The position numbers and the translations under genes are program-made. The notes beneath the pieces are model-generated. The model worked only from the letters and a program-made list of their open reading frames with translations, searched no databases and was not told where the DNA came from. From Alphaproteobacteria bacterium (GTDB lineage Bacteria; Pseudomonadota; Alphaproteobacteria; SHVW01), in NCBI GenBank assembly GCA_016869645.1, contig VGDO01000003.1:14875-78874 (forward strand): a stretch of DNA of 64,000 nt, given 5' to 3'. This document shows positions 1-64,000 of the stretch, piece after piece (positions within the stretch are counted from its first letter, which is position 1; the number at the start of each line of letters is the position of its first letter).

Positions 1-1023
1 CGTCTGGCGGCGCTCGAGACGACCATGGCCTCGCTGGTCACAGCATCCGCCAAGCCGATCCTCGAAGGCATGCTGGCGCGCGGCTTTACCAGCGTGCGCG
101 ACGCGGGCGGCGCCGATCAGGGCTTAGCGCAAGCCGTCGAGCAGGGCCTCTTTGATGGCCCGCGTATCTTCCATGCCGGGCGCGCCCTCAGCCAGACCGG
201 CGGCCATGCCGATTTCCGCGCGCTGACCCAGATGGTCGAGCCGTGCGTCTGCTGTGCGCTGCTCGGCGGCGCACTCGGCCGCATCGCCGACGGCGTCTCC
301 GAGGTGCGCCGCGCCGTGCGCGACGAGGTGCGCAAGGGCGCCTCCCAGATCAAGATCATGGCCTCGGGCGGCGTCGCCTCGCCGACCGACCCGATCGCTT
401 TCACCCAGTATTCCCTCGAGGAGATGCGCGCGATCGTCGAGGAAGCCGAGGCGGCCCAGACCTACGTGATGGCGCACGCCTACACGGCGCGCGCGATCCG
501 GCGCGCGGTCGAATGCGGCGTGCGCACCATCGAGCATGGCAATCTGATCGACAAGGCGACCGCCCAGCTGATGGCGAAGAAGGGCGTGTTCCTGGTGCCG
601 ACGTTGTCCACCTACGACGCGCTGCACCGCTTCGGCCGCAAGGCGGGCTTTCCAGAAGACTCGATGCGCAAGCTCGAGGTCGTCCGCGGCCAGGGGCTCG
701 AAGCGCTCAAGATCGCGCGTGCCGCGGGGGTGCGCATGGGCTACGGCACAGACTTGCTCGGCGAAATGCATGTCTTCCAGGCGGACGAGTTCACGCTGCG
801 CGCCCAGGCCGTGCCTGCCGCCGAAGTGATTCAGAGCGCCACTCTGATCAACGCGGAGATCCTCCTGCGCAAGGATGATCTGGGCGTCGTCAAGTCCGGC
901 GCGCTCGCGGATTTGATCGTTGTCGACGGCAACCCGCTCGACGACGTCACTCTGCTCCAGGGCCAGGGCAAGCACATGTCCATCATCATGAAGGGCGGCA
1001 AGCTGTTCAAGAATCGTCGCTAG
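1..1023 (+). CDS. amidohydrolase-superfamily metal-dependent hydrolase, 5'-truncated by window edge
   Basis: ORF 25..1023 stays open in frame back to nt 1. It covers the C-terminal two thirds of an amidohydrolase fold (..VFLVPTLS.., ..YGTD.., ..ALADLIVVDGNPL..). The N-terminal HxH metal site is not in the window. Confidence 0.65.
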   Translation, partial: RLAALETTMASLVTASAKPILEGMLARGFTSVRDAGGADQGLAQAVEQGLFDGPRIFHAGRALSQTGGHADFRALTQMVEPCVCCALLGGALGRIADGVSEVRRAVRDEVRKGASQIKIMASGGVASPTDPIAFTQYSLEEMRAIVEEAEAAQTYVMAHAYTARAIRRAVECGVRTIEHGNLIDKATAQLMAKKGVFLVPTLSTYDALHRFGRKAGFPEDSMRKLEVVRGQGLEALKIARAAGVRMGYGTDLLGEMHVFQADEFTLRAQAVPAAEVIQSATLINAEILLRKDDLGVVKSGALADLIVVDGNPLDDVTLLQGQGKHMSIIMKGGKLFKNRR

Positions 1024-1043
1024 CGCCGACACGGGAGAATGCG

Positions 1044-1793
1044 ATGAGTGCCCAGCAGAAGAATTCGACGCCGCTCAGCCAGATCAACCGCAGCCGGCTG
1101 CGCCATATCAGCGTCGCGACCATCACGACGGCGCTGTTCAAGCGCGGCCTGCGCAACACGGCGATCCAGGGCGTAACACCCGTCAACCCGAACGCGCCGC
1201 GCATGGTCGGCGAGGCTTATACGCTACGCTACATTCCCGCGCGCGAGGATCTCGACTACATCAAGGTGTTCGAAGGACGTGGACACCCGCAGCGCGAAGG
1301 CATCGAGGCCTGCCCGCCGGGTCACGTCATGGTCATCGACTCGCGCAAGGACCCGCGCGCCGCCTCGGCCGGCGCCATCCTGATCACGCGACTGATGAAG
1401 CGTGGCGGCGCCGGCATCGTCACCGATGGCGGTTTCCGCGATTCGCCCGACATCGCCAGGCTCGAGTTTCCGGTCTATGCCGTGCAGCCTTCGGCACCGA
1501 CCAATCTGATCCGTCATCATGCCATCGACCTCAACGTGCCGATCGGCTGCGGCGACGTCCCCGTCTATCCCGGCGACATCGTCGTCGGCGACGGCGAGGC
1601 GGTCGCCGTCATTCCCGCAGAGATCGCCAATGAGATCGCCCAGGAAGCCTGGGACATGACCGTCTTCGAGGACTATGCCGAGGAGCAGGTCCGCGCCGGC
1701 CGCGCGCTCTGGGGCCTCTACCCGCCCGACGAAAAGACGCGCGCCGAGTTCGCTGCCGTCCGCGCCGAGCGGGAGAAGGCATACAAGCTCTAG
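1044..1793 (+). CDS. RraA-family protein (4-hydroxy-4-methyl-2-oxoglutarate aldolase / MenG-like)
   Basis: 249-aa ORF, 21 nt after the upstream gene. RraA-like segment ..GAILITRLMKRGGAGIVTDGGFRD.. Confidence 0.7.
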   Translation: MSAQQKNSTPLSQINRSRLRHISVATITTALFKRGLRNTAIQGVTPVNPNAPRMVGEAYTLRYIPAREDLDYIKVFEGRGHPQREGIEACPPGHVMVIDSRKDPRAASAGAILITRLMKRGGAGIVTDGGFRDSPDIARLEFPVYAVQPSAPTNLIRHHAIDLNVPIGCGDVPVYPGDIVVGDGEAVAVIPAEIANEIAQEAWDMTVFEDYAEEQVRAGRALWGLYPPDEKTRAEFAAVRAEREKAYKL

Positions 1794-2272
1794 CCGTCCG
1801 CGTCGGTGCGCAGGCGCGACCCGCGCGCCGGCGGCGGCATCGGCTTGCCCCGGGGATCCTCGTAGCCGCCGCGATAGCGGTAGACGCCTTCGCCGGTGCC
1901 GATCAGTTCGCCGCCCGAGAACACCTCGACCGAGGCGAAGAAGATCTTCCGGCCCCCGCGCGTCCGGCGCGCCACTGCGCGGACGATGCCGTCGGTCGCC
2001 TGCCCCGTGAAGTTGGTCGAGATCGACAGGCTCATGCCGCGCCTGACATTGCCCGGCACCGCGCAATAGGTTCCAGAGAAGCCGCCGGCCGCATCGATCA
2101 TGGTCATGATCACGCCGCCATGAAGCACGCCCGACCGGTTGCGATGGCGATCGGCGATATCGAGCTCGAGCACCGCGTGGCCCTCGCGCCATTCGACCAG
2201 CCGGTACCCCAGCAGGTTCTGAAAGCCGGTGATCGGCTCCTGCTGGATCGGATCGTGAGCGTCCTCGGCCAT
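1790..2272 (-). CDS. PaaI/hotdog-fold thioesterase
   Basis: 160-aa ORF with ..HGGVIMTMIDAAGG.. hotdog thioesterase signature. Convergent with the RraA-like gene, 4-nt overlap. Confidence 0.7.
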   Translation of the reverse strand: MAEDAHDPIQQEPITGFQNLLGYRLVEWREGHAVLELDIADRHRNRSGVLHGGVIMTMIDAAGGFSGTYCAVPGNVRRGMSLSISTNFTGQATDGIVRAVARRTRGGRKIFFASVEVFSGGELIGTGEGVYRYRGGYEDPRGKPMPPPARGSRLRTDADG

Positions 2273-2394
2273 TGCGCGCGCTTTCGGGGTGAACGAGGTC
2301 CGGGAAGATAGCGGAGGCAGCCCGCGATGGTCCAGGCCGAGACCGACAAGGCGATTTTGGCCCCTTCCAGACCTGGAAGGCGGAATGTAGCCTT

Positions 2395-3336
2395 ATGCCG
2401 CCGAGCAAGACCGGGCCGGCCCCACCGGAGAGCGTTCCGTCGATGTCGACATCCTCGCTTGCCAAATCGAAGCGCGCGGCGCTCGCGGGGCGCCTGCAGA
2501 TCGGCAGCTTCGTCGTGGCGCCGGGCGTGTTCGACATGATCTCCGCGCGCATCGCCGACCGGCTCGGCTTCAACGCGCTCTACATGACCGGCTACGGCAC
2601 GGTCGCGTCCCATCTCGGACTGCCCGACGCGGGCCTCGCCAGCTATCGCGACATGGTCGACCGCGCGCGCATGATCGCCGAGGGCACCAACACGCCGCTC
2701 ATCGCCGATGCCGACACGGGCTACGGCGGACCGCTCAACGTGGCGCACACCGTGCGCGGCTACGAGACGGCCGGCGTATCGGCGTTGCAGATCGAGGATC
2801 AGGAATTCCCCAAGCGCTGCGGTCACACGCTCGGTCGCAAGGTCGTGTCGATGGCCGACATGGTGCGCAAGATCCAGGTGGCATCGGACTCGCGCACCTA
2901 TGCCGACTTCCTGATCATCGCGCGCACCGACGCGCGCACCTCGCTCGGTCTCGACGAGGCGCTGCGCCGCGGCGAGGCCTATCAGCGCGCCGGCGCCGAC
3001 ATCCTCTTTATCGAATCGCCGGAAAGCGAGGCCGAGATGGCCGAGATCGGCCGGCGCTTCGACGTGCCGCTGATGGCCAACATGGTCGAGGGTGGGCGCA
3101 CGCCGGTGGTCTCGGCCGACCGGCTGAAGCAGCTCGGCTACCGTGTCGCGATCTTTCCCGCCTTCGGCTTCCTCGCGGCAGGTGCGGCGCTGCGCGCCGC
3201 CTATGGCAAGCTCAAGCGTGACGGATCGAGCGTCGGCTTCGATCGCGAGCTCTATGGTTTCGAGGACTTCAACGAGCTGATGGGCTTCGAGCGCATCTGG
3301 GAATTCGACCGCACCTATGGCGAAGACGACGAGTAG
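2395..3336 (+). CDS. isocitrate lyase/PEP mutase-family enzyme (2-methylisocitrate lyase or carboxyvinyl-carboxyphosphonate phosphorylmutase-like)
   Basis: 313-aa ORF with ICL/PEPM motifs ..ALYMTGYG.., ..LIADADTGYGG.., ..IEDQEFPKRCGH... Alternative start ATG 2443 behind GGAGAG. Confidence 0.75.
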   Translation: MPPSKTGPAPPESVPSMSTSSLAKSKRAALAGRLQIGSFVVAPGVFDMISARIADRLGFNALYMTGYGTVASHLGLPDAGLASYRDMVDRARMIAEGTNTPLIADADTGYGGPLNVAHTVRGYETAGVSALQIEDQEFPKRCGHTLGRKVVSMADMVRKIQVASDSRTYADFLIIARTDARTSLGLDEALRRGEAYQRAGADILFIESPESEAEMAEIGRRFDVPLMANMVEGGRTPVVSADRLKQLGYRVAIFPAFGFLAAGAALRAAYGKLKRDGSSVGFDRELYGFEDFNELMGFERIWEFDRTYGEDDE

Positions 3337-4234
3337 CGCGGCAAACGCGCCGGTCGCCGAGGCGACCACCTATCGCGGGATGCCCGTCGAGGAGCTCGAG
3401 CGCCAGTACAATCCGCGCATCGCGGTGCCCGACTATGCCGACTATCTCGAGCGGCACAAGGCGACAAGCGCGGCCGTCCGCAACACGCTCAAGCCCCGAC
3501 TCGACATCCGCTATGGCGAGGGTCCGAAGTCGACACTCGACATATTCCGACCCACCTCCGCCAAATCCGCATCCGGCGGCTTGCCCATCCAGCTGTTCTT
3601 TCACGGCGGCTACTGGCGCAATCTCGACAAGAGCGATTTCAGCTTCGTCGCCGTGCCGCTGGTCGCCGCGGGTGCCATGGTCGTCGTGGTCAATTACGAT
3701 CTCTGCCCGTCGGTCAGCCTCGATGAGGTGGTCGCGCAGGCCTATGCCTCGATCGCCTGGACCGCACGGCACGCCGCCGAGCACGGCGGCGACCCCGCGC
3801 GCATCTTCATCTCCGGCAACTCCGCGGGCGCTCACCTCGTCGCCATGGCTGCCGCACGTGAATGGCGGCGCGACGGACTGCCCTCCGATCTGATCAAGGG
3901 TGCGGCCGCCATCACCGGCATCTTCGACATCGCACCGGTGCTCGACATCTCGGTCAACGCCGATATCCGACTCGACGCAGCCTCTGCGTGGCGCAATTCG
4001 CCGATGTACCGGCCGCCGCGCGCGGGCCTTCGCCTTCTGGTCGCGGTTGGCGCGAACGAGACGGCGGAATGGAAGCGCCAGTCGATCGACTACGCGGCGC
4101 TCGCGCGTGCCGCCGGGGCCGAGGTCACATTCATGGAGATTCCCGGCGCCAATCATTTTTCGATCAGCGAGCCGCTCGCGGATTCGGCCGGCACGTTGTC
4201 GCGCGCGATCATTGGCCAGATGGGGCTGGCATAG
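3317..4234 (+). CDS. alpha/beta hydrolase (arylformamidase/esterase-like)
   Basis: 305-aa ORF with HGGYW oxyanion-hole motif and GNSAG nucleophile elbow. Overlaps the upstream gene by 20 nt; alternative start 3380. Confidence 0.65.
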   Translation: MAKTTSSAANAPVAEATTYRGMPVEELERQYNPRIAVPDYADYLERHKATSAAVRNTLKPRLDIRYGEGPKSTLDIFRPTSAKSASGGLPIQLFFHGGYWRNLDKSDFSFVAVPLVAAGAMVVVVNYDLCPSVSLDEVVAQAYASIAWTARHAAEHGGDPARIFISGNSAGAHLVAMAAAREWRRDGLPSDLIKGAAAITGIFDIAPVLDISVNADIRLDAASAWRNSPMYRPPRAGLRLLVAVGANETAEWKRQSIDYAALARAAGAEVTFMEIPGANHFSISEPLADSAGTLSRAIIGQMGLA

Positions 4235-4307
4235 TCGAGGCCCATTGCCGGCCCTGCGGCCGATTGCCCGCCCCACGACCTTGTCACGCTGTGGTAATGT
4301 CGCCGTC

Positions 4308-6299
4308 ATGCAATCGGCATCGCGCGGCAGGCGGGGGCCGTTGGCGCACAAGCCATTGACCGATTGGGGGAAGAGGGTGGTTCGATCCCGGCGATTTCGA
4401 TTCTGGCTGAGCAGCCTGGCCGTCTTCATGATGGTGGCCATGGCGGTCCGCCTGGGGCTCGCCTCCTGGGTCGCCTTGTTCGACACGCGCACGGTTCCCG
4501 ATCTGCTGATCGCGGTCGGCTTCGGCGCGGTAAACGACGCAGCCATGGCTCTGGCGCTTGGCCTGCCCTTCCTCATCGCGCTTTATGGGCTACAGCGGCC
4601 CTTGCGCTGGCGCCCCGTTGGCTGGCTCGCCCATGGACTGTTCATGGCGATGCTCGGCGTCCTCGTCTTCGCCGCCGTCGCCGAGTTCTTCTACTGGAAC
4701 GAGTTCAACAGCCGCTTTGCCGGGATCGCGGTCAACTACCTGATCTTTCCACGCGAGGTCATCGGCAATATCCGCGAATCCTTCGATCTGCGCGTCGTCC
4801 TGCCGCCGATCGTCGCGGCATCCCTGCTGCTCTACCTGCTGATGCGGCGCCCGTTGAGAGAGGCGTTGGTCGCGCCCCTCGCCCCCGGCGAGTTCCGGCG
4901 CAGTCTCGGCTTCACGGCCGCGGCATTCGCCGTGATACTGCCCCTGCTCTATTTCGGCCCGTTGCAGGCGAGCCAGAACCGCGAGGTCAACGAAGTCGCG
5001 CGCAACGGTCTCTATTCCCTGTTCCATGCCTTCCTGACCAACGACGCGAACTACGACGGCGTCTACCCCGGCATGGCCGAGCGCGAGGCGCTGCCGCTCA
5101 TGCGCGCGACGGTCGCGCAGGACAATACGCGCTTTCTCGATCCGGACGACCGGCGCAGCCTGCGCCGCTTCGTCGACAACGGGAACGCCCCGAAGAAGCT
5201 CAACGTCGTGCTCGTCATGAACGAGTCGTTCGGCTCGATCTTCGTCGACAGCCTGGACAATCCTCTGGTCGAATCGATCTCGCCGCATCTCGACCGCCTG
5301 GCCGAAGACGGACTGTTCTTCACCTCGATCTACTCGACCGGCGACCGCACGGTGCGCGGGCTCGAGTCCGTGCTGACCTCGTTCACGCCGATACCCGGCA
5401 TTTCGACGGCGCGGCGCGCCGGCTCCGAGGGCATGCATTCCATGCCCGTCCTGCTGCGCCAGCACGGCTACCGCTCGGCCATGCTCTATGGCGGCCGTGC
5501 CGTGTTCGACAACATGGGCCACTACTGGAACTCGATCGGCTTCGACCACGTGTGGGAGCAGAAGGACATCGCGGTTCCCGGCTTCACCACCGCCTGGGGC
5601 GTGGCCGACGAGTATCTCTACACCGATGCGCTCCGGCGCATGGACGAGCATGCGCGGCCGGGCCAGCCCTTCTTCCTCGCCTTGCTGACCGTATCGAACC
5701 ACCGGCCCTATACCTATCCGGAGGGCCGCATCGACAAGGACCCGCGCGGCAAGCGCCGCGAGAATGCGGCCACCTATGCCGACTGGGCGTTCGGCGATTT
5801 CGTCGAGCGCGCCCGCGCGCATTCCTGGTTCGACGACACGGTGTTCATCTTCATCGGCGACCACGGACCGAAGGTGAACGGCGCCGCCCAGGTGCCGGCC
5901 GAGGGCTTCCGCGTGCCTTTGCTCTTTTATGCACCGGCGCACATCAAGCCGGCGCGTCTCGACACCGTCGGTTCCAGCATGGATCTATTTCCGACGCTGC
6001 TCGGCCTGCTCGGCATCAGCCACGAGTCATCCTTCTTCGGCGTCGACCTGACGCGCGTGCCGCCTGGTGAGGGAAGGTTCGCCATGGCCCACAACTACTC
6101 GGTCGCCTGGGGCAAACGCGGGCAGGTCGCCGTGCTCGAGCCGAACGGGACGATCAAGGGGTACCGCGTTGTCGATGCAGGTCGCGAGCTCGAGCTGCTC
6201 GGCCGGCCCGATCCCGAGATCGCGCGCCTGGCGATCGCCGTAACGCAAACCGCACATCGAATGTTTTACGCGCGCGAGTATCACCAGCCGGGGTCGTGA
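4308..6299 (+). CDS. LTA-synthase/sulfatase-family membrane protein (phosphoglycerol transferase OpgB/MdoB-like)
   Basis: Long ORF 3900..6299 trimmed to the first ATG beyond the upstream gene. Multi-TM N-terminus, then an alkaline-phosphatase-superfamily domain (..NVVLVMNESFGS.., ..FIFIGDHGP..). Confidence 0.6.
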   Translation: MQSASRGRRGPLAHKPLTDWGKRVVRSRRFRFWLSSLAVFMMVAMAVRLGLASWVALFDTRTVPDLLIAVGFGAVNDAAMALALGLPFLIALYGLQRPLRWRPVGWLAHGLFMAMLGVLVFAAVAEFFYWNEFNSRFAGIAVNYLIFPREVIGNIRESFDLRVVLPPIVAASLLLYLLMRRPLREALVAPLAPGEFRRSLGFTAAAFAVILPLLYFGPLQASQNREVNEVARNGLYSLFHAFLTNDANYDGVYPGMAEREALPLMRATVAQDNTRFLDPDDRRSLRRFVDNGNAPKKLNVVLVMNESFGSIFVDSLDNPLVESISPHLDRLAEDGLFFTSIYSTGDRTVRGLESVLTSFTPIPGISTARRAGSEGMHSMPVLLRQHGYRSAMLYGGRAVFDNMGHYWNSIGFDHVWEQKDIAVPGFTTAWGVADEYLYTDALRRMDEHARPGQPFFLALLTVSNHRPYTYPEGRIDKDPRGKRRENAATYADWAFGDFVERARAHSWFDDTVFIFIGDHGPKVNGAAQVPAEGFRVPLLFYAPAHIKPARLDTVGSSMDLFPTLLGLLGISHESSFFGVDLTRVPPGEGRFAMAHNYSVAWGKRGQVAVLEPNGTIKGYRVVDAGRELELLGRPDPEIARLAIAVTQTAHRMFYAREYHQPGS

Positions 6300-6492
6300 C
6301 CGCCGGGCGGTTGCCGACCGCGCTTGAATGTGTCTCGACCGGACTGAATCGCTCCGTCGCTTGCCAAAGGCGGGGAGGATCGGGGCGGCTGGTCCTTGCG
6401 GTCGTGGGTTCCCTACCCCTCGGGCCCACCCCTCGATCCTCCCGCGCCCGAGCGCGGGGGGACGCCTCAGTTCGGTTCGATTTGAACCAGCT

Positions 6493-7239
6493 TTACGCCT
6501 GGGTCAGGAATGTCTTGTAGTCCTCGCAGATATCGTTGACCGCCGCCTCGACCAGGCGGCGCCCATGCTCGGGCGAGGAGAGCGAGGGATCGGAGCCGAT
6601 GCGCCCATCCGGGAACAGCCGGCGATAGTCCTCGGCGTCGGCGAAGGCGCGCGGCGGCTTGCCGACCGGCTCCATGCGCGCATGCTTGATCGCCTGGGGA
6701 TAGGCGAATTGCGTCACCGACACTTCGCTCGGCGTGGCGTGGCTGCCCTCGCGGTCGCCGAACAGCTCCTTGGACAGCTTCTCGACCTGCGGCGTCTGCC
6801 ACCAGTTCTTGAGCGTGCAGCGGATCGAGGGCGCATTGCTGCCGGCCTTGAGGCTGGTCTCGGCATAGATCTCGGAGAAGGCGGCCGTGACGGTCGCGAT
6901 GTTGCCGCCATGGCCGTTGAGGAAGAAGAAGCGTTCGAAGCCGTGGCGGGTCAGCGACTGCACATAGTCGCGCACGACCTGGATCAGCGTCGATGGCCGG
7001 AGCGTGATCGAGCCGGTGAAGGCCAGGTGATGCTGCGCCATGCCCACGCTGATGGTCGGGCCGACCAGGGCGCCGATCTTGTCACCGATCCTGGCGCCGA
7101 TGAATTCCGGGCAGATCGCATCCGTGCCGATCAGGCCGTTGGGGCCATGCTGCTCGGTCGAGCCGATCGGGATGATGATACCCTTGGAATCCTTTAGGTA
7201 GGTCTCGACCTCGGCCCAGGTGCTCAGGTGCAAAAGCAT
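6493..7239 (-). CDS. creatininase-family amidohydrolase
   Basis: ORF 6493..7452 trimmed to Met72 (MLLHLSTW..). Family motifs ..IPIGSTEQHGP.., ..FFLNGHGGN... Confidence 0.75.
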   Translation of the reverse strand: MLLHLSTWAEVETYLKDSKGIIIPIGSTEQHGPNGLIGTDAICPEFIGARIGDKIGALVGPTISVGMAQHHLAFTGSITLRPSTLIQVVRDYVQSLTRHGFERFFFLNGHGGNIATVTAAFSEIYAETSLKAGSNAPSIRCTLKNWWQTPQVEKLSKELFGDREGSHATPSEVSVTQFAYPQAIKHARMEPVGKPPRAFADAEDYRRLFPDGRIGSDPSLSSPEHGRRLVEAAVNDICEDYKTFLTQA

Positions 7240-7370
7240 GATCGGCGCTCCGAAATGCGGCAATGGCTGCGCTACATGCCCGATCCGGGCGATTTTGTCG
7301 ATTCCCCGTAGTTTTACCGGTCGCAAGACCTCAAGAATCGCGGCCGCCTGGCGCCTCAAATCCGCCAAAA

Positions 7371-7399
7371 TTGACAGGGCAAATAACAAAGGGTATCGG
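7371..7399 (+). promoter_or_regulatory. candidate sigma70-type promoter (TTGACA-17-TATCGG) in the divergent creatininase/ABC intergenic region
   Basis: TTGACA at 7371-7376 and a weak -10 element 17 bp downstream in a locally AT-rich stretch. Pattern match only. Confidence 0.2.
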
Positions 7400-7442
7400 A
7401 AATATATATCAGCCTCCGGAAATAAGGGGGCGGGGAGGAAAA

Positions 7443-8447
7443 TTGCCGCCATTGCTCGCGGTCAGTGAACTGCACACCGAGTTCCGCACCGGTGCGGGCT
7501 TGGTGCGCGCGGTCGACGGCATTTCCTACACGGTCGACGCGGGCGAGACGGTGGCCATCGTCGGCGAAAGCGGGTCGGGCAAATCGGTCAGTGCGCTGTC
7601 GATCCTGCGCCTGATCCCGGACCCGCCGGGCCGAATCACCCAGGGCCAGATCCTGTTCAACGGACGCGACCTCATGCGCCTCACCGAAGAGGAGATGCGC
7701 GAGGTGCGCGGCGCCGACATCGGCATGATCTTCCAGGAGCCGATGACCTCGCTCAACCCGGTGCTCACCATCGGCCGCCAGATCACCGAGACCCTGGAGC
7801 AGCACCGCGGCGACGACGCTGCAACCGCAGCACGCCGCGCCGTCGAGCTGCTCGGCCTCGTCGGCATCTCCGATCCCCAGCGGCGCCTCGAGCAATATCC
7901 GCACCAGCTTTCCGGCGGCATGCGCCAGCGCATCATGATCGCCATCGCGATCGCGTGCGATCCCAAGATGATCATTGCCGACGAGCCGACCACGGCGCTC
8001 GACGTGACGATCCAGGCGCAGATCCTCGAGCTGATGAACGGCCTGCGCGAGCGCCTCGGCATCGCGCTGATCATCATCACCCACAATCTGGGCGTGGTCG
8101 CGCGCTATGCCAATCGCGTCAACGTCATGTATGCCGGCCGCATCGTCGAAACCGGCACCGCCAGGGACGTTTATGGCGATCCGCGCCATCCCTATACCAT
8201 CGCGCTACTGCGCTCCGTGCCGCGCCTCGATCGGCCGCGCCGCGCGCGGCTCGACCCGATCGAGGGCCAACCGCCCGATCTGACCCGGCTTGGCAAGGGC
8301 TGCTCGTTCCGCCCGCGCTGCCGGTTCGCCATCGCGACATGCGCCGAGGCGCCGCCGCCGCTCGAAACCGCCGGCGAGCGAGACCACCGCTCTGCCTGCT
8401 TCCGCAGTCACGAGCTCACAAAGGCGGCGGCCGAGGCGGCAGCATGA
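7443..8447 (+). CDS. ABC transporter ATP-binding protein, peptide/nickel/opine type (OppD/DppD-like)
   Basis: Walker A GESGSGKS and signature LSGGMRQR, with the C-terminal oligopeptide-type extension. TTG start 7443 behind GGAGG. The upstream part of ORF 7263..8447 is intergenic read-through. Confidence 0.8.
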
Positions 8448-9460
8448 ACGCCATGGCGCAGGCCGAGCGACCGCTGCTCGAAGTCAAGGGCCTGCACATG
8501 CACTTCCCGATCACCAAGGGCGTGCTGCGCCGACGGCGCATCGGGGACGTCAGGGCGGTCGACGGCATCGACTTTTCGATCCAGCGCGGCGAGACCCTCG
8601 GCCTGGTCGGCGAGAGCGGCTGCGGCAAGACCACGACGGGCCGCTGCATCCTCCAGCTCGAGCGGCCGACCAGCGGCGAGGTGCTGTTCAACGGCGTCGA
8701 TATCATCAAGCTCGACGCGCGCGAGCTCCTGGCGCTGCGCCGGCGTATCCAGGTGATCTTCCAGGACCCCTACAGCTCGCTCAATCCGCGCATGAAGGTC
8801 GGCGACATCATCGCCGAGCCGATCAAGGTGCATGGTCTCCAGCCCGATGCGGCGCGGCGCACGGCGCGGGTGCGCGAGCTGCTCGAGGTGTGCGGCCTGC
8901 GCGCCAATTTCGCCGACCGCTACCCGCACGAGATGTCGGGCGGCCAGCGCCAGCGCGTGGGCATTGCGCGGGCGCTGGCCCTCGAGCCCGACCTGATCGT
9001 GTGCGACGAGGCGGTGTCGGCGCTCGACGTGTCGATCCAGGCGCAGGTCGTCAACCTGCTCGAGGATCTGCGCGAGAAGCTCGGCCTGACCTATCTGTTC
9101 ATCGCGCACGACCTCTCGGTCGTCCGCCATCTCTGCCATCGCGTCGCGGTCATGTATCTCGGGCGCATCGTCGAGCTGGCCGAATGCGACGAACTGTTCG
9201 ACAGTCCCCTTCACCCCTATACGCAGGCGCTGCTGTCCGCCGTCCAGGTCCCCGACCCGATGGTCGAGGCGGGTCGGCAGTTCCGCCCGCTCAAGGGGGA
9301 GGTGCCGAGCCCGATCAACCCGCCGGCCGGATGCGCCTTTCATCCGCGCTGTCCGATCGCGGTCGACGGCTGCAGACAGGCGAGGCCGGAGCTCAGAGAG
9401 GTCCGACCAGGACATTGGGTCGCTTGTAGTGAAGTGAATTTGGTGAGGAGTCGCGCATAA
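8444..9460 (+). CDS. ABC transporter ATP-binding protein (OppF/DppF-like)
   Basis: Walker [10 protein letters not shown] and signature [11 protein letters not shown] 8444 overlaps the upstream stop (ATGA coupling). ORF 7955..9460 trimmed. Confidence 0.8.
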
Positions 9461-9483
9461 ACCCATCACGGGAGGACAAGCTC

Positions 9484-11091
9484 ATGATTACACGAAGCGC
9501 ATTGCTGACGACGGCCATCGCCGCGGCGATCGCCGCCTTGACCGCGGCGCCCGTCGCGGCGGAAAGCCCCAAGCGAGGCGGCACGCTGACCTACATGATC
9601 CCGGCGGACGCGCCGCCGAGCTTCGACGGCCACCGCGAGACGACCTTCGCCACCGCGCACGCCGTGTCGCCCTTCTATAGCGTGTTGATCCGGGTCAACC
9701 CGAACAATCCAGCATCGCCGACCGACTTCGTGTGCGACCTGTGCACGGAAATGCCGAAGCCGACCGACGGCGGCAAGCTCTACACCTTCAAGATTCGTCA
9801 AGGCGTCAAGTTCCACGACGGCTCGCCGCTGACCTCAGCCGACGTGGTCGCGAGCTGGCAGAAGATCATCAGCCCGAAGCCAGGCGTGACCAGCGCGCGC
9901 GCCAGCTACTTCAACATGGTCGAGTCGGTCACGGCGCCTGATGCGACGACGGTCGTGTTCAAGCTCAAGACCCCGTCGCCTGCATTCGTACCGGCGCTCG
10001 CGGATCCTTTCGCCTACATCTACAAGAAGGAGATCCTCGACAAGGATCCGCACTGGTTCGAGAAGAACGTCATGGGGTCCGGCCCGTTCAAGCTGACCTC
10101 CTATGACGTCGGCCAGTCGATCAAGGGCGAACGTTTCGCCGACTACCACCACAAGGGCCAACCGTACCTCGACGGAATTGTCGGCATCTTCGCCGCCAAG
10201 GAGTCCGTCCGGGTCGCGGCCCTTCGCGCCGACCGCGCCGCCGCCGAGTTCCGCGGCCATCCGCCCTCGGCGCGCGACGAACTGGTCAAGGAGCTGGGCG
10301 ACAAAGTCACGGTTCAGCAGAGCAATTGGAACTGCGTCCTGCTGATCACGCCCAACCAGAAGAAGAAGCCGTTCGACGACGTCCGCGTCCGCCGCGCGCT
10401 CGCGCTCGCCATCGACAATTGGAACGGCGCACCGGCGCTGTCCAAGATCGCCATTGTCAACACGGTGGGCGGCGTCGTCTTCCCCGGCTCGCCCTTGGCC
10501 GCCACCAAAGAGGAGCTGCAGAAGCTGGTCGGCTATTGGCCGGACATCAACAAGTCCCGCGCCGAAGCCAAGAAGCTGCTGCAGGAAGCGGGCGTACCCA
10601 ACTACAAGTTCGAGCTGATGAACCGCAACGTCGACCAGCCATACAAGTTCGTCGCGACCTGGCTGATCGACGAGTGGAGCAAGGCCGGCATGCAGGTGAC
10701 GCAGCGCGTGCTGCCGACCGGACCGTTCTATGACGGTCTGCGCAACGGCACGTTCGACGTCAGCCTCGACTTCAATTGCCAGAGCGTGGTGAACCCGCTG
10801 CTCGATGTCGGCAAGTTCCTGCCGAGGTCGGTCTATGCCGAGAACTACGGCGGCTACGAGGACAAGAAGGTCATCGATCTCTACAATGCGATGCAGACCG
10901 AGACCGATCCCGCCAAGTTGCGCCAGAAAATGCGCGACTTCGAGACCTATGTGCTCGACACCCAGGTGCACATGATCATGACGCCCTGGTGGAACCGCAT
11001 CCTGGCTCTCCGGTCCTACATGAAAGGCTGGAAGATCAGCCCCAGCCACTATCAGAACCAGGATCTGGCCAACGTATGGCTGGATAAGTAG
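9484..11091 (+). CDS. ABC transporter substrate-binding protein, family 5, with signal peptide
   Basis: 535 aa. Signal peptide ending ..ALTAAPVAA, and the SBP_bac_5 block ..KFHDGSPLTSADVVASW... Confidence 0.8.
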   Translation: MITRSALLTTAIAAAIAALTAAPVAAESPKRGGTLTYMIPADAPPSFDGHRETTFATAHAVSPFYSVLIRVNPNNPASPTDFVCDLCTEMPKPTDGGKLYTFKIRQGVKFHDGSPLTSADVVASWQKIISPKPGVTSARASYFNMVESVTAPDATTVVFKLKTPSPAFVPALADPFAYIYKKEILDKDPHWFEKNVMGSGPFKLTSYDVGQSIKGERFADYHHKGQPYLDGIVGIFAAKESVRVAALRADRAAAEFRGHPPSARDELVKELGDKVTVQQSNWNCVLLITPNQKKKPFDDVRVRRALALAIDNWNGAPALSKIAIVNTVGGVVFPGSPLAATKEELQKLVGYWPDINKSRAEAKKLLQEAGVPNYKFELMNRNVDQPYKFVATWLIDEWSKAGMQVTQRVLPTGPFYDGLRNGTFDVSLDFNCQSVVNPLLDVGKFLPRSVYAENYGGYEDKKVIDLYNAMQTETDPAKLRQKMRDFETYVLDTQVHMIMTPWWNRILALRSYMKGWKISPSHYQNQDLANVWLDK

Positions 11092-11104
11092 CAAGCCCGG
11101 CGCG

Positions 11105-11133
11105 GCGCCCGCCTCTGTCGGAGGCGGGCGCCG
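11105..11133 (+). other. perfect 12-bp GC stem-loop between the binding-protein and permease genes (intra-operon attenuator or mRNA-stabiliser candidate)
   Basis: GGCGCCCGCCTC-tgtcg-GAGGCGGGCGCC. No U-tract follows. Confidence 0.4.
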
Positions 11134-11147
11134 CAGGGTCGCACGAC

Positions 11148-12119
11148 ATGTACAAGTACATCGTCAGCAGGCTGCTGCTTGCCGTCCCGACGCTGCTCGG
11201 GGCGGCGGGGCTGGTGTTCATGCTCATGCGCATGATCCCCGGCGACATCTGCGTCGTCCGGTTGGGCTCGGGCGGCGGCGTGGTCGATCCGCGCGCTGTC
11301 GCGTCGTGTCACATGCAGCTCGGTCTCGATCGCCCCATGTACATGCAGTTCCTGGATTTCGCCTTCGGCCTGTTCAAACTAGACTTCGGCGTCTCCATGT
11401 GGTCGGGCAAACCGGTCATCGACGAGATCGCCTCGCGTCTGGCTATCTCGCTCGAGATCGCGCTCATCGCCACCGTGGTAGCGATCCTGCTCGCGATCCC
11501 GCTCGGCACGATTTCGGCCCTCAAGCAGAACAGCTGGATCGACCATATCGTGCGCATCGTGGCGATCGCCGGCATCGCCACCCCGTCTTTCTGGCTCGGC
11601 ATCGTGTCGATTCTGATCGTGCTCGACGTATCGCACGCGTTGTTCGGCAATCCGTGGATGCCGCCCATCGACTATGTGCCGCTCTGGCAGGACCCCGTGC
11701 GCAACCTGTCCATGGTGCTGCTGCCGGCGATCACCGTCGGCTATCGCTATTCCGCCGTGACGATGCGCATGACGCGATCGGCCATGCTGGAGGTGCTGCG
11801 CGAGGATTACATCAGGACGGCGCGCGCCAAGGGCCTGATGGAGCAGCTCGTAGTCAACCGCCACGCGCTCAAGAACGCGTTGCTGCCGGTCGTGACACTG
11901 ATCGGCATCGAGTTCGCCTTCCTTATCGGCGGCCTGGTCGTCACCGAGCAGGTGTTCAACCTGAATGGCATCGGACGCCTGTTCGTGCTCGCCGTTCAAA
12001 ACCAGGACTACACGCTGACCCAGGCGCTCGTCATGCTGACCGTCATCATCTTCGTCGTCGCGAACCTGATCGTCGACGTGCTCTACGCGTGGCTCGACCC
12101 GCGCATCCGATTCGCGTGA
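11148..12119 (+). CDS. ABC transporter permease (DppB/OppB-like)
   Basis: 323-aa multi-TM ORF with binding-protein-dependent permease organisation. Confidence 0.8.
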   Translation: MYKYIVSRLLLAVPTLLGAAGLVFMLMRMIPGDICVVRLGSGGGVVDPRAVASCHMQLGLDRPMYMQFLDFAFGLFKLDFGVSMWSGKPVIDEIASRLAISLEIALIATVVAILLAIPLGTISALKQNSWIDHIVRIVAIAGIATPSFWLGIVSILIVLDVSHALFGNPWMPPIDYVPLWQDPVRNLSMVLLPAITVGYRYSAVTMRMTRSAMLEVLREDYIRTARAKGLMEQLVVNRHALKNALLPVVTLIGIEFAFLIGGLVVTEQVFNLNGIGRLFVLAVQNQDYTLTQALVMLTVIIFVVANLIVDVLYAWLDPRIRFA

Positions 12120-12125
12120 GGCATC

Positions 12126-13037
12126 ATGACAGTCGCCAGTCCCGCCGAGATCGCACGCAGCGCCGACGTCGAGGAGGGGCCCGAGCTGCGGCGCACCGCG
12201 TGGCAATCGGCGCTGCTCTTCTGCCAGCGCCAGCCGCTCGGCACCGTGGGCATGGTGATCATGATCATCATGATCGCCGCCGGCCTGTCAGCCGAATGGA
12301 TCTCGCCCTACAACCCGACTCGCAACGACTTCACAGCCATGACCCAGGCGCCAAGCTGGGCGCACCTGCTCGGCACCGACCAGTTCGGCCGCGATCTGCT
12401 GTCGCGCATCATCCATGGCGCGCGCACCGCGCTGATCGTCGGCTTCACCTCGGCCCTGGTCGGCGGCTTCGCCGGACTTGTTCTCGGCGTTTCCAGCGCT
12501 TATTTCGGCGGCCGCTTCGACCTGATCCTGCAGCGCGTGCTCGACGTCCTGATGGCGTTTCCGCTGATCATCATGGCGCTGGCCGTGGTCGCCATCTTCG
12601 GCACCGGCGTGCAGAACGTGATCATCGCCATCACCATCCCGCTGATCCCGCGTTGCGCGCGCGTGGTCCGCTCGAGCGCGCTGGTGATCCGCGAAGTGCC
12701 CTATATCGACGCCGCTCGCGCCTGCGGCTTCAACCACGCGCGCATCATCTTCCGCCACATGATCCCGAACGTGGTGGCGCCCTTCCTGATCATGCTGACC
12801 GCGTTCGCCGGCCAGGCGATCCTGGCCGAGGCCTCGCTCTCCTATCTCGGCCTCGGCGTCCAGGAGCCGGTCCCCGCCTGGGGCCTGATGCTCCAGGGTG
12901 GCGCCGAGGAGTACGCCTCGACTGCGCCCTGGATCGCGATCTTCCCCGGCGTTGCCATCGCGCTGACGGTGTTCGGCTTCAGCCTGTTCGGCGACGCGCT
13001 GCGCGACGCGCTCGACCCCAAGATGCGCGACCGCTGA
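12126..13037 (+). CDS. ABC transporter permease (DppC/OppC-like)
   Basis: 303 aa, with the ..LGTDQFGRDLLSR.. N-terminal motif typical of OppC/DppC. Confidence 0.8.
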   Translation: MTVASPAEIARSADVEEGPELRRTAWQSALLFCQRQPLGTVGMVIMIIMIAAGLSAEWISPYNPTRNDFTAMTQAPSWAHLLGTDQFGRDLLSRIIHGARTALIVGFTSALVGGFAGLVLGVSSAYFGGRFDLILQRVLDVLMAFPLIIMALAVVAIFGTGVQNVIIAITIPLIPRCARVVRSSALVIREVPYIDAARACGFNHARIIFRHMIPNVVAPFLIMLTAFAGQAILAEASLSYLGLGVQEPVPAWGLMLQGGAEEYASTAPWIAIFPGVAIALTVFGFSLFGDALRDALDPKMRDR

Positions 13038-13101
13038 ACCGGCGCCGCCCGGCTATGAGGGAGAGTTGCACGCCCGGCGCGATTGACTAATCTCGCGGGC
13101 G

Positions 13102-14533
<1,432 letters not shown>

Positions 14534-15444
14534 GACGCCACCCTCCCGCGAACCGGCATCTCGGCCGTGAGGATCGCGCCTGTCTCGGACTCCGTGACGT
14601 AGATCGTGCGTCCTTCGGGTCCGCCATAGGCCAGGTTGGTCGTCAGCCCGGCTCCCGGCGGCTTGACGTGGACGAGCGGCCGACCCACGCGGTCGAACAG
14701 GAACACGCCGAGGCCGAGATGGCAGACCGCAAGGTTGTCGTCCTCGTCGAGCGCGAGCCCGTCGGGTCCGCCGAGGCCGCCCGAGAGCTGGATGAAAATG
14801 CCGACCTTGGACACGCCACCGTCGGCCATGAGCGGCAAGCGCCAGATCGCATTGGCACGCGTGACCGCGACGAGGAGTTGGCTGCCCGCCTTGTTGAGCA
14901 CGAGACCGTTGGGGCTCGGCACCGTGTCGATCAGGCAGTCGAGCCTGCCCCTGGCCGACAGGCGATAGACGCGACCCGTGGGATCGTGCAGGCCGGTCTG
15001 TCCCTGGTCGGTGAAATAGAGGTCGCCGTTCGGCGCGACATGCAGGTCGTTCGGCCCCTTGAAGCCTTCGCTGCGATAGGTCTCGACGAGCGGCGTGACG
15101 CGGCCGCTCCCCGGATCGAGAGCCATGATGCCGCGCTTGTAATCGGCGATCACGAAGCGCCGTCCATCGGGATGCAGCTTCATGCCGTTCGGCCAGCCAT
15201 CGTATTCGGCGATGAGCGACCACGCGCCCGCAGACGAGATGCTGAAGATGCGCCCGAACGGGATATCGACCACGTGGAGATTGCCCGCGCGGTCGAAGCA
15301 TGGGCCCTCGAGAAAGCACCCGACCGCCTGGCCGCCGCGGTTGTAGTCTGCCCACTCGGTGCGCTTGCCGTCGCGTCGGAAACGCTTGGGCATGCGCGTG
15401 AACTCGCGGGCCACGATCTCGCGCGGCGGTGCAAACGACATCAT
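14534..15444 (-). CDS. SMP-30/gluconolactonase/LRE-like lactonase; native stop absent (frame runs into poly-G)
   Basis: Core of the 948-aa minus ORF 13087..15933, from Met164 (MMSFAPPREIV..). Beta-propeller lactonase motifs ..NDLHVAPNGDLYFTD.., ..PNGLVLN... Paralogue of 51064..52077. Confidence 0.65.
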
Positions 15445-15531
15445 GATGCCCCCGGCAGCGTCTGACGGCTGCCAGGATACCGGTGACGTCGGTTCGGCCG
15501 CCAGGGTAGACTGCCGCCCGTTCCCAACCCG

Positions 15532-17199
15532 GTGCACGTCTTGTCGACCACGCGGCCCAACGATTTCGATCCCGTCAGCCTGGAGATCTACTGGAGCCGG
15601 CTGATTTCGATCACCGATGAGTCCGCGGCGGCACTCGTGCGCACCGCTTTCTCGACCATCGTGCGCGAGTCGAACGACTACGCGACCGTGCTGATGGACG
15701 CCAATGGCGACTCCCTCGCCGAGAACACGGCAGGCATCCCCTCCTTCGTTGGCATCCTGCCGCGCACCCTGCGCCACATGTTCGAGCGCATTCCCAAGGA
15801 GAGCTGGCGGCCGGGCGATTGCATCATCACCAACGATCCGTGGATGGCCACCGGCCACCTGCTTGACGTCACCATGGCCTCGCCCATCTTCCACAAGGGC
15901 AAGCTCGTCGCCTTCTCCGGCTCGACGGCGCACCTGCCTGATATCGGCGGCTCGTTGTGGTCGGCCGACTGCCGCGAAGTGTACGAAGAAGGCCTGCGTA
16001 TCCCGCCGGTCAAGTTCCTGCGCGAGGGAAAACCCAACGAGGACGTGTTCGATTTCATCCTGGGCAATGTGCGGGTCGCCGAGCAGGTGCGCGGCGATCT
16101 GTTCGCGCAGGTGTCGGCCCAGCAGGTGTGCGCGCGGCGGCTGAGCGAATTCCTGGATGACACCGGTATCGCCGATCTGGCGCCGCTCTCGGGTGCGTTG
16201 CAGACGCGCGCCGACCGTGCCATGCGTCAGGCCATCGCCGCGCTACCTGACGGGGAATATCGGAGCACCGTGCTGGCTGACGGCTTCGACGAGCACGAGA
16301 CGCGCATCGAGTGCCGCATGATGATCGATGGCGACCGCATGCATATCGACTATACCGGCACTTCGCCCCAGATCCCGCGCGGCATCAACTGCGTGATGAA
16401 CTACACGCATGCGTACACGGTCTATCCGGTCAAATGCGCGATCGACCCGCTGACACCGCGCAACGAAGGCTCCTATCGCTCGATGACGGTCGCGGCACCG
16501 GAGGGCAGCATCCTCAATCCGCGTTATCCCGCCGCCGTTCATGCGCGCCAGCTCACCGGCCACCTGCTCGCCGGCGCCGTCTATGGCTGCCTGGCGCAGG
16601 CGGCACCCGAGAAGGTGATCGCCGAATGCGGCGGCGCGCCGACGACGCGCGCCTTGTTCAGCGGCACGGACAAGGCAGGCCATCGCTTCTCCCAGATCAT
16701 CTTCGCGAGCGGCGGCATGGGGGCCGGTGCAGCAAATGATGGCCTCGGCGCCACGGCCTTTCCGACCAATGTCGGCGCCGGCAGCATCGAGGCCTTCGAA
16801 AGCGCGGCGCCGCTCATCGTCTGGAAGAAGGAGCTGCGTCAGGATTCCGGTGGCGCCGGCCGTCGGCGCGGCGGGCTCGGCCAGGACGTCGTCATCGAAG
16901 TCGCCTCCGACGAGCCGATCCGGCTCTCGGTGCTGGCCGACCGCGTCAGGCATCCGGCACCTGGCATTCTTGGCGGCCAACCCGGTGCGCCGGTCGATGT
17001 CGTGCTGGCCGATGGCACACGGCCGCACCCGAAATCGCGCTCCGCACTCAAGCCCGGCGACAAGCTGACCATCCGCTATGCCGGGGGCGGAGGCTACGGC
17101 GATCCGCGCCAGCGCGAGCCGGCCACCATAGCCGACGACGTGAAGAACGGTTACGTCTCGGCCGAGGCGGCTCGCCGCCTCTACGGCTGGACGGGCTGA
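15532..17199 (+). CDS. hyuB: hydantoinase B/oxoprolinase-family protein
   Basis: 555-aa ORF with Hydantoinase_B-family features throughout. Confidence 0.8.
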   Translation: MHVLSTTRPNDFDPVSLEIYWSRLISITDESAAALVRTAFSTIVRESNDYATVLMDANGDSLAENTAGIPSFVGILPRTLRHMFERIPKESWRPGDCIITNDPWMATGHLLDVTMASPIFHKGKLVAFSGSTAHLPDIGGSLWSADCREVYEEGLRIPPVKFLREGKPNEDVFDFILGNVRVAEQVRGDLFAQVSAQQVCARRLSEFLDDTGIADLAPLSGALQTRADRAMRQAIAALPDGEYRSTVLADGFDEHETRIECRMMIDGDRMHIDYTGTSPQIPRGINCVMNYTHAYTVYPVKCAIDPLTPRNEGSYRSMTVAAPEGSILNPRYPAAVHARQLTGHLLAGAVYGCLAQAAPEKVIAECGGAPTTRALFSGTDKAGHRFSQIIFASGGMGAGAANDGLGATAFPTNVGAGSIEAFESAAPLIVWKKELRQDSGGAGRRRGGLGQDVVIEVASDEPIRLSVLADRVRHPAPGILGGQPGAPVDVVLADGTRPHPKSRSALKPGDKLTIRYAGGGGYGDPRQREPATIADDVKNGYVSAEAARRLYGWTG

Positions 17200-17202
17200 G
17201 CG

Positions 17203-19284
17203 ATGAGCGCACGCGTTCGCGTCGGAGTCGACGTCGGCGGGACCTTCACGGATTTCGTGCTGGTCGACGAGGCGCGCGACCTGATCTTCACGGGCAAGCG
17301 CCTGACCACCTCACGCGATCCGAGCGACGCCATCATCGCCGGCACGGAGCGCCTGCTGCGCGAGGCAGGCCGGGCGATCGTCGAGCTCGACAGCGTCGTC
17401 CACGGCACCACGCTGGTGACCAACGCCGTCATCGAGCGCAAGGGCGCCAAGGTCGGCCTCGTCACGACCCAGGGCTTCCGCGACATCCTCGAGATGGGCA
17501 ACGAGACGCGCTACGACCTCTATGATCTGGCGCTCGAGCGTCCGGCCGCGATCGTGCCGCGCCATCTGCGCCACGAAGTGAGCGAGCGGATCAACGCCGG
17601 CGGCGAGCGGCTCCTGCCGCTCGACGAAGCTGGGCTGCGCCAGGTTGCCCGCGCGCTGGCGCGCGACCGGATCGAAGCGATCGCGGTCTGCTTCATGCAC
17701 GCCTACCGCAATCCCGTCCACGAGCGTCGCGCGCGCGAAATCCTGAACGAGGAGCTGCCCGGCATTCCCGTGAGCATTTCGGCCGAGATCGCTCCGGAGA
17801 TCCGCGAATACGAGCGCACGAGCACGACCTGCGCCAACGCCTTTGTGCAGCCGCTCATGCAGCGCTATCTCGGGCGACTCGCCGACCGGCTGGGCGGCAT
17901 GGGCCACAAGGGCACGATCTATCTCATGCTTTCGGCAGGCGGCATCACGACGGTACGCGCCGCACGCGAGGCGCCGATCCAGCTCATCGAATCCGGGCCC
18001 GCGGCGGGAGCCATGGCGGCCGCCTATTACGGCGGCCTGACGGAGACACCGGGTCTCATCTCCTTCGATATGGGCGGCACCACCGCCAAGATGTGCTTGG
18101 TCGAGGGCGGTCAGCCCGCGCGCGCGCATGCGCTCGAGGCGGGGCGCATCCGCCGCTTCAAGAAGGGTTCGGGCCTGCCGCTCAAGCTGCCGGTCGTCGA
18201 CTTGATCGAGATCGGTGCCGGCGGCGGGTCCCAGGCCTGGATCGATGCGATGGGACTGCTCAAGGTCGGGCCGCACAGCGCCGGCGCCGAGCCGGGTCCC
18301 GTGTGCTACGGACGCGGCGGCACGAAGCCGACCGTGACCGATGCGGACCTGCTGCTGGGATATCTGTCGCCCGACTATTTTCTCGGCGGCGAGATGCAGC
18401 TCGACCGCCAGGCCGTCGAGCGCGCGATCGACGAACAGATCGCGCAGCCGCTCGGCATGAGCGTGCTTGACGCCGCGATCGGCATCCACAGTGTCGTCAA
18501 CGAGAACATGGCGCAGGCGACGCGCATGTACATCGCCGAAAAGGGCAAGGACCCACGGCGCTTCGCCATGATGGCCTTCGGCGGGGCCGGGCCGGTGCAT
18601 GCCTATGGCCTCGCGCAGATCCTCAAGGTCAGCCGGATCATCTGCCCCTTTGGCGCGGGCGTGACATCGGCGCTGGGCTTCCTCGTTGCACCGCCGGCGA
18701 TCGACCTCGTGCGCAGTTACGTGACACATCTCGACAGTGTCGACTGGGCGGCGGTCGCGAAGCTGTATGCCGAAATGGAGCGCGAAGCGCGAGCGCTGAT
18801 CGCCGAGACTGGCGCGGATCCGGCAGCGATCACGATCCGGCGCAGCGCCGACATGCGCTATGTCGGCCAGGGATTCGATGTCGACGTCGAACTGCCCGAT
18901 GGCATCTACACAAGGCCGAGCGCCACCGATTTCCAGCAGCGCTTCTTCGCGACCTATCGACGCCTGTTCGACCGCTGGGTCGACGGCGTGCCGGTCGAGG
19001 TGACGAGCTGGCGCCTGTCGGCCTCGGCGCCCGCGCCAACGGTATCGCTCAACTTCGGCGGCCACTCGGCGCCGACCGGCGCCGCGCGCAAGGGCGAGCG
19101 GCCGGTCTGGTTCGCACGGACGGGTCTCGGCCCCTGCGCCGTCTATGACCGCTACGGCCTGGCGCCGGGCGCGAGCTTTGCCGGCCCGGCTGTGGTCGAG
19201 GAACGCGAATCGACCGTGGTGGCCGGCCCCGATACGCGCGTCACGGTCGATGCTCACCGCAACCTGATCATCGACATCGGCTGA
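17203..19284 (+). CDS. hyuA: hydantoinase A/oxoprolinase-family protein (ATP-dependent)
   Basis: 693 aa. N-terminal actin-like ATPase motif ..VGVDVGGTFTDFVL... 3-nt gap after hyuB. Confidence 0.8.
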   Translation: MSARVRVGVDVGGTFTDFVLVDEARDLIFTGKRLTTSRDPSDAIIAGTERLLREAGRAIVELDSVVHGTTLVTNAVIERKGAKVGLVTTQGFRDILEMGNETRYDLYDLALERPAAIVPRHLRHEVSERINAGGERLLPLDEAGLRQVARALARDRIEAIAVCFMHAYRNPVHERRAREILNEELPGIPVSISAEIAPEIREYERTSTTCANAFVQPLMQRYLGRLADRLGGMGHKGTIYLMLSAGGITTVRAAREAPIQLIESGPAAGAMAAAYYGGLTETPGLISFDMGGTTAKMCLVEGGQPARAHALEAGRIRRFKKGSGLPLKLPVVDLIEIGAGGGSQAWIDAMGLLKVGPHSAGAEPGPVCYGRGGTKPTVTDADLLLGYLSPDYFLGGEMQLDRQAVERAIDEQIAQPLGMSVLDAAIGIHSVVNENMAQATRMYIAEKGKDPRRFAMMAFGGAGPVHAYGLAQILKVSRIICPFGAGVTSALGFLVAPPAIDLVRSYVTHLDSVDWAAVAKLYAEMEREARALIAETGADPAAITIRRSADMRYVGQGFDVDVELPDGIYTRPSATDFQQRFFATYRRLFDRWVDGVPVEVTSWRLSASAPAPTVSLNFGGHSAPTGAARKGERPVWFARTGLGPCAVYDRYGLAPGASFAGPAVVEERESTVVAGPDTRVTVDAHRNLIIDIG

Positions 19285-19285
19285 G

Positions 19286-20350
19286 ATGGCCCACTACAAG
19301 CTCGGCGTCATGAATGGTGACGGCATCGGACCGGAGATCGTCGCGTCGTCCGTCGAGGTGCTGCGCGCCGCCGCCAAGTCCAACGAACTGTCGATCGAGC
19401 TCGTCCCGCTCGCCATGGGCTGGGAGGCGATCCGCGCCGGCCGGCCAGCCCTGCCACCGGAGACCATTGCGGAGCTGGAGGGCGTCGACGGCTGGATCAT
19501 GGGCCCGCACGATTCCGCCTCCTATCCCGAAGCCGAGCGCACGCGGCTCAATCCGAGCGGCGATCTGCGCATCCGCTTCGAACTTTACGCCAATATCCGG
19601 CCGGCGCGCGCGCTCAAGGGCATTCCCGCGCTGTCGCCCAACATGGATCTGGTGATCGCGCGCGAAAACACCGAAGGCTTCTACAGCGACCGCAACATGG
19701 CCCAGGGCAGCGGCGAGCTGGTGCCGAGCCGCGACATGGTGCTGACGGTCGGCAAGTTCACGAGGCATGCCGCCGAACGCATCGCGCGCGTCGGCTTCGC
19801 GCTTGCGCTGCAGCGGCGCAAGCGCGTCGCGATCGTCCACAAGATGAACGTTCTGCGCAACGCCTATGGCCTCTTCGTCGAGACCTGCCGCGCGGTCGGC
19901 AGGGACTTTCCCGGGGTCGCCGTCGAGAGCGTGCACATCGACGCCATGGCGGCTTTGCTCGTCCGCCGCGGCACCGACTATGACGTGATCATCACCACCA
20001 ACATGTTCGGCGACATCCTGTCCGACTTGGCAGCCGAGCTCAGCGGAAGCCTCGGCCTCGCCCCTTCGATCAACGCCGGCGACCGCCATGTGATGGCCCA
20101 GGCAGCCCACGGCTCGGCGCCCGATATCGCGGGCCAGAGCGTGGCCAACCCATTGGGCATGATCCTGTCGACCGCGATGTTGCTGAACCACCTGGGTCAG
20201 CAGCGCCATGATGCATCGGCACGGGCGGTTGCCGCCTCGATCGACAAAGCCGTTGCCGCGGCCGTCGCGTCGGGCACGCGCACGCGCGACCTCGGTGGCA
20301 CGGCCAGCACCAAAGACATGACTGCGGCCATCATTCGCGTGCTGCGTTAG
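19286..20350 (+). CDS. isocitrate/isopropylmalate dehydrogenase-family decarboxylating dehydrogenase (tartrate dehydrogenase/IPMDH-like)
   Basis: 354 aa with family signature ..NMFGDILSDLAAELSGSLGLAPS... 1-nt gap after hyuA. Confidence 0.8.
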   Translation: MAHYKLGVMNGDGIGPEIVASSVEVLRAAAKSNELSIELVPLAMGWEAIRAGRPALPPETIAELEGVDGWIMGPHDSASYPEAERTRLNPSGDLRIRFELYANIRPARALKGIPALSPNMDLVIARENTEGFYSDRNMAQGSGELVPSRDMVLTVGKFTRHAAERIARVGFALALQRRKRVAIVHKMNVLRNAYGLFVETCRAVGRDFPGVAVESVHIDAMAALLVRRGTDYDVIITTNMFGDILSDLAAELSGSLGLAPSINAGDRHVMAQAAHGSAPDIAGQSVANPLGMILSTAMLLNHLGQQRHDASARAVAASIDKAVAAAVASGTRTRDLGGTASTKDMTAAIIRVLR

Positions 20351-20359
20351 GAGGACCTC

Positions 20360-21121
20360 ATGCGTTTCAAGGACAAGGTCGCGCTCGTCACCGGCGCGGC
20401 CCAGGGCATCGGTTTCGGCTGCGCCAAGCGCTTCGCCGAGGAGGGCGCGCAGGTTGCGCTCGTCGACCTCAACGAGGAGGTCGGCCGGAAATCCGCTGCG
20501 ACTCTGCCGGGCTCGGCCTTCTTGCGCTGCGATGCCGGCATCAAGGCCGAGGTCGATCGCACCATCGCGGCCACCATCGAGCGCTTCGGACGGATCGACG
20601 TGGTGGTCAACAATGCCGGCATCGTCAGGCCGAAGCCCCTCTTGGAGATGGCCGAAGAGGATTTCGATCTGGTCATCCGGACCAATTTGAAATCCACCTT
20701 TCTGTTCACCCAGGGTGCCGCGCGCCACATGATCGAGCGCGGCATCAAAGGTGCCTTCGTCAACATGTCCTCGACCAGCACGACCATCACCATGCCGACT
20801 CATACGGCATACGCCTCCTCCAAAGGCGGCATCTCCTCCATGACCAAGGCCGTGTCCCTGGCGCTGGCGCCGCACGGCATCCGGGTCAACGCCATCGGGC
20901 CGGGCACCATCGAGACCGACATGACCGCGCGGCTGCTCAACGACCCGAAGTCGCGCAGCAACATCCTGTCGCGCACGCCGCTTGGCCGCTTCGGCACCAC
21001 TGGCGACGTCGCTGCCGTCGCAGCCTTCCTGGCGAGCGAGGATGCCGCCTATCTCACGGGCCAGACCATCTACCTCGAAGGCGGACGGATGGGGCTTAAC
21101 TATGTAATGCCGGTAGCCTGA
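20360..21121 (+). CDS. SDR-family oxidoreductase
   Basis: TGAAQGIG cofactor motif, NNAG, YASSK catalytic motif. Confidence 0.8.
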   Translation: MRFKDKVALVTGAAQGIGFGCAKRFAEEGAQVALVDLNEEVGRKSAATLPGSAFLRCDAGIKAEVDRTIAATIERFGRIDVVVNNAGIVRPKPLLEMAEEDFDLVIRTNLKSTFLFTQGAARHMIERGIKGAFVNMSSTSTTITMPTHTAYASSKGGISSMTKAVSLALAPHGIRVNAIGPGTIETDMTARLLNDPKSRSNILSRTPLGRFGTTGDVAAVAAFLASEDAAYLTGQTIYLEGGRMGLNYVMPVA

Positions 21122-21190
21122 AACTCATTGCTTTATAAGGAAAATCATCAAACTATGTTCCTTGAAGACTGAATTCTTTCTAGGCATGAG
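21122..21190 (+). promoter_or_regulatory. AT-rich leader upstream of vapBC (probable promoter/operator)
   Basis: Strongly AT-rich stretch in a ~66% GC background, immediately 5' of the antitoxin gene. Confidence 0.35.
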
Positions 21191-21442
21191 ATGGCTCTCA
21201 ACATCAAATCCGCCAAAGCCGAGAAATTGGCGCGCGAGTTGGCGAAGCGAACCGGTGAGACGATCACCGACGCGGTAACCATGGCACTTGAGGAGCGTCG
21301 CGATCGCGTTGCGCGCGCACGCCGTGGCAAATCCCTGGCCGACGAACTCGATGAGATCGCCAAACGCTGCGCAGCCCTGCCCGTTCTCGACCCGCGCAGT
21401 CCCGACGAGATCCTGTATGACGAAAACGGACTGCCGCGCTGA
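21191..21442 (+). CDS. vapB: type II antitoxin, VapB/FitA-like
   Basis: 83-aa ORF directly upstream of a PIN-domain gene and overlapping it (ATGA). Confidence 0.7.
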   Translation: MALNIKSAKAEKLARELAKRTGETITDAVTMALEERRDRVARARRGKSLADELDEIAKRCAALPVLDPRSPDEILYDENGLPR

Positions 21443-21831
21443 TGGTCATCGACACGTCGGCAATCGTCGCCATTCTCTTCGACGAACCGGAGCGACGAAG
21501 GTTCAACGAGCTCATCGAGGAGGACTCGCATCGTTACCTATCGGCGGCGATGCTGGTGGAGGCGAGCCTCGTTCTCGAAATGAAGCACGGCGACCTTGGC
21601 GCACAAATGCTCGACGTATTCGTTCGTCAGGCGGGTTTCGAGATTGTGCCGTTCGATCGGGATCAGACGAATCTCGCGCGCGAGGCATTTCGTCGGTTTG
21701 GGAAGGGCCGGCATCAGGCGCGGCTCAGTTTCGGCGATTGCTGCGCCTATGCGCTGTCCGCTTTCCCGGGCGAGCCGCTGCTCTTCAAGGGTCAGGATTT
21801 TGCCCATACTGACGTGCTCCCCAAAGTGTGA
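21442..21831 (+). CDS. vapC: type II toxin VapC (PIN-domain ribonuclease)
   Basis: 129 aa beginning MVIDTSAIVAIL.. (PIN N-terminal Asp), with conserved acidic positions later (..EAS.., ..FGDC..). Confidence 0.8.
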   Translation: MVIDTSAIVAILFDEPERRRFNELIEEDSHRYLSAAMLVEASLVLEMKHGDLGAQMLDVFVRQAGFEIVPFDRDQTNLAREAFRRFGKGRHQARLSFGDCCAYALSAFPGEPLLFKGQDFAHTDVLPKV

Positions 21832-21867
21832 TGCCGCCGCGAATCCTGCTGGAGATTGACAAGCTCC

Positions 21868-22917
21868 TTGCGCGTCGACCTCTTTGACTTCGATCTACCG
21901 CGTGAGCTGATTGCCGACCGGCCAGCCGAGCCGCGCGACGCGGCGCGGCTGCTCGTCGTCGGAGAGAAGCTCGCGGATCGCATGGTGGCCGAGCTGGCCG
22001 GCGTGCTGCGCCCTGGCGATCTGCTCGTCGTCAACGACACGCGAGTCATTCCCGCGCGGCTGACCGGTAAGCGCGGCAATGCCGGCATCGAGGCCACGCT
22101 GCACAAGCGCCGGGACGACCAGACTTGGGATGCCTTCGTGCGGCCGGCCAAACGGCTGCGGCCGGGCGATAACATTCGATTTGCAGGCGATCTCCGCGCC
22201 GAGGTTATCGGCAAGGGCGAAGCCGGTGAGGTGACGTTGCGCTTCGATCGCGCCGGCGCCGATCTTCTCGCCGCACTCGAGCGACATGGCGCCATGCCCT
22301 TGCCGCCCTATATCAGACGCGCGTCCGGTCCGGACCCGCGCGACCGCACCGACTATCAGACCGTCTTTGCCGAGAGGCCCGGCGCCGTTGCGGCACCGAC
22401 CGCGGGACTGCATTTCACGCCGGCTTTGCTTCAGGCATTGGAAACCGCGGGCATCGGCCGCGTCAGCGTCACGCTCCATGTCGGCGCCGGCACCTTCCTG
22501 CCGGTCAAGGCCGACGACACGCGCGACCATCGGATGCATGCGGAATGGGGCCTGCTCTCGGCCGAAACTGCGTCGGCGATCAATGCCGCACGCGCCAAGG
22601 GCGGGCGCATCGTCGCGGTCGGCACGACCGCGCTGCGCCTGCTCGAGACGGTGAGCGATCCCGCGGGCCGTATTGCGCCTTTCTCCGGCGAAACCGACAT
22701 CTTCATCACGCCGGGCTACCGTTTTCGAGCGGTCGACCTGCTGCTCACCAACTTCCACCTGCCACGCTCGACCCTGTTCATGCTGGTCGCGGCGTTTTCC
22801 GGCTTGCGCCGGATGCGGGCCGCCTATGACCATGCGATCCGCGCAGGCTACCGTTTCTACTCCTACGGCGATGCCTGCCTGCTTCATCCTCACGCGGAGC
22901 CACCGCCGCAACCATGA
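21868..22917 (+). CDS. queA: S-adenosylmethionine:tRNA ribosyltransferase-isomerase
   Basis: N-terminus [11 protein letters not shown].. and ..PLPPYI.. motifs typical of QueA. TTG 21868 chosen; the ORF opens at TTG 21856. Confidence 0.85.
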
Positions 22918-24035
22918 CCTCGGGCCTGGCCTTCACGATTGACACCATCGACGGCGCGGCGCGGCTGGGCCGGCTCGACACCGCCCATGGTTCGGTGCGC
23001 ACGCCGGCCTTCATGCCGGTCGGTACGGCCGCGACCGTCAAGGCCATGACGCCGGAATCGGTGCGTGCGACCGGCGCGGACATCATCCTCGGCAACACCT
23101 ACCACCTCATGCTGCGGCCGACGGCGGAGCGCATCGAACGCCTGGGCGGGCTGCACAAATTCATGAACTGGCCGGGCCCCATCCTGACCGACTCCGGCGG
23201 CTTCCAGGTCATGTCGCTCGCCAAGCTGCGTCGCATCGAGGAGACCGGCGTCACCTTCCAGTCCCATCTCGACGGTGCGACCATCAAGCTGACGCCCGAG
23301 CGTTCGATCGATATCCAGCGCATGCTCGGCGCCGACATCACCATGGCGTTCGACGAGTGCACGCCCTACCCGTCAAGCGAGGAGGACGCCGCCACGTCGA
23401 TGCGGCTTTCCATGCGCTGGGCCGCGCGCTCGAAGGCGGCTTTCGACGCGCGCGCAGGCCACGGATTGTTCGGCATCGTGCAGGGAAGCGTCTACCCTGG
23501 GCTTCGCGCGGAATCGGCCGCGGCACTGACCGATCTCGGCTTTGACGGGTATGCGATCGGCGGATTGGCCGTCGGCGAGGGTCAGGAGCAGATGTTCCAG
23601 GTCCTCGACGCGATCGTGCCGAGGCTGCCCGCCGGCCGACCGCGCTATCTGATGGGGGTCGGCAAGCCCGACGACATTGTCGGTGCCGTGCTGCGCGGCG
23701 TCGACATGTTCGACTGCGTGCTGCCGACACGCTCCGGGCGCACCGCCCAGGCGTTCACGCGCACGGGCACCATCAATCTGCGCAATGCGCGTCATGCCGA
23801 CGATCCGGAGCCGCTCGACCCGGCGTGCCGATGCCCGGCCTGCACGCAGTACAGCCGCGCCTACCTGCACCACCTCGCCAAGGCCGAGGAAATACTCGGC
23901 CCCATGCTGCTGACCTGGCACAACCTCACCTACTACCAGGACCTGATGGCCGAACTGCGCGCCGCAATTTCGGCCCGAGGCGTGTCGGCCTTTGCCGCCG
24001 CCTTCGCGGCACGCGGCGGCGAGGATGGCGGCTGA
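22914..24035 (+). CDS. tgt: queuine tRNA-ribosyltransferase
   Basis: ..PAFMPVGT.., ..LTDSGGFQ.., and zinc site ..[17 protein letters not shown]... Start overlaps the queA stop. Confidence 0.9.
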
Positions 24036-24192
24036 CGCGACCCCTGCTACGCGCCGGGAAAAGGCGACTCCGGCTTTTGGCTGCGTTCCGCCTGGCGACC
24101 GTGATAGATTGGTATGCCGATATCCGGCCCCTCGCCCGCAGCCAAGGTCGCGCCGGGCGGGATTTCAGCGACCTGGGTCCAGACGCCGAAGA

Positions 24193-25431
24193 ATGTCGTC
24201 GCCCGTCACCAGCCGCCCCGGCAAGGGCCCGAGCCAGGAATACCTTCTGCTCGACTATCTGAACCGCCTGTCGGGCAACTGCGAGGCGCGGATCGGCATT
24301 CACGTGCATTTGTCGCGGCTGAAGCCGCACAACCGCAAAGAACACCACACGCGCGTCGCGGCGGCCACCTTCGACTCGCTGATCCAGGCCTATGAAGGCC
24401 AGACCTTCGTGCTGAGCAACTCGGACATCGTGCTGACCTGCAAGGGCGCGCCCCCGGCGGAGATCGACACGACGATCGCCAAGGTGCGCTTCCTGTTCAG
24501 CGACGATCCACTGGGCCAGGGCGACAGCGAAGATGACATCGCGCGCTTCTGCACGCGCTTCAATCTCGAGACCAATTACGAAGAGATGGTCAAGTCGGTG
24601 CAATCCATGCACCGCGACCGCGAGCGCCGTCTGCGCCAGGACGCCACCCTCGGCCGCACCGACCTCGGCATCAAGAAGGGCGGGCGCAAGCCGATCGATC
24701 CCGATCAGCTCGACCGCCTCGAGACCTTCCTGGCGCGCGCCGACCTGTCGAACCTGATGCGCCGCCAGTCGATCGTCGCCGTGCCTCTCAACGGCTATCC
24801 GCAGAGCGTGTTCCAGGAACTCTACATCTCCATCCCCGATCTTCAGCAGACAGTGACCCCCGACGTCGACCTGTTCGCCAATCCGTGGTTGTTCCAGCGC
24901 CTGACCCGTGTGCTCGACAACCGCATGCTGGCCATGCTGATGCGCAATGACGACAGCACGATCGCCAGCTCGTTCAGCATCAACCTCAACGTGCTGACCG
25001 TGCTGACGCCGGCTTTCCTGCGCTTCGATTCGAGCCTCAAGGCGCTCGCCCGGGGCACGATGGCGGTCGAGCTGCAGATGATCGACGTCTTTTCGGACCT
25101 GACGGCATTCTTCTTCGTGCGGGACTTTCTCCGGGAGCGCGGCTACCGCGTCTGTCTCGACGGACTCACGCACCACACGCTCCCCTTCGTCGACCGCGAG
25201 CGCCTCGGCTTCGATCTGCTCAAGATGATCTGGGCGGCCGAGATGGCCGACGACCTCTCGGGCAAGCGCCAGGAGGAGATCAAGTCGCAGATCAACCGAG
25301 CAAGCCGCGCGCGCATCATCCTGTGTCGCTGCGACTCCGAGGAAGCGATTCACTTCGGCCAAAGCGTCGGCCTCAGCATGTTTCAGGGCCGCTACGTCGA
25401 AAAGATGATGAGCAAGGACCGCGTGGTCTAG
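24193..25431 (+). CDS. hypothetical protein with degenerate EAL-like C-terminal domain
   Basis: ORF 23992..25431 trimmed to the first ATG after the tgt stop (412 aa). The C-terminal half follows EAL-domain architecture by eye (..SINLNV.., ..AVELQMID.., ..[24 protein letters not shown].., ..[30 protein letters not shown]) but lacks the EAL and DDFGTGYSS catalytic motifs. The N-terminal half is unassigned. Confidence 0.45.
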
Positions 25432-25457
25432 CTGGGACCGCCGGAGCGATTTCGATC

Positions 25458-25922
25458 ATGGCTGACAAGCCCTATCAGAATCTGACTCAGCTCGGGTCGT
25501 CGGCGCGCTTGCCGGAATCGCCCGACGCCGCACGCATCGAAACCGTGCCCAACCCGCAGCCGGGCACGCTCTACCTCGTGCGCTTCACGGCGCCCGAGTT
25601 CACTTGCCTGTGCCCGGTCACGGGCCAGCCCGACTTCGCGCATTTCGTCATCGACTACGTGCCCGATCGCGCCATCGTCGAGAGCAAGTCGCTCAAGCTC
25701 TACCTTGGCTCGTACCGCAACCAGGCTGCCTTCCACGAGGCGTGCACGCTCGACATCGCCAAGCGCCTCGTCGACGCGCTCAAGCCGCAATGGCTGCGCA
25801 TGGGCGGCTACTGGTACCCGCGCGGCGGCATGCCGATCGATGTCTTCTACCAGACCGGTCCGGCCCCAGGCGATTTGTGGCTGCCCGATCAGGGCGTCGC
25901 ACCCTACCGGGGTCGCGGCTGA
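25458..25922 (+). CDS. queF: NADPH-dependent 7-cyano-7-deazaguanine reductase
   Basis: 154-aa unimodular QueF: catalytic Cys in ..[14 protein letters not shown].. and the ..[11 protein letters not shown].. motif. Confidence 0.85.
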
Positions 25923-25929
25923 AGCCGCC

Positions 25930-27063
25930 GTGAGCGGCACCAACCAGGCGATCCGCGATCAGGCGTTGGCGCTCGGCTTCGACGCCGTCGGTTTCGCACC
26001 GGCGACTCTCGACCCGTCGGCCAAGGCGCGTTTTCGCGCGTTTCTCGCGGCAGGCAAGCATGGCGACATGGGCTGGCTCGCCGACAAGGCCGACCGGCGC
26101 GACGCGCCCAATGCGCTGTGGCCCGCGGCGCGCTCGGTCGTCGTGGTCGGCCAGAACTATGGCGCCGCCGACGATCCGCTCGCCACGCTGAGCGAGCGAG
26201 GCCGGGCAACGTTGTCGGTCTACGCACGCCGGCGCGACTACCACGACGTCATGAAGCGCCGCCTCAAGGCGCTCGGTCGCTGGATGCACGAGCGCTATCG
26301 CTGCGAGGTCAAGGTGTTCGTCGACACCGCACCCGTGCTCGAGAAGCCGCTCGCCGCGCGCACCGCTCTCGGCTGGCAGGGCAAGCACACCAATCTCGTC
26401 TCGCGCGAGTTCGGCTCATGGCTCTTTCTCGGCGAGGTCTACACCACGCTCGACATACCGGCGGACTTGCCGGCGCTCGACACCTGCGGCACCTGCCAGC
26501 GCTGCCTCGACGTCTGCCCGACCGCGGCATTCCCCGCGCCTTACCAGCTCGACGCGACGCGCTGCATCTCGTACTTGACGATCGAGCACAAGGGCCACAT
26601 CGCCCGCGAGTTCCGCCGGCCGATGGGCAACCGCATCTATGGCTGCGACGACTGCCTCGCGGTCTGTCCGTGGAACCGCTTCGCCCGGGTATCCCAGGAC
26701 AGCGCGCTGGCCCTCCGCCCCGAGCTCGCCGCGCCGCCGCTCGACCGATTGGCGCGGCTCGACGACGCAGCGTTTCGCACGCTGTTTGCCGGCACGCCGA
26801 TCAAACGGCTTGGTCGCGATCGCTTCCTGCGCAACGTGCTGATCGCGATCGGCAACAGCGGCGATGGGGCGCTTGCAGCCGTCGCGCGGGAACGGCTGGA
26901 AGATGGCTCGCCTCTGGTGCGCGCCATGGCGGTTTGGGCGCTGGCGGAGCTCGTAAACCGCCAGGATTTCGCCGCCCTGCGCGCGCGTCACCTGCCGGGG
27001 GAAGGCGATCCGGATGTGCAGGCGGAATGGCGCGCCGCTCAGCCTGACGATGCCGTCGCCTGA
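25930..27063 (+). CDS. queG: epoxyqueuosine reductase
   Basis: GTG start 8 nt after the queF stop. Two 4Fe-4S motifs (CGTCQRCLDVCP, CDDCLAVCPWN) and a C-terminal HEAT-like region. Confidence 0.8.
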   Translation: MSGTNQAIRDQALALGFDAVGFAPATLDPSAKARFRAFLAAGKHGDMGWLADKADRRDAPNALWPAARSVVVVGQNYGAADDPLATLSERGRATLSVYARRRDYHDVMKRRLKALGRWMHERYRCEVKVFVDTAPVLEKPLAARTALGWQGKHTNLVSREFGSWLFLGEVYTTLDIPADLPALDTCGTCQRCLDVCPTAAFPAPYQLDATRCISYLTIEHKGHIAREFRRPMGNRIYGCDDCLAVCPWNRFARVSQDSALALRPELAAPPLDRLARLDDAAFRTLFAGTPIKRLGRDRFLRNVLIAIGNSGDGALAAVARERLEDGSPLVRAMAVWALAELVNRQDFAALRARHLPGEGDPDVQAEWRAAQPDDAVA

Positions 27064-28775
27064 GCTCCCTGTCGATCGCACCAGCGCCGCCACAGACGCC
27101 GATAAGCCTGCTCGAGATCACGCGCGCCGCCCACCGCGTCGCACAGCCGCGATGCGGCCAGGCGTTCGCGCAGCGTGGTTCGCAGCCCGGCCCGAAGGTC
27201 GGCATCCTCGGCGATGGCCGCCGCCTTCGCCACGTAGTCCGCTTCGCTCACGGCGATGCCCTCGGTCAGGCCGGCGGCTCTCAGCATGGCCGCGCCATAG
27301 CGTCCCAGCACGCGATTGCCCTCGAGCGTCACGACCGGGACCCCCATCCACATCGCATCGCCGGTCGTGGTCACGCCGCCATAGGGAACAGAGTCGAGGG
27401 CCACGTCGATCTCGTGGTAGACGGTGAGATGTTCGGTCAGATCTGGCGTCCAGCCACGCAGGTCGAGGCGCTCGGTGGGAATGCCCGCTTGCTTGGCGCG
27501 GGCGATCAGCGCGGCGCGGCTCGAGGCATCGCCGAGCGCCCGGCCCTTGATCAGCAGGCGCGATCCCGGAACCGCGGCCAGCACACCGGCCCACAGGCGC
27601 AGGGCGTGCGAACCCACTTTCGACAGATTGTTGGTGCTGCCGAAGACGATCGGTCCGAAGCGTGGCTCGGCGCGCGCCGGCGGCGCCTCGATCAGCGGCC
27701 GCCAGCGATAGATCAGGGGCACGCGTTCGATCGGCTCGGAAAACTGCCGCTCCATCTCCGGCGGCAGGACCTGATCATCGGCGATCAGGCAGTCGACGAC
27801 ATCGGTGCCCAGACTCATCATCGGCGGCAGCATGGTCTGCACCGGCGCCGGACGGCGCGCCAGCGCGCATAACCGCGAACCTTCGACGAACCCAACCGTG
27901 TCCACCAGGACATCGATGCCATCGGCGCGGATGGCGCGCGCCAGGGCCTCGTCGTCGAGTTGTCCGGTACGGCGCCAAGTCGAGCAGGCGCGGTAGCCGG
28001 CCGTGATCGGATCTTCCTGCGCTTCCGGCAGATCGGAATAGCAGAAGAGGTCGACCTCGGCGCGGTCGTGGCCTTCCAGCAGCGCCAGGAACATGGTCGA
28101 TTGCGTGTGGAAGCCGAACAGCGTTCCGCCGACATAGCCGACGCGCAAGCGCCGCTCGGGATCGGGCTGGTTGGCGTGGCGGGGCGCGGACGGCTTGAGC
28201 GGCGCCGCGTAGAGTGCGCTCCATCGCGTGGCTGCCGCAACCTGCTGCATTCCGTCGCCCGGCACCAGATTGTAGGTGAGGAGGAGGTTGCGCCAGTAGC
28301 GCAGGGTGTCGGGCCGAAATGCCACCGCGGCGGCGAAGTGGGGCAGTGCTGCGTCGGCGTCTCCGGCTGCCAGATGGTTGCCGCCCATGTCGTTGTGTGC
28401 GGCGACATCATCCGGCCGGACGGCGAGCGCGCGCGCGAAGTCGGCGGCCGCCACGCCATACTGTCCGGCGTCCAGCCGGCAGTAGCCGCGAAGGATGGCG
28501 GCCTCGGCGTGGTCCGACTTGCCGCGCAGCGCGCGGCTGAACCATTCGATCGCTGTCGACTTATCCTGACGCTCCAGTGCGATCACGCCCATGAGATGGC
28601 AGGCGTTGACCTCGCCCGGAATCCGCTTCAACAATTCGCGATAGACGGCTTCCGCCTCGGCGCTGCGACCGGCACGCTGGTGCATGACGCCGAGATCGAG
28701 CAGCTGGCCCGGCGTGAGTGCCGTCGCCGCCCGTTTCTGCTCGCGCTCCCGGCGCCGCCGCTCCTGACGGTTCAT
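27039..28775 (-). CDS. TPR-repeat protein with C-terminal O-GlcNAc-transferase-like (GT41-family) domain
   Basis: 578 aa with N-terminal TPR repeats and a C-terminal GT41-like region. Its 3' end overlaps the queG 3' end by 25 nt (convergent). Confidence 0.6.
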   Translation of the reverse strand: MNRQERRRREREQKRAATALTPGQLLDLGVMHQRAGRSAEAEAVYRELLKRIPGEVNACHLMGVIALERQDKSTAIEWFSRALRGKSDHAEAAILRGYCRLDAGQYGVAAADFARALAVRPDDVAAHNDMGGNHLAAGDADAALPHFAAAVAFRPDTLRYWRNLLLTYNLVPGDGMQQVAAATRWSALYAAPLKPSAPRHANQPDPERRLRVGYVGGTLFGFHTQSTMFLALLEGHDRAEVDLFCYSDLPEAQEDPITAGYRACSTWRRTGQLDDEALARAIRADGIDVLVDTVGFVEGSRLCALARRPAPVQTMLPPMMSLGTDVVDCLIADDQVLPPEMERQFSEPIERVPLIYRWRPLIEAPPARAEPRFGPIVFGSTNNLSKVGSHALRLWAGVLAAVPGSRLLIKGRALGDASSRAALIARAKQAGIPTERLDLRGWTPDLTEHLTVYHEIDVALDSVPYGGVTTTGDAMWMGVPVVTLEGNRVLGRYGAAMLRAAGLTEGIAVSEADYVAKAAAIAEDADLRAGLRTTLRERLAASRLCDAVGGARDLEQAYRRLWRRWCDRQGAQATASSG

Positions 28776-28797
28776 CAGCGGTTCGGGATCAGCCGGC

Positions 28798-29991
28798 CTA
28801 TTCGGCCGCCTTGGCGTCGGCGCGGCCGGCGCCGGTCAGGTATTCGAGCGCAGCCGCGACACCGCCGCGCCGGTGCGGCACGCCGGCCAGGGCAAGACCC
28901 ATCTCGACGCCGGCCAAGGTTCCGATCAGCGTGAGATCGTTGAAGTCGCCGAGATGGCCGATGCGGAACACCTTGCCCGCGAGCTTGGTCAGCCCCTGCC
29001 CCAGCGACATGTCGAAGCGCTCGAGGATGACCTGCCGGAACGCATCCGCATTGTGCCCCGCGGGCATCAGCACGGCTGTCAGCGAATTGCTGTATTCGGC
29101 CGGATTGGCGCAGAGCAGCTCGAGGCCCCAGGCGCGCACGGCCTGGCGTGTCGCCTCACCATGCCGGGCATGCCGCGCAAACACCTGGTCGAGGCCCTCC
29201 TCCATGAGCATCGCGATCGCCTCTCTCAGGCCATAGAGCAGGTTCGTCGCCGGCGTGTAGGGAAAAAAGCCGTTCTTGTTGGCGGTCAACATGGGCTGCC
29301 AGTCCCAATAGGACCGGGCGAGCCGGGCCGACTTGGAAGCGGCCAACGCCTTCGCCGAAATGGCGTTGAAGCTGAGGCCCGGCGGCAGCATCAACCCCTT
29401 TTGCGAGCCGGCGACCGTGACGTCGACGCGCCACTCGTCGTGACGGTAGTCGATCGAAGCGAGCGACGAGATCGTGTCGACCATGTACAGCGCGGGGTGC
29501 CCCACCGCATCGATCGCCCGACGCACGGTGTCGACGGCGGTCGTCACCCCGGTCGAAGTCTCGTTGTGCACGACGCAGACCGCCTTGATCTCGCGTTGCT
29601 TGTCGTCGGCCAACCGCGCCGCGATCGCTTCCGGGTCGGCGCCCCGCCGCCAGTCGCCGGCAATCATGTCGACGTCGAGCCCGAGCCGTCCGGCCAGCTC
29701 GCGCCACAGCGAGGCGAAATGGCCGGTTTCGCACATGAGGACGCGATCACCCGGCGCCAGGGTATTGACCAGCGCGGCTTCCCACGCGCCGGTGCCCGAG
29801 GCGGGATAAATCACCACATCGCCTGCGGTCTTGAAGATCGGCTTCAGCCCCGCCAGCACGGCGCGGCCCAGTTCGGCGAATTCCGGTCCCCGGTGGTCAA
29901 TGGTCGGTCGGTCGATCGCTCGCAGGATCCGGTCCGGGACATTCGTTGGTCCGGGGATCTGCAGGAAATGGCGGCCGGCGCGATAGGCCAT
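28798..29991 (-). CDS. class V aminotransferase (serine--glyoxylate / alanine--glyoxylate aminotransferase-like)
   Basis: 397 aa with PLP-lysine region ..VTVAGSQKGLMLPPGLSF... Confidence 0.8.
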   Translation of the reverse strand: MAYRAGRHFLQIPGPTNVPDRILRAIDRPTIDHRGPEFAELGRAVLAGLKPIFKTAGDVVIYPASGTGAWEAALVNTLAPGDRVLMCETGHFASLWRELAGRLGLDVDMIAGDWRRGADPEAIAARLADDKQREIKAVCVVHNETSTGVTTAVDTVRRAIDAVGHPALYMVDTISSLASIDYRHDEWRVDVTVAGSQKGLMLPPGLSFNAISAKALAASKSARLARSYWDWQPMLTANKNGFFPYTPATNLLYGLREAIAMLMEEGLDQVFARHARHGEATRQAVRAWGLELLCANPAEYSNSLTAVLMPAGHNADAFRQVILERFDMSLGQGLTKLAGKVFRIGHLGDFNDLTLIGTLAGVEMGLALAGVPHRRGGVAAALEYLTGAGRADAKAAE

Positions 29992-30011
29992 GGGGTCGAT
30001 CCTCCCGTCAG

Positions 30012-30148
30012 GTCGCGGGCTGGCCCGCGACGGCAGCTGGATTATGCATGCAAAACTAGTCTCGGCAAGGGCCTCGAGTCAGTACGTCAAAAATAATCGT
30101 TTTTGCACAATAAGTTAATTTCAAGGGCGATTTGACCTTTTGCATGCA
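30012..30148. promoter_or_regulatory. AT-rich divergent promoter region with a hairpin and two inverted copies of TGCATGCAAAA
   Basis: GTCGCGGG-ctgg-CCCGCGAC at about 30012-30031. TGCATGCAAAA at 30045-30055 and its reverse complement at about 30138-30148. Confidence 0.4.
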
Positions 30149-30175
30149 ATGTGTCACGTTCAGGGTCGAGTTGCC

Positions 30176-33172
30176 ATGGGCATGAGCCTGAATTCACCTC
30201 TCCAAACGAGTCGCACGGGCGCCGCACGCATCGGCGATCGCGCGCTTGCCGACCGCCTGCGCCGCGAGCTCGAGGGCGATGTGCGCTTCGACGCATTTTC
30301 CCGCGGGCTCTACTCGACCGACGCGTCAATCTACCAGATCGAGCCGATCGGCGTCGTCATCGCGCGCTCGGACCAGGACATCATCCGTTCGATCGAAATC
30401 GCCGCCGAAGAGGGCGTGCCGGTGCTGCCGCGCGGCGCCGGCACGTCGCAATGCGGCCAGACGGTGGGCGAGGCCCTGGTCGTCGATGTCAGCCGACATC
30501 TCAACCGCGTGGTCGCGCTCGACTGCGAAAGCCGCCGGGTCACGGTCGAGCCCGGCATCGTGCTCGACCAGCTCAATCGGCAGCTGCGACCGCACGGCCT
30601 CTATTTCCCGGTCGATGTCTCGCCGTCCAACCGCGCCACCATCGGCGGCATGACCGGCAACAATTCATGCGGCGCACGCTCGATCCGCTACGGCAACATG
30701 GTGCACAACGTGCATGCCATCGACGCCGTGCTGGCCGACGGCAAGGCGATGCATTTCGGTCCGGTGCCGCACAATCTCGCCGAGATCGTCACCGACAGCC
30801 GTGCGGCCGACCTCATCCAGCGCCTGCGCGCGCTGGGCGCGCGCGAAGCCGCCGAAATCGCCGCCCGTTTCCCCAAGCTCCTGCGTCGGGTCGGCGGCTA
30901 CAATATCGACACGCTGACACCCGAGCACATCGCGCGCAGCGGCCACAACATGGCGCACCTGCTGGTCGGCTCCGAGGGCACATTAGGCTTCTCGACGCGC
31001 ATCACCCTCGACCTGCAGCCGATTCCGCCGCACAAAGCGCTTGGCATCTGCCACTTCCCCAGCTTCTACAAGGCCATGGCCGCGACCCAGCACATCGTCA
31101 AGCTGGATCCGGCCGCGGTCGAACTGGTCGACCGGACCATGATCGAGCTGGCGCGCGACATCCCTATGTTCCGCCCGACGGTGGACCGCTTCGTGCGCGG
31201 CGCGCCGGACGCGATCCTGCTGGTCGAATTCGCGGGCGACGACGGCGCCGAGCAACTCAATCGGCTGAAGCAGCTGGTCCAGCTCATGGGCGATCTCGGT
31301 TTCCCAGACAGCGTGATCGAGGCAACCGATCCCGCTTTCCAGCGCCAGATCTGGGACGTCAGGGCGTCGGGGCTGAACATCATGATGTCGATGAAGGGCG
31401 AGGGTAAGCCCGTGTCATTCATCGAGGACTGCGCCGTGCCGCTCGAGGATCTCGCCGACTACACGGCCCGGCTCGACGAGCTGTTCCAGCGCCACGGCAC
31501 CTCGGGAACCTGGTATGCCCACGCGTCGGTTGGCACCCTGCACGTGCGGCCAATCCTCAACCTCAAGCTCGAGACCGAAGCCAAGAAGATGCGCGAGATC
31601 GCCGAGGCGGCCTTTGCCATCGTGCGCGAATACAAGGGCTCGCATTCGGGCGAGCATGGCGATGGCCTGGTGCGCTCCGAATTCCACGAGCCGATGTTCG
31701 GCCGGCGCGTCGTCGATGCCTTCGAGCAGGTCAAGGACACGTTCGATCCGACCGGCCTGTTCAATCCGGGCAAGATCGTCCGGCCGTCGCGCATGGATGA
31801 CCGTGCGCTGTTCCGCTACAAGCCCGGCTATGCCGCGGAGGCGCGCAACTGGGCCTTCGACTGGAGCGCCTGGGGCGGATTCTCCGCAGCGGTCGAGATG
31901 TGCAACAACAACGGCACCTGCCGCAAATCCGACCCTGGCGTGATGTGCCCGTCCTACCGTGCGACCGGCGACGAGCGCCACGTCACGCGCGGACGGGCGA
32001 ATGCGCTGCGCCTGGCGATCACCGGCCAGCTCGGCCCCGATGCCCTCGTGTCCGACGACATGTACGCCACCATGGATCTCTGCGTCGGCTGCAAGGGCTG
32101 CAAGCGCGAATGCCCGACCGGCGTCGACATGGCCAAGATGAAGGTCGAGTTTCTCGCCCACTACCGGCGCCGGCACAGTCTCAGGGCCAAGGACAGGCTG
32201 ATCGCCTACCTGCCCCGCTATGCGCCGGTCGCGTCGCGCTTGGCGCCGCTCGCCAATCTGCGCGACCGGCTGCCCGGGCTGCCAGCGCTGAGCGAGGCAT
32301 GGCTCGGTCTCAGCGCCAAGCGCAGCCTGCCGCGCTGGGCGGCCGATCCTTTCACGGCGGCCGATATCCCGATTGCCGATCGCCGGGTGTCCGGCGATGC
32401 GGTGCGCGAGGTCGTCCTGTTCGCCGACACCTTCAATACCTGGTTCGAACCCGACAATGCGCGCGCCGCCGTCAGGGTGCTGGCCGCCGCCGGTTATCGC
32501 ATCCATCTCGGCGCCAGTCGAAACGGGTCTACGCGGCCGCTGTGCTGCGGCCGCACGTTTCTCGCAACCGGCTTGATCGACGAAGCGTGCGCCGAGGCGA
32601 CCCGTCTGGTCGACGTGCTTGCGCCCTTCGCGGAGCGCGGCGTGCCGATCATCGGCCTCGAACCGTCCTGTCTGCTCACCCTGCGCGACGAGATCCCTGC
32701 ATTGATGCCCGGTCCACGAACCAGGACGCTGGCCGAGCGCGCCATGCTGCTCGAGGAGTTTCTGGTCGCCGAGCACAAGGCGGGACGGCTCGACTTGCCA
32801 CTCGCGCCGATTGCCGAGCAGCGCGCACTGGTGCACGGCCATTGCCACCAGAAAGCCTTTGGCATCGTCGGCAGCGTGACGGGCGCGCTTCAGCTCGTTC
32901 CCGGCCTCGCCGTCGAGACAATTGAATCCGGCTGCTGCGGCATGGCTGGCGCGTTCGGCTACGAAGCCGAGCATCACGAGATTTCGATGAAGATGGCCGA
33001 GCTCGACCTGCTGCCGGCCGTGCGCGAGGCAGGCGACGACACCGTGCTGGTCGCCGATGGCACGAGCTGCCGCCATCAGATCCAGGACGGCACCGGCCGG
33101 ATCGCGATGCACGTCGCCCGGGTGCTGGCACGCGCAGTCGACGCGAAGCAGTCGGGTCGGCAGGCTCCGTGA
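30176..33172 (+). CDS. FAD-linked oxidase fused to Fe-S/CCG domains (YdiJ-like D-2-hydroxyacid dehydrogenase)
   Basis: About 1000 aa: N-terminal FAD-binding PCMH domain (..GAGTSQCGQTVG..) and C-terminal CxxCxxCxxxCP clusters. ATG 30176 chosen behind AGGG; the ORF opens at TTG 30140. Confidence 0.8.
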   Translation: MGMSLNSPLQTSRTGAARIGDRALADRLRRELEGDVRFDAFSRGLYSTDASIYQIEPIGVVIARSDQDIIRSIEIAAEEGVPVLPRGAGTSQCGQTVGEALVVDVSRHLNRVVALDCESRRVTVEPGIVLDQLNRQLRPHGLYFPVDVSPSNRATIGGMTGNNSCGARSIRYGNMVHNVHAIDAVLADGKAMHFGPVPHNLAEIVTDSRAADLIQRLRALGAREAAEIAARFPKLLRRVGGYNIDTLTPEHIARSGHNMAHLLVGSEGTLGFSTRITLDLQPIPPHKALGICHFPSFYKAMAATQHIVKLDPAAVELVDRTMIELARDIPMFRPTVDRFVRGAPDAILLVEFAGDDGAEQLNRLKQLVQLMGDLGFPDSVIEATDPAFQRQIWDVRASGLNIMMSMKGEGKPVSFIEDCAVPLEDLADYTARLDELFQRHGTSGTWYAHASVGTLHVRPILNLKLETEAKKMREIAEAAFAIVREYKGSHSGEHGDGLVRSEFHEPMFGRRVVDAFEQVKDTFDPTGLFNPGKIVRPSRMDDRALFRYKPGYAAEARNWAFDWSAWGGFSAAVEMCNNNGTCRKSDPGVMCPSYRATGDERHVTRGRANALRLAITGQLGPDALVSDDMYATMDLCVGCKGCKRECPTGVDMAKMKVEFLAHYRRRHSLRAKDRLIAYLPRYAPVASRLAPLANLRDRLPGLPALSEAWLGLSAKRSLPRWAADPFTAADIPIADRRVSGDAVREVVLFADTFNTWFEPDNARAAVRVLAAAGYRIHLGASRNGSTRPLCCGRTFLATGLIDEACAEATRLVDVLAPFAERGVPIIGLEPSCLLTLRDEIPALMPGPRTRTLAERAMLLEEFLVAEHKAGRLDLPLAPIAEQRALVHGHCHQKAFGIVGSVTGALQLVPGLAVETIESGCCGMAGAFGYEAEHHEISMKMAELDLLPAVREAGDDTVLVADGTSCRHQIQDGTGRIAMHVARVLARAVDAKQSGRQAP

Positions 33173-33879
33173 ACGAACTGGGATTGCCGGCGGCGCCACC
33201 TGGCCTCGCGCGACCGAGCGGGCGGGCATCGTTGCACGACACGGTGGTCGATCGGCTGCGCGACATGATCGTTGAGGGCGAGCTCATCGCCGGTGCGCGC
33301 GTGCCTGAACGCGAGCTGACGCAGCGCCTCGGTGTGTCGCGCACCCCGCTGCGCGAAGCGCTCAAGGTGCTGGCGTCAGAGGGGCTGATCGAGCTGCTGC
33401 CCAATCGCGGAGCGCGGGTGGCGCGCCTGACCGAGGTCGACGTCGAGGAGATGTTTCAGGTCATGGGCGCGCTCGAGGGCCTGGCCGGCGAGCTCGCCTG
33501 CCAGCGCGTCACCGATGACGAGCTGGCGGCCCTGCGCGCCCTGCACTACGAGATGATGGCCCACCACGCGCGCGGCGACCTGCCGGCCTATTTCAAGGCC
33601 AACCAGGCGATCCACGAAGGCATCATCGGGGCGGCGCGCAATGCCGTCCTGTCGACCACCTACAGCATGCTGGCCGGCCGGATCCGGCGCGCGCGCTACC
33701 GCGCCAACCTGTCGCCTGAGCGCTGGGACGAGGCGGTTGCCGAGCACGAGCGGATTCTCGAGACCCTGGTGAAGCGCGACGGCACGACGCTGGCCTGGCT
33801 GCTGCGCCAGCACCTGCGCAACAAATGCGAGGTGGTGAAGGCCGCGCTCGCAGCCGCTGCCTCGACGACGGACGCTTAG
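33169..33879 (+). CDS. GntR-family transcriptional regulator (FadR-type FCD domain)
   Basis: wHTH ..RELTQRLGVSRTPLREAL... GTG start overlaps the upstream stop (GTGA). Confidence 0.8.
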   Translation: MNELGLPAAPPGLARPSGRASLHDTVVDRLRDMIVEGELIAGARVPERELTQRLGVSRTPLREALKVLASEGLIELLPNRGARVARLTEVDVEEMFQVMGALEGLAGELACQRVTDDELAALRALHYEMMAHHARGDLPAYFKANQAIHEGIIGAARNAVLSTTYSMLAGRIRRARYRANLSPERWDEAVAEHERILETLVKRDGTTLAWLLRQHLRNKCEVVKAALAAAASTTDA

Positions 33880-33896
33880 CGCAGCCCGCGTGCCGT

Positions 33897-36800
33897 CTAC
33901 TCGGCTGCCGCCGGGTGCTTGGCCGCTTCGTGCGCCTTGTCGTCCTGTTCCTTCTGCTCCAGCTGGGTCAGCAGATCGCTGACATAGCTCGAGGGCTTGG
34001 TGAACCGCGCCACCAGCAGATAGATGCAAGGAACGATGAACAGGGTGAGCAGCGTCGAGAACATGATGCCGCCGATCACCACGATGCCGATCGCCTGACG
34101 GCTCTCGCCGCCCGCGCCCGTGGCGATAGCGAGAGGAACGGCGCCGAACGCGGTCGCGATGCTCGTCATGATGATCGGACGGAATCGGGACACGGATGCA
34201 TCGGTGACCGCATCGCGGATCGATTCGCCGGCAACGCGCAGCTGGTTGGAAAACTCCACGATCAGGATGCCGTTCTTTGCCACAAGGCCGACCAGCATGA
34301 TCATGCCGATCTGGCTGTACACGTTGATCGTTCCGCCGGTCAGCCAGATGGCACCCAGCGCACCGGTGACCGCCAGCGGCACCGTCATCATGATGATCAG
34401 CGGGTGGATGAAGCTCTCGAACTGGGCAGCCAGCACGAGGAACACAACGAGCAGCGCAAGACCGAAGGTGAAATAGAGCGACGTGCTCGAGTCCTTGAAC
34501 TCCAGCGCCTCGCCCTGCCAGGTGATGCGCGCCTCGCTCGGCAGAACGTCGGCCGCCATGGCCTCGAGATTCTGCACTGCCTCGCCCAAGGTGTAGCCCA
34601 TCACCAGCGACGCGGCGATGGTCACCGACCGCATACGGTCGACGCGATTGAGGTCGCTCGGGCCCGCCTGATCCTTGAGCGTGACGATATTGGTCAGCGG
34701 AATCAATTTCTGCGTGGTTTGCGAGCGCACGAAGATGTTCGACAGGTCGTTCGGCGTCGCCCGGTTCGCCTGCGACGCCTGAAGGATGACGTAGTATTCC
34801 TGGCCGCGCTCGCTGAATGTCGTCACCTGGCGCGAGCCCAGCAGGGTTTCCAGCGTACGGCCGACTTCCTCGACCGAGATCCCGAGATCGGCCGCGCGAG
34901 CACGGTTGAGCTCGACGCTGAGCTCCGGCTTGGTCTCGTCATAGTTGGGATTGATGTTGATGAAGCGACCGTCGCGCGACATCGCTTCCATCATGCGGTC
35001 ACGCCAGTTGGCGATCTCCTCGTAGCTCGAGCCGCCGATAACGAGCTGGATCGGCTGACGCAATCCGCGCTGGCCCAGGCCCGGCGGATTGACTGCGAAG
35101 ATGCGTGCGTGCGGTATCACCTGGATCTTGCGCGAGATTTCGTCGACCAGATCCTTCTGCTTCACCGTACGCTTGTGCCACAGTTCCAGGCGGACGTTGA
35201 TCGTCGCGATTCGCACGTCGCCCGGCCGGAAGAAGGCAGGCGCGAGATTGGCAAACACCCGATAAACTTGCCCCGACTCGACCAGCGGTTTCAGCAGGTT
35301 CTCGACCTCGACGAGGACGCGCCTCGTGTAGTCGATTGTCGAGCCTTCCGGGGTATTGATCCGGATGAAGAAGTAGCCGCGATCTTCGATCGGCGAGAAC
35401 TCGCGTTTAAGCGTCTGAAACAGGATGACGGCCAGAAAGGTCGTGACCATCATGCTGGCAATCACCAGATAGGGCGCATTCAATGCGCGCACGAGCAACC
35501 ATCGATAGCCGCTATTGAGGCCGCGGAAAAACGGCTCTGTGGCGCGATGCACGAAGCCCTCGCCATGGACTGGCCGCAGCAGCTTGGAGCACATCATCGG
35601 CGTCAGCGACAGCGCAACCAACCCGGAGAAAAGCACCGCTGCGGCGACGGAAATGCCGAACTCGGTGAACAGCCGGCCGATATTGCCCTGCAGGAAGGAG
35701 ATCGGCACGAACACGGCGATCAGAACCAGGGTCGTGGAGACCACCGCGAATCCGATCTGATGCGCGCCGCGGTAGGCGGCGAGCAGCGGCGGCTCGCCCT
35801 CCTCGATCCGGCGATGAATGTTCTCCAGCACGACGATGGCATCATCGACAACGAGGCCGATCGAGAGGACGAGCGCCAGCAGCGTCAGAATGTTGATGGA
35901 GAAGCCGAGCGCCGCCAGCACGGTGAACGAGCCGATGATCGAAACGGGGATCGCAACGGCAGGAATGAGGGTCGCGCGGACGCTGCGCAGGAAGAAATAG
36001 ATGACGCCGATGACCAGTGCGAGCGCGATGCCAAGGGCGTGGAACACCTCGTAGATCGACTGCGCGATGAACAGCGATTGGTCATAGGACTGGTCGATCT
36101 GGAAGCCCTCGGGGAACGTCGCCTTCATGTGCATCAGCTCAGCCCTGACGCCATTGGCGACGTCGAGCGTGTTGGCCGTCGACTGCTTGATGATGCCCAT
36201 GCCGATCGCGGTCTTGCCGTTGTTGCGGATCTCGCCGCGCGTCTCCTCGGGACCGAGCTCGACCTTGGCGATCTCGCCGAGCTTGATGGCATAGCCGCGG
36301 CGCTGGGCGACGACCATCGCGCGGAACTGGTCGGGCGTCTTGAGGCCTGTCTTGGTGCGCACCGTGAATTCGCGCTCGCGGGACTCGATTCGACCGGTCG
36401 GCACCTCGATATTCTGCCTCTTGAGCGCGTCCTCGACGTCCTTGACCGTGATCTCGCGCGCCGCCATCTCGCGCCGGTCGAGCCAGACGCGCATGGAGTA
36501 GCGGCGCTCGCCGCCGATGCGGACGGACGATACGCCCGTCACCGTCGACAGGCGATCGACGATGTAACGCTTGGCATAGTCCGACAGCTCGAGGCTGTTC
36601 ATTCGATCGCTGGTGATCGACATCCACATAATTGGTGTTGCGTCGGCCTCGACCTTGTTGATCACCGGCGGGTCGGCGGCATCCGGCAGCTTGGCGAGAA
36701 TGCGCGCGACCCTGTCGCGTACGTCATTGGCGCAGGCATCGACATCGCGGCTCAGCTTGAATTCGATCGATACGCTGGACGAGCCCTCGCGGCTCGACGA

Positions 36801-37043
36801 AGTGATGGTCTTGATGCCCTCGATGCCGCTAACCGCGTCTTCGACGAGCTGCGTGATCTGCGATTCGATGATCGGTGCGGATGCGCCCTTGTAGGCGGTG
36901 TTCACCGACACGATGGGCGGATCGATGTTCGGATATTCGCGAACAGACAGTCGATCGAAGGAGAACAGCCCGAAGATCGTCACGACCAGGCTGATCACCG
37001 TGGCGAAGACCGGCCGCTTGATCGAGACATCCGACAGAACCAT
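33897..37043 (-). CDS. RND-family efflux permease (AcrB/MexB-like)
   Basis: 1048 aa, classic N-terminus MVLSDVSIKRPVFATVISL, 12 TM segments with two large periplasmic loops. Confidence 0.9.
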   Translation of the reverse strand: MVLSDVSIKRPVFATVISLVVTIFGLFSFDRLSVREYPNIDPPIVSVNTAYKGASAPIIESQITQLVEDAVSGIEGIKTITSSSREGSSSVSIEFKLSRDVDACANDVRDRVARILAKLPDAADPPVINKVEADATPIMWMSITSDRMNSLELSDYAKRYIVDRLSTVTGVSSVRIGGERRYSMRVWLDRREMAAREITVKDVEDALKRQNIEVPTGRIESREREFTVRTKTGLKTPDQFRAMVVAQRRGYAIKLGEIAKVELGPEETRGEIRNNGKTAIGMGIIKQSTANTLDVANGVRAELMHMKATFPEGFQIDQSYDQSLFIAQSIYEVFHALGIALALVIGVIYFFLRSVRATLIPAVAIPVSIIGSFTVLAALGFSINILTLLALVLSIGLVVDDAIVVLENIHRRIEEGEPPLLAAYRGAHQIGFAVVSTTLVLIAVFVPISFLQGNIGRLFTEFGISVAAAVLFSGLVALSLTPMMCSKLLRPVHGEGFVHRATEPFFRGLNSGYRWLLVRALNAPYLVIASMMVTTFLAVILFQTLKREFSPIEDRGYFFIRINTPEGSTIDYTRRVLVEVENLLKPLVESGQVYRVFANLAPAFFRPGDVRIATINVRLELWHKRTVKQKDLVDEISRKIQVIPHARIFAVNPPGLGQRGLRQPIQLVIGGSSYEEIANWRDRMMEAMSRDGRFININPNYDETKPELSVELNRARAADLGISVEEVGRTLETLLGSRQVTTFSERGQEYYVILQASQANRATPNDLSNIFVRSQTTQKLIPLTNIVTLKDQAGPSDLNRVDRMRSVTIAASLVMGYTLGEAVQNLEAMAADVLPSEARITWQGEALEFKDSSTSLYFTFGLALLVVFLVLAAQFESFIHPLIIMMTVPLAVTGALGAIWLTGGTINVYSQIGMIMLVGLVAKNGILIVEFSNQLRVAGESIRDAVTDASVSRFRPIIMTSIATAFGAVPLAIATGAGGESRQAIGIVVIGGIMFSTLLTLFIVPCIYLLVARFTKPSSYVSDLLTQLEQKEQDDKAHEAAKHPAAAE

Positions 37044-37099
37044 GGCTGCTGCTCCTTGGTGCGACTGTCTTCAGCAGGGCGAATCTATTGGCTTGTTCT

Positions 37100-38176
37100 T
37101 CAGCTCGTCGGGCGCGGCGTCGGCGTCACGGCGCTGCCGTCACGGATCTTCTGGACACCTGCCGTCACGATCTCAGTTCCGACTTCAATGCCCTTGACGA
37201 TCTCGACCTCGCCAGGGATGCGCTGTCCAACCTCGACCTCGGTGCGCAGCGCGCGGCCGTTCTTGACCACGAACACGAACTGCCGCGTGCCGATCGGAAT
37301 TAGCGCCTCTTCGGGCACCAGAATTGCGCTCTCGCGCCGAGCCAGCGACAACTCCACCGTCATGAACAGGCCGGGCCTCAGCGTGCCGAAGGGATTGGGC
37401 AGTTCGGCGCGCGCTTCGACCGTGCGGGTCGCCGGATCGATGCGCGTGTCGATCGTCTTGACGACGCCGGTGAATGCCTGGCCGGAATAGGCCTCGCTGC
37501 GCGCCTTGATGGCGATGCCGGGCTTGAGCAGGGCCAGCACCGTTTCGGGGACCTGGAAGCTGACCTTGATCGGGTCGATGTCGTCGAGCGTCGTGACGAT
37601 CGCGCCCGGCGGCACGAAGGCGCCGACGCTGACGCGGCGAATACCGATCTTGCCGTTGAACGGCGCCACGATCTGCAGGTCCTGCACCCGGGCTTCCTGC
37701 ACTTTGATCCGCGCCTGCGCGCTCGTGAGCTGCGAGCTCAGCTCATCCATGCGCGCCTGAGAGACAGCCTGCATGCCGAGCAGCTTGGAGGCGCGGTCGT
37801 AATTTTGCTGAGCGATCACGACGGCCGCACGCGACGCCTCGAGCTCGGCTTGTGCCTCGCGCCGATCGAGTTCGATCAGCACCTGGCCAGCGCGCACGGT
37901 CTGGCCGTCGGTGAAGTGCACCTTGGCCACGATCCCGGCCGTCTTGGTCGTGACGGTCACGGCTTCATTTGCAGCCGCCGTGCCGACGGTTTCGATCGTA
38001 TCGATGACGGCGCCGTGGCGCGCGACCGCAGTCTGAACCGGCACCGGCCGGCCGCCCGTCGGCTGCGTCCGCGTCGTCTGCTGCGTTCCAGCCAGCAAGA
38101 TATCCTTGTAATACCAAGCCGTGCCGCCCAGCACGCTGAGCACGGCGATGATGATGAATTGATTCCTGGTTTTCAT
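37100..38176 (-). CDS. RND efflux periplasmic adaptor (membrane-fusion protein)
   Basis: ORF 37100..38314 trimmed to Met47 (MKTRNQFIIIAVL..). MFP organisation, directly upstream of the RND permease. Confidence 0.85.
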   Translation of the reverse strand: MKTRNQFIIIAVLSVLGGTAWYYKDILLAGTQQTTRTQPTGGRPVPVQTAVARHGAVIDTIETVGTAAANEAVTVTTKTAGIVAKVHFTDGQTVRAGQVLIELDRREAQAELEASRAAVVIAQQNYDRASKLLGMQAVSQARMDELSSQLTSAQARIKVQEARVQDLQIVAPFNGKIGIRRVSVGAFVPPGAIVTTLDDIDPIKVSFQVPETVLALLKPGIAIKARSEAYSGQAFTGVVKTIDTRIDPATRTVEARAELPNPFGTLRPGLFMTVELSLARRESAILVPEEALIPIGTRQFVFVVKNGRALRTEVEVGQRIPGEVEIVKGIEVGTEIVTAGVQKIRDGSAVTPTPRPTS

Positions 38177-38224
38177 TCCCCGCAATCCGTGTGCCGCGCC
38201 GGCCCCCCAACCGCGGCAACAAAA

Positions 38225-38255
38225 ATTCCCGTTTCTTCTGGGAAACGTCGGGAAT
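38225..38255. promoter_or_regulatory. imperfect 31-bp palindrome in the RND efflux promoter region (candidate operator)
   Basis: ATTCCCGTTTC-ttct-GGGAAACGtcGGGAAT in the divergent intergenic region between the adaptor and amidase genes. Confidence 0.3.
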
Positions 38256-38344
38256 CTACATGGTCTGCCCTGGTGACGCAAAAATATTGTGCGCCACCAT
38301 GGCCATACCAGCATAATCCCGGCGTATTGTCTGACGAGGCCTGA

Positions 38345-39700
38345 ATGAAACCGCTGCGCGATCTTGACCGAGATCTTTCAACCGGATCCACGTCGAGCGC
38401 TGCTCTGACCGAGCTTGCGCTGGACGCCGCCGCCGCGCCGGGCGGAGAAGGGCAACGCGTATATACCCGGCTCTACCGCGAAGCCGCGATTGCGGCTGCC
38501 GAAGCCTCCGACCGGCTGCGGCGCCACGGCGTTGTGGCCGGGCCTCTCGGGGGGCTGCCAATTTCGATCAAGGATTTGTTTGACGTTGCCGGCGAGCCGA
38601 CGACGGCCGGTTCGGTCGTCCTCAAGGACGCGCAGCCGGCCCGCCAGGACGCGGTCATCGTCCGGCGCCTGCGCGCCGCCGGCGCCATCATTGTCGGCAA
38701 GACCAACATGACGGAGTTCGCTTATTCGGGCATCGGCTGGAATCCCCACTACGGCACGCCGCGCAATCCGTGGGACCGAGGCTCGATGCCGGCCGAGGGA
38801 CGCATTCCGGGTGGCTCGTCGTCAGGCGCGGTGATCTCGGTCACCGACGGCATGGCAGCGGCCGCGATCGGCACCGACACTGGCGGCTCCGTGCGCATCC
38901 CGGCCGCGCTGTGCGGCATCGTCGGCTTCAAGCCGACGGCGCGGCGCGTACCGCTGGCGGGTTCGGTACCGCTCTCGCACTCGCTCGATTCGATCGGTCC
39001 GCTGGCACGGACGGTCGCCTGCTGCGCGCTGGTCGATGCCGTGATCGCTGGCAGCGAACCGACGGTGCCGGAGCCGCTGCCGCTCGCCGGTGCGCGCCTC
39101 GCCTGCGTGCAAAGCTACGTCCTCGACAGCATGGATCGTCATGTCAGCGCCGCCTATATGCGCGCGCTCTCGCGCCTGTCGTCGGCGGGCGCGAAGCTGA
39201 CGGATATCGGCTTCGACGAGCTTGGCGAGTTGCCCGCCATCTATTCCAAGGGCGGACTCGGCGCTGCCGAGGCCTATCACTGGCACCGCGAACTGATCGG
39301 CAAGCGCGGCGCCGAATACGATCCACGCGTCAGCGCGCGCATCAAGCGCGGCGCCGAGCAGAGTGCCGCCGACTATCTCGACGTGCTGGCGGCGCGCCGC
39401 GACCTCAATGAGCGAGCCGACCGGACGACACGGCCCTACGACGCGGTGCTCATGCCGACCTGCCCGATCGTGGCGCCGAGGCTCAGCGAGATCGCGCGCG
39501 ACGAGGATTTTTCGCGCCTCAACCTGCTGATCCTGCGCAATACGACGATCGGCAATTTTCTCGATCGCTGCGCCATCTCGCTCCCCTGCCATCGCCCCGG
39601 CGACGCGCCGGTCGGCCTGATGCTGATGGGGAGCCGCGGCCACGACCGGCGCCTGCTCGCGCTCGCGCAGAGCGTCGAGGCGGCTCTGGCCACCGCCTGA
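38345..39700 (+). CDS. amidase-signature family amidase
   Basis: 451 aa with AS core ..GGSSSGAVISVTDGMAAAAIGTDTGGSVRIPAALCGIVGFKPT... Confidence 0.8.
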   Translation: MKPLRDLDRDLSTGSTSSAALTELALDAAAAPGGEGQRVYTRLYREAAIAAAEASDRLRRHGVVAGPLGGLPISIKDLFDVAGEPTTAGSVVLKDAQPARQDAVIVRRLRAAGAIIVGKTNMTEFAYSGIGWNPHYGTPRNPWDRGSMPAEGRIPGGSSSGAVISVTDGMAAAAIGTDTGGSVRIPAALCGIVGFKPTARRVPLAGSVPLSHSLDSIGPLARTVACCALVDAVIAGSEPTVPEPLPLAGARLACVQSYVLDSMDRHVSAAYMRALSRLSSAGAKLTDIGFDELGELPAIYSKGGLGAAEAYHWHRELIGKRGAEYDPRVSARIKRGAEQSAADYLDVLAARRDLNERADRTTRPYDAVLMPTCPIVAPRLSEIARDEDFSRLNLLILRNTTIGNFLDRCAISLPCHRPGDAPVGLMLMGSRGHDRRLLALAQSVEAALATA

Positions 39701-39781
39701 CGCCCGGGGGATGATCACCGCGCCGATGACCAGAAGTGCCCGCCCAGACGCCACCAGAAGCGCCGAACGCAGGAGTGCGCC

Positions 39782-40801
39782 ATGACGGAAATCGCATCCT
39801 CGATCACGACCGACATCGATTTCGAGAGTGCGGGCAAGCAGGTCGGCTATCTCAAGGTTCCGCACGGCCGGGACGATTCGGCGCTCGGTACGCTGCTGGT
39901 TCCGGTCACGGTCGTGCGCAATGCCGAGGGGCCGACGCTCCTGCTTGCCGCCGGGAGTCACGGCGATGAGTACGAGGGCCCGGTCGCGCTCATGAAGCTG
40001 GCGCGCGACTTGCGGCCGGAGGCGGTCAAGGGCTGCGTCATCATCCTGCCCGCGCTCAACCTGCCGGCACTGCAGTCCGGCCACCGCCATTCGCCGATCG
40101 ACGGCAAGGCGATCAGCGCCTGTTTTCCCGGCTCGCGCCAGGGCACGATCACCGAGGCAATCGCCCATTTCGTGCGCGACGAATTGGTCGACCGTGCCGA
40201 TGTCGTGCTCGACCTGCAATCCGGCGGCCGGTCGATGATCTATCTGCCCAATGTCGCGGTACCGCGCCAGGAAGACCGCGAGCAGATGGCGCGCGCCTTG
40301 AGCGCCGCCCGCGCCTTCGGCGCGCCGGTCGGCCTGGTGCGTGGCGATCTCGATCGCGAGGGCACGCTCGCCGCCATCGTCGGCGCCGGCAACAAGCTCT
40401 ACATCACCACCGGCCTCGGCGGGGGCGGCATGGTCTCGCCCGATACGGTGACCATCGCGGAGACCGGGATCGGCAATCTGCTCAAGCACTTCGGCGTCAT
40501 CGAAGGCGACATCGTGCCGCCGCGCGCCCAGGGCCGCAGCGACACGAGGCTCATGCAAATGACCGACGCTGAAAGCCTGGCGCTGGCGCACGATGCGGGG
40601 ATCTACGAGCCCTTCGTGGAAATCGGCGACGCGATCGAGGCCAGCCAGCCGCTCGGCCAGATCCATTTCGTCGAGGACCTCGACCGCCGGCCGCGCCAGC
40701 TGCTGGCCTGGCGCGCCGGGCTGCTGATCGCCCGGCGCGTGCCGGGCCGGGTCGAGCGGGGCGACTGCGTCGCCATCATCGCTGAAGCATATCCCGAGTA
40801 G
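39782..40801 (+). CDS. AstE/AspA-family (succinylglutamate desuccinylase/aspartoacylase) zinc deacylase
   Basis: 339 aa with the ..AAGSHGDEYEG.. zinc-site motif of the family. Confidence 0.7.
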   Translation: MTEIASSITTDIDFESAGKQVGYLKVPHGRDDSALGTLLVPVTVVRNAEGPTLLLAAGSHGDEYEGPVALMKLARDLRPEAVKGCVIILPALNLPALQSGHRHSPIDGKAISACFPGSRQGTITEAIAHFVRDELVDRADVVLDLQSGGRSMIYLPNVAVPRQEDREQMARALSAARAFGAPVGLVRGDLDREGTLAAIVGAGNKLYITTGLGGGGMVSPDTVTIAETGIGNLLKHFGVIEGDIVPPRAQGRSDTRLMQMTDAESLALAHDAGIYEPFVEIGDAIEASQPLGQIHFVEDLDRRPRQLLAWRAGLLIARRVPGRVERGDCVAIIAEAYPE

Positions 40802-40963
40802 CTGGAAAAGCCTTGCACGATCCGGAAAAACCGGGCGAGATATGGTCACAAATGGAGAATACTGGATACCACGGTCTTGTTCGCCCGCCACGACGGGTTA
40901 AGCTGGGCCTCGGGTACTTGAGCCGTCTCAACCAATTCATCACACCACGGGAGGAGATCCACA

Positions 40964-42118
40964 ATGACCAAGACCGATAAGTCTGCGGCCGCGATGCCGA
41001 GCCGCCGGCGATTCCTGAAGGCCGCGGGCGCGGTCGCGGCGGGCGCGAGCGCCTTGGCGGCGCCGCGCATCGCGACCGCTCAAGCGACGCCGATCACCAT
41101 GCGCTGGCAAAGCACCTGGCCGGCGAAGGATATCTTCCACGAATATGCCGGCGACTTCGCCAAGAAGGTCAATGACATGACCGGCGGCGAGCTGCGCATC
41201 GAAGTGCTGCCGGCCGGTGCCGTGGTGCCTGCCTTCGGTCTGCTCGACGCGGTCTCGTCCGGCACGCTCGATGGCGGCCATGGCGTGCTCGTTTACCACT
41301 ACGGCAAGCAGAATGCGCTGGCGCTGTGGGGCTCGGGCCCGGGCTTCGGCATGGATGCCCAGCAGCTCATGGCTTGGCACAAGTACGGCGGCGGCAAGGA
41401 GCTGCTCCAGAAGCTCTACGCATCGATCAACGCCAACGTCGTATCCTTCCCCTACGGGCCGATGTGGACGCAGCCGCTCGGCTGGTTCAAGAAGCCGGTC
41501 CAGAAGGCCGAGGATCTCAAGGGCCTGAAGTTCCGCACCGTCGGCCTGTCGATTGACGTGTTCACCGGCATGGGCCTCGCGGTCAATGCGCTGCCCGGCG
41601 GCGAAATCGTTCCGGCCATGGATCGCGGCCTGCTCGACGCGGCCGAGTTCAACAATGCGACGTCCGACCGCATCCTTGGCTTCCCGGATGTGTCGAAGGT
41701 CTGCATGCTGCAGAGCTACCACCAGAACGCCGAGCAGTTCGAGATCATGTTCAATAAGACGAAGTTCGACGCTCTGCCGGCCAAGATGCGTGCGATCATC
41801 GAAAACGGCGTCGAAGCCGCCTCGCAGGACCTGGTTTGGAAGTCGATACACCGGTACTCGCAGGACTACATTGAGATGCAGACCAAGGATAAGGTCCGCT
41901 TCTATAAGACGCCCAATTCGATCCTCCAGGCCCAGCTCGTGGCTTATGACGCCGCGGCCGCCAAGAAGGGCGAAGGCAATGCCCTCTTCAAGGAGATCGA
42001 GGCTTCGCAGCGCGCCTTTGCCGAGCGCGCCGTGAAGTGGGATCTCGACACCAACGTCCGTCGCGAGATGGCGTACAACCACTACTTCGGCAAGAAGCCG
42101 GCGCCCAAGAAGGGCTGA
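40964..42118 (+). CDS. TRAP transporter substrate-binding protein (DctP-type) with Tat signal
   Basis: 384 aa, SRRRFLKAAG twin-arginine motif, GGGAGGAG RBS. Confidence 0.8.
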   Translation: MTKTDKSAAAMPSRRRFLKAAGAVAAGASALAAPRIATAQATPITMRWQSTWPAKDIFHEYAGDFAKKVNDMTGGELRIEVLPAGAVVPAFGLLDAVSSGTLDGGHGVLVYHYGKQNALALWGSGPGFGMDAQQLMAWHKYGGGKELLQKLYASINANVVSFPYGPMWTQPLGWFKKPVQKAEDLKGLKFRTVGLSIDVFTGMGLAVNALPGGEIVPAMDRGLLDAAEFNNATSDRILGFPDVSKVCMLQSYHQNAEQFEIMFNKTKFDALPAKMRAIIENGVEAASQDLVWKSIHRYSQDYIEMQTKDKVRFYKTPNSILQAQLVAYDAAAAKKGEGNALFKEIEASQRAFAERAVKWDLDTNVRREMAYNHYFGKKPAPKKG

Positions 42119-42130
42119 CCCCAAAGTGCG

Positions 42131-42178
42131 GCGAGACACCATTCCCCTAGCGGGATGGTGTCTCGCTTTTTCTTGACG
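42131..42178 (+). terminator. Rho-independent terminator/attenuator between the TRAP binding-protein and permease genes
   Basis: GCGAGACACCAT...ATGGTGTCTCGC stem of at least 12 bp, followed by TTTTTCTT. Confidence 0.7.
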
Positions 42179-42207
42179 GCCGCACGCCGCTCCTCCATTC
42201 CCTATCC

Positions 42208-42900
42208 ATGACCGTCCAACGCTTTCTTCTCGCCACTGACCGCATCAGCGCATGGTCCGGCAAAGCCTTTGCTTGGCTCATCGTCGCGCTCGCGCTCGTC
42301 GTCGGCATCGAAGTCTTCAAGCGCTACATTCTGAACGCGCCGACGGCCTGGATCTTCGACCTCAACAGCATGCTCTACGGCACGCTGTTCATGATGTGCG
42401 GTGCCTACGCACTGGCACAGAATGCCCATGTGCGCGGCGATTTTCTCTATGGCTCCATGAAGCCGCGCGTGCAGGCAGCGCTCGATCTCACGCTCTATAT
42501 CCTTTTCTTTGTCCCTGGCATTCTGGCCCTTGCATATGCCGGCTACGGCTTTGCCGAGCTGTCCTGGCGCATTAACGAGCACTCGAACGTCACGGCGGAC
42601 GGCCCGCCGGTCTACCACTTCAAGACGTTCATTCCGATCGCCGGCGTCCTGGTGATGCTTCAGGGCCTGACCGAGATCGCCCGATGCGTGGTCTGCCTAC
42701 GCACCGGCGAATGGCCTGCCAGGCTGAAGGACGTCGAAGAGATCGATGTGGTGGGTACACAACTTTCGCAAAGCGAGTTCGTGGACGAGGAGTCGCGTCG
42801 GGTCGCGGAGCACGCCCAGGACATCCAGGATGCCGCCAAGCATCGCGGTTTGGGGGAAAGTGGCGCGTCACCAGAGACGCGCGACGGAGGCAGGAATTGA
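42208..42900 (+). CDS. TRAP transporter small permease (DctQ-type)
   Basis: 230 aa with about 4 TM segments and a hydrophilic C-terminal tail. Confidence 0.7.
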   Translation: MTVQRFLLATDRISAWSGKAFAWLIVALALVVGIEVFKRYILNAPTAWIFDLNSMLYGTLFMMCGAYALAQNAHVRGDFLYGSMKPRVQAALDLTLYILFFVPGILALAYAGYGFAELSWRINEHSNVTADGPPVYHFKTFIPIAGVLVMLQGLTEIARCVVCLRTGEWPARLKDVEEIDVVGTQLSQSEFVDEESRRVAEHAQDIQDAAKHRGLGESGASPETRDGGRN

Positions 42901-44894
42901 GCGACCCGATCCTTGGCCTGACGATGCTCGGGCTGATCGTCATTGCAATCATGATGGGATTCCCGACCGCCTTCACGCTGATGGGCATGGGCATGCTCTT
43001 CGGTGCGCTGGCATTCTTCGATCCGGCGCAGCACTGGTGGGAGAACAAGATTTTCGACCTCATGGTGCAGCGCACTTACGGGGCGATGAACAACGACACG
43101 CTCATTTCGATCCCGCTGTTCGTGTTCATGGGATACCTGATCGAACGTGCCGCGCTGGTCGACAAGATGTTTCACAGCGTTCAGCTCGCGTTCCGGCGTC
43201 TGCCCGCCTCGCTGGCAGTGACGACGCTGATCGTCTGCGCCTTCTGGGGCATGGCGTCGGGAATCGTCGGAGCCGTCGTCGTATTGATGGGCGTCATTGC
43301 CCTTCGCCCGATGCTCAACGCCGGCTACGACGTCAGGCTCGCGTCCGGCGCCATCACGGCGGGAGGCACGCTCGGCATCCTGATCCCGCCTTCGGTCATG
43401 CTGATCGTCTATGCCGCGGTTGCCGGCCAGTCGATCGTCAAGCTCTACGCTGCCGCAATGCTCCCCGGCTTTTTTCTCGCTTCGCTCTATGTCATCTACA
43501 TCATCTGTCGCGCGCTCATCAACCCGCAGCTCGCGCCGAAGCTGTCGGCGGACCAGTATCGCGTGCCGGTCCCCGACTGGCTTGCGCGCTTGGAGCGCGG
43601 GGAATCCAAGCGCGTCTTCGGCGCATTGCTCCTAGCCGTGCTGCGCCCCGGCGTACTTGCCGGGGCGACGACCCCGGCCGGCCGGCCGGTGAGCTTTGGG
43701 TTTATTTTTCGTAACTTCGCCGCCGCCAGCGTGCCCCTCGTGTTGGTGCTGTCCCTGTTCTGCCTGACTTGGTGGTTCGTCCTGGTCCGCAATGCACCTG
43801 ACGCGATGCTTCCGCCGGAAGTATCGGTCGAGCAGACCGAAACGTTGCAGGCGCCAGCCGAAGATGAGGAGGTCAAGGAGCTCGGTGCCGGCGAGCAGGA
43901 GATGGAGGAGCAGCAAACGACCCGCAGCGGTCCCTTGGGCGACGTCGCACCCCGAACGGTCGAGGAAGGTGCCCCAGAAGGATTCTACGAGCGCTTCTGG
44001 ACTGCCGCCGCCTTCATGGCCGCGCTCTTGCTCTTCTACTACTGGCGAATGGACGGCGAGCAGCTTGAGATTCTGAAAATGCTGACGTCGTCGGTTGTCC
44101 CGCTCGCCGTCCTGACGCTTTCGGTGCTCGGCGCGATTCTGTTCGGCATCACCACGGCCACCGAGTCCGCCGGTATCGGCTCGATCGGCGCCATGTATCT
44201 TGCGGCACTTCAAAAATATCAGCGGCTGACGCTGTGGTCCGCCCTGATCGGAGCGATCGTGGGCGCGTCGCTCGGTTCGATCCAAGGCGAAACGATGACC
44301 ATCATCATCTCCGGCGTGCTCGGCGGATTGTTCACAGGCACGGCCGTCGCCTGGGGACGCGACCTCGCCACCTCGCGACGCCTGTTCGCCACCATGAAAG
44401 AGTCGGTCTTCCTGACGGCCAAGACGACGGCCATGGTGTGCTGGCTGTTCGTCGGCTCAGCGCTGTTTTCCGCCGTGTTTGCGCTGCACGGCGGTCAGCA
44501 GGTGATCGAACAATGGGTACTTGGCCTCAATTTGACGCCCCTGCAGTTCATGCTCGTGGCGCAATTGATCATCTTCATTCTCGGCTGGCCGCTCGAGTGG
44601 ACCGAGATCATCGTTATCTTCGTACCGATCTTCATTCCGCTCTTGTCGCACTTCGGCATCGATCCGGTGCTGTTCGGAGCGATGGTCGCGGTCAATCTTC
44701 AGGCTGCCTTCCTGTCGCCCCCGGTCGCCATGTCAGCGTTCTACCTGAAGGGCGTTGCGCCCAAGCACGTCACGCTCAACCAGATCTTTGCAGGCATGAT
44801 GCCGTACATGCTCATCGTCGTCCTGTGCCTCGTCATCATGTATGCGTGGCCGGGCATGACGCTGATGCTGCCCGATTTCCTCTACGGCAGGTAG
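42897..44894 (+). CDS. TRAP transporter large permease (DctM-type) carrying a ~200-aa internal insertion
   Basis: TTG 42897 overlaps the dctQ stop behind GGAGG (alternative ATG 42924). DctM-like halves are separated by extra TM segments and an acidic linker (..EVSVEQTETLQAPAEDEEVKELGAGEQEMEEQQ..). Confidence 0.75.
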   Translation: MSDPILGLTMLGLIVIAIMMGFPTAFTLMGMGMLFGALAFFDPAQHWWENKIFDLMVQRTYGAMNNDTLISIPLFVFMGYLIERAALVDKMFHSVQLAFRRLPASLAVTTLIVCAFWGMASGIVGAVVVLMGVIALRPMLNAGYDVRLASGAITAGGTLGILIPPSVMLIVYAAVAGQSIVKLYAAAMLPGFFLASLYVIYIICRALINPQLAPKLSADQYRVPVPDWLARLERGESKRVFGALLLAVLRPGVLAGATTPAGRPVSFGFIFRNFAAASVPLVLVLSLFCLTWWFVLVRNAPDAMLPPEVSVEQTETLQAPAEDEEVKELGAGEQEMEEQQTTRSGPLGDVAPRTVEEGAPEGFYERFWTAAAFMAALLLFYYWRMDGEQLEILKMLTSSVVPLAVLTLSVLGAILFGITTATESAGIGSIGAMYLAALQKYQRLTLWSALIGAIVGASLGSIQGETMTIIISGVLGGLFTGTAVAWGRDLATSRRLFATMKESVFLTAKTTAMVCWLFVGSALFSAVFALHGGQQVIEQWVLGLNLTPLQFMLVAQLIIFILGWPLEWTEIIVIFVPIFIPLLSHFGIDPVLFGAMVAVNLQAAFLSPPVAMSAFYLKGVAPKHVTLNQIFAGMMPYMLIVVLCLVIMYAWPGMTLMLPDFLYGR

Positions 44895-44912
44895 GCACCG
44901 ACCGAAAACCCG

Positions 44913-44940
44913 AAGGGGCGGTCTTGCGACCGCCCCTTCT
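44913..44940. terminator. bidirectional stem-loop terminator between convergent dctM and binding-protein genes
   Basis: Perfect 12-bp stem GAAGGGGCGGTC-ttgc-GACCGCCCCTTC. The U-run (GGGUUUUCGG) lies on the minus-strand transcript. Confidence 0.6.
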
Positions 44941-44969
44941 CGATTCCGTGCTCGCCTGCGACCCAGGGT

Positions 44970-46115
44970 TCAGCCGCGCGCCATGACGCGCTGGTACTGG
45001 CGCTGCCAATTGTCGGCGTTCTTGCTCCAGTAGAGCGGGTCGAGCGTGTCGTAGCCTGCCAGCGTGCCGGTCGGATCGAAGCCGGGAATGGCCGCGGCCT
45101 CCTGCGGCACCGGATGCTTCTTCGGATCGAGCAGCGGCGCATTGCCGACCTCGATCGACAGCGGGATCGCCACCTCGGGCCGCAGCAGGATGTCGGCCAT
45201 CTCGTAGTAGGCGTCCATCGGCGTGCCTTTGAGCGGCATCAGCGTGGCGAAGGTGACGTAGGTGCCCCTCTGCGGCCAGCCTTCGACGGGCACGCCCTGC
45301 TTCTTCAGGTTGTAGATGCGCACGAACCAGGCGTCGCCGAGAATGACGCTGCCGCTCGAGAAGAGCTGCATCTGCTCGGCGCCCGAGGCGAAGTATTTGA
45401 GGACGAGGCGCCGGCTCTCGCGGATCTTCTCCCAGACGGCTTCCATATCCTTGATGTTGTTCGGGTCCTGCTTGGTCTGCACGGCCGCGTACCAGATCCG
45501 GCGGATCCAGTAGTCCTCGCCGGTCATCTGGCCCTTGTATTTCGGCTCGAGCAGGATGTTGAAGCCCTTGGCCTCGACCTCGGCCTTGTCGACCTTCTCC
45601 TTGTTGTAGCCGAGCCAGACGCCCGAGATGCCGGTCGGCACGCCGGGAAGCTTGCCGTTGAAGATCTTGCGGTAGGAGTTGAGCGCCATCGGCACGACGT
45701 CGCCGAGGCGCGGGATCTTCTTTTCATCGAGCTCGACCGCGAATCCCGCCTCGATGAAGCGCAACGCCGTGCTCTCGTCGGCGCAGGAGAACACGTTGTA
45801 GGCGCCGACGCCTTCGGCGCGGATCTTGGCCAGCAGCTCGTCGGGGTTGCCGAACGATCCCTGGTTGATCGTGACGCCCTTGGCTCTCATCGGCTGGAAC
45901 ACGTGCTTGTCGACTGCCGCCTGGTAGACGCCGCCATAGGAGTCGAAGCGCAATGTCTGCGCGGCGAGCGCCTCGCGCGCCCAGCCGAGCATGCCCGTCA
46001 CAGTGACGCCCGAGGCGATGCCGAGGAGCGCGATGTGGCCGAGAAACGTCCGGCGGTCGATGTCGCCGTTGCCGTAGCGCTCGAGCGCGAGTCGGTAGCG
46101 GGTTTCCATGTCCAT
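44970..46115 (-). CDS. ABC substrate-binding protein, PotD/PotF polyamine-type family, Tat-like signal
   Basis: 381 aa with ..RRTFLGHIALLGIA.. signal. Confidence 0.7.
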   Translation of the reverse strand: MDMETRYRLALERYGNGDIDRRTFLGHIALLGIASGVTVTGMLGWAREALAAQTLRFDSYGGVYQAAVDKHVFQPMRAKGVTINQGSFGNPDELLAKIRAEGVGAYNVFSCADESTALRFIEAGFAVELDEKKIPRLGDVVPMALNSYRKIFNGKLPGVPTGISGVWLGYNKEKVDKAEVEAKGFNILLEPKYKGQMTGEDYWIRRIWYAAVQTKQDPNNIKDMEAVWEKIRESRRLVLKYFASGAEQMQLFSSGSVILGDAWFVRIYNLKKQGVPVEGWPQRGTYVTFATLMPLKGTPMDAYYEMADILLRPEVAIPLSIEVGNAPLLDPKKHPVPQEAAAIPGFDPTGTLAGYDTLDPLYWSKNADNWQRQYQRVMARG

Positions 46116-46281
46116 GACGGCCTCCCTTGTTCGCCGAGTGTTTGTCCGGTTGCACAGTATACTGCGTATCTACTCTAGGAATCGGTCACGCCGAAGTCAA
46201 ACTGACGCCGCAGCACATGCCAATAACTGCGGCGGCGTCTTCTTCGACACCGGACTATCGGCAAGCGCCACAGCGACACGG

Positions 46282-47235
46282 TTAGTTCTGGCTGCCGTCG
46301 AGAGAGATCCGCGGGTCGATGAGCGAGTACAACAGGTCTGTGACCAGGTTCGAAACGATCACCATCACGACGAACACGAGAAAGGCACCCTGCACGACCG
46401 GGAAGTCGCGATTGTTGATGGCGCTCAGCATGAGCTGGCCGAGTCCGGGCCAGGCGAAAATCGCTTCGACGATGATCGTACCCGCGAGCAGGCGCCCGAA
46501 CTGAACGCCGACCACGGTGACGGCCGGGATCAACGCGTTCCGAGCGGCATGGACGAGAATGACCGTTGCGGGCGAGAGGCCCTTACTGTGGGCGGTGCGG
46601 ATGTAGTCGAGCTGGAGAACCTCGGACATGGACGTTCGCACGAACCGGGTCAGAGCCGCGGCAATGTAGAGCGACAGCGTCAGCGCAGGCAGAAAAACCA
46701 GTTGTGCAAACTTCGCCGGCGAATCAATCGGCGAGACATAGCCCCCCGCCGGCAGCCAGTTCAACTCGACCGCGAACAGAAGCACGAAGATGATGCCCAG
46801 CCAGAAGTGCGGAATGGCGATGGCAACCGAGGTTCCGGCCGTCACGATGTGATCAAACACGCTGCCGCGCCGGATCGCTGCGACGATGCCCAGCGGGAAG
46901 GCCATAATCATCGCAAAGAGGATCGCGACCCCCGCCAGCGCGAAGGTGGCGGGAATCCGCTGCGCCAGCAGGTCGTGAACCGTGAAGCTCGACATGACGG
47001 AGCGTCCGACGTTGCCGTTGAGGATGCCGACGATCCAATTGACGTATTGCTGCCACAAGGGCTGGTCGAGCCCCAAGCGATGACGCATCGCCTCGATCGA
47101 CTCGGTCGTGGCCTCCACGCCGAGCAGCATGAGAACGGGGTCGCCTTCTGCCAGGTGAATGATGAGAAACACGGGAATGGACGCCATGAACATGACCGGA
47201 AGAATTTGAAGCAGCCGGCCGACCAGGTATCGCAT
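46282..47235 (-). CDS. ABC transporter permease (DppB/OppB-like)
   Basis: ORF 46282..47775 trimmed to Met181 (MRYLVGRLLQILP..). Starts 3 nt after the upstream permease stop. Confidence 0.8.
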   Translation of the reverse strand: MRYLVGRLLQILPVMFMASIPVFLIIHLAEGDPVLMLLGVEATTESIEAMRHRLGLDQPLWQQYVNWIVGILNGNVGRSVMSSFTVHDLLAQRIPATFALAGVAILFAMIMAFPLGIVAAIRRGSVFDHIVTAGTSVAIAIPHFWLGIIFVLLFAVELNWLPAGGYVSPIDSPAKFAQLVFLPALTLSLYIAAALTRFVRTSMSEVLQLDYIRTAHSKGLSPATVILVHAARNALIPAVTVVGVQFGRLLAGTIIVEAIFAWPGLGQLMLSAINNRDFPVVQGAFLVFVVMVIVSNLVTDLLYSLIDPRISLDGSQN

Positions 47236-47237
47236 GT

Positions 47238-48086
47238 TCAGCCGACCTTCCGCCGCGCGCGCACCTGGTGACTCTCGGACAGCGCGTCGGACATGAAGCT
47301 GATGAGCATCAGGAAAACCGTCAAGAAGATGCCCGGAAAAATGGCGTACCACTGGGCGCTCGACAGGAAGTTTCGGGAATCCCGGAGCATGATGCCGAGC
47401 GAGGGCTGCGGCGGCTGAGCGCCCAACCCGAGGAAGCTGAGACCGGCTTCGATGATCATGGCGTCGGCCACGGTCAGCGTCACCTGGACCAAGATGATCG
47501 GCAGGATATTGGGTAGTAGGTGGCGCATGACGATGCGGGACGGGCCGGCACCGATCGCGCGCGCCGCCTGCGCATATTCCTTTTCCTGCTCGCCGAGCAC
47601 ACCGGCCCGCGCCAGGCGCGCGATCAGCGGCAGGTTGATGACGGCGGCAGCGATGGCTGCGTTGTACAGACCTTTGCCGAGAAAAACCGCGACCGCCAAT
47701 CCAAGCAGCAGGCCCGGGAACGCCAGGATCGTGTCGAAAATACGACCGAGCACGGCGTCGACCGCACCGCGACAAAAGCCGGCGACCGTGCCGAGCACGG
47801 TCCCCGCCACCCCGGCCATGGCTGCGGCGAGAAAGCCGGTGACCAGTGACAGCTGTGCGCCGTGCAGGCAGCGCGAAAGTATATCGCGGCCGAGGTCGTC
47901 GGTGCCGAACCAGAAGCCCGGCCGAGGCGGCAGCAGCTCTTCGCCACGGAACTGCGCCTCGGGAGCGTAGGGGCTAACGATCGGCGCAAAGAGCACCAGC
48001 ATGCCGAGAACAACGAAGATAACGAAGCTCGTCATGCCCACGGCATGGCGGAAAAACCGCAACGATCTCAACTCAACCAAGATCAT
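47238..48086 (-). CDS. ABC transporter permease (DppC/OppC-like)
   Basis: 282 aa with ..FGTDDLGRDILSR.. motif. Confidence 0.8.
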   Translation of the reverse strand: MILVELRSLRFFRHAVGMTSFVIFVVLGMLVLFAPIVSPYAPEAQFRGEELLPPRPGFWFGTDDLGRDILSRCLHGAQLSLVTGFLAAAMAGVAGTVLGTVAGFCRGAVDAVLGRIFDTILAFPGLLLGLAVAVFLGKGLYNAAIAAAVINLPLIARLARAGVLGEQEKEYAQAARAIGAGPSRIVMRHLLPNILPIILVQVTLTVADAMIIEAGLSFLGLGAQPPQPSLGIMLRDSRNFLSSAQWYAIFPGIFLTVFLMLISFMSDALSESHQVRARRKVG

Positions 48087-48188
48087 CGTCCGCTCGCCGG
48101 CACGTCATTCAGGCGCCGGCACCATCGCCCGCAATCGCCCGCGGCCAAGCCTCCTGCCGCCGGGGGCAGATGCCCGCTCACCCACTGG

Positions 48189-49706
48189 TCACTTGACCGT
48201 GACATCCTCGAGATAGACGAAACCGTCGACCGAGAAGCGGATGTTCTGAAGTTTCTTGTTGTAACCGAACAGGAAAGGCGAGGTCGCGACCGGCATGGTG
48301 TACATGTCGGTACGAATGACCTTGTTGATCTCGTCGAACAGCTGGCGCCGCTTCGTCGTATCGACCGTGCTGGAGGCATCGGCAACGAGTGTGACGAAGC
48401 GAGGATTGTCGTAGCCCGCCGCATTGTCCTTCGCCCGCATCGTGCTGGTCGCGTTCAACATGGTAGCGGGGTCGCGATTGACGCGGCCGGTCAGCGACAT
48501 GATGGCTTCGTACTCCAGGTTGTTGTGCCGCTTGGTATATTCCGCTGTCTCGACGTCCTCCAGCTTGATGTTGATGCCGATCTGCTTGAGGTCGGACTGG
48601 ACGATCTCGGCCAGCTTGGTCATGCCGTAGTACCACTGCGTCGAGGTGTAGACCGTCAGGTTCATGCCGTTGGGGTAGCCCGCTTCAGCCAGCAGCGTCT
48701 TGGCCTTGGCCAGGTCGAAGTCGCAAGTCGCCTCGAGCGCCTTGTCGTAGGCGAAGTTCGACGGAATCCATGGCAGGCAGAGTAGCCGTGCCTTGCCGGC
48801 GAGCGCGATGCGGTTGAAGCGCTGGCGGTCGGTCGCATGAACGAATACTTGGCGCAGCTTGGTATTGCCGGCGAAACGGCCCGACTTCGTGTTGAACATG
48901 ATGTTGTAGAGGATTCCTTCGCTCGCGGTCTCGACCGCGAACCCTGCGCGCTCCAACCGCTGCGCGTCAGGCACATTGACCTGGCCGATCGCGTCGATGG
49001 TCTTGGATTCGAGATTGAGCAGGAGTGCCTGGGGATCCTTGATGATGCGGATTTCCGCCTCGCTCAGCCGCGGCTTGCCCTTGTTCCAATAATTGGCGAA
49101 TGGCTTGAGCACCATCTTGTCGCCCGGCCGGTAGTCGGTCAGCACGAAAGGCCCCGTGCCGATCGGCTGAGTTGCTGATTTGTCGTAGAGGTCGTCGTCG
49201 ATGATCCAGAGCTGGTCGAGCAGGTCATAGAGACCCGGGTTCGGCCCCTTGAACTCGAGCGCGACGGTGAGCGGATCGATCACGGTCACCCGCTCGATGG
49301 TCTGGAACAGCGGCTTGCTGTTGGCGTGAATGTCCTTCGACGTCGCACGCTCCCAGCTGCGCTTGACGTCGTTGGCAGTGAAATCCTTGCCCGAATGGAA
49401 CTTGACGCCCGCGCACAGCTTAAGCGTCTACTTCAATCCGTCGGGCGAAAGCTGCCAGCTTTCCGCCAACTCGGGCTGCGCCTTCTGATCGGGGTCGAGG
49501 CGAACCAGGACGTTATAGAATTGGTTGTAGAGATGGTAGAAGGCTATTGAGAAGAAATACGGCTGAAACGTCGTCGGCTCCTGGGGAATGGCCAGGACGA
49601 CCTTACCGCCCTGCGCCAAAGCGGGAACCGGACCGCCGACCATGGCTGCAGAGGCGCCGACAAGGGCGACTGCCGTCAGGACGAGCCGTCGAATTCTGCG
49701 AAACAT
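48189..49706 (-). pseudogene. family-5 ABC substrate-binding protein gene interrupted by an in-frame TAG at 49428..49430
   Basis: ORFs 49428..49754 (signal peptide MFRRIRRLVLTAVALVGASAAMVGGPVPALA plus N-term) and 48189..49289 (C-term) share one frame. Read-through gives ..SPDGLK*TLKLCAGVKFHSGKDF.., so the stop splits a conserved SBP_bac_5 block. Confidence 0.7.
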
Positions 49707-49886
49707 ATTGCCCTCCCCGAAAATGCCGCCTGCCGACGACCCAGGACTTGCCAACTCGCCTGGCTCATGCGTGCTGCGACGCGATTGTTGAGTAACGATA
49801 GGAACGATCTGTCGAAGGCGTCAAATGGAAACCCCGGCTGCCGCGAAGTATTGCGGCGCAATTTGTGCTTCCATTGCCGCGCGGCG

Positions 49887-50660
49887 CTAAACCACCATGC
49901 ATCGGCGCCGCTGGTCGCCGAAGATCCCGCCATTCACAGTGATCACATCATTTGATCCGAAGCGGATGCTGTCGCCGCCATCGGAGAGCGCATCGATCAA
50001 GATGACGTAACCGGGCTCCACTGGCAGGAGTGTGTCGATCTCCGTCAACAGGCTGGCAATCTGCTTCTTGCCAAGCGCGCGGCTGACTCTGCTGCGCACG
50101 CCGCCTTCCGTGCCGACGTCCAGCGCGATGTCCTGCGAAAGCATCGGATCTTCAGGGCTGATCAGGTACGGCCCTAGGGACAGGTAAGTCGGCCGGCTCG
50201 ACCTCAGCGCAATTGCCGACTCATCGCGCCCACCGGCTCGCGATGCGACGTCGAAGTAGAGACAATAGCCGCCCACTGTCGGTCTGCCGCCAGAACGACC
50301 TCCGACGACGGCCGCCAGTCCGGCGCGGCCTGTGATCTCGACCGGCGGCGCGAGCAGCACGTCGTCTTGTGCGCCGACCGGCCTGCCCGCCTTCAAGCCA
50401 AAGAGACTTGCGCCACCGGCGGATCGGCCTCCCGTCAGGATTATGGCGCCCGGCTGCGCCACGCATGGTGCGGGCCGCGCGGCCCGATCCATCGCCGGCA
50501 ATCCGTCGCGATCGACCAAGCCGAGTTCGGTCCACCATGGGCCGGCAAGAACCGCCACATCGATATCGGTGATCCGGATGCAAAGGTCCCGCCTGGACTC
50601 GTCATGTCCGACCCAGGCGGGCTTTTCATAGCCGGGATGGCCGGCTCGCATGATGCGCAT
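49887..50660 (-). CDS. FAH (fumarylacetoacetate hydrolase)-family protein, putative
   Basis: 257 aa with loose FAH-fold signatures (..LAAVVGGR.., ..GYCLYFDVASRAG.., ..LSLGPYL..). Assignment tentative. Confidence 0.4.
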   Translation of the reverse strand: MRIMRAGHPGYEKPAWVGHDESRRDLCIRITDIDVAVLAGPWWTELGLVDRDGLPAMDRAARPAPCVAQPGAIILTGGRSAGGASLFGLKAGRPVGAQDDVLLAPPVEITGRAGLAAVVGGRSGGRPTVGGYCLYFDVASRAGGRDESAIALRSSRPTYLSLGPYLISPEDPMLSQDIALDVGTEGGVRSRVSRALGKKQIASLLTEIDTLLPVEPGYVILIDALSDGGDSIRFGSNDVITVNGGIFGDQRRRCMVV

Positions 50661-50693
50661 CCCGAGCTCCCTGCCCGCCGCCCCGCGAAACCG

Positions 50694-51038
50694 CTACTTG
50701 ACGTTGGCGCCGCGCAGACGCCGGGTCACGGAAAAATTGGCGTGCGGCGTGTGCCCGCTGAACAGATCGAGGCTTGGTGCCTGGACCCGGCCGATGTCCC
50801 GCCGTTCAGCCGAGTTCATCGCCATGAGCAGGCCCGCGTCGTCGGCAAAGCTCAGTTCGATCATCTGGTGATAGCGCGGCGCCAAGGCACCGACGCCGAT
50901 GCCACGCAGCAGGCGGACCTCGAGAACGCCGGGCATGCGCGCCAACATGGGGACGACTTCGTCGCCCATGTTGCGGTCGAACTGCGCTTGGTTCTCCGCC
51001 GCGACGCTGCCCTCGTAGATTCCATAGCGAACGATCAT
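50694..51038 (-). CDS. small hypothetical protein (possible alpha+beta-barrel EthD/Dabb/mutarotase-like)
   Basis: ORF 50694..51254 trimmed to Met73 (MIVRYGIYEG..), 114 aa. Confidence 0.3.
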   Translation of the reverse strand: MIVRYGIYEGSVAAENQAQFDRNMGDEVVPMLARMPGVLEVRLLRGIGVGALAPRYHQMIELSFADDAGLLMAMNSAERRDIGRVQAPSLDLFSGHTPHANFSVTRRLRGANVK

Positions 51039-51063
51039 CACATGTTCCTTCCGTGGCGAGACG

Positions 51064-52077
51064 TCAAAGCGGAGGCAAATGGAAGCCCGCGCGGGCGAGC
51101 CGGATGCGGTAAAGGCCATGCCCCGCTGTGATGTAGAGGTCGTAGCGCGCCTTGCCGCGACCGAATTCGACATTGGTCGTGGCGTCGGCCATGTCGATGC
51201 GCGCCACCCACTCTCCCGCGGGTGAAAACACCGCCACCATCGGCTCGGGAGCAAAGATCGCCACGTAGACGAAGCCCTGGTCGTCCACGGTCATGCCGTC
51301 CGGTTGGCCGATGGCGTCCAGATCGGCAAATGTCCGCCGGGGCCCCACCGCGCCTTTCGACGACAAGGCATAGGAGAACACCTTCGACTCCCCGTCGGGC
51401 AGAGGCACGTTGGCCGGCAACCGACGTGACGCGATCGTGCCGTTGTCAGAGCTCGACACATAGAGGGTCCGCTGATCGGGCGAGAGGGCGACGCCATTTG
51501 GCTTGCGCACATCCGTAATGACGCGGTGCACCGAGCAGTCCGGATCGATGCGATAGACCGCCATCACCGGCTGCTCGATGGATTCCCAGCCGATATATCG
51601 CGGATCGGTGAAGTAGATCCGTTGCTTGGCATCGATCGCGACATCGTTTGGTGCGTTGAACGGGCGTCCGTCAAACTGCCCGGCCGCGATGAAGCTGCGG
51701 CCGGTTGCCATGTCCATCCGCGTGATGCGCCGCCCGCCATAGTCCGCACCCTCGGCGACGACCATGCGGCCCTGCCGATCGAACACGATGCCGTTGGCCA
51801 TGCCGCTCGGCGACCGGAAGATCCGGCACGATCCGTCGCCCGGATCGAAGCGCCAGATATGGCCCGCCTGCATGCCGCGCTCATCCGTGCAGTCGAGAGT
51901 GCGGGTGATATCGCTGAAATAGATCAGCCCGTCCGGACCGGCCGCCACGCCCTCGGTCAGGACGGCGCCGCCACCGAAGACCTCTTCGACCCGCGATCCC
52001 GGCGGCACGATCTGCGACTGCAACGGCAGCGGCTCGGAGGTCGTTCGGCCGCGACGGACGGTGCCTGATCTGGCCAT
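51064..52077 (-). CDS. SMP-30/gluconolactonase/LRE-like lactonase
   Basis: ORF 51064..53082 trimmed to Met336 (MARSGTV..), 337 aa. Motifs ..GLIYFSD.., ..PNDVAIDAKQRIYFTDP.., ..PNGVALSPD... Confidence 0.75.
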   Translation of the reverse strand: MARSGTVRRGRTTSEPLPLQSQIVPPGSRVEEVFGGGAVLTEGVAAGPDGLIYFSDITRTLDCTDERGMQAGHIWRFDPGDGSCRIFRSPSGMANGIVFDRQGRMVVAEGADYGGRRITRMDMATGRSFIAAGQFDGRPFNAPNDVAIDAKQRIYFTDPRYIGWESIEQPVMAVYRIDPDCSVHRVITDVRKPNGVALSPDQRTLYVSSSDNGTIASRRLPANVPLPDGESKVFSYALSSKGAVGPRRTFADLDAIGQPDGMTVDDQGFVYVAIFAPEPMVAVFSPAGEWVARIDMADATTNVEFGRGKARYDLYITAGHGLYRIRLARAGFHLPPL

Positions 52078-52082
52078 TTCGA

Positions 52083-53270
52083 TCAGCTCTTGAGAGTGAC
52101 GGTCGACATGCTCACCACGTCGCGCCGCATGCGCTCTTCGTCCAGCTCGATGCCGAGACCCGGACCGCTGGGCACGACGATCTCGCCGCCGCTCAGTCGG
52201 ATCGGCTCCTTCAGCCAGGCATTGAAGGTGTCGAGCATCACCGGCTGATACTCCTGGATGTAGAAATTCGGAATCGCCGCCGCGAGATGATAGGTCGCCG
52301 CCAGCCCGATCGCCGTCGTGCAGCCGGTGTGGTAGGCGACCGGCTTGTTCAGGCTCTCGGCCAGCACGGCAATCTTGCAGGCCTCCGACACGCCGTTGCG
52401 CATGACATCGGGCTGACAGATGTCGATGGCCCCGCGCTGCAGCCAGGGCGTGAACTGAAAGCGCGTCCGCAACGCCTCGCCGACGGCGATCGCCACGTCG
52501 AGCTCCCGAGCGAGGTTGGCATGGCCTTCGATGTCGTCGGGCAGCAGCGGCGATTCGAGAAAGTCCACCTTGTGCTGTTCGCAGATTCGGCCGAGCCGCA
52601 CGGCCGAAGGGTAGTCGTAGCGCCACAGCGCATCGACGAAAAGCCGCACACGCGGGCCGACCGCGGCGCGGATCAGTGCGATCGCCTCGGCGTCCCGCTC
52701 GAGGCCGTGGCCGAGGAACAGCTTGAGGCCCGAGATGCCGTTGCCGACATGCGCTTTGGCCTCCTCGGTCCTTTCCTCCGCAGTCGGCCGCCGCAATCCC
52801 GATGCATAGCAAGGCAGGCGCTCGCGCAACCGGCCGCCGATAGCCGTGCTCAACGACAGGCCGGCCGCGCGCGCCCGAATGTCCCATAGCGCCGTGTCGA
52901 TCGCGGCGATGGCGTCGACGTAGAAACCTCCGCCATGGCCGCGGACGCGCATGGCCTCGTACATGTCGATGTATCGGCTGTTGGTCTCGACGGCGGGGCG
53001 GCCGAGAACGACAGGCGCCAGGATCAGGCGCACGATTGTTTCGGCCACTTCCGGAGCGATCGGCGCCTGCGCTTCGCCCCAACCCGACACCCCCTCGGTG
53101 GTATCGACGCGCACGACCAGCGCCTCGCTGCGCTGAGAATAGAGATGCGGATAGGGATGGAAGCGGAAATAGCCAGAATCCGGCAGCGCCTCGCCATCGC
53201 GGCTGCCGCCGCCGATCTCGTAGCGTTTGCCCGCCTTGACGACGTAGGTGGTGATTGCGGCGATCTTCAT
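52083..53270 (-). CDS. enolase-superfamily dehydratase (mandelate racemase/muconate lactonizing enzyme family; sugar-acid dehydratase-like)
   Basis: ORF 52083..53327 trimmed to Met20 (MKIAAITTYVV..), MR/MLE family organisation. The lactonase gene starts 6 nt after its stop. Confidence 0.8.
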   Translation of the reverse strand: MKIAAITTYVVKAGKRYEIGGGSRDGEALPDSGYFRFHPYPHLYSQRSEALVVRVDTTEGVSGWGEAQAPIAPEVAETIVRLILAPVVLGRPAVETNSRYIDMYEAMRVRGHGGGFYVDAIAAIDTALWDIRARAAGLSLSTAIGGRLRERLPCYASGLRRPTAEERTEEAKAHVGNGISGLKLFLGHGLERDAEAIALIRAAVGPRVRLFVDALWRYDYPSAVRLGRICEQHKVDFLESPLLPDDIEGHANLARELDVAIAVGEALRTRFQFTPWLQRGAIDICQPDVMRNGVSEACKIAVLAESLNKPVAYHTGCTTAIGLAATYHLAAAIPNFYIQEYQPVMLDTFNAWLKEPIRLSGGEIVVPSGPGLGIELDEERMRRDVVSMSTVTLKS

Positions 53271-53371
53271 GTCACCGGATTCATCAGAAATCCCGCTTGC
53301 ACGCGCCGCCGCAGCTTGACGGGTCAAGTCGGTCTACCTAGAAAGCATAACCCTTGGAAAGGTGGCGGCAA

Positions 53372-54157
53372 ATGGATTCTCCTTCAGTCGTGGTGGTCAC
53401 CGGCGCGGCCGGCGACATTGGCATGGCGATCGCCGGCCGCTTTGCCGACAGGAACGCGCGCATCGTCTTGTGCGACCGGCTTGCGGACGCTCTGCGCCAG
53501 CGCGTCGCGTCGCATCCCCGGCGCGACCAGCTCGAATGGCACGAAGTCGAGCTGACGGATCCTGCTCAGGTCAAGAGCTTCATCGCCGGCGCGATCAAGC
53601 GTCACGGCCGTGTCGACGTTCTCGTCAACAACGCCGCCAAACAGCATGACGGCGATGTCGCCACGGCGAGCGAAGCCGACTTCGAGGAGGCCTTCGCCAT
53701 CCACATGCGCGCCCCCTTCCTGCTGTCCAAGGCCGTGGTGCCGGGCATGAAGGCTGCGGGCGGCGGAGCGATCGTCAACATCTCCACCGTGCATGCCCAG
53801 GCTGTCGGCCCGGGGCGACTCGCCTATGCCGCGACCAAAGCCGGGCTGCTCGGCATGACTCGCTCGATGGCGGTCGATCTCGGCCGCCACAACATCAGGG
53901 TCAATGCCGTGATTCCGACGGCGATCCGAACCTCCGGCCTGCTCAAAGCCTGGACCGAGGACCGCGATCCCGAGAAGAAAGGCGTCAGCCGTCTCTACGA
54001 TCACGCCGCCAAGCAGCATCCGATGCGGCGCATCGGCGAAGCCGATGAAGTCGCCGAGCTGGTCGAATTCCTGGCGACCTGTCGCTTCGTCACTGGCGAG
54101 GAAATTCGCGTCGATGGCGGAATTCTCGCAGCACTGCGTCTCCTGCCGATCGATTAG
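53372..54157 (+). CDS. SDR-family oxidoreductase
   Basis: VVVVTGAAGDIG, NNAA and YAATK motifs. ATG 53372 behind GGAAAGG; the ORF opens at TTG 53354. Confidence 0.75.
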   Translation: MDSPSVVVVTGAAGDIGMAIAGRFADRNARIVLCDRLADALRQRVASHPRRDQLEWHEVELTDPAQVKSFIAGAIKRHGRVDVLVNNAAKQHDGDVATASEADFEEAFAIHMRAPFLLSKAVVPGMKAAGGGAIVNISTVHAQAVGPGRLAYAATKAGLLGMTRSMAVDLGRHNIRVNAVIPTAIRTSGLLKAWTEDRDPEKKGVSRLYDHAAKQHPMRRIGEADEVAELVEFLATCRFVTGEEIRVDGGILAALRLLPID

Positions 54158-54182
54158 GGGCTGCTGGCCAGCGCGGGCCTAA

Positions 54183-55013
54183 TCAGTCGATCTGCGTCGC
54201 CATCGCCAGCTTGGCGGTCAAGCCGCCGTCGATCTTCAAATCGATGCCCGTGATATAGCGTGCGCGATCGGAGAGCAGGAAGGCGATCGGCTCGGCAACG
54301 TCGGACGACTGACCGATGCATTGCATCGGAATGGACCGCCCGACGCGCCGCATGATCTCGGCAAAATCGAGATTTGGAAACAGCCGCTCCCAGTTGCCGC
54401 GCCAGGTCGGTGTCTCGGTCGGTCCTGGGCTGACCGAATTCGCCCGCACGCCAAATGGTCCGAGGCTGACCGCGACGCCGCGCATCATTGCCACCATCGC
54501 CGCCACCATCGGTGCGATGGCATCGCGTCGCTCGGTGTTCGCATGGGCATGGACCGAAGCAACCGCCACGATCGAGCCGCGTCCAGCCTTCTTCATGATC
54601 AACGAGGCATGACGCACGGGAAAATAGACGCCACGCAGCTTGTCGGTGACCGTGTAGTCCCACGCCGCCGTGTCGATCTCCTCGATGGTGCCCATGCGGC
54701 CGGATCCGGCCGCGCAGACCAGTCCGTCGAGCCGGCCGAACTCCCGGTGGGTCACATCGATCAGCCGAGTGACGTCGGCTTCGACGCTGACGTCGGCGCG
54801 CTCGGCACGGATCTTCAGGCCCTCACGCCTGGCCTCGCCGCGCATGTCGGCGAGACGCCCTTCGTCGCGCCCACACACCACGGCCGTGCCGCCGCGCCGG
54901 GCGACGAGTTTGGCCAGCTCCCGTCCGATGCCCACCGTGCCGCCCGTTATGACGACAACTCGGCCTTCGAAGTCGCGGGCGATCGTGTCGGCATCCGTCA
55001 TTGTCCGCTCCAT
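54183..55013 (-). CDS. SDR-family oxidoreductase
   Basis: VVVITGGTVGIG cofactor motif. Lies 15 nt downstream of the permease stop on the same strand. Confidence 0.75.
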   Translation of the reverse strand: MERTMTDADTIARDFEGRVVVITGGTVGIGRELAKLVARRGGTAVVCGRDEGRLADMRGEARREGLKIRAERADVSVEADVTRLIDVTHREFGRLDGLVCAAGSGRMGTIEEIDTAAWDYTVTDKLRGVYFPVRHASLIMKKAGRGSIVAVASVHAHANTERRDAIAPMVAAMVAMMRGVAVSLGPFGVRANSVSPGPTETPTWRGNWERLFPNLDFAEIMRRVGRSIPMQCIGQSSDVAEPIAFLLSDRARYITGIDLKIDGGLTAKLAMATQID

Positions 55014-55028
55014 GCGCTCGTCGCCGTG

Positions 55029-55820
55029 CTAGCTCTTCCCGATGCGCGCGAGGCCCACCAGTCGCTCGATCGTCAATGCCAGCACGATGATCATCGCCAC
55101 TTGGAGCGTCGATGCTGCGGCGATGATCAGCTGACGCCCCGGGAATTGCAGATAGCCGAAGATTTCGATCGGCAGCGTGTTGTAGCCCGGCCCGGTCAGG
55201 AACAGGGCGACATTGAGCTCGCCGAACGACACGATGAAGGCGAACAATCCGCCCGATAGCACGCCCGGCCAGATGATCGGCAGCGTCACCAGGAAGAAGG
55301 TACGGAACGGCCCGGCACCCAATGACTGCGCCGCCTCCTCCAGCGTTTGGTTGAAGCTTTGGAGCGAGGCAAGCACGAGTCGGAACGCATAGGGCATGCC
55401 GATCAGGACATGCGCGAGGATGAGGCCGCCAGGTCCGCCGAAATTGATCGTGCGATAGAACAGCAGGAGCGCCAAGCCGAGGATGATCGCCGGGAACACC
55501 AGGGGTGCCGTGAACAGCGACTGAAGAAGGCCCGAGGTCACGCCCCTCTGGCGCACCACGAAGCGGGCCGCAAGTGTCGCCAGCACCGTCGCGCAGACTG
55601 CCGAAGTCGCGCCGACGCGCATGCTGAACAGAAACGCGCTGGTCATGTTGTCGGCCTGGAAGAACTCGACGAACCAGCGCAGCGACAATCCCGGCGGCGG
55701 GAAGGTGAAGGTCTCGGCCGACGAGAAGGACACGAGCACGACGACGATGGTCGGACCGAGGATGAGCAGGAAGGCGATCCCGGCGATCGTGTTCTGCAGG
55801 ATGTGGCCGAGCCGGATCAT
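55029..55820 (-). CDS. ABC transporter permease (PotC-like)
   Basis: ORF 55029..55925 trimmed to Met36 (MIRLGHILQN..). EAA-type loop ..EEAAQSLGAGPFRTF... Confidence 0.75.
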   Translation of the reverse strand: MIRLGHILQNTIAGIAFLLILGPTIVVVLVSFSSAETFTFPPPGLSLRWFVEFFQADNMTSAFLFSMRVGATSAVCATVLATLAARFVVRQRGVTSGLLQSLFTAPLVFPAIILGLALLLFYRTINFGGPGGLILAHVLIGMPYAFRLVLASLQSFNQTLEEAAQSLGAGPFRTFFLVTLPIIWPGVLSGGLFAFIVSFGELNVALFLTGPGYNTLPIEIFGYLQFPGRQLIIAAASTLQVAMIIVLALTIERLVGLARIGKS

Positions 55821-56743
55821 CCGCGTCCCTGCACGCGGCCCGGCCGCAACACCAGCATGATCAATGCGCCCACGCCCAATGCGACGCCCAAGAGGACGAA
55901 GGCGAGTGCGGCCGAGAAGGTCCACTGGAAGGCCATGGCCGAGCGATAGACCATGCTGACCAGGAGCGAGAAGCGCGGACCGCCCAACAGCGCGATCGTC
56001 ACATAGGCGCTGAGCGTCAGGAAGAACACGAGCTGCATACCCGCAGCGACTCCCGGGCTGCTGAGCGGCCAGGTGACATGGATGAACGTGCGCAACGGGC
56101 CGGCGCCCAGCGACTGGGCCGCCTCCGCGTAGGAGCGATCAAGGCCGGTCAGCGAATTGGCAATCGATATGATCATGTAGGGCAGCAGGATCGTCATCAG
56201 CCCGAGTACCACCGCTTCGATCGAGTAGAGCAGCGCGAGCGGCGCGTCGATGATCTCGGCCTGGGTCAGCACGGTGTTGACCACGCCCTGTCGGCCGAGC
56301 ACGGCGATCCAGCCATAGGCGCGCACGACATTGCTCAGCATGAGCGGGAACATCAGCGCGATCATTGCGATGATGCGCCAGCGCGGCGTCATGCGCGCGA
56401 TCGCCATGGCAACCGGATAGGCGATCAGCAGCGCGATACCCGTGACCAGCGCGCCGACCAGCAATGTGCGCTGGATGATGCGCAGGTAGAACTCGTCGCC
56501 CAGGACCTTGGCGTAGTTCTGCAGCGTGACGTTCGTGCCGTAGAGCTCGGTCTGCGACGGCTCGAGCAGGCTGACCACGAACAGATAGAGCAGCGGCCCG
56601 GCGAAGAAGATCAGGAAGAACAGGATGGGGAGCGCGACCAGCGACCAGCTCCTGAGCTGGCGCAGCAGGTCGCCGAGCGGCGAACCGTCAGCCGCGATCG
56701 AGGACGACGGCACTGTCGCGCTCCCAGGAGAAGGCGACGGCAT
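55817..56743 (-). CDS. ABC transporter permease (PotB-like)
   Basis: EAA-type loop ..AEAAQSLGAGPLRTF... An alternative GTG start at 56713 with a GGGAG RBS would shorten the overlap with the ATPase gene. Confidence 0.75.
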   Translation of the reverse strand: MPSPSPGSATVPSSSIAADGSPLGDLLRQLRSWSLVALPILFFLIFFAGPLLYLFVVSLLEPSQTELYGTNVTLQNYAKVLGDEFYLRIIQRTLLVGALVTGIALLIAYPVAMAIARMTPRWRIIAMIALMFPLMLSNVVRAYGWIAVLGRQGVVNTVLTQAEIIDAPLALLYSIEAVVLGLMTILLPYMIISIANSLTGLDRSYAEAAQSLGAGPLRTFIHVTWPLSSPGVAAGMQLVFFLTLSAYVTIALLGGPRFSLLVSMVYRSAMAFQWTFSAALAFVLLGVALGVGALIMLVLRPGRVQGRG

Positions 56744-57764
56744 CGCCGATGCGCCAGGCCAGCGCGTCGGACGATGCGTTCTGCAGGAATACGATCACCT
56801 CGTTGCCATGGCAATCGAGATAGATGTGCGTGGTGACGCCGCGATAGACGATCTCGCGCACCTGTGCCGCGAAACCGCCCGTCGAGATCTGGCCCAACCG
56901 CACCTTTTCCGGCCGAACGGCAAAGCGCACCGCCTCGCCGACCGTGCCCCTGTGGCTCAGCACCGCCTGACCAAAACCGAGATCGACGGTGGCCGACCCG
57001 TTCGCGGCCGCAGTGATCCTTCCGTCGAAGAAATTGCTGACGCCGAGGAAGCTCGCGACAAACTCCGTGCGCGGCCGCTCATAGACCTCGCGCGGCTGTC
57101 CGATCTGCTCGATCACGCCATCGCGCATGATCGCGATGCGGTCGGACATGGTGAGCGCTTCTTCCTGGTCATGGGTAACGAAGAGCGTGGTCGTGCCCAG
57201 CCGGTGCTGCAGCTCGCGCAGCTCGACCTGCATCTCCTCGCGCAGTTTCTTGTCGAGAGCGCCCAGCGGCTCGTCGAGCAGCAGCACGGCCGGCTGCACG
57301 ACCAGTGCGCGCGCGAGCGCCACGCGCTGTTGCTGGCCGCCCGACAGCTGACGCGGATAGCGCTCGGCCAGGCCCTCGAGCTTGACCATAGCGAGAGCTT
57401 CGCGCGCGCGGCGCGCGCGCTCGGGCCCTGGCACGCGCCGCATGCGCAAGCCGAACGCCACGTTCTCCGCCATGGTCAGGTGGGGAAACAACGCGAAGTT
57501 CTGGAAGACCATGCTGTAGTCGCGTCGGTAGGGCGGCACGCGCGTGACGGCGGCGCCGCGGATGTAGATGGCGCCGGCCGAGGGATGCTCGAAGCCGGCA
57601 ACCAGGCGCAAGGTCGTCGTCTTGCCGCAGCCGCTCGGCCCCAGCAGCGAGAAGAACTGTCCGCGCGGAATGTCGACCGAGACGTCCTTGACCGCTTCGA
57701 CGCGGTCGAAGGACTTGCTGACGTTCTCCAACCGAACGTCGATCTCCCCGGCTGCCATGGTCAA
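56688..57764 (-). CDS. ABC transporter ATP-binding protein (PotA/PotG-like with C-terminal TOBE domain)
   Basis: Walker A GPSGCGKTT, signature LSGGQQQRVALARAL, Walker B LLLDEP. Confidence 0.85.
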   Translation of the reverse strand: MTMAAGEIDVRLENVSKSFDRVEAVKDVSVDIPRGQFFSLLGPSGCGKTTTLRLVAGFEHPSAGAIYIRGAAVTRVPPYRRDYSMVFQNFALFPHLTMAENVAFGLRMRRVPGPERARRAREALAMVKLEGLAERYPRQLSGGQQQRVALARALVVQPAVLLLDEPLGALDKKLREEMQVELRELQHRLGTTTLFVTHDQEEALTMSDRIAIMRDGVIEQIGQPREVYERPRTEFVASFLGVSNFFDGRITAAANGSATVDLGFGQAVLSHRGTVGEAVRFAVRPEKVRLGQISTGGFAAQVREIVYRGVTTHIYLDCHGNEVIVFLQNASSDALAWRIGDAVAFSWERDSAVVLDRG

Positions 57765-59242
57765 GCGCGACCGTCGGCTTGCGTGCAGGCGAGGTCAGCG
57801 CGCGCCAGCATGCCCCAGGCCTGGGCGAGCCGGATCGCCAGCTCAATGCCCAGCAGTTTTGCGGCGACTGGCTTGTTGGATTGGCGGTCGGCTCGCAACC
57901 CGGCCTCGGCATAGCCCGCGACATGGTGCCAGGATTGCGCGATCTGTGCGGCCCACGGATCGCCCGAAGCGAGGCGCGCGAGCACCGGGTCGAGTGCAGC
58001 AAATGCGGGTGCCAGATCGCGCTTCAGGCGCCCGGCGATATCGTGGACAAGTCCCTCGAAACCATCGTCCTCGGTGATGCCGAGCCCGCTCCACGCCTCC
58101 TCGGTGGCGGCCTTCACGCGCACGATCCCGTCGTGCAGCTCGGCGGCCGTGGGCGCGGGCGCCGACGGTGCAACCGCTGGCAGCTTGTCGGCGGCGAGCG
58201 CATGGGCGGCATTGAGCAACAGGCGGAAGCAGGGCGCATCGAGCGAGCGGTAGAAGGTCAAGGTCTCGTCCATCACCTTGCGACCGCGGATCGGCAGGTA
58301 TTTGCGGACATAGCCGTCGAGCGACATATATTTGCGCAGCAGATCGCCCATCTCCGGATGCGGCGAGAACAGGATCGCCCGTCCACGCAGGCCCGACGCC
58401 TCGATCACGGCCGGCCGACCCTTCATCTCGCGCTCGAACAGCCCCGGATCGAGCGGGTTCTCGATGCCGAGCCGGCCGGAGAAGCGCAAATCCTTGAAGC
58501 GCGCGATGACACGGGCCTCGGGCCCGACCTCCTCGTGCACCGGTCCGTGGTAGTACGGCACCTCCATGGTCGTCGGACAGCCCAGCGTCAGGCGCGAGGG
58601 TGCCACGTCGACCGCGACGACACCGACGCCGGTCGTCAGATACTCGTGCGTGTAGCGCGGCACCGCCATGACCGATCCGGTCCAGCCGGGCCGGCCCGCC
58701 GACAGGTAGAAGGCACCGCCGCAGGAGCCGATCGCCGCGCCGCCGCGCCCGAGAAAATCGCGCACCTTGGCATCGGCGCCCGGAGCGCTCTCGGCCTGGT
58801 CGAAGCCCCAGGTGGCGAAACCGCCGGGAATGACGAAGAGATTGGCGCTGTCGAGCGTGCCCTTCGCCAGATCCTTGCCGTCGGCGGGGCTATAGGCAAA
58901 CCCAAGCCGGGCAAGCGACAGCGAATAATAGGCGAAATAGGGATAGCCGGATGCCTCCCCGGTGAAGAGAGCAAGGCTCGGTCGCGCCAGCGCGAGCGCA
59001 CCTGCCGGCTCCCGCCCCGTCCAGCGCGACACGGTCACGCCCAGCGTGCCGGCCGCGCGGGCCAGGTCGGCCGCGCCCGCGTCGATCAGATAGTCGCCGG
59101 CCTCGGCCGCGCCGTCAGGCTTCTCCAGCCAGACGACGCGGTGGCCGCGCGCCAACGCCCGGTTCGCCAGGAGGCCGACGTCGAAGGAATCGCCGTTGGC
59201 GCGCCACGACAGATGCCACATGGCGTCAATTTTCCCCGACAA
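57761..59242 (-). CDS. hypothetical protein with class-I glutamine-amidotransferase-like (DJ-1/BPL_N-like) region
   Basis: 493 aa. Its stop overlaps the ATPase start (ATGA). ..LFVIPGGFATWGFDQ..FLGRGGAAIGSCGGAFYLS.. resembles a GATase1-like fold. No confident family assignment. Confidence 0.4.
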   Translation of the reverse strand: MSGKIDAMWHLSWRANGDSFDVGLLANRALARGHRVVWLEKPDGAAEAGDYLIDAGAADLARAAGTLGVTVSRWTGREPAGALALARPSLALFTGEASGYPYFAYYSLSLARLGFAYSPADGKDLAKGTLDSANLFVIPGGFATWGFDQAESAPGADAKVRDFLGRGGAAIGSCGGAFYLSAGRPGWTGSVMAVPRYTHEYLTTGVGVVAVDVAPSRLTLGCPTTMEVPYYHGPVHEEVGPEARVIARFKDLRFSGRLGIENPLDPGLFEREMKGRPAVIEASGLRGRAILFSPHPEMGDLLRKYMSLDGYVRKYLPIRGRKVMDETLTFYRSLDAPCFRLLLNAAHALAADKLPAVAPSAPAPTAAELHDGIVRVKAATEEAWSGLGITEDDGFEGLVHDIAGRLKRDLAPAFAALDPVLARLASGDPWAAQIAQSWHHVAGYAEAGLRADRQSNKPVAAKLLGIELAIRLAQAWGMLARADLACTQADGRA

Positions 59243-59263
59243 TGCCGGGAGTGCTGGCGGCGT

Positions 59264-60322
59264 TCAGCCCGAGATGATCCGGTTCCAGCGATCCGTCCAT
59301 TCGGCGCGCCGGTCGGCCATGAAATCATGATCAAACCGAATCATGCGCTTCAGCTGGTCGTCGCTGAACTTGACGCGCTCCTGGAGATTGGCCGGAAGCA
59401 GCGGCACTGACTTCGGGTTCGAGCCACCGTAGTTGAAGGTATGCGCGAATGCAGTTTGGTGCTGCGGGTCCATCTGGACGTTGAGATAGCGCTCGGCCCA
59501 CTCCAGGTGCTTGGTGCCCTTGGCGATGCCGGTGCCCCACGCAATCTCAATGCCGCCTTCCTTGGGGAAGGCCCATTCGACCGGCGCGCCCTTGTCCTTG
59601 ATCGTGAAGGTCTGCGACTTGTAGAGCAGACCGACCTGGGCTTCGCCGGACTGGAAGGCGTTCATGATGCTGTCCGTGTCCTGCACGAACATCGGCTTGA
59701 GGTCCTTCATGCGCTTCAGCATTTCGAAGCCGGCCTCGGCATCCTTCGGGTCCTTACCGGCCGCAATTGCACCGATCGCGACGATGTAGAGGCCGATCGA
59801 GTGCACGACCTCGGGCAGGATGATCCTCCCCCTGAATTCGGGCCGCCACAAATCGGCCCAGGAGGTTGGCGGATTCTTCAGATCCTTGTGATAGGTGATA
59901 CCGACCGCGTTGAAGATGTGCGCGATCCAGTAGTCGTGCACGTGTTGCGGATAGACGTCCTTCAGATGCGTCAAACGCGGCGAGTTGCGGTCGATCTTCT
60001 CGAGCACGCCCTGCTTGACCGCGAGCGGGAAGTTGCCGTCGTGCAGCGCCAGAAGATCGTATTTCTGGTCGTTCAGATTGACCTTGAGCTTGGCGATACG
60101 GCCGACCGGGTCGCCCGAATTGTCCTGCACCAGCTTGACGCCGGTTTCCTTCTCGAAGGCGGCGTCCATGCTGCCCTTGAGCGCATTGCCCCACAAGCCG
60201 CCCCAGGTCATGTAAATGATCTGGCTGGGCTTCGACTGTGCAAATGCGGGTGCCAACCCGCCGCCAATGGCGGTGGTCGTCGCCGTTGCCAGCGTGCTCT
60301 TCAGGAAATCGCGTCGCAGCAT
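59264..60322 (-). CDS. ABC substrate-binding protein, PotD/PotF polyamine-type family, Tat signal
   Basis: MLRRDFLKSTLATA.. twin-arginine signal, 353 aa. Confidence 0.75.
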   Translation of the reverse strand: MLRRDFLKSTLATATTTAIGGGLAPAFAQSKPSQIIYMTWGGLWGNALKGSMDAAFEKETGVKLVQDNSGDPVGRIAKLKVNLNDQKYDLLALHDGNFPLAVKQGVLEKIDRNSPRLTHLKDVYPQHVHDYWIAHIFNAVGITYHKDLKNPPTSWADLWRPEFRGRIILPEVVHSIGLYIVAIGAIAAGKDPKDAEAGFEMLKRMKDLKPMFVQDTDSIMNAFQSGEAQVGLLYKSQTFTIKDKGAPVEWAFPKEGGIEIAWGTGIAKGTKHLEWAERYLNVQMDPQHQTAFAHTFNYGGSNPKSVPLLPANLQERVKFSDDQLKRMIRFDHDFMADRRAEWTDRWNRIISG

Positions 60323-60501
60323 GTCTGTCTCCCTGTCGGTCGCATCGGTTATTGCGTTTTCGTGCTTGTTGCCGTCAGTTTGGGCCGGGGCTGCCGGCGC
60401 GTCAACGGCCGGAGAGAGCCTGGTGAGTGGCCCGACTGACCTTGGCCAGTTCGCCGCACCCGCGATATAAGCATTGGCCCGATTCGGCGGAGAGGATCGA
60501 C

Positions 60502-61674
60502 GTGGTCGCGCAATACGACGTCATCGTCGTCGGTGGCGGAATTCTTGGCGCCAGCACGGCCTATCATCTGGAGCACCTGCGCGCAGGCCGCATCCTGCTC
60601 CTCGACCGCGATCGTCCGGCCGGCGGGGCCACCGGCAAGAGCGCTGCGATCGTCCATCAGCATTTCGACCATGCACCGACTGTCCGCCTGGCGCGCGCCA
60701 CCATCGACATGCTCAAGGCGATGCCCGATGAGCGCGACACCGATTCCTGCTTCGTGCAATGCGGCCACGGCCTCATGGTCGGCGCAGACATGCTCGTGGA
60801 AACGCGCAAGACCATGGCGGTGCAGCGCTCGCTGGGCATCGACGTGGCGCAGCTTGCCGGCGGCGGGCCTCCGCATCTTATCGGCCCGATCGACAGCCGC
60901 GGCGTCGCGGCGCTCATCTACGAAAAGCTCGGCGGCTATGCCGATCCGGTCAAGACGACGGAGATCTACGTCAAGGCGTTTCGCAACGCCGGCGGCACCG
61001 TCAAGCCCGGCACCACCGTGCGTGCGCTGCGGCGCGAAGGCGACCGGATCACAGGCGTCGAGACCGACCAGGGGCCGCTCAGTGCCGACCTCGTCGTCAA
61101 TGCGGCGGGACCGTGGGCTGGCCTGGTGGCGGCCACGGCGAGCCTGCCACTATCGCTGACGACGTCGCGCGAGCACGTGTCGCATTGGCGCATCGGTCCC
61201 GATCATGGTCCGCCGATCAAGCCGGTACCGCGCATCGTCATCACCGACCTGGTCGCCGGCATTTATCTTCGGCCGCTCGGCATCGCCCATATCGCGGTGG
61301 GCCGCGCCGGCCCGCGCGAGCTCGAGCCGGCCGACCCGGAGCGTTTCCGCCGCGGTCCCAATCCGACCATCCTCGAGGACATGCGCCAGCGCATCGCGCG
61401 GCGCTTTCCCGAACTTTCCGATATGCCGCTCGCCTCCATCCACACCGCGCTGGGCGCCACGACCGAGGATGGCCTCGCCTATGCCGGCCGGCGGGGCGGC
61501 CTCGCAGGCTACGCCGACGCGTGCAGTGGCGCCTACGGTTTCGCCGTGGCGCCCGCGCTCGGCCGCGAGCTGGCGCGCGCGCTGGTCAGCAACAAGACAA
61601 CGGACGATCTGGCCAGCTTGAGCTACGATCGGCTGGCCGGCAAACAGCAAACGGCGATCAAACGGGCGGAATGA
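60502..61674 (+). CDS. FAD-dependent oxidoreductase (DAO family; D-hydroxyproline/D-amino-acid dehydrogenase-like)
   Basis: Rossmann motif DVIVVGGGILGAS. GTG 60502 chosen behind GGAGAGGA; the ORF opens at GTG 60427. Confidence 0.7.
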   Translation: MVAQYDVIVVGGGILGASTAYHLEHLRAGRILLLDRDRPAGGATGKSAAIVHQHFDHAPTVRLARATIDMLKAMPDERDTDSCFVQCGHGLMVGADMLVETRKTMAVQRSLGIDVAQLAGGGPPHLIGPIDSRGVAALIYEKLGGYADPVKTTEIYVKAFRNAGGTVKPGTTVRALRREGDRITGVETDQGPLSADLVVNAAGPWAGLVAATASLPLSLTTSREHVSHWRIGPDHGPPIKPVPRIVITDLVAGIYLRPLGIAHIAVGRAGPRELEPADPERFRRGPNPTILEDMRQRIARRFPELSDMPLASIHTALGATTEDGLAYAGRRGGLAGYADACSGAYGFAVAPALGRELARALVSNKTTDDLASLSYDRLAGKQQTAIKRAE

Positions 61675-62684
61675 ACGACGCGGCGGACGGCTTCGAAACG
61701 ATCGAGATGCACACAGGCGGCGAGCCCGTTCGCATCGTCGTCAAAGGTTATCCCAACATCCCGGGCGAGACGATTCTCGCCAAGCGCCGGCACGCGCGCG
61801 AGCAGCTCGACCATATCAGGCGCATGCTCATGTTCGAACCGCGCGGCCACTACGACATGTACGGCGTGATACCGGTCAAGCCCGATCATCCCGAGGCGGA
61901 TCTCGCCGTGCTGTTCATGCACAACGAGGGCTACAGCACCATGTGCGGCCACGCGACCATCGCAATCGGCCGCTGGGCGATCGACACCGGACTGATCGCG
62001 CGAAGCGAGCCGGAGACGCGCTTCAACCTGCAGGTTCCGTGCGGCCTCGTGCGCCTGCGCGTCGCCGTGTCAGGCACGACGACCGGGACCGTCCATTTCG
62101 AGAGCGTGCCGGCCTTCGCCGCCGCGCTCGACTGCCAGGTGGATATCCCCGAGTTGGGGCGATTGACGCTCGATATCGGCTATGGCGGCGCCTTCTACGC
62201 GCTGGTGCCCGCTGCCGCCATCGGCCTCGATCTCAAGCGCTCGCCCGTGGCGCAGATCGTCGAACGCGCCGACCGCGTGACCCAAGCGGTCAAACGCCAG
62301 GTCAAGCTCGAGCATCCCGACGACCCCGACCTCGCTTTCCTCTATGGCACGATCGTGACCGACGGCAACGACGCCTGGGAACCCGACGCAACGCGCAATG
62401 TCTGCGTCTTCGCCGAGCGCGAGGTCGACCGCAGCCCGACCGGCTCCGGCGTCACGGCGCGCATCGCCGTCCAGCACGCCAAGGGATTGATCAAGCTCGA
62501 CCAGGAGCGTCGCTTCGAAAGCCTGACCGATGCGATCTTCACTGGTCGCGCGATTTCGACCGGCAGGCTCGGCCGCTTCGACACCGTCACGGTCGAGGTC
62601 GGCGGCCGTGCCCACTACACCGGCCGCGCGCGCTACACGGTCGAAGCCGACGACATGCTGGGCGAAGGCTTCCTGCTGCGCTGA
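61671..62684 (+). CDS. proline-racemase-family enzyme of the Cys/Thr type (trans-3-hydroxy-L-proline dehydratase-like)
   Basis: 337 aa with ..MHTGGEP.. and ..MCGHATIA.. (first catalytic Cys). The second catalytic position reads ..DRSPTGSG.., i.e. Thr not Cys. Start overlaps the upstream stop (ATGA). Confidence 0.75.
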   Translation: MNDAADGFETIEMHTGGEPVRIVVKGYPNIPGETILAKRRHAREQLDHIRRMLMFEPRGHYDMYGVIPVKPDHPEADLAVLFMHNEGYSTMCGHATIAIGRWAIDTGLIARSEPETRFNLQVPCGLVRLRVAVSGTTTGTVHFESVPAFAAALDCQVDIPELGRLTLDIGYGGAFYALVPAAAIGLDLKRSPVAQIVERADRVTQAVKRQVKLEHPDDPDLAFLYGTIVTDGNDAWEPDATRNVCVFAEREVDRSPTGSGVTARIAVQHAKGLIKLDQERRFESLTDAIFTGRAISTGRLGRFDTVTVEVGGRAHYTGRARYTVEADDMLGEGFLLR

Positions 62685-62752
62685 TCCTCGGTTTGATCTC
62701 GCGGCCGCGCTCGGCTAGCCTTCACCTGTCTCGCACCGGGAGGTCCATCGAC

Positions 62753-63565
62753 ATGCTGAAGACCATTCTCGCCGGCGCCGCTCTGGCGCTGGCTTTGACG
62801 AGCGTCGCTGACGCTCAGACGCTCGATAAGATCAAGCAGCGCGGCTCGATCGTCGTCGGAGTGAAGAACGACTACAAGCCGTGGGGCTTTCTTGACCCGT
62901 CCGGCAAGATCGTCGGCATGGAGATCGACCTCGCTCAGGACGTGGCCAACCGCCTCAATGCCAAGCTCGAGCTGATTCCGGTCGTCGCCGCCAACCGCAT
63001 GGAATTCCTTCAGCAGGGCCGCATCGACCTGATCATCGCCACCTTGGGCGACACCGCGCAGCGGCGCACCGTGATCGGCATGATCGAGCCCAACTACTAT
63101 GCTGGCGGCACCAATGTTCTGGCGCCGAAATCGGCCGGGCTCAAGGACTGGAAGCAGCTCAAGGACCGCAAGGTCTGCGCCATCCAGGGCGCCTACTACA
63201 ATCGCCGGGTGACCCAGCTCTACGGCCCGGAGCTCGTGTCCTTCACCGGCATTCCCGAGGTGCTCAACGCGCTGCAGCAGGGCAATTGCATCGCCTTCGT
63301 GTTCGACAACACGCTGATCGATTCGACGCTGTCCTCGGGCGATCCGAAATGGGCAAATTACGAGATGCCGCTGGTCACCGAGGACGAGCAGCCCTGGGCC
63401 ATCGCCGTGCCGCTGCCCGAGCTCAACGGCCCCTATGGCGAGTTCATGAAGAAGGTCAGCATCGACTGGCACAAGACCGGCAAGATCGTCGAACTGGAGA
63501 AGAAGTGGGGCATCAAGCCGAGCCCGTTCGTCGCGGAGATGCATCAGAAGCATAAGGCGATGTAG
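62753..63565 (+). CDS. polar amino-acid ABC transporter substrate-binding protein (family 3) with signal peptide
   Basis: MLKTILAGAALALALTSVADA signal, GGGAGG RBS. Confidence 0.8.
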   Translation: MLKTILAGAALALALTSVADAQTLDKIKQRGSIVVGVKNDYKPWGFLDPSGKIVGMEIDLAQDVANRLNAKLELIPVVAANRMEFLQQGRIDLIIATLGDTAQRRTVIGMIEPNYYAGGTNVLAPKSAGLKDWKQLKDRKVCAIQGAYYNRRVTQLYGPELVSFTGIPEVLNALQQGNCIAFVFDNTLIDSTLSSGDPKWANYEMPLVTEDEQPWAIAVPLPELNGPYGEFMKKVSIDWHKTGKIVELEKKWGIKPSPFVAEMHQKHKAM

Positions 63566-63620
63566 GCGCGCGCGCCGGGCGGAGCTGCTCCGCCCGGCGC
63601 TGCCGATCGCGCGGGGGCGC

Positions 63621-64000
63621 ATGGAAGCGATTGCCGACTGGTTCAAGTGGCTCAACGCCGCCCACGGCATCAACCTCACCATCTTCTACGACGATTTCGA
63701 CCGCGCGCGCTTCCTGCGCGGCCTGCTGACGACCCTCTGGCTGTCGGTGGTCTGTATCGCGCTCAGCGTGGTGATCGGCGTGGTCGGCGCCTGGGTACAA
63801 GGATCGCGCTTCCGCCTGCTGCGCCGGCTCGTCCAGGGCTATATCCAGTTCTTCCGCAACACGCCGCCGCTGATCCAGCTCTACTTCTTCTATTTTGCGG
63901 TCGGCGGATTGCTGCCGCGCGTGACCGACGCGCATGGCGCGCTGGTGCCGCCGGTCAGTAACTATGCCTGGGCCATCATCTCGTTCTCGTTCTTCGCCGG
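63621..64000 (+). CDS. amino-acid ABC transporter permease, 3'-truncated by window edge
   Basis: ATG 63621 (MEAIADWFKWLN..). ..LTTLWLSVVCIALSVVIGVVGA.. and ..QFFRNTPPLIQLYFFYF... Open to the end of the window. Confidence 0.7.
   Translation, partial: MEAIADWFKWLNAAHGINLTIFYDDFDRARFLRGLLTTLWLSVVCIALSVVIGVVGAWVQGSRFRLLRRLVQGYIQFFRNTPPLIQLYFFYFAVGGLLPRVTDAHGALVPPVSNYAWAIISFSFFA

Follow-up and report, generated by a model that had tools for sequence, protein, structure and literature searches.

The proteins that most resemble the one considered here are built on EAL domains, some of them active phosphodiesterases and others degenerate. EAL structures have four first-metal-binding residues and a catalytic Lys, with the second metal site and the general base separate from these. 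Mutagenesis of RocR and TBD1265 reportedly found three residues to be required: the second DDFG Asp, the first EGVE Glu, and the second ExTE Glu. The active phosphodiesterases RbdA (PA0861) and MorA have the full set of motifs: ExLxR, ExTE, DDFGTG, KxD, and EGVE. The cytoplasmic module of LapD (structures 3pjw from P. fluorescens, and 6pwj and 6pwk from V. cholerae) consists of an S helix, a degenerate GGDEF domain and a degenerate EAL domain; in the latter, Lys replaces the Glu of the EAL motif (KVL), and the Arg following the motif (R450) is kept and has a central place in the c-di-GMP site. FimX, known from P. aeruginosa and Xanthomonas, is a signalling protein of several domains, in which a degenerate GGDEF domain precedes the EAL domain and REC and PAS domains are also present; it keeps 4 of 10 activity-important residues, among them the same Arg (R479). 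In YdiV and CsrD, degenerate EAL domains without phosphodiesterase activity serve as regulatory scaffolds. BluF (YcgF) also has a degenerate EAL domain, described in PMC3509220 as having no phosphodiesterase activity and acting through protein contacts.

The ORF considered here lies at 24193–25431 on the + strand of the window (the whole 64-kb stretch of DNA that was analysed); it begins with an ATG at 24193, and its frame closes at 25431. Its putative product is a two-domain soluble protein of 412 aa, identical (100%) to the public protein P0001, whose gene is called at exactly these coordinates. An earlier note on this DNA placed the ORF between queA-tgt and queF-queG, on the same strand and with short spacers, and this is correct. 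The queA gene (21856 or 21868 to 22917, + strand; Pfam Queuosine_synth, 7e-128; NCBIfam QueA equivalog) overlaps tgt (22914–24035, + strand; Pfam TGT, 2e-156; TIGR00430); then come a spacer of 157 nt, the ORF, a spacer of 26 nt, queF (25458–25922, + strand; Pfam QueF; TIGR03139), a spacer of just 7 nt, and queG (25930–27063, + strand; TIGR00276, 1e-126). The 13-letter protein string quoted in the earlier note is found at residues 320–332. No transmembrane segment was found in the protein (the highest Kyte-Doolittle value in a 19-residue window is 1.36), and since it has no hydrophobic segment it is cytoplasmic and soluble.

A sequence search retrieved 1064 homologues of this protein, and the family is widespread, with some 900 clusters (50% identity) from Rhodospirillales-like Alphaproteobacteria. 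The lineages of the relatives are Thalassobaculaceae, Nisaea, Oceanibaculum, and Stellaceae-type, and not evidently Rhizobiales. In public databases, members are named “EAL domain-containing protein” or “hypothetical protein.” No NCBIfam model matches the ORF protein, a phmmer search with this single sequence yielded zero matches among PDB sequences, and literature searches found no characterised member of the family. The ORF protein is best seen as a degenerate signalling protein of the EAL kind, belonging to a large uncharacterised alphaproteobacterial family, with an unannotated N-terminal domain and an unusual pattern of degeneracy.

The earlier note attributed an EAL architecture to the C-terminal part and proposed Pfam and structural searches as checks; both were run, and the fold and the family-level match bear the attribution out. 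The predicted divergent EAL-type (β/α) barrel spans residues ~170–411 (24700..25425, + strand), as delimited by Pfam, profile, and Foldseek matches and the residue map described below. Against Pfam EAL (PF00563), the ORF protein itself scores 22.9 bits, under the cutoff of 31.3, with residues 233–404 aligned to model positions 59–235. However, 76 of 81 homologues match this model at E ≤ 0.01 (best 3.2e-11), which makes the homology credible although this particular protein is sub-threshold; most members of the family score near or under the Pfam threshold. With the family profile, the best match among PDB sequences is the EAL domain of RbdA (PA0861; E = 2e-6, residues 258–402 aligned).

An AF2 model of the protein, built on 81 sequences, has a mean pLDDT of 86.3 and a pTM of 0.59; at this pTM, its inter-domain geometry is uncertain. 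In Foldseek searches, the full-length model matches the tandem GGDEF-EAL structures of RbdA, MorA, LapD, DosP, and PA0575 over 430–460 aligned columns (E = 6e-13 to 2e-9), with the active phosphodiesterases RbdA and MorA the top structural matches overall (5xgb, 5.9e-13; 4rnf, 3.8e-12). Isolated EAL structures (FimX, LapD, MorA, PA3825, PdeA, and YkuI) are matched at E = 2e-8 to 7e-7, with a probability of 1.0 and target-normalised TM-scores (TMt) of 0.55–0.66. The FimX EAL domains (E = 2e-8 to 4e-7) resemble that of the ORF protein in having an incomplete catalytic set as well as in fold, but the ORF protein has nothing corresponding to the REC and PAS domains.

LapD is among the nearest in plan. 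Like its cytoplasmic module, the ORF protein combines an alpha/beta domain with an EAL domain in about 400 residues (~430–450 columns in Foldseek, E = 1e-11 to 8e-10), with both domains non-canonical, and the LapD EAL domain alone has the best TMt among the listed EAL-only matches (0.65–0.66). Unlike LapD, the ORF protein has no transmembrane helices, no periplasmic LapG-binding domain, and no HAMP domain, its fold beginning at about residue 15, so that the inside-out sequestration of a periplasmic protease practised by LapD would be impossible for this protein alone. In the place of the LapD GGDEF domain, it has an N-terminal domain without detectable sequence similarity to GGDEF. Membership in the LapD family was considered on account of BTLCP and RTX neighbours (see below) and rejected, given the missing membrane and periplasmic parts and the presence of such neighbours in only ~10% of loci.

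Active-site residues were mapped by combining the PDB profile alignment to RbdA, a MAFFT alignment that included a canonical EAL domain, and motif spacing; an hhalign comparison with one canonical EAL sequence gave too weak a result for mapping motifs. By this map, the ORF protein retains the “QP” Gln (Q192), the “EAL” Glu (E209, in a motif reading E-L-Y), the “INLS” Asn (N264), the leading Glu of “ExTE” (E293), the leading Asp of “DDFG” (D323), the “KxD” Lys (K344), and “QG” (Q398-G399). At four positions the canonical residue is gone: Ser stands in for the EALxR Arg (S213), Met for the second ExTE Glu (M296), Gly for the second DDFG Asp (G324), and Cys for the first EGVE Glu (C378). The second EGVE Glu is replaced conservatively (D381). 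The earlier note took the EAL and metal-binding residues to have been replaced; this holds for S213, M296, G324, and C378, but E209, N264, E293, D323, K344, and Q398 are kept. Of the latter, E209, N264, E293, and D323 are the first-metal ligands and K344 the catalytic Lys, with the second-metal residues and the general base missing. The family shares INL(S/N), E-x-(T/Q), LD, LK, and QG motifs with RbdA and MorA, but unlike them the ORF protein has non-canonical residues at positions 213, 296, 324, and 378, the general-base Glu being among those lost; a complete canonical catalytic residue set for an EAL c-di-GMP phosphodiesterase is not present.

This pattern is not peculiar to the one protein. 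In an alignment of 92 sequences (the ORF protein and 91 full-length cluster representatives, 27–47% identical to it), E209 is kept in 87, N264 in 80, E293 in 83, D323 in 82, K344 in 86, and Q398 in 88. At position 213, Ser is found in 68 of the 92 and Arg in none; at position 324, Gly in 78 and Asp in just 2; position 378 is mostly Cys, Ser, Ala, or Thr, with Glu outside the six commonest residues. Because the same pattern recurs in 92 such diverse sequences, the degenerate state is ancestral to the family, with the retained half-site under purifying selection. Without the EALxR Arg, the second DDFG Asp, or the general-base Glu, the ORF protein is unlikely to hydrolyse c-di-GMP by the canonical two-metal route, judging from the mutagenesis of RocR and TBD1265 (summarised in PMC3527489). 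The idea, already present in the earlier note, that the EAL domain is catalytically dead is to that extent supported: the canonical two-metal reaction is very probably impossible for it.

Whether such a domain might still bind c-di-GMP is a separate matter. The Arg after the EAL motif, typical of c-di-GMP receptors of the LapD and FimX type, is missing at position 213 family-wide. LapD has lost the EAL Glu and kept this Arg, while the family has done the opposite, keeping E209 and placing Ser at the Arg position; compared with FimX, too, it has kept the four first-metal ligands and the Lys but not the Arg. This inverse pattern lowers confidence in c-di-GMP being bound in the usual way, so that c-di-GMP binding by the family appears possible but is weakened by the loss of the Arg. 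The same loss leaves confidence that there may be some ligand undiminished. Strict conservation of the metal site argues for one, and sets the family apart from BluF, YdiV, and CsrD. An alternative meaning of the four retained metal ligands and Lys is that they could serve a residual or altered catalysis.

The N-terminal half is, as the earlier note had it, not recognisable, with no Pfam match. A ferredoxin-like alpha/beta domain is predicted at residues ~15–125 (24235..24567, + strand), from the models and the family profile, followed by a long connecting helix (residues 129–156) and a low-confidence linker (~157–169; helix and linker together 24577..24699, + strand), from secondary structure and pLDDT. 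Two independent models agree on the topology: a helix, then beta-alpha-beta-beta-alpha-beta, the long helix, and the disordered linker. A profile of this domain, searched against 1.84 billion representative proteins, found 898 clusters at E ≤ 0.001, in which it is invariably N-terminal and nearly always part of a protein of 400–460 aa; shorter matches look like contig fragments. By this consistent placement, the domain is specific to the architecture of this family. Three of its residues (S41, D78, and D105) are near-invariant across the family.

The N-terminal domain occupies the position that GGDEF has in GGDEF-EAL proteins, and a degenerate GGDEF domain was one candidate. Pfam searches with 24 family N-terminal domains, at E ≤ 10, returned only noise, with GGDEF not among the matches; a GG[DE]EF motif is absent from the ORF protein; and hhalign of the domain profile with a genuine GGDEF domain (the sole one in 2.1 Mb of retrieved loci) gave a probability of 0.16. 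Foldseek with the isolated domain gave no significant match, with GGDEF, cyclase, and palm folds abundant in the list. The candidate was dropped on these grounds, and the modelled domain is described here as no more than a ferredoxin-like domain in the GGDEF position.

The surroundings of the family were examined in a species scan with one genome per species, which found more than 555 relatives; the best 80 loci (45–62% identity, and including Thalassobaculaceae, Nisaea, Oceanibaculum, Stellaceae, and Aliidongia) were analysed. Neighbours were counted by adjacent-gene clustering and targeted tblastn, an earlier clustering having been dominated by spurious high-GC ORFs. The commonest neighbour is a response regulator of the RegA/PrrA/ActR type (Response_reg plus a Fis-type HTH), found tail-to-tail with the family gene in 44 of the 80 best loci, usually 16–340 nt downstream, and tree-wide; in one locus examined, the RegA-type gene is followed by a RegB-like kinase. 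A divergent gene for a BBP2_2 outer-membrane barrel lies upstream in 16 of the best 80 loci, and in 9 the family gene is preceded, in the same orientation and at a distance of 131–219 nt, by a Peptidase_C93/BTLCP (LapG-family) gene. In 8, from Thalassobaculaceae, the gene directly upstream on the same strand is a giant RTX/FG-GAP gene (gene calls of 6008 and 6201 aa); such genes are within 8 kb in 10 of the 80. No RegA-type, BBP2_2, RTX, or BTLCP neighbour is found within the 64-kb window. The envelope and adhesin neighbours of the family are reminiscent of the Lap system; BTLCPs are widespread in Alphaproteobacteria, in many gene contexts (PMC4241560).

The reading we prefer, to which we would give a probability of about 0.6, is that the ORF encodes a soluble cytoplasmic signalling protein of the GGDEF-EAL-like class, working as a non-catalytic nucleotide-binding sensor or effector, with one metal in its EAL half-site and signalling through its N-terminal domain and helix, and that it is in the que operon by historical accident. 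The half-site (E209, N264, E293, and D323, with K344 and Q398) would bind a phosphate-containing nucleotide together with one metal ion, c-di-GMP being the default candidate, unproven, and the signal would be passed to a partner by way of the N-terminal domain and connecting helix. The gene would have moved once, probably taking a promoter along, to the point where tgt meets queF in a contiguous queA-tgt-queF-queG operon, and the only likely consequence in the clade where this happened would be transcription of queF-queG together with the ORF. If a ligand and a partner were found, they would widen the known range of EAL-derived pseudo-enzymes, and might also explain the ancient adjacency to the RegA redox regulator.

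A second possibility is that no ligand is involved, and that the protein is a protein- or RNA-binding regulator on a dead EAL scaffold in the manner of YdiV, BluF, or CsrD, acting for example on RegB/RegA or on envelope/adhesin genes. There is precedent in BluF, which acts purely through protein contacts (PMC3509220), and the loss of the canonical c-di-GMP Arg also speaks for it. The tail-to-tail RegA-type gene in 44 of 80 loci, and BTLCP, RTX, or BBP2_2 genes directly upstream in subclades, would supply it with targets, but a convergent arrangement of two genes says little about functional coupling. The purifying selection on the metal site, Lys, and Gln is difficult to explain without a small-molecule ligand, and we consider this possibility rather unlikely.

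A third is that the domain is an active hydrolase after all, with a non-canonical one-metal site and c-di-GMP, pGpG, or another compound as substrate. The four metal ligands and the Lys are present in 80–88 of 92 diverse members, far more than in known receptors (FimX retains only 4 of 10 activity-important residues), and the number of Mg2+ ions required for EAL catalysis is itself debated. One argument against it is that three residues (the second DDFG Asp, the first EGVE Glu, and the second ExTE Glu) are missing across the family, nearly without exception, and that the Arg is missing as well; another is that most members score near or under the Pfam EAL threshold. Activity of this kind seems to us unlikely.

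A more far-reaching version of the sensor hypothesis would make the protein a new type of soluble EAL-derived one-metal sensor that does without the canonical c-di-GMP Arg, with either a ligand other than c-di-GMP or a new mode of binding c-di-GMP, whose N-terminal domain, of a type not described before, signals to the RegB/RegA redox system or to the envelope/adhesin machinery, and whose promoter also drives queF-queG. If this were true, capture into the que operon would couple queuosine synthesis to the sensor's signal in the que-embedded clade. This combination is doubtful, and we would call it a long shot.

The preferred reading, of a sensor or effector in the que operon by accident, depends also on how far the association with que genes extends. 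In tblastn searches with QueA, Tgt, QueF, and QueG, none of the 80 best orthologue loci (of the more than 555 relatives) has a que gene within 8 kb. Among closer relatives, the embedded order is found with P0004 (87% identity), P0006 (81%, tgt side only), and P0007 (79%), with outer flanks partly different, and is missing at P0008 (66%) and P0011 (62%); it is limited to one clade of at least 79% identity, with four lineages. The conservation in line with four queuosine genes asserted in the earlier note therefore applies to this narrow clade and not to the other-species loci (0 of 80). Approached from the other side, the ORF is absent from all of 80 metagenome loci chosen around the nearest relatives of the window QueG. 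Seven of these have complete, and several more have partial, uninterrupted queA-tgt-queF-queG blocks without it, with a tgt-queF gap of ~50–90 nt in contiguous blocks; one (L112) has an unrelated Fic gene, in opposite orientation, in the same tgt/queF junction.

In a neighbor-joining tree, the family's four que-embedded copies fall into a single tip clade, whose sister is a copy in a different context and which is nested among regA-adjacent clades. The GC3 of the ORF is 0.89, compared with 0.79–0.87 for the que genes, and with such a host-like value this looks like relocation within the lineage rather than foreign DNA. The que-embedded state is derived, the outcome of a single lineage-restricted relocation into the tgt/queF junction.

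The relocated gene may have brought its promoter along. The spacer between tgt and the ORF (24036..24192, + strand) has a motif, CGTGATAGATT, at 24100–24110, which in alignment is common to 4 of 4 que-embedded loci, as CGTG(A/T)TAGA(T/A)T, and resembles an extended -10 element. A consensus promoter scan did not flag this motif, and found no consensus promoter between the genes of the block; nor was a terminator-like site found between them, including between the ORF and queF. No riboswitch or other Rfam family was found in the que region or in the entire 64-kb window, and no tRNA. The ORF-queF spacer is 12–59 nt in the three loci that include queF, which makes co-transcription likely. Together, the shared upstream motif and the short gap before queF suggest that a promoter came along with the gene and that it is now co-transcribed with queF-queG: the CGTGATAGATT motif is possibly the ORF's own extended -10-like promoter, and the ORF and queF are probably transcribed together.

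The earlier note went further, and proposed that the protein assists or regulates the modification of tRNA with queuosine, or brings second-messenger input into it. In the form of a clade-specific accessory protein or regulator, for example one bringing preQ1 or epoxyqueuosine reduction under second-messenger control, this might draw on the persistence of the queA-tgt-ORF-queF-queG order in four lineages down to 79% identity despite differing outer flanks, which is compatible with clade-specific functional coupling but no demonstration of it, and on the short spacer to queF; set against these are the two sets of 80 loci in which the association is absent (the QueG-centred set having many contiguous que blocks), the single derived tip clade, the absence of a riboswitch or other que-related element nearby, the acceptance of an unrelated Fic gene at the same junction, and the retention by the embedded-clade protein of the same family-invariant residues as its orthologues elsewhere, which gives no sign of a new function, and we consider it very improbable. 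The earlier note had named relatives that lack the ORF, or have it only at random places, as an observation that would count against its proposal, and such relatives are what was found, so a queuosine role is not supported. A link of the ORF to queuosine is neither demonstrated nor conserved, literature searches found no paper relevantly linking queuosine genes with EAL proteins, and the tempting connection between second-messenger signalling and queuosine tRNA modification is removed as unsupported.

The copy in the que block is not the only one in its genome: the same MAG encodes one or more paralogues, among them P0078 (51% identity), whose gene context is different again. Tandem paralogues of the family gene are present in several of the 80 best loci.

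Among the 80 orthologue loci (L008-L087; the best of more than 555 relatives, one genome per species), 44 have a gene for a RegA/PrrA/ActR-type response regulator lying tail-to-tail with the family gene, usually across a gap of 16-340 nt. This pairing is found throughout the family tree, and adjacency to the RegA-type regulator appears to be the ancestral position of the family gene.

Several kinds of gene are found upstream of family members. In Thalassobaculaceae (L006, L007, L020-L024, and L026-L028), the family orthologue is preceded on its own strand, at a distance of 210-351 nt, by giant genes that encode RTX nonapeptide repeats as well as FG-GAP and DUF642 domains; the two gene calls have products of 6008 and 6201 aa, with no precomputed Pfam match in the gene-call tables. 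These are possible adhesins. In L055, L057, L060, L063, L065, L070, and L075-L077, a gene for a LapG-type BTLCP cysteine protease (Peptidase_C93) is found 131-219 nt upstream, again on the same strand, an arrangement resembling lapG-lapD, although the family protein lacks a membrane part. A tandem paralogue, 34-46% identical to the window protein, directly precedes the main copy in L050, L061, L064, L067-L069, L071, L081, and L084; L061-type loci also have a downstream gene for a Ysc84-domain lipoprotein.

The tgt/queF junction, where the window ORF lies, seems to tolerate insertions; the equivalent junction in another lineage's que operon is occupied by a Fic/DOC gene in the opposite orientation (L112, 5416-6039, minus strand). 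The 80 QueG-centred metagenome loci (L093-L172) include further compact variants of the operon: queA-tgt-queG without queF (L093, L107), queA-queF-queG without tgt (L097, L109), and queG-queA (L103). No que gene other than queG was detected in 59 of these loci, some of which are on short contigs.

Upstream of the ORF, the motif CGTGATAGATTG (24100-24111) is conserved in all four que-embedded loci. By its sequence it resembles an extended -10 element; a consensus promoter scan did not flag it. On the minus strand, a 478-aa open frame (23926-25362) runs antisense to nearly the entire ORF; such frames are typical products of high-GC DNA, and this one is not counted as a gene. The queA, tgt, and queG genes have overlapping shadow ORFs of the same sort.

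Immediately 5′ of queA is a VapB (PSK_trans_fac)/VapC (PIN) toxin-antitoxin pair (21191-21831, plus strand). Its GC3 of ~0.70, vs. ~0.86 in the surrounding genes, suggests a mobile insertion. The pair is also 5′ of queA in the 79% relative (L173), and is not found there in the 87% relative (L088).

At the other end of the operon, a convergent gene encoding a TPR and glycosyltransferase family 41 protein (O-GlcNAc-transferase-like; 27039-28775, minus strand) overlaps the 3′ end of queG by ~25 nt, and is retained beside queG in both of these relatives.
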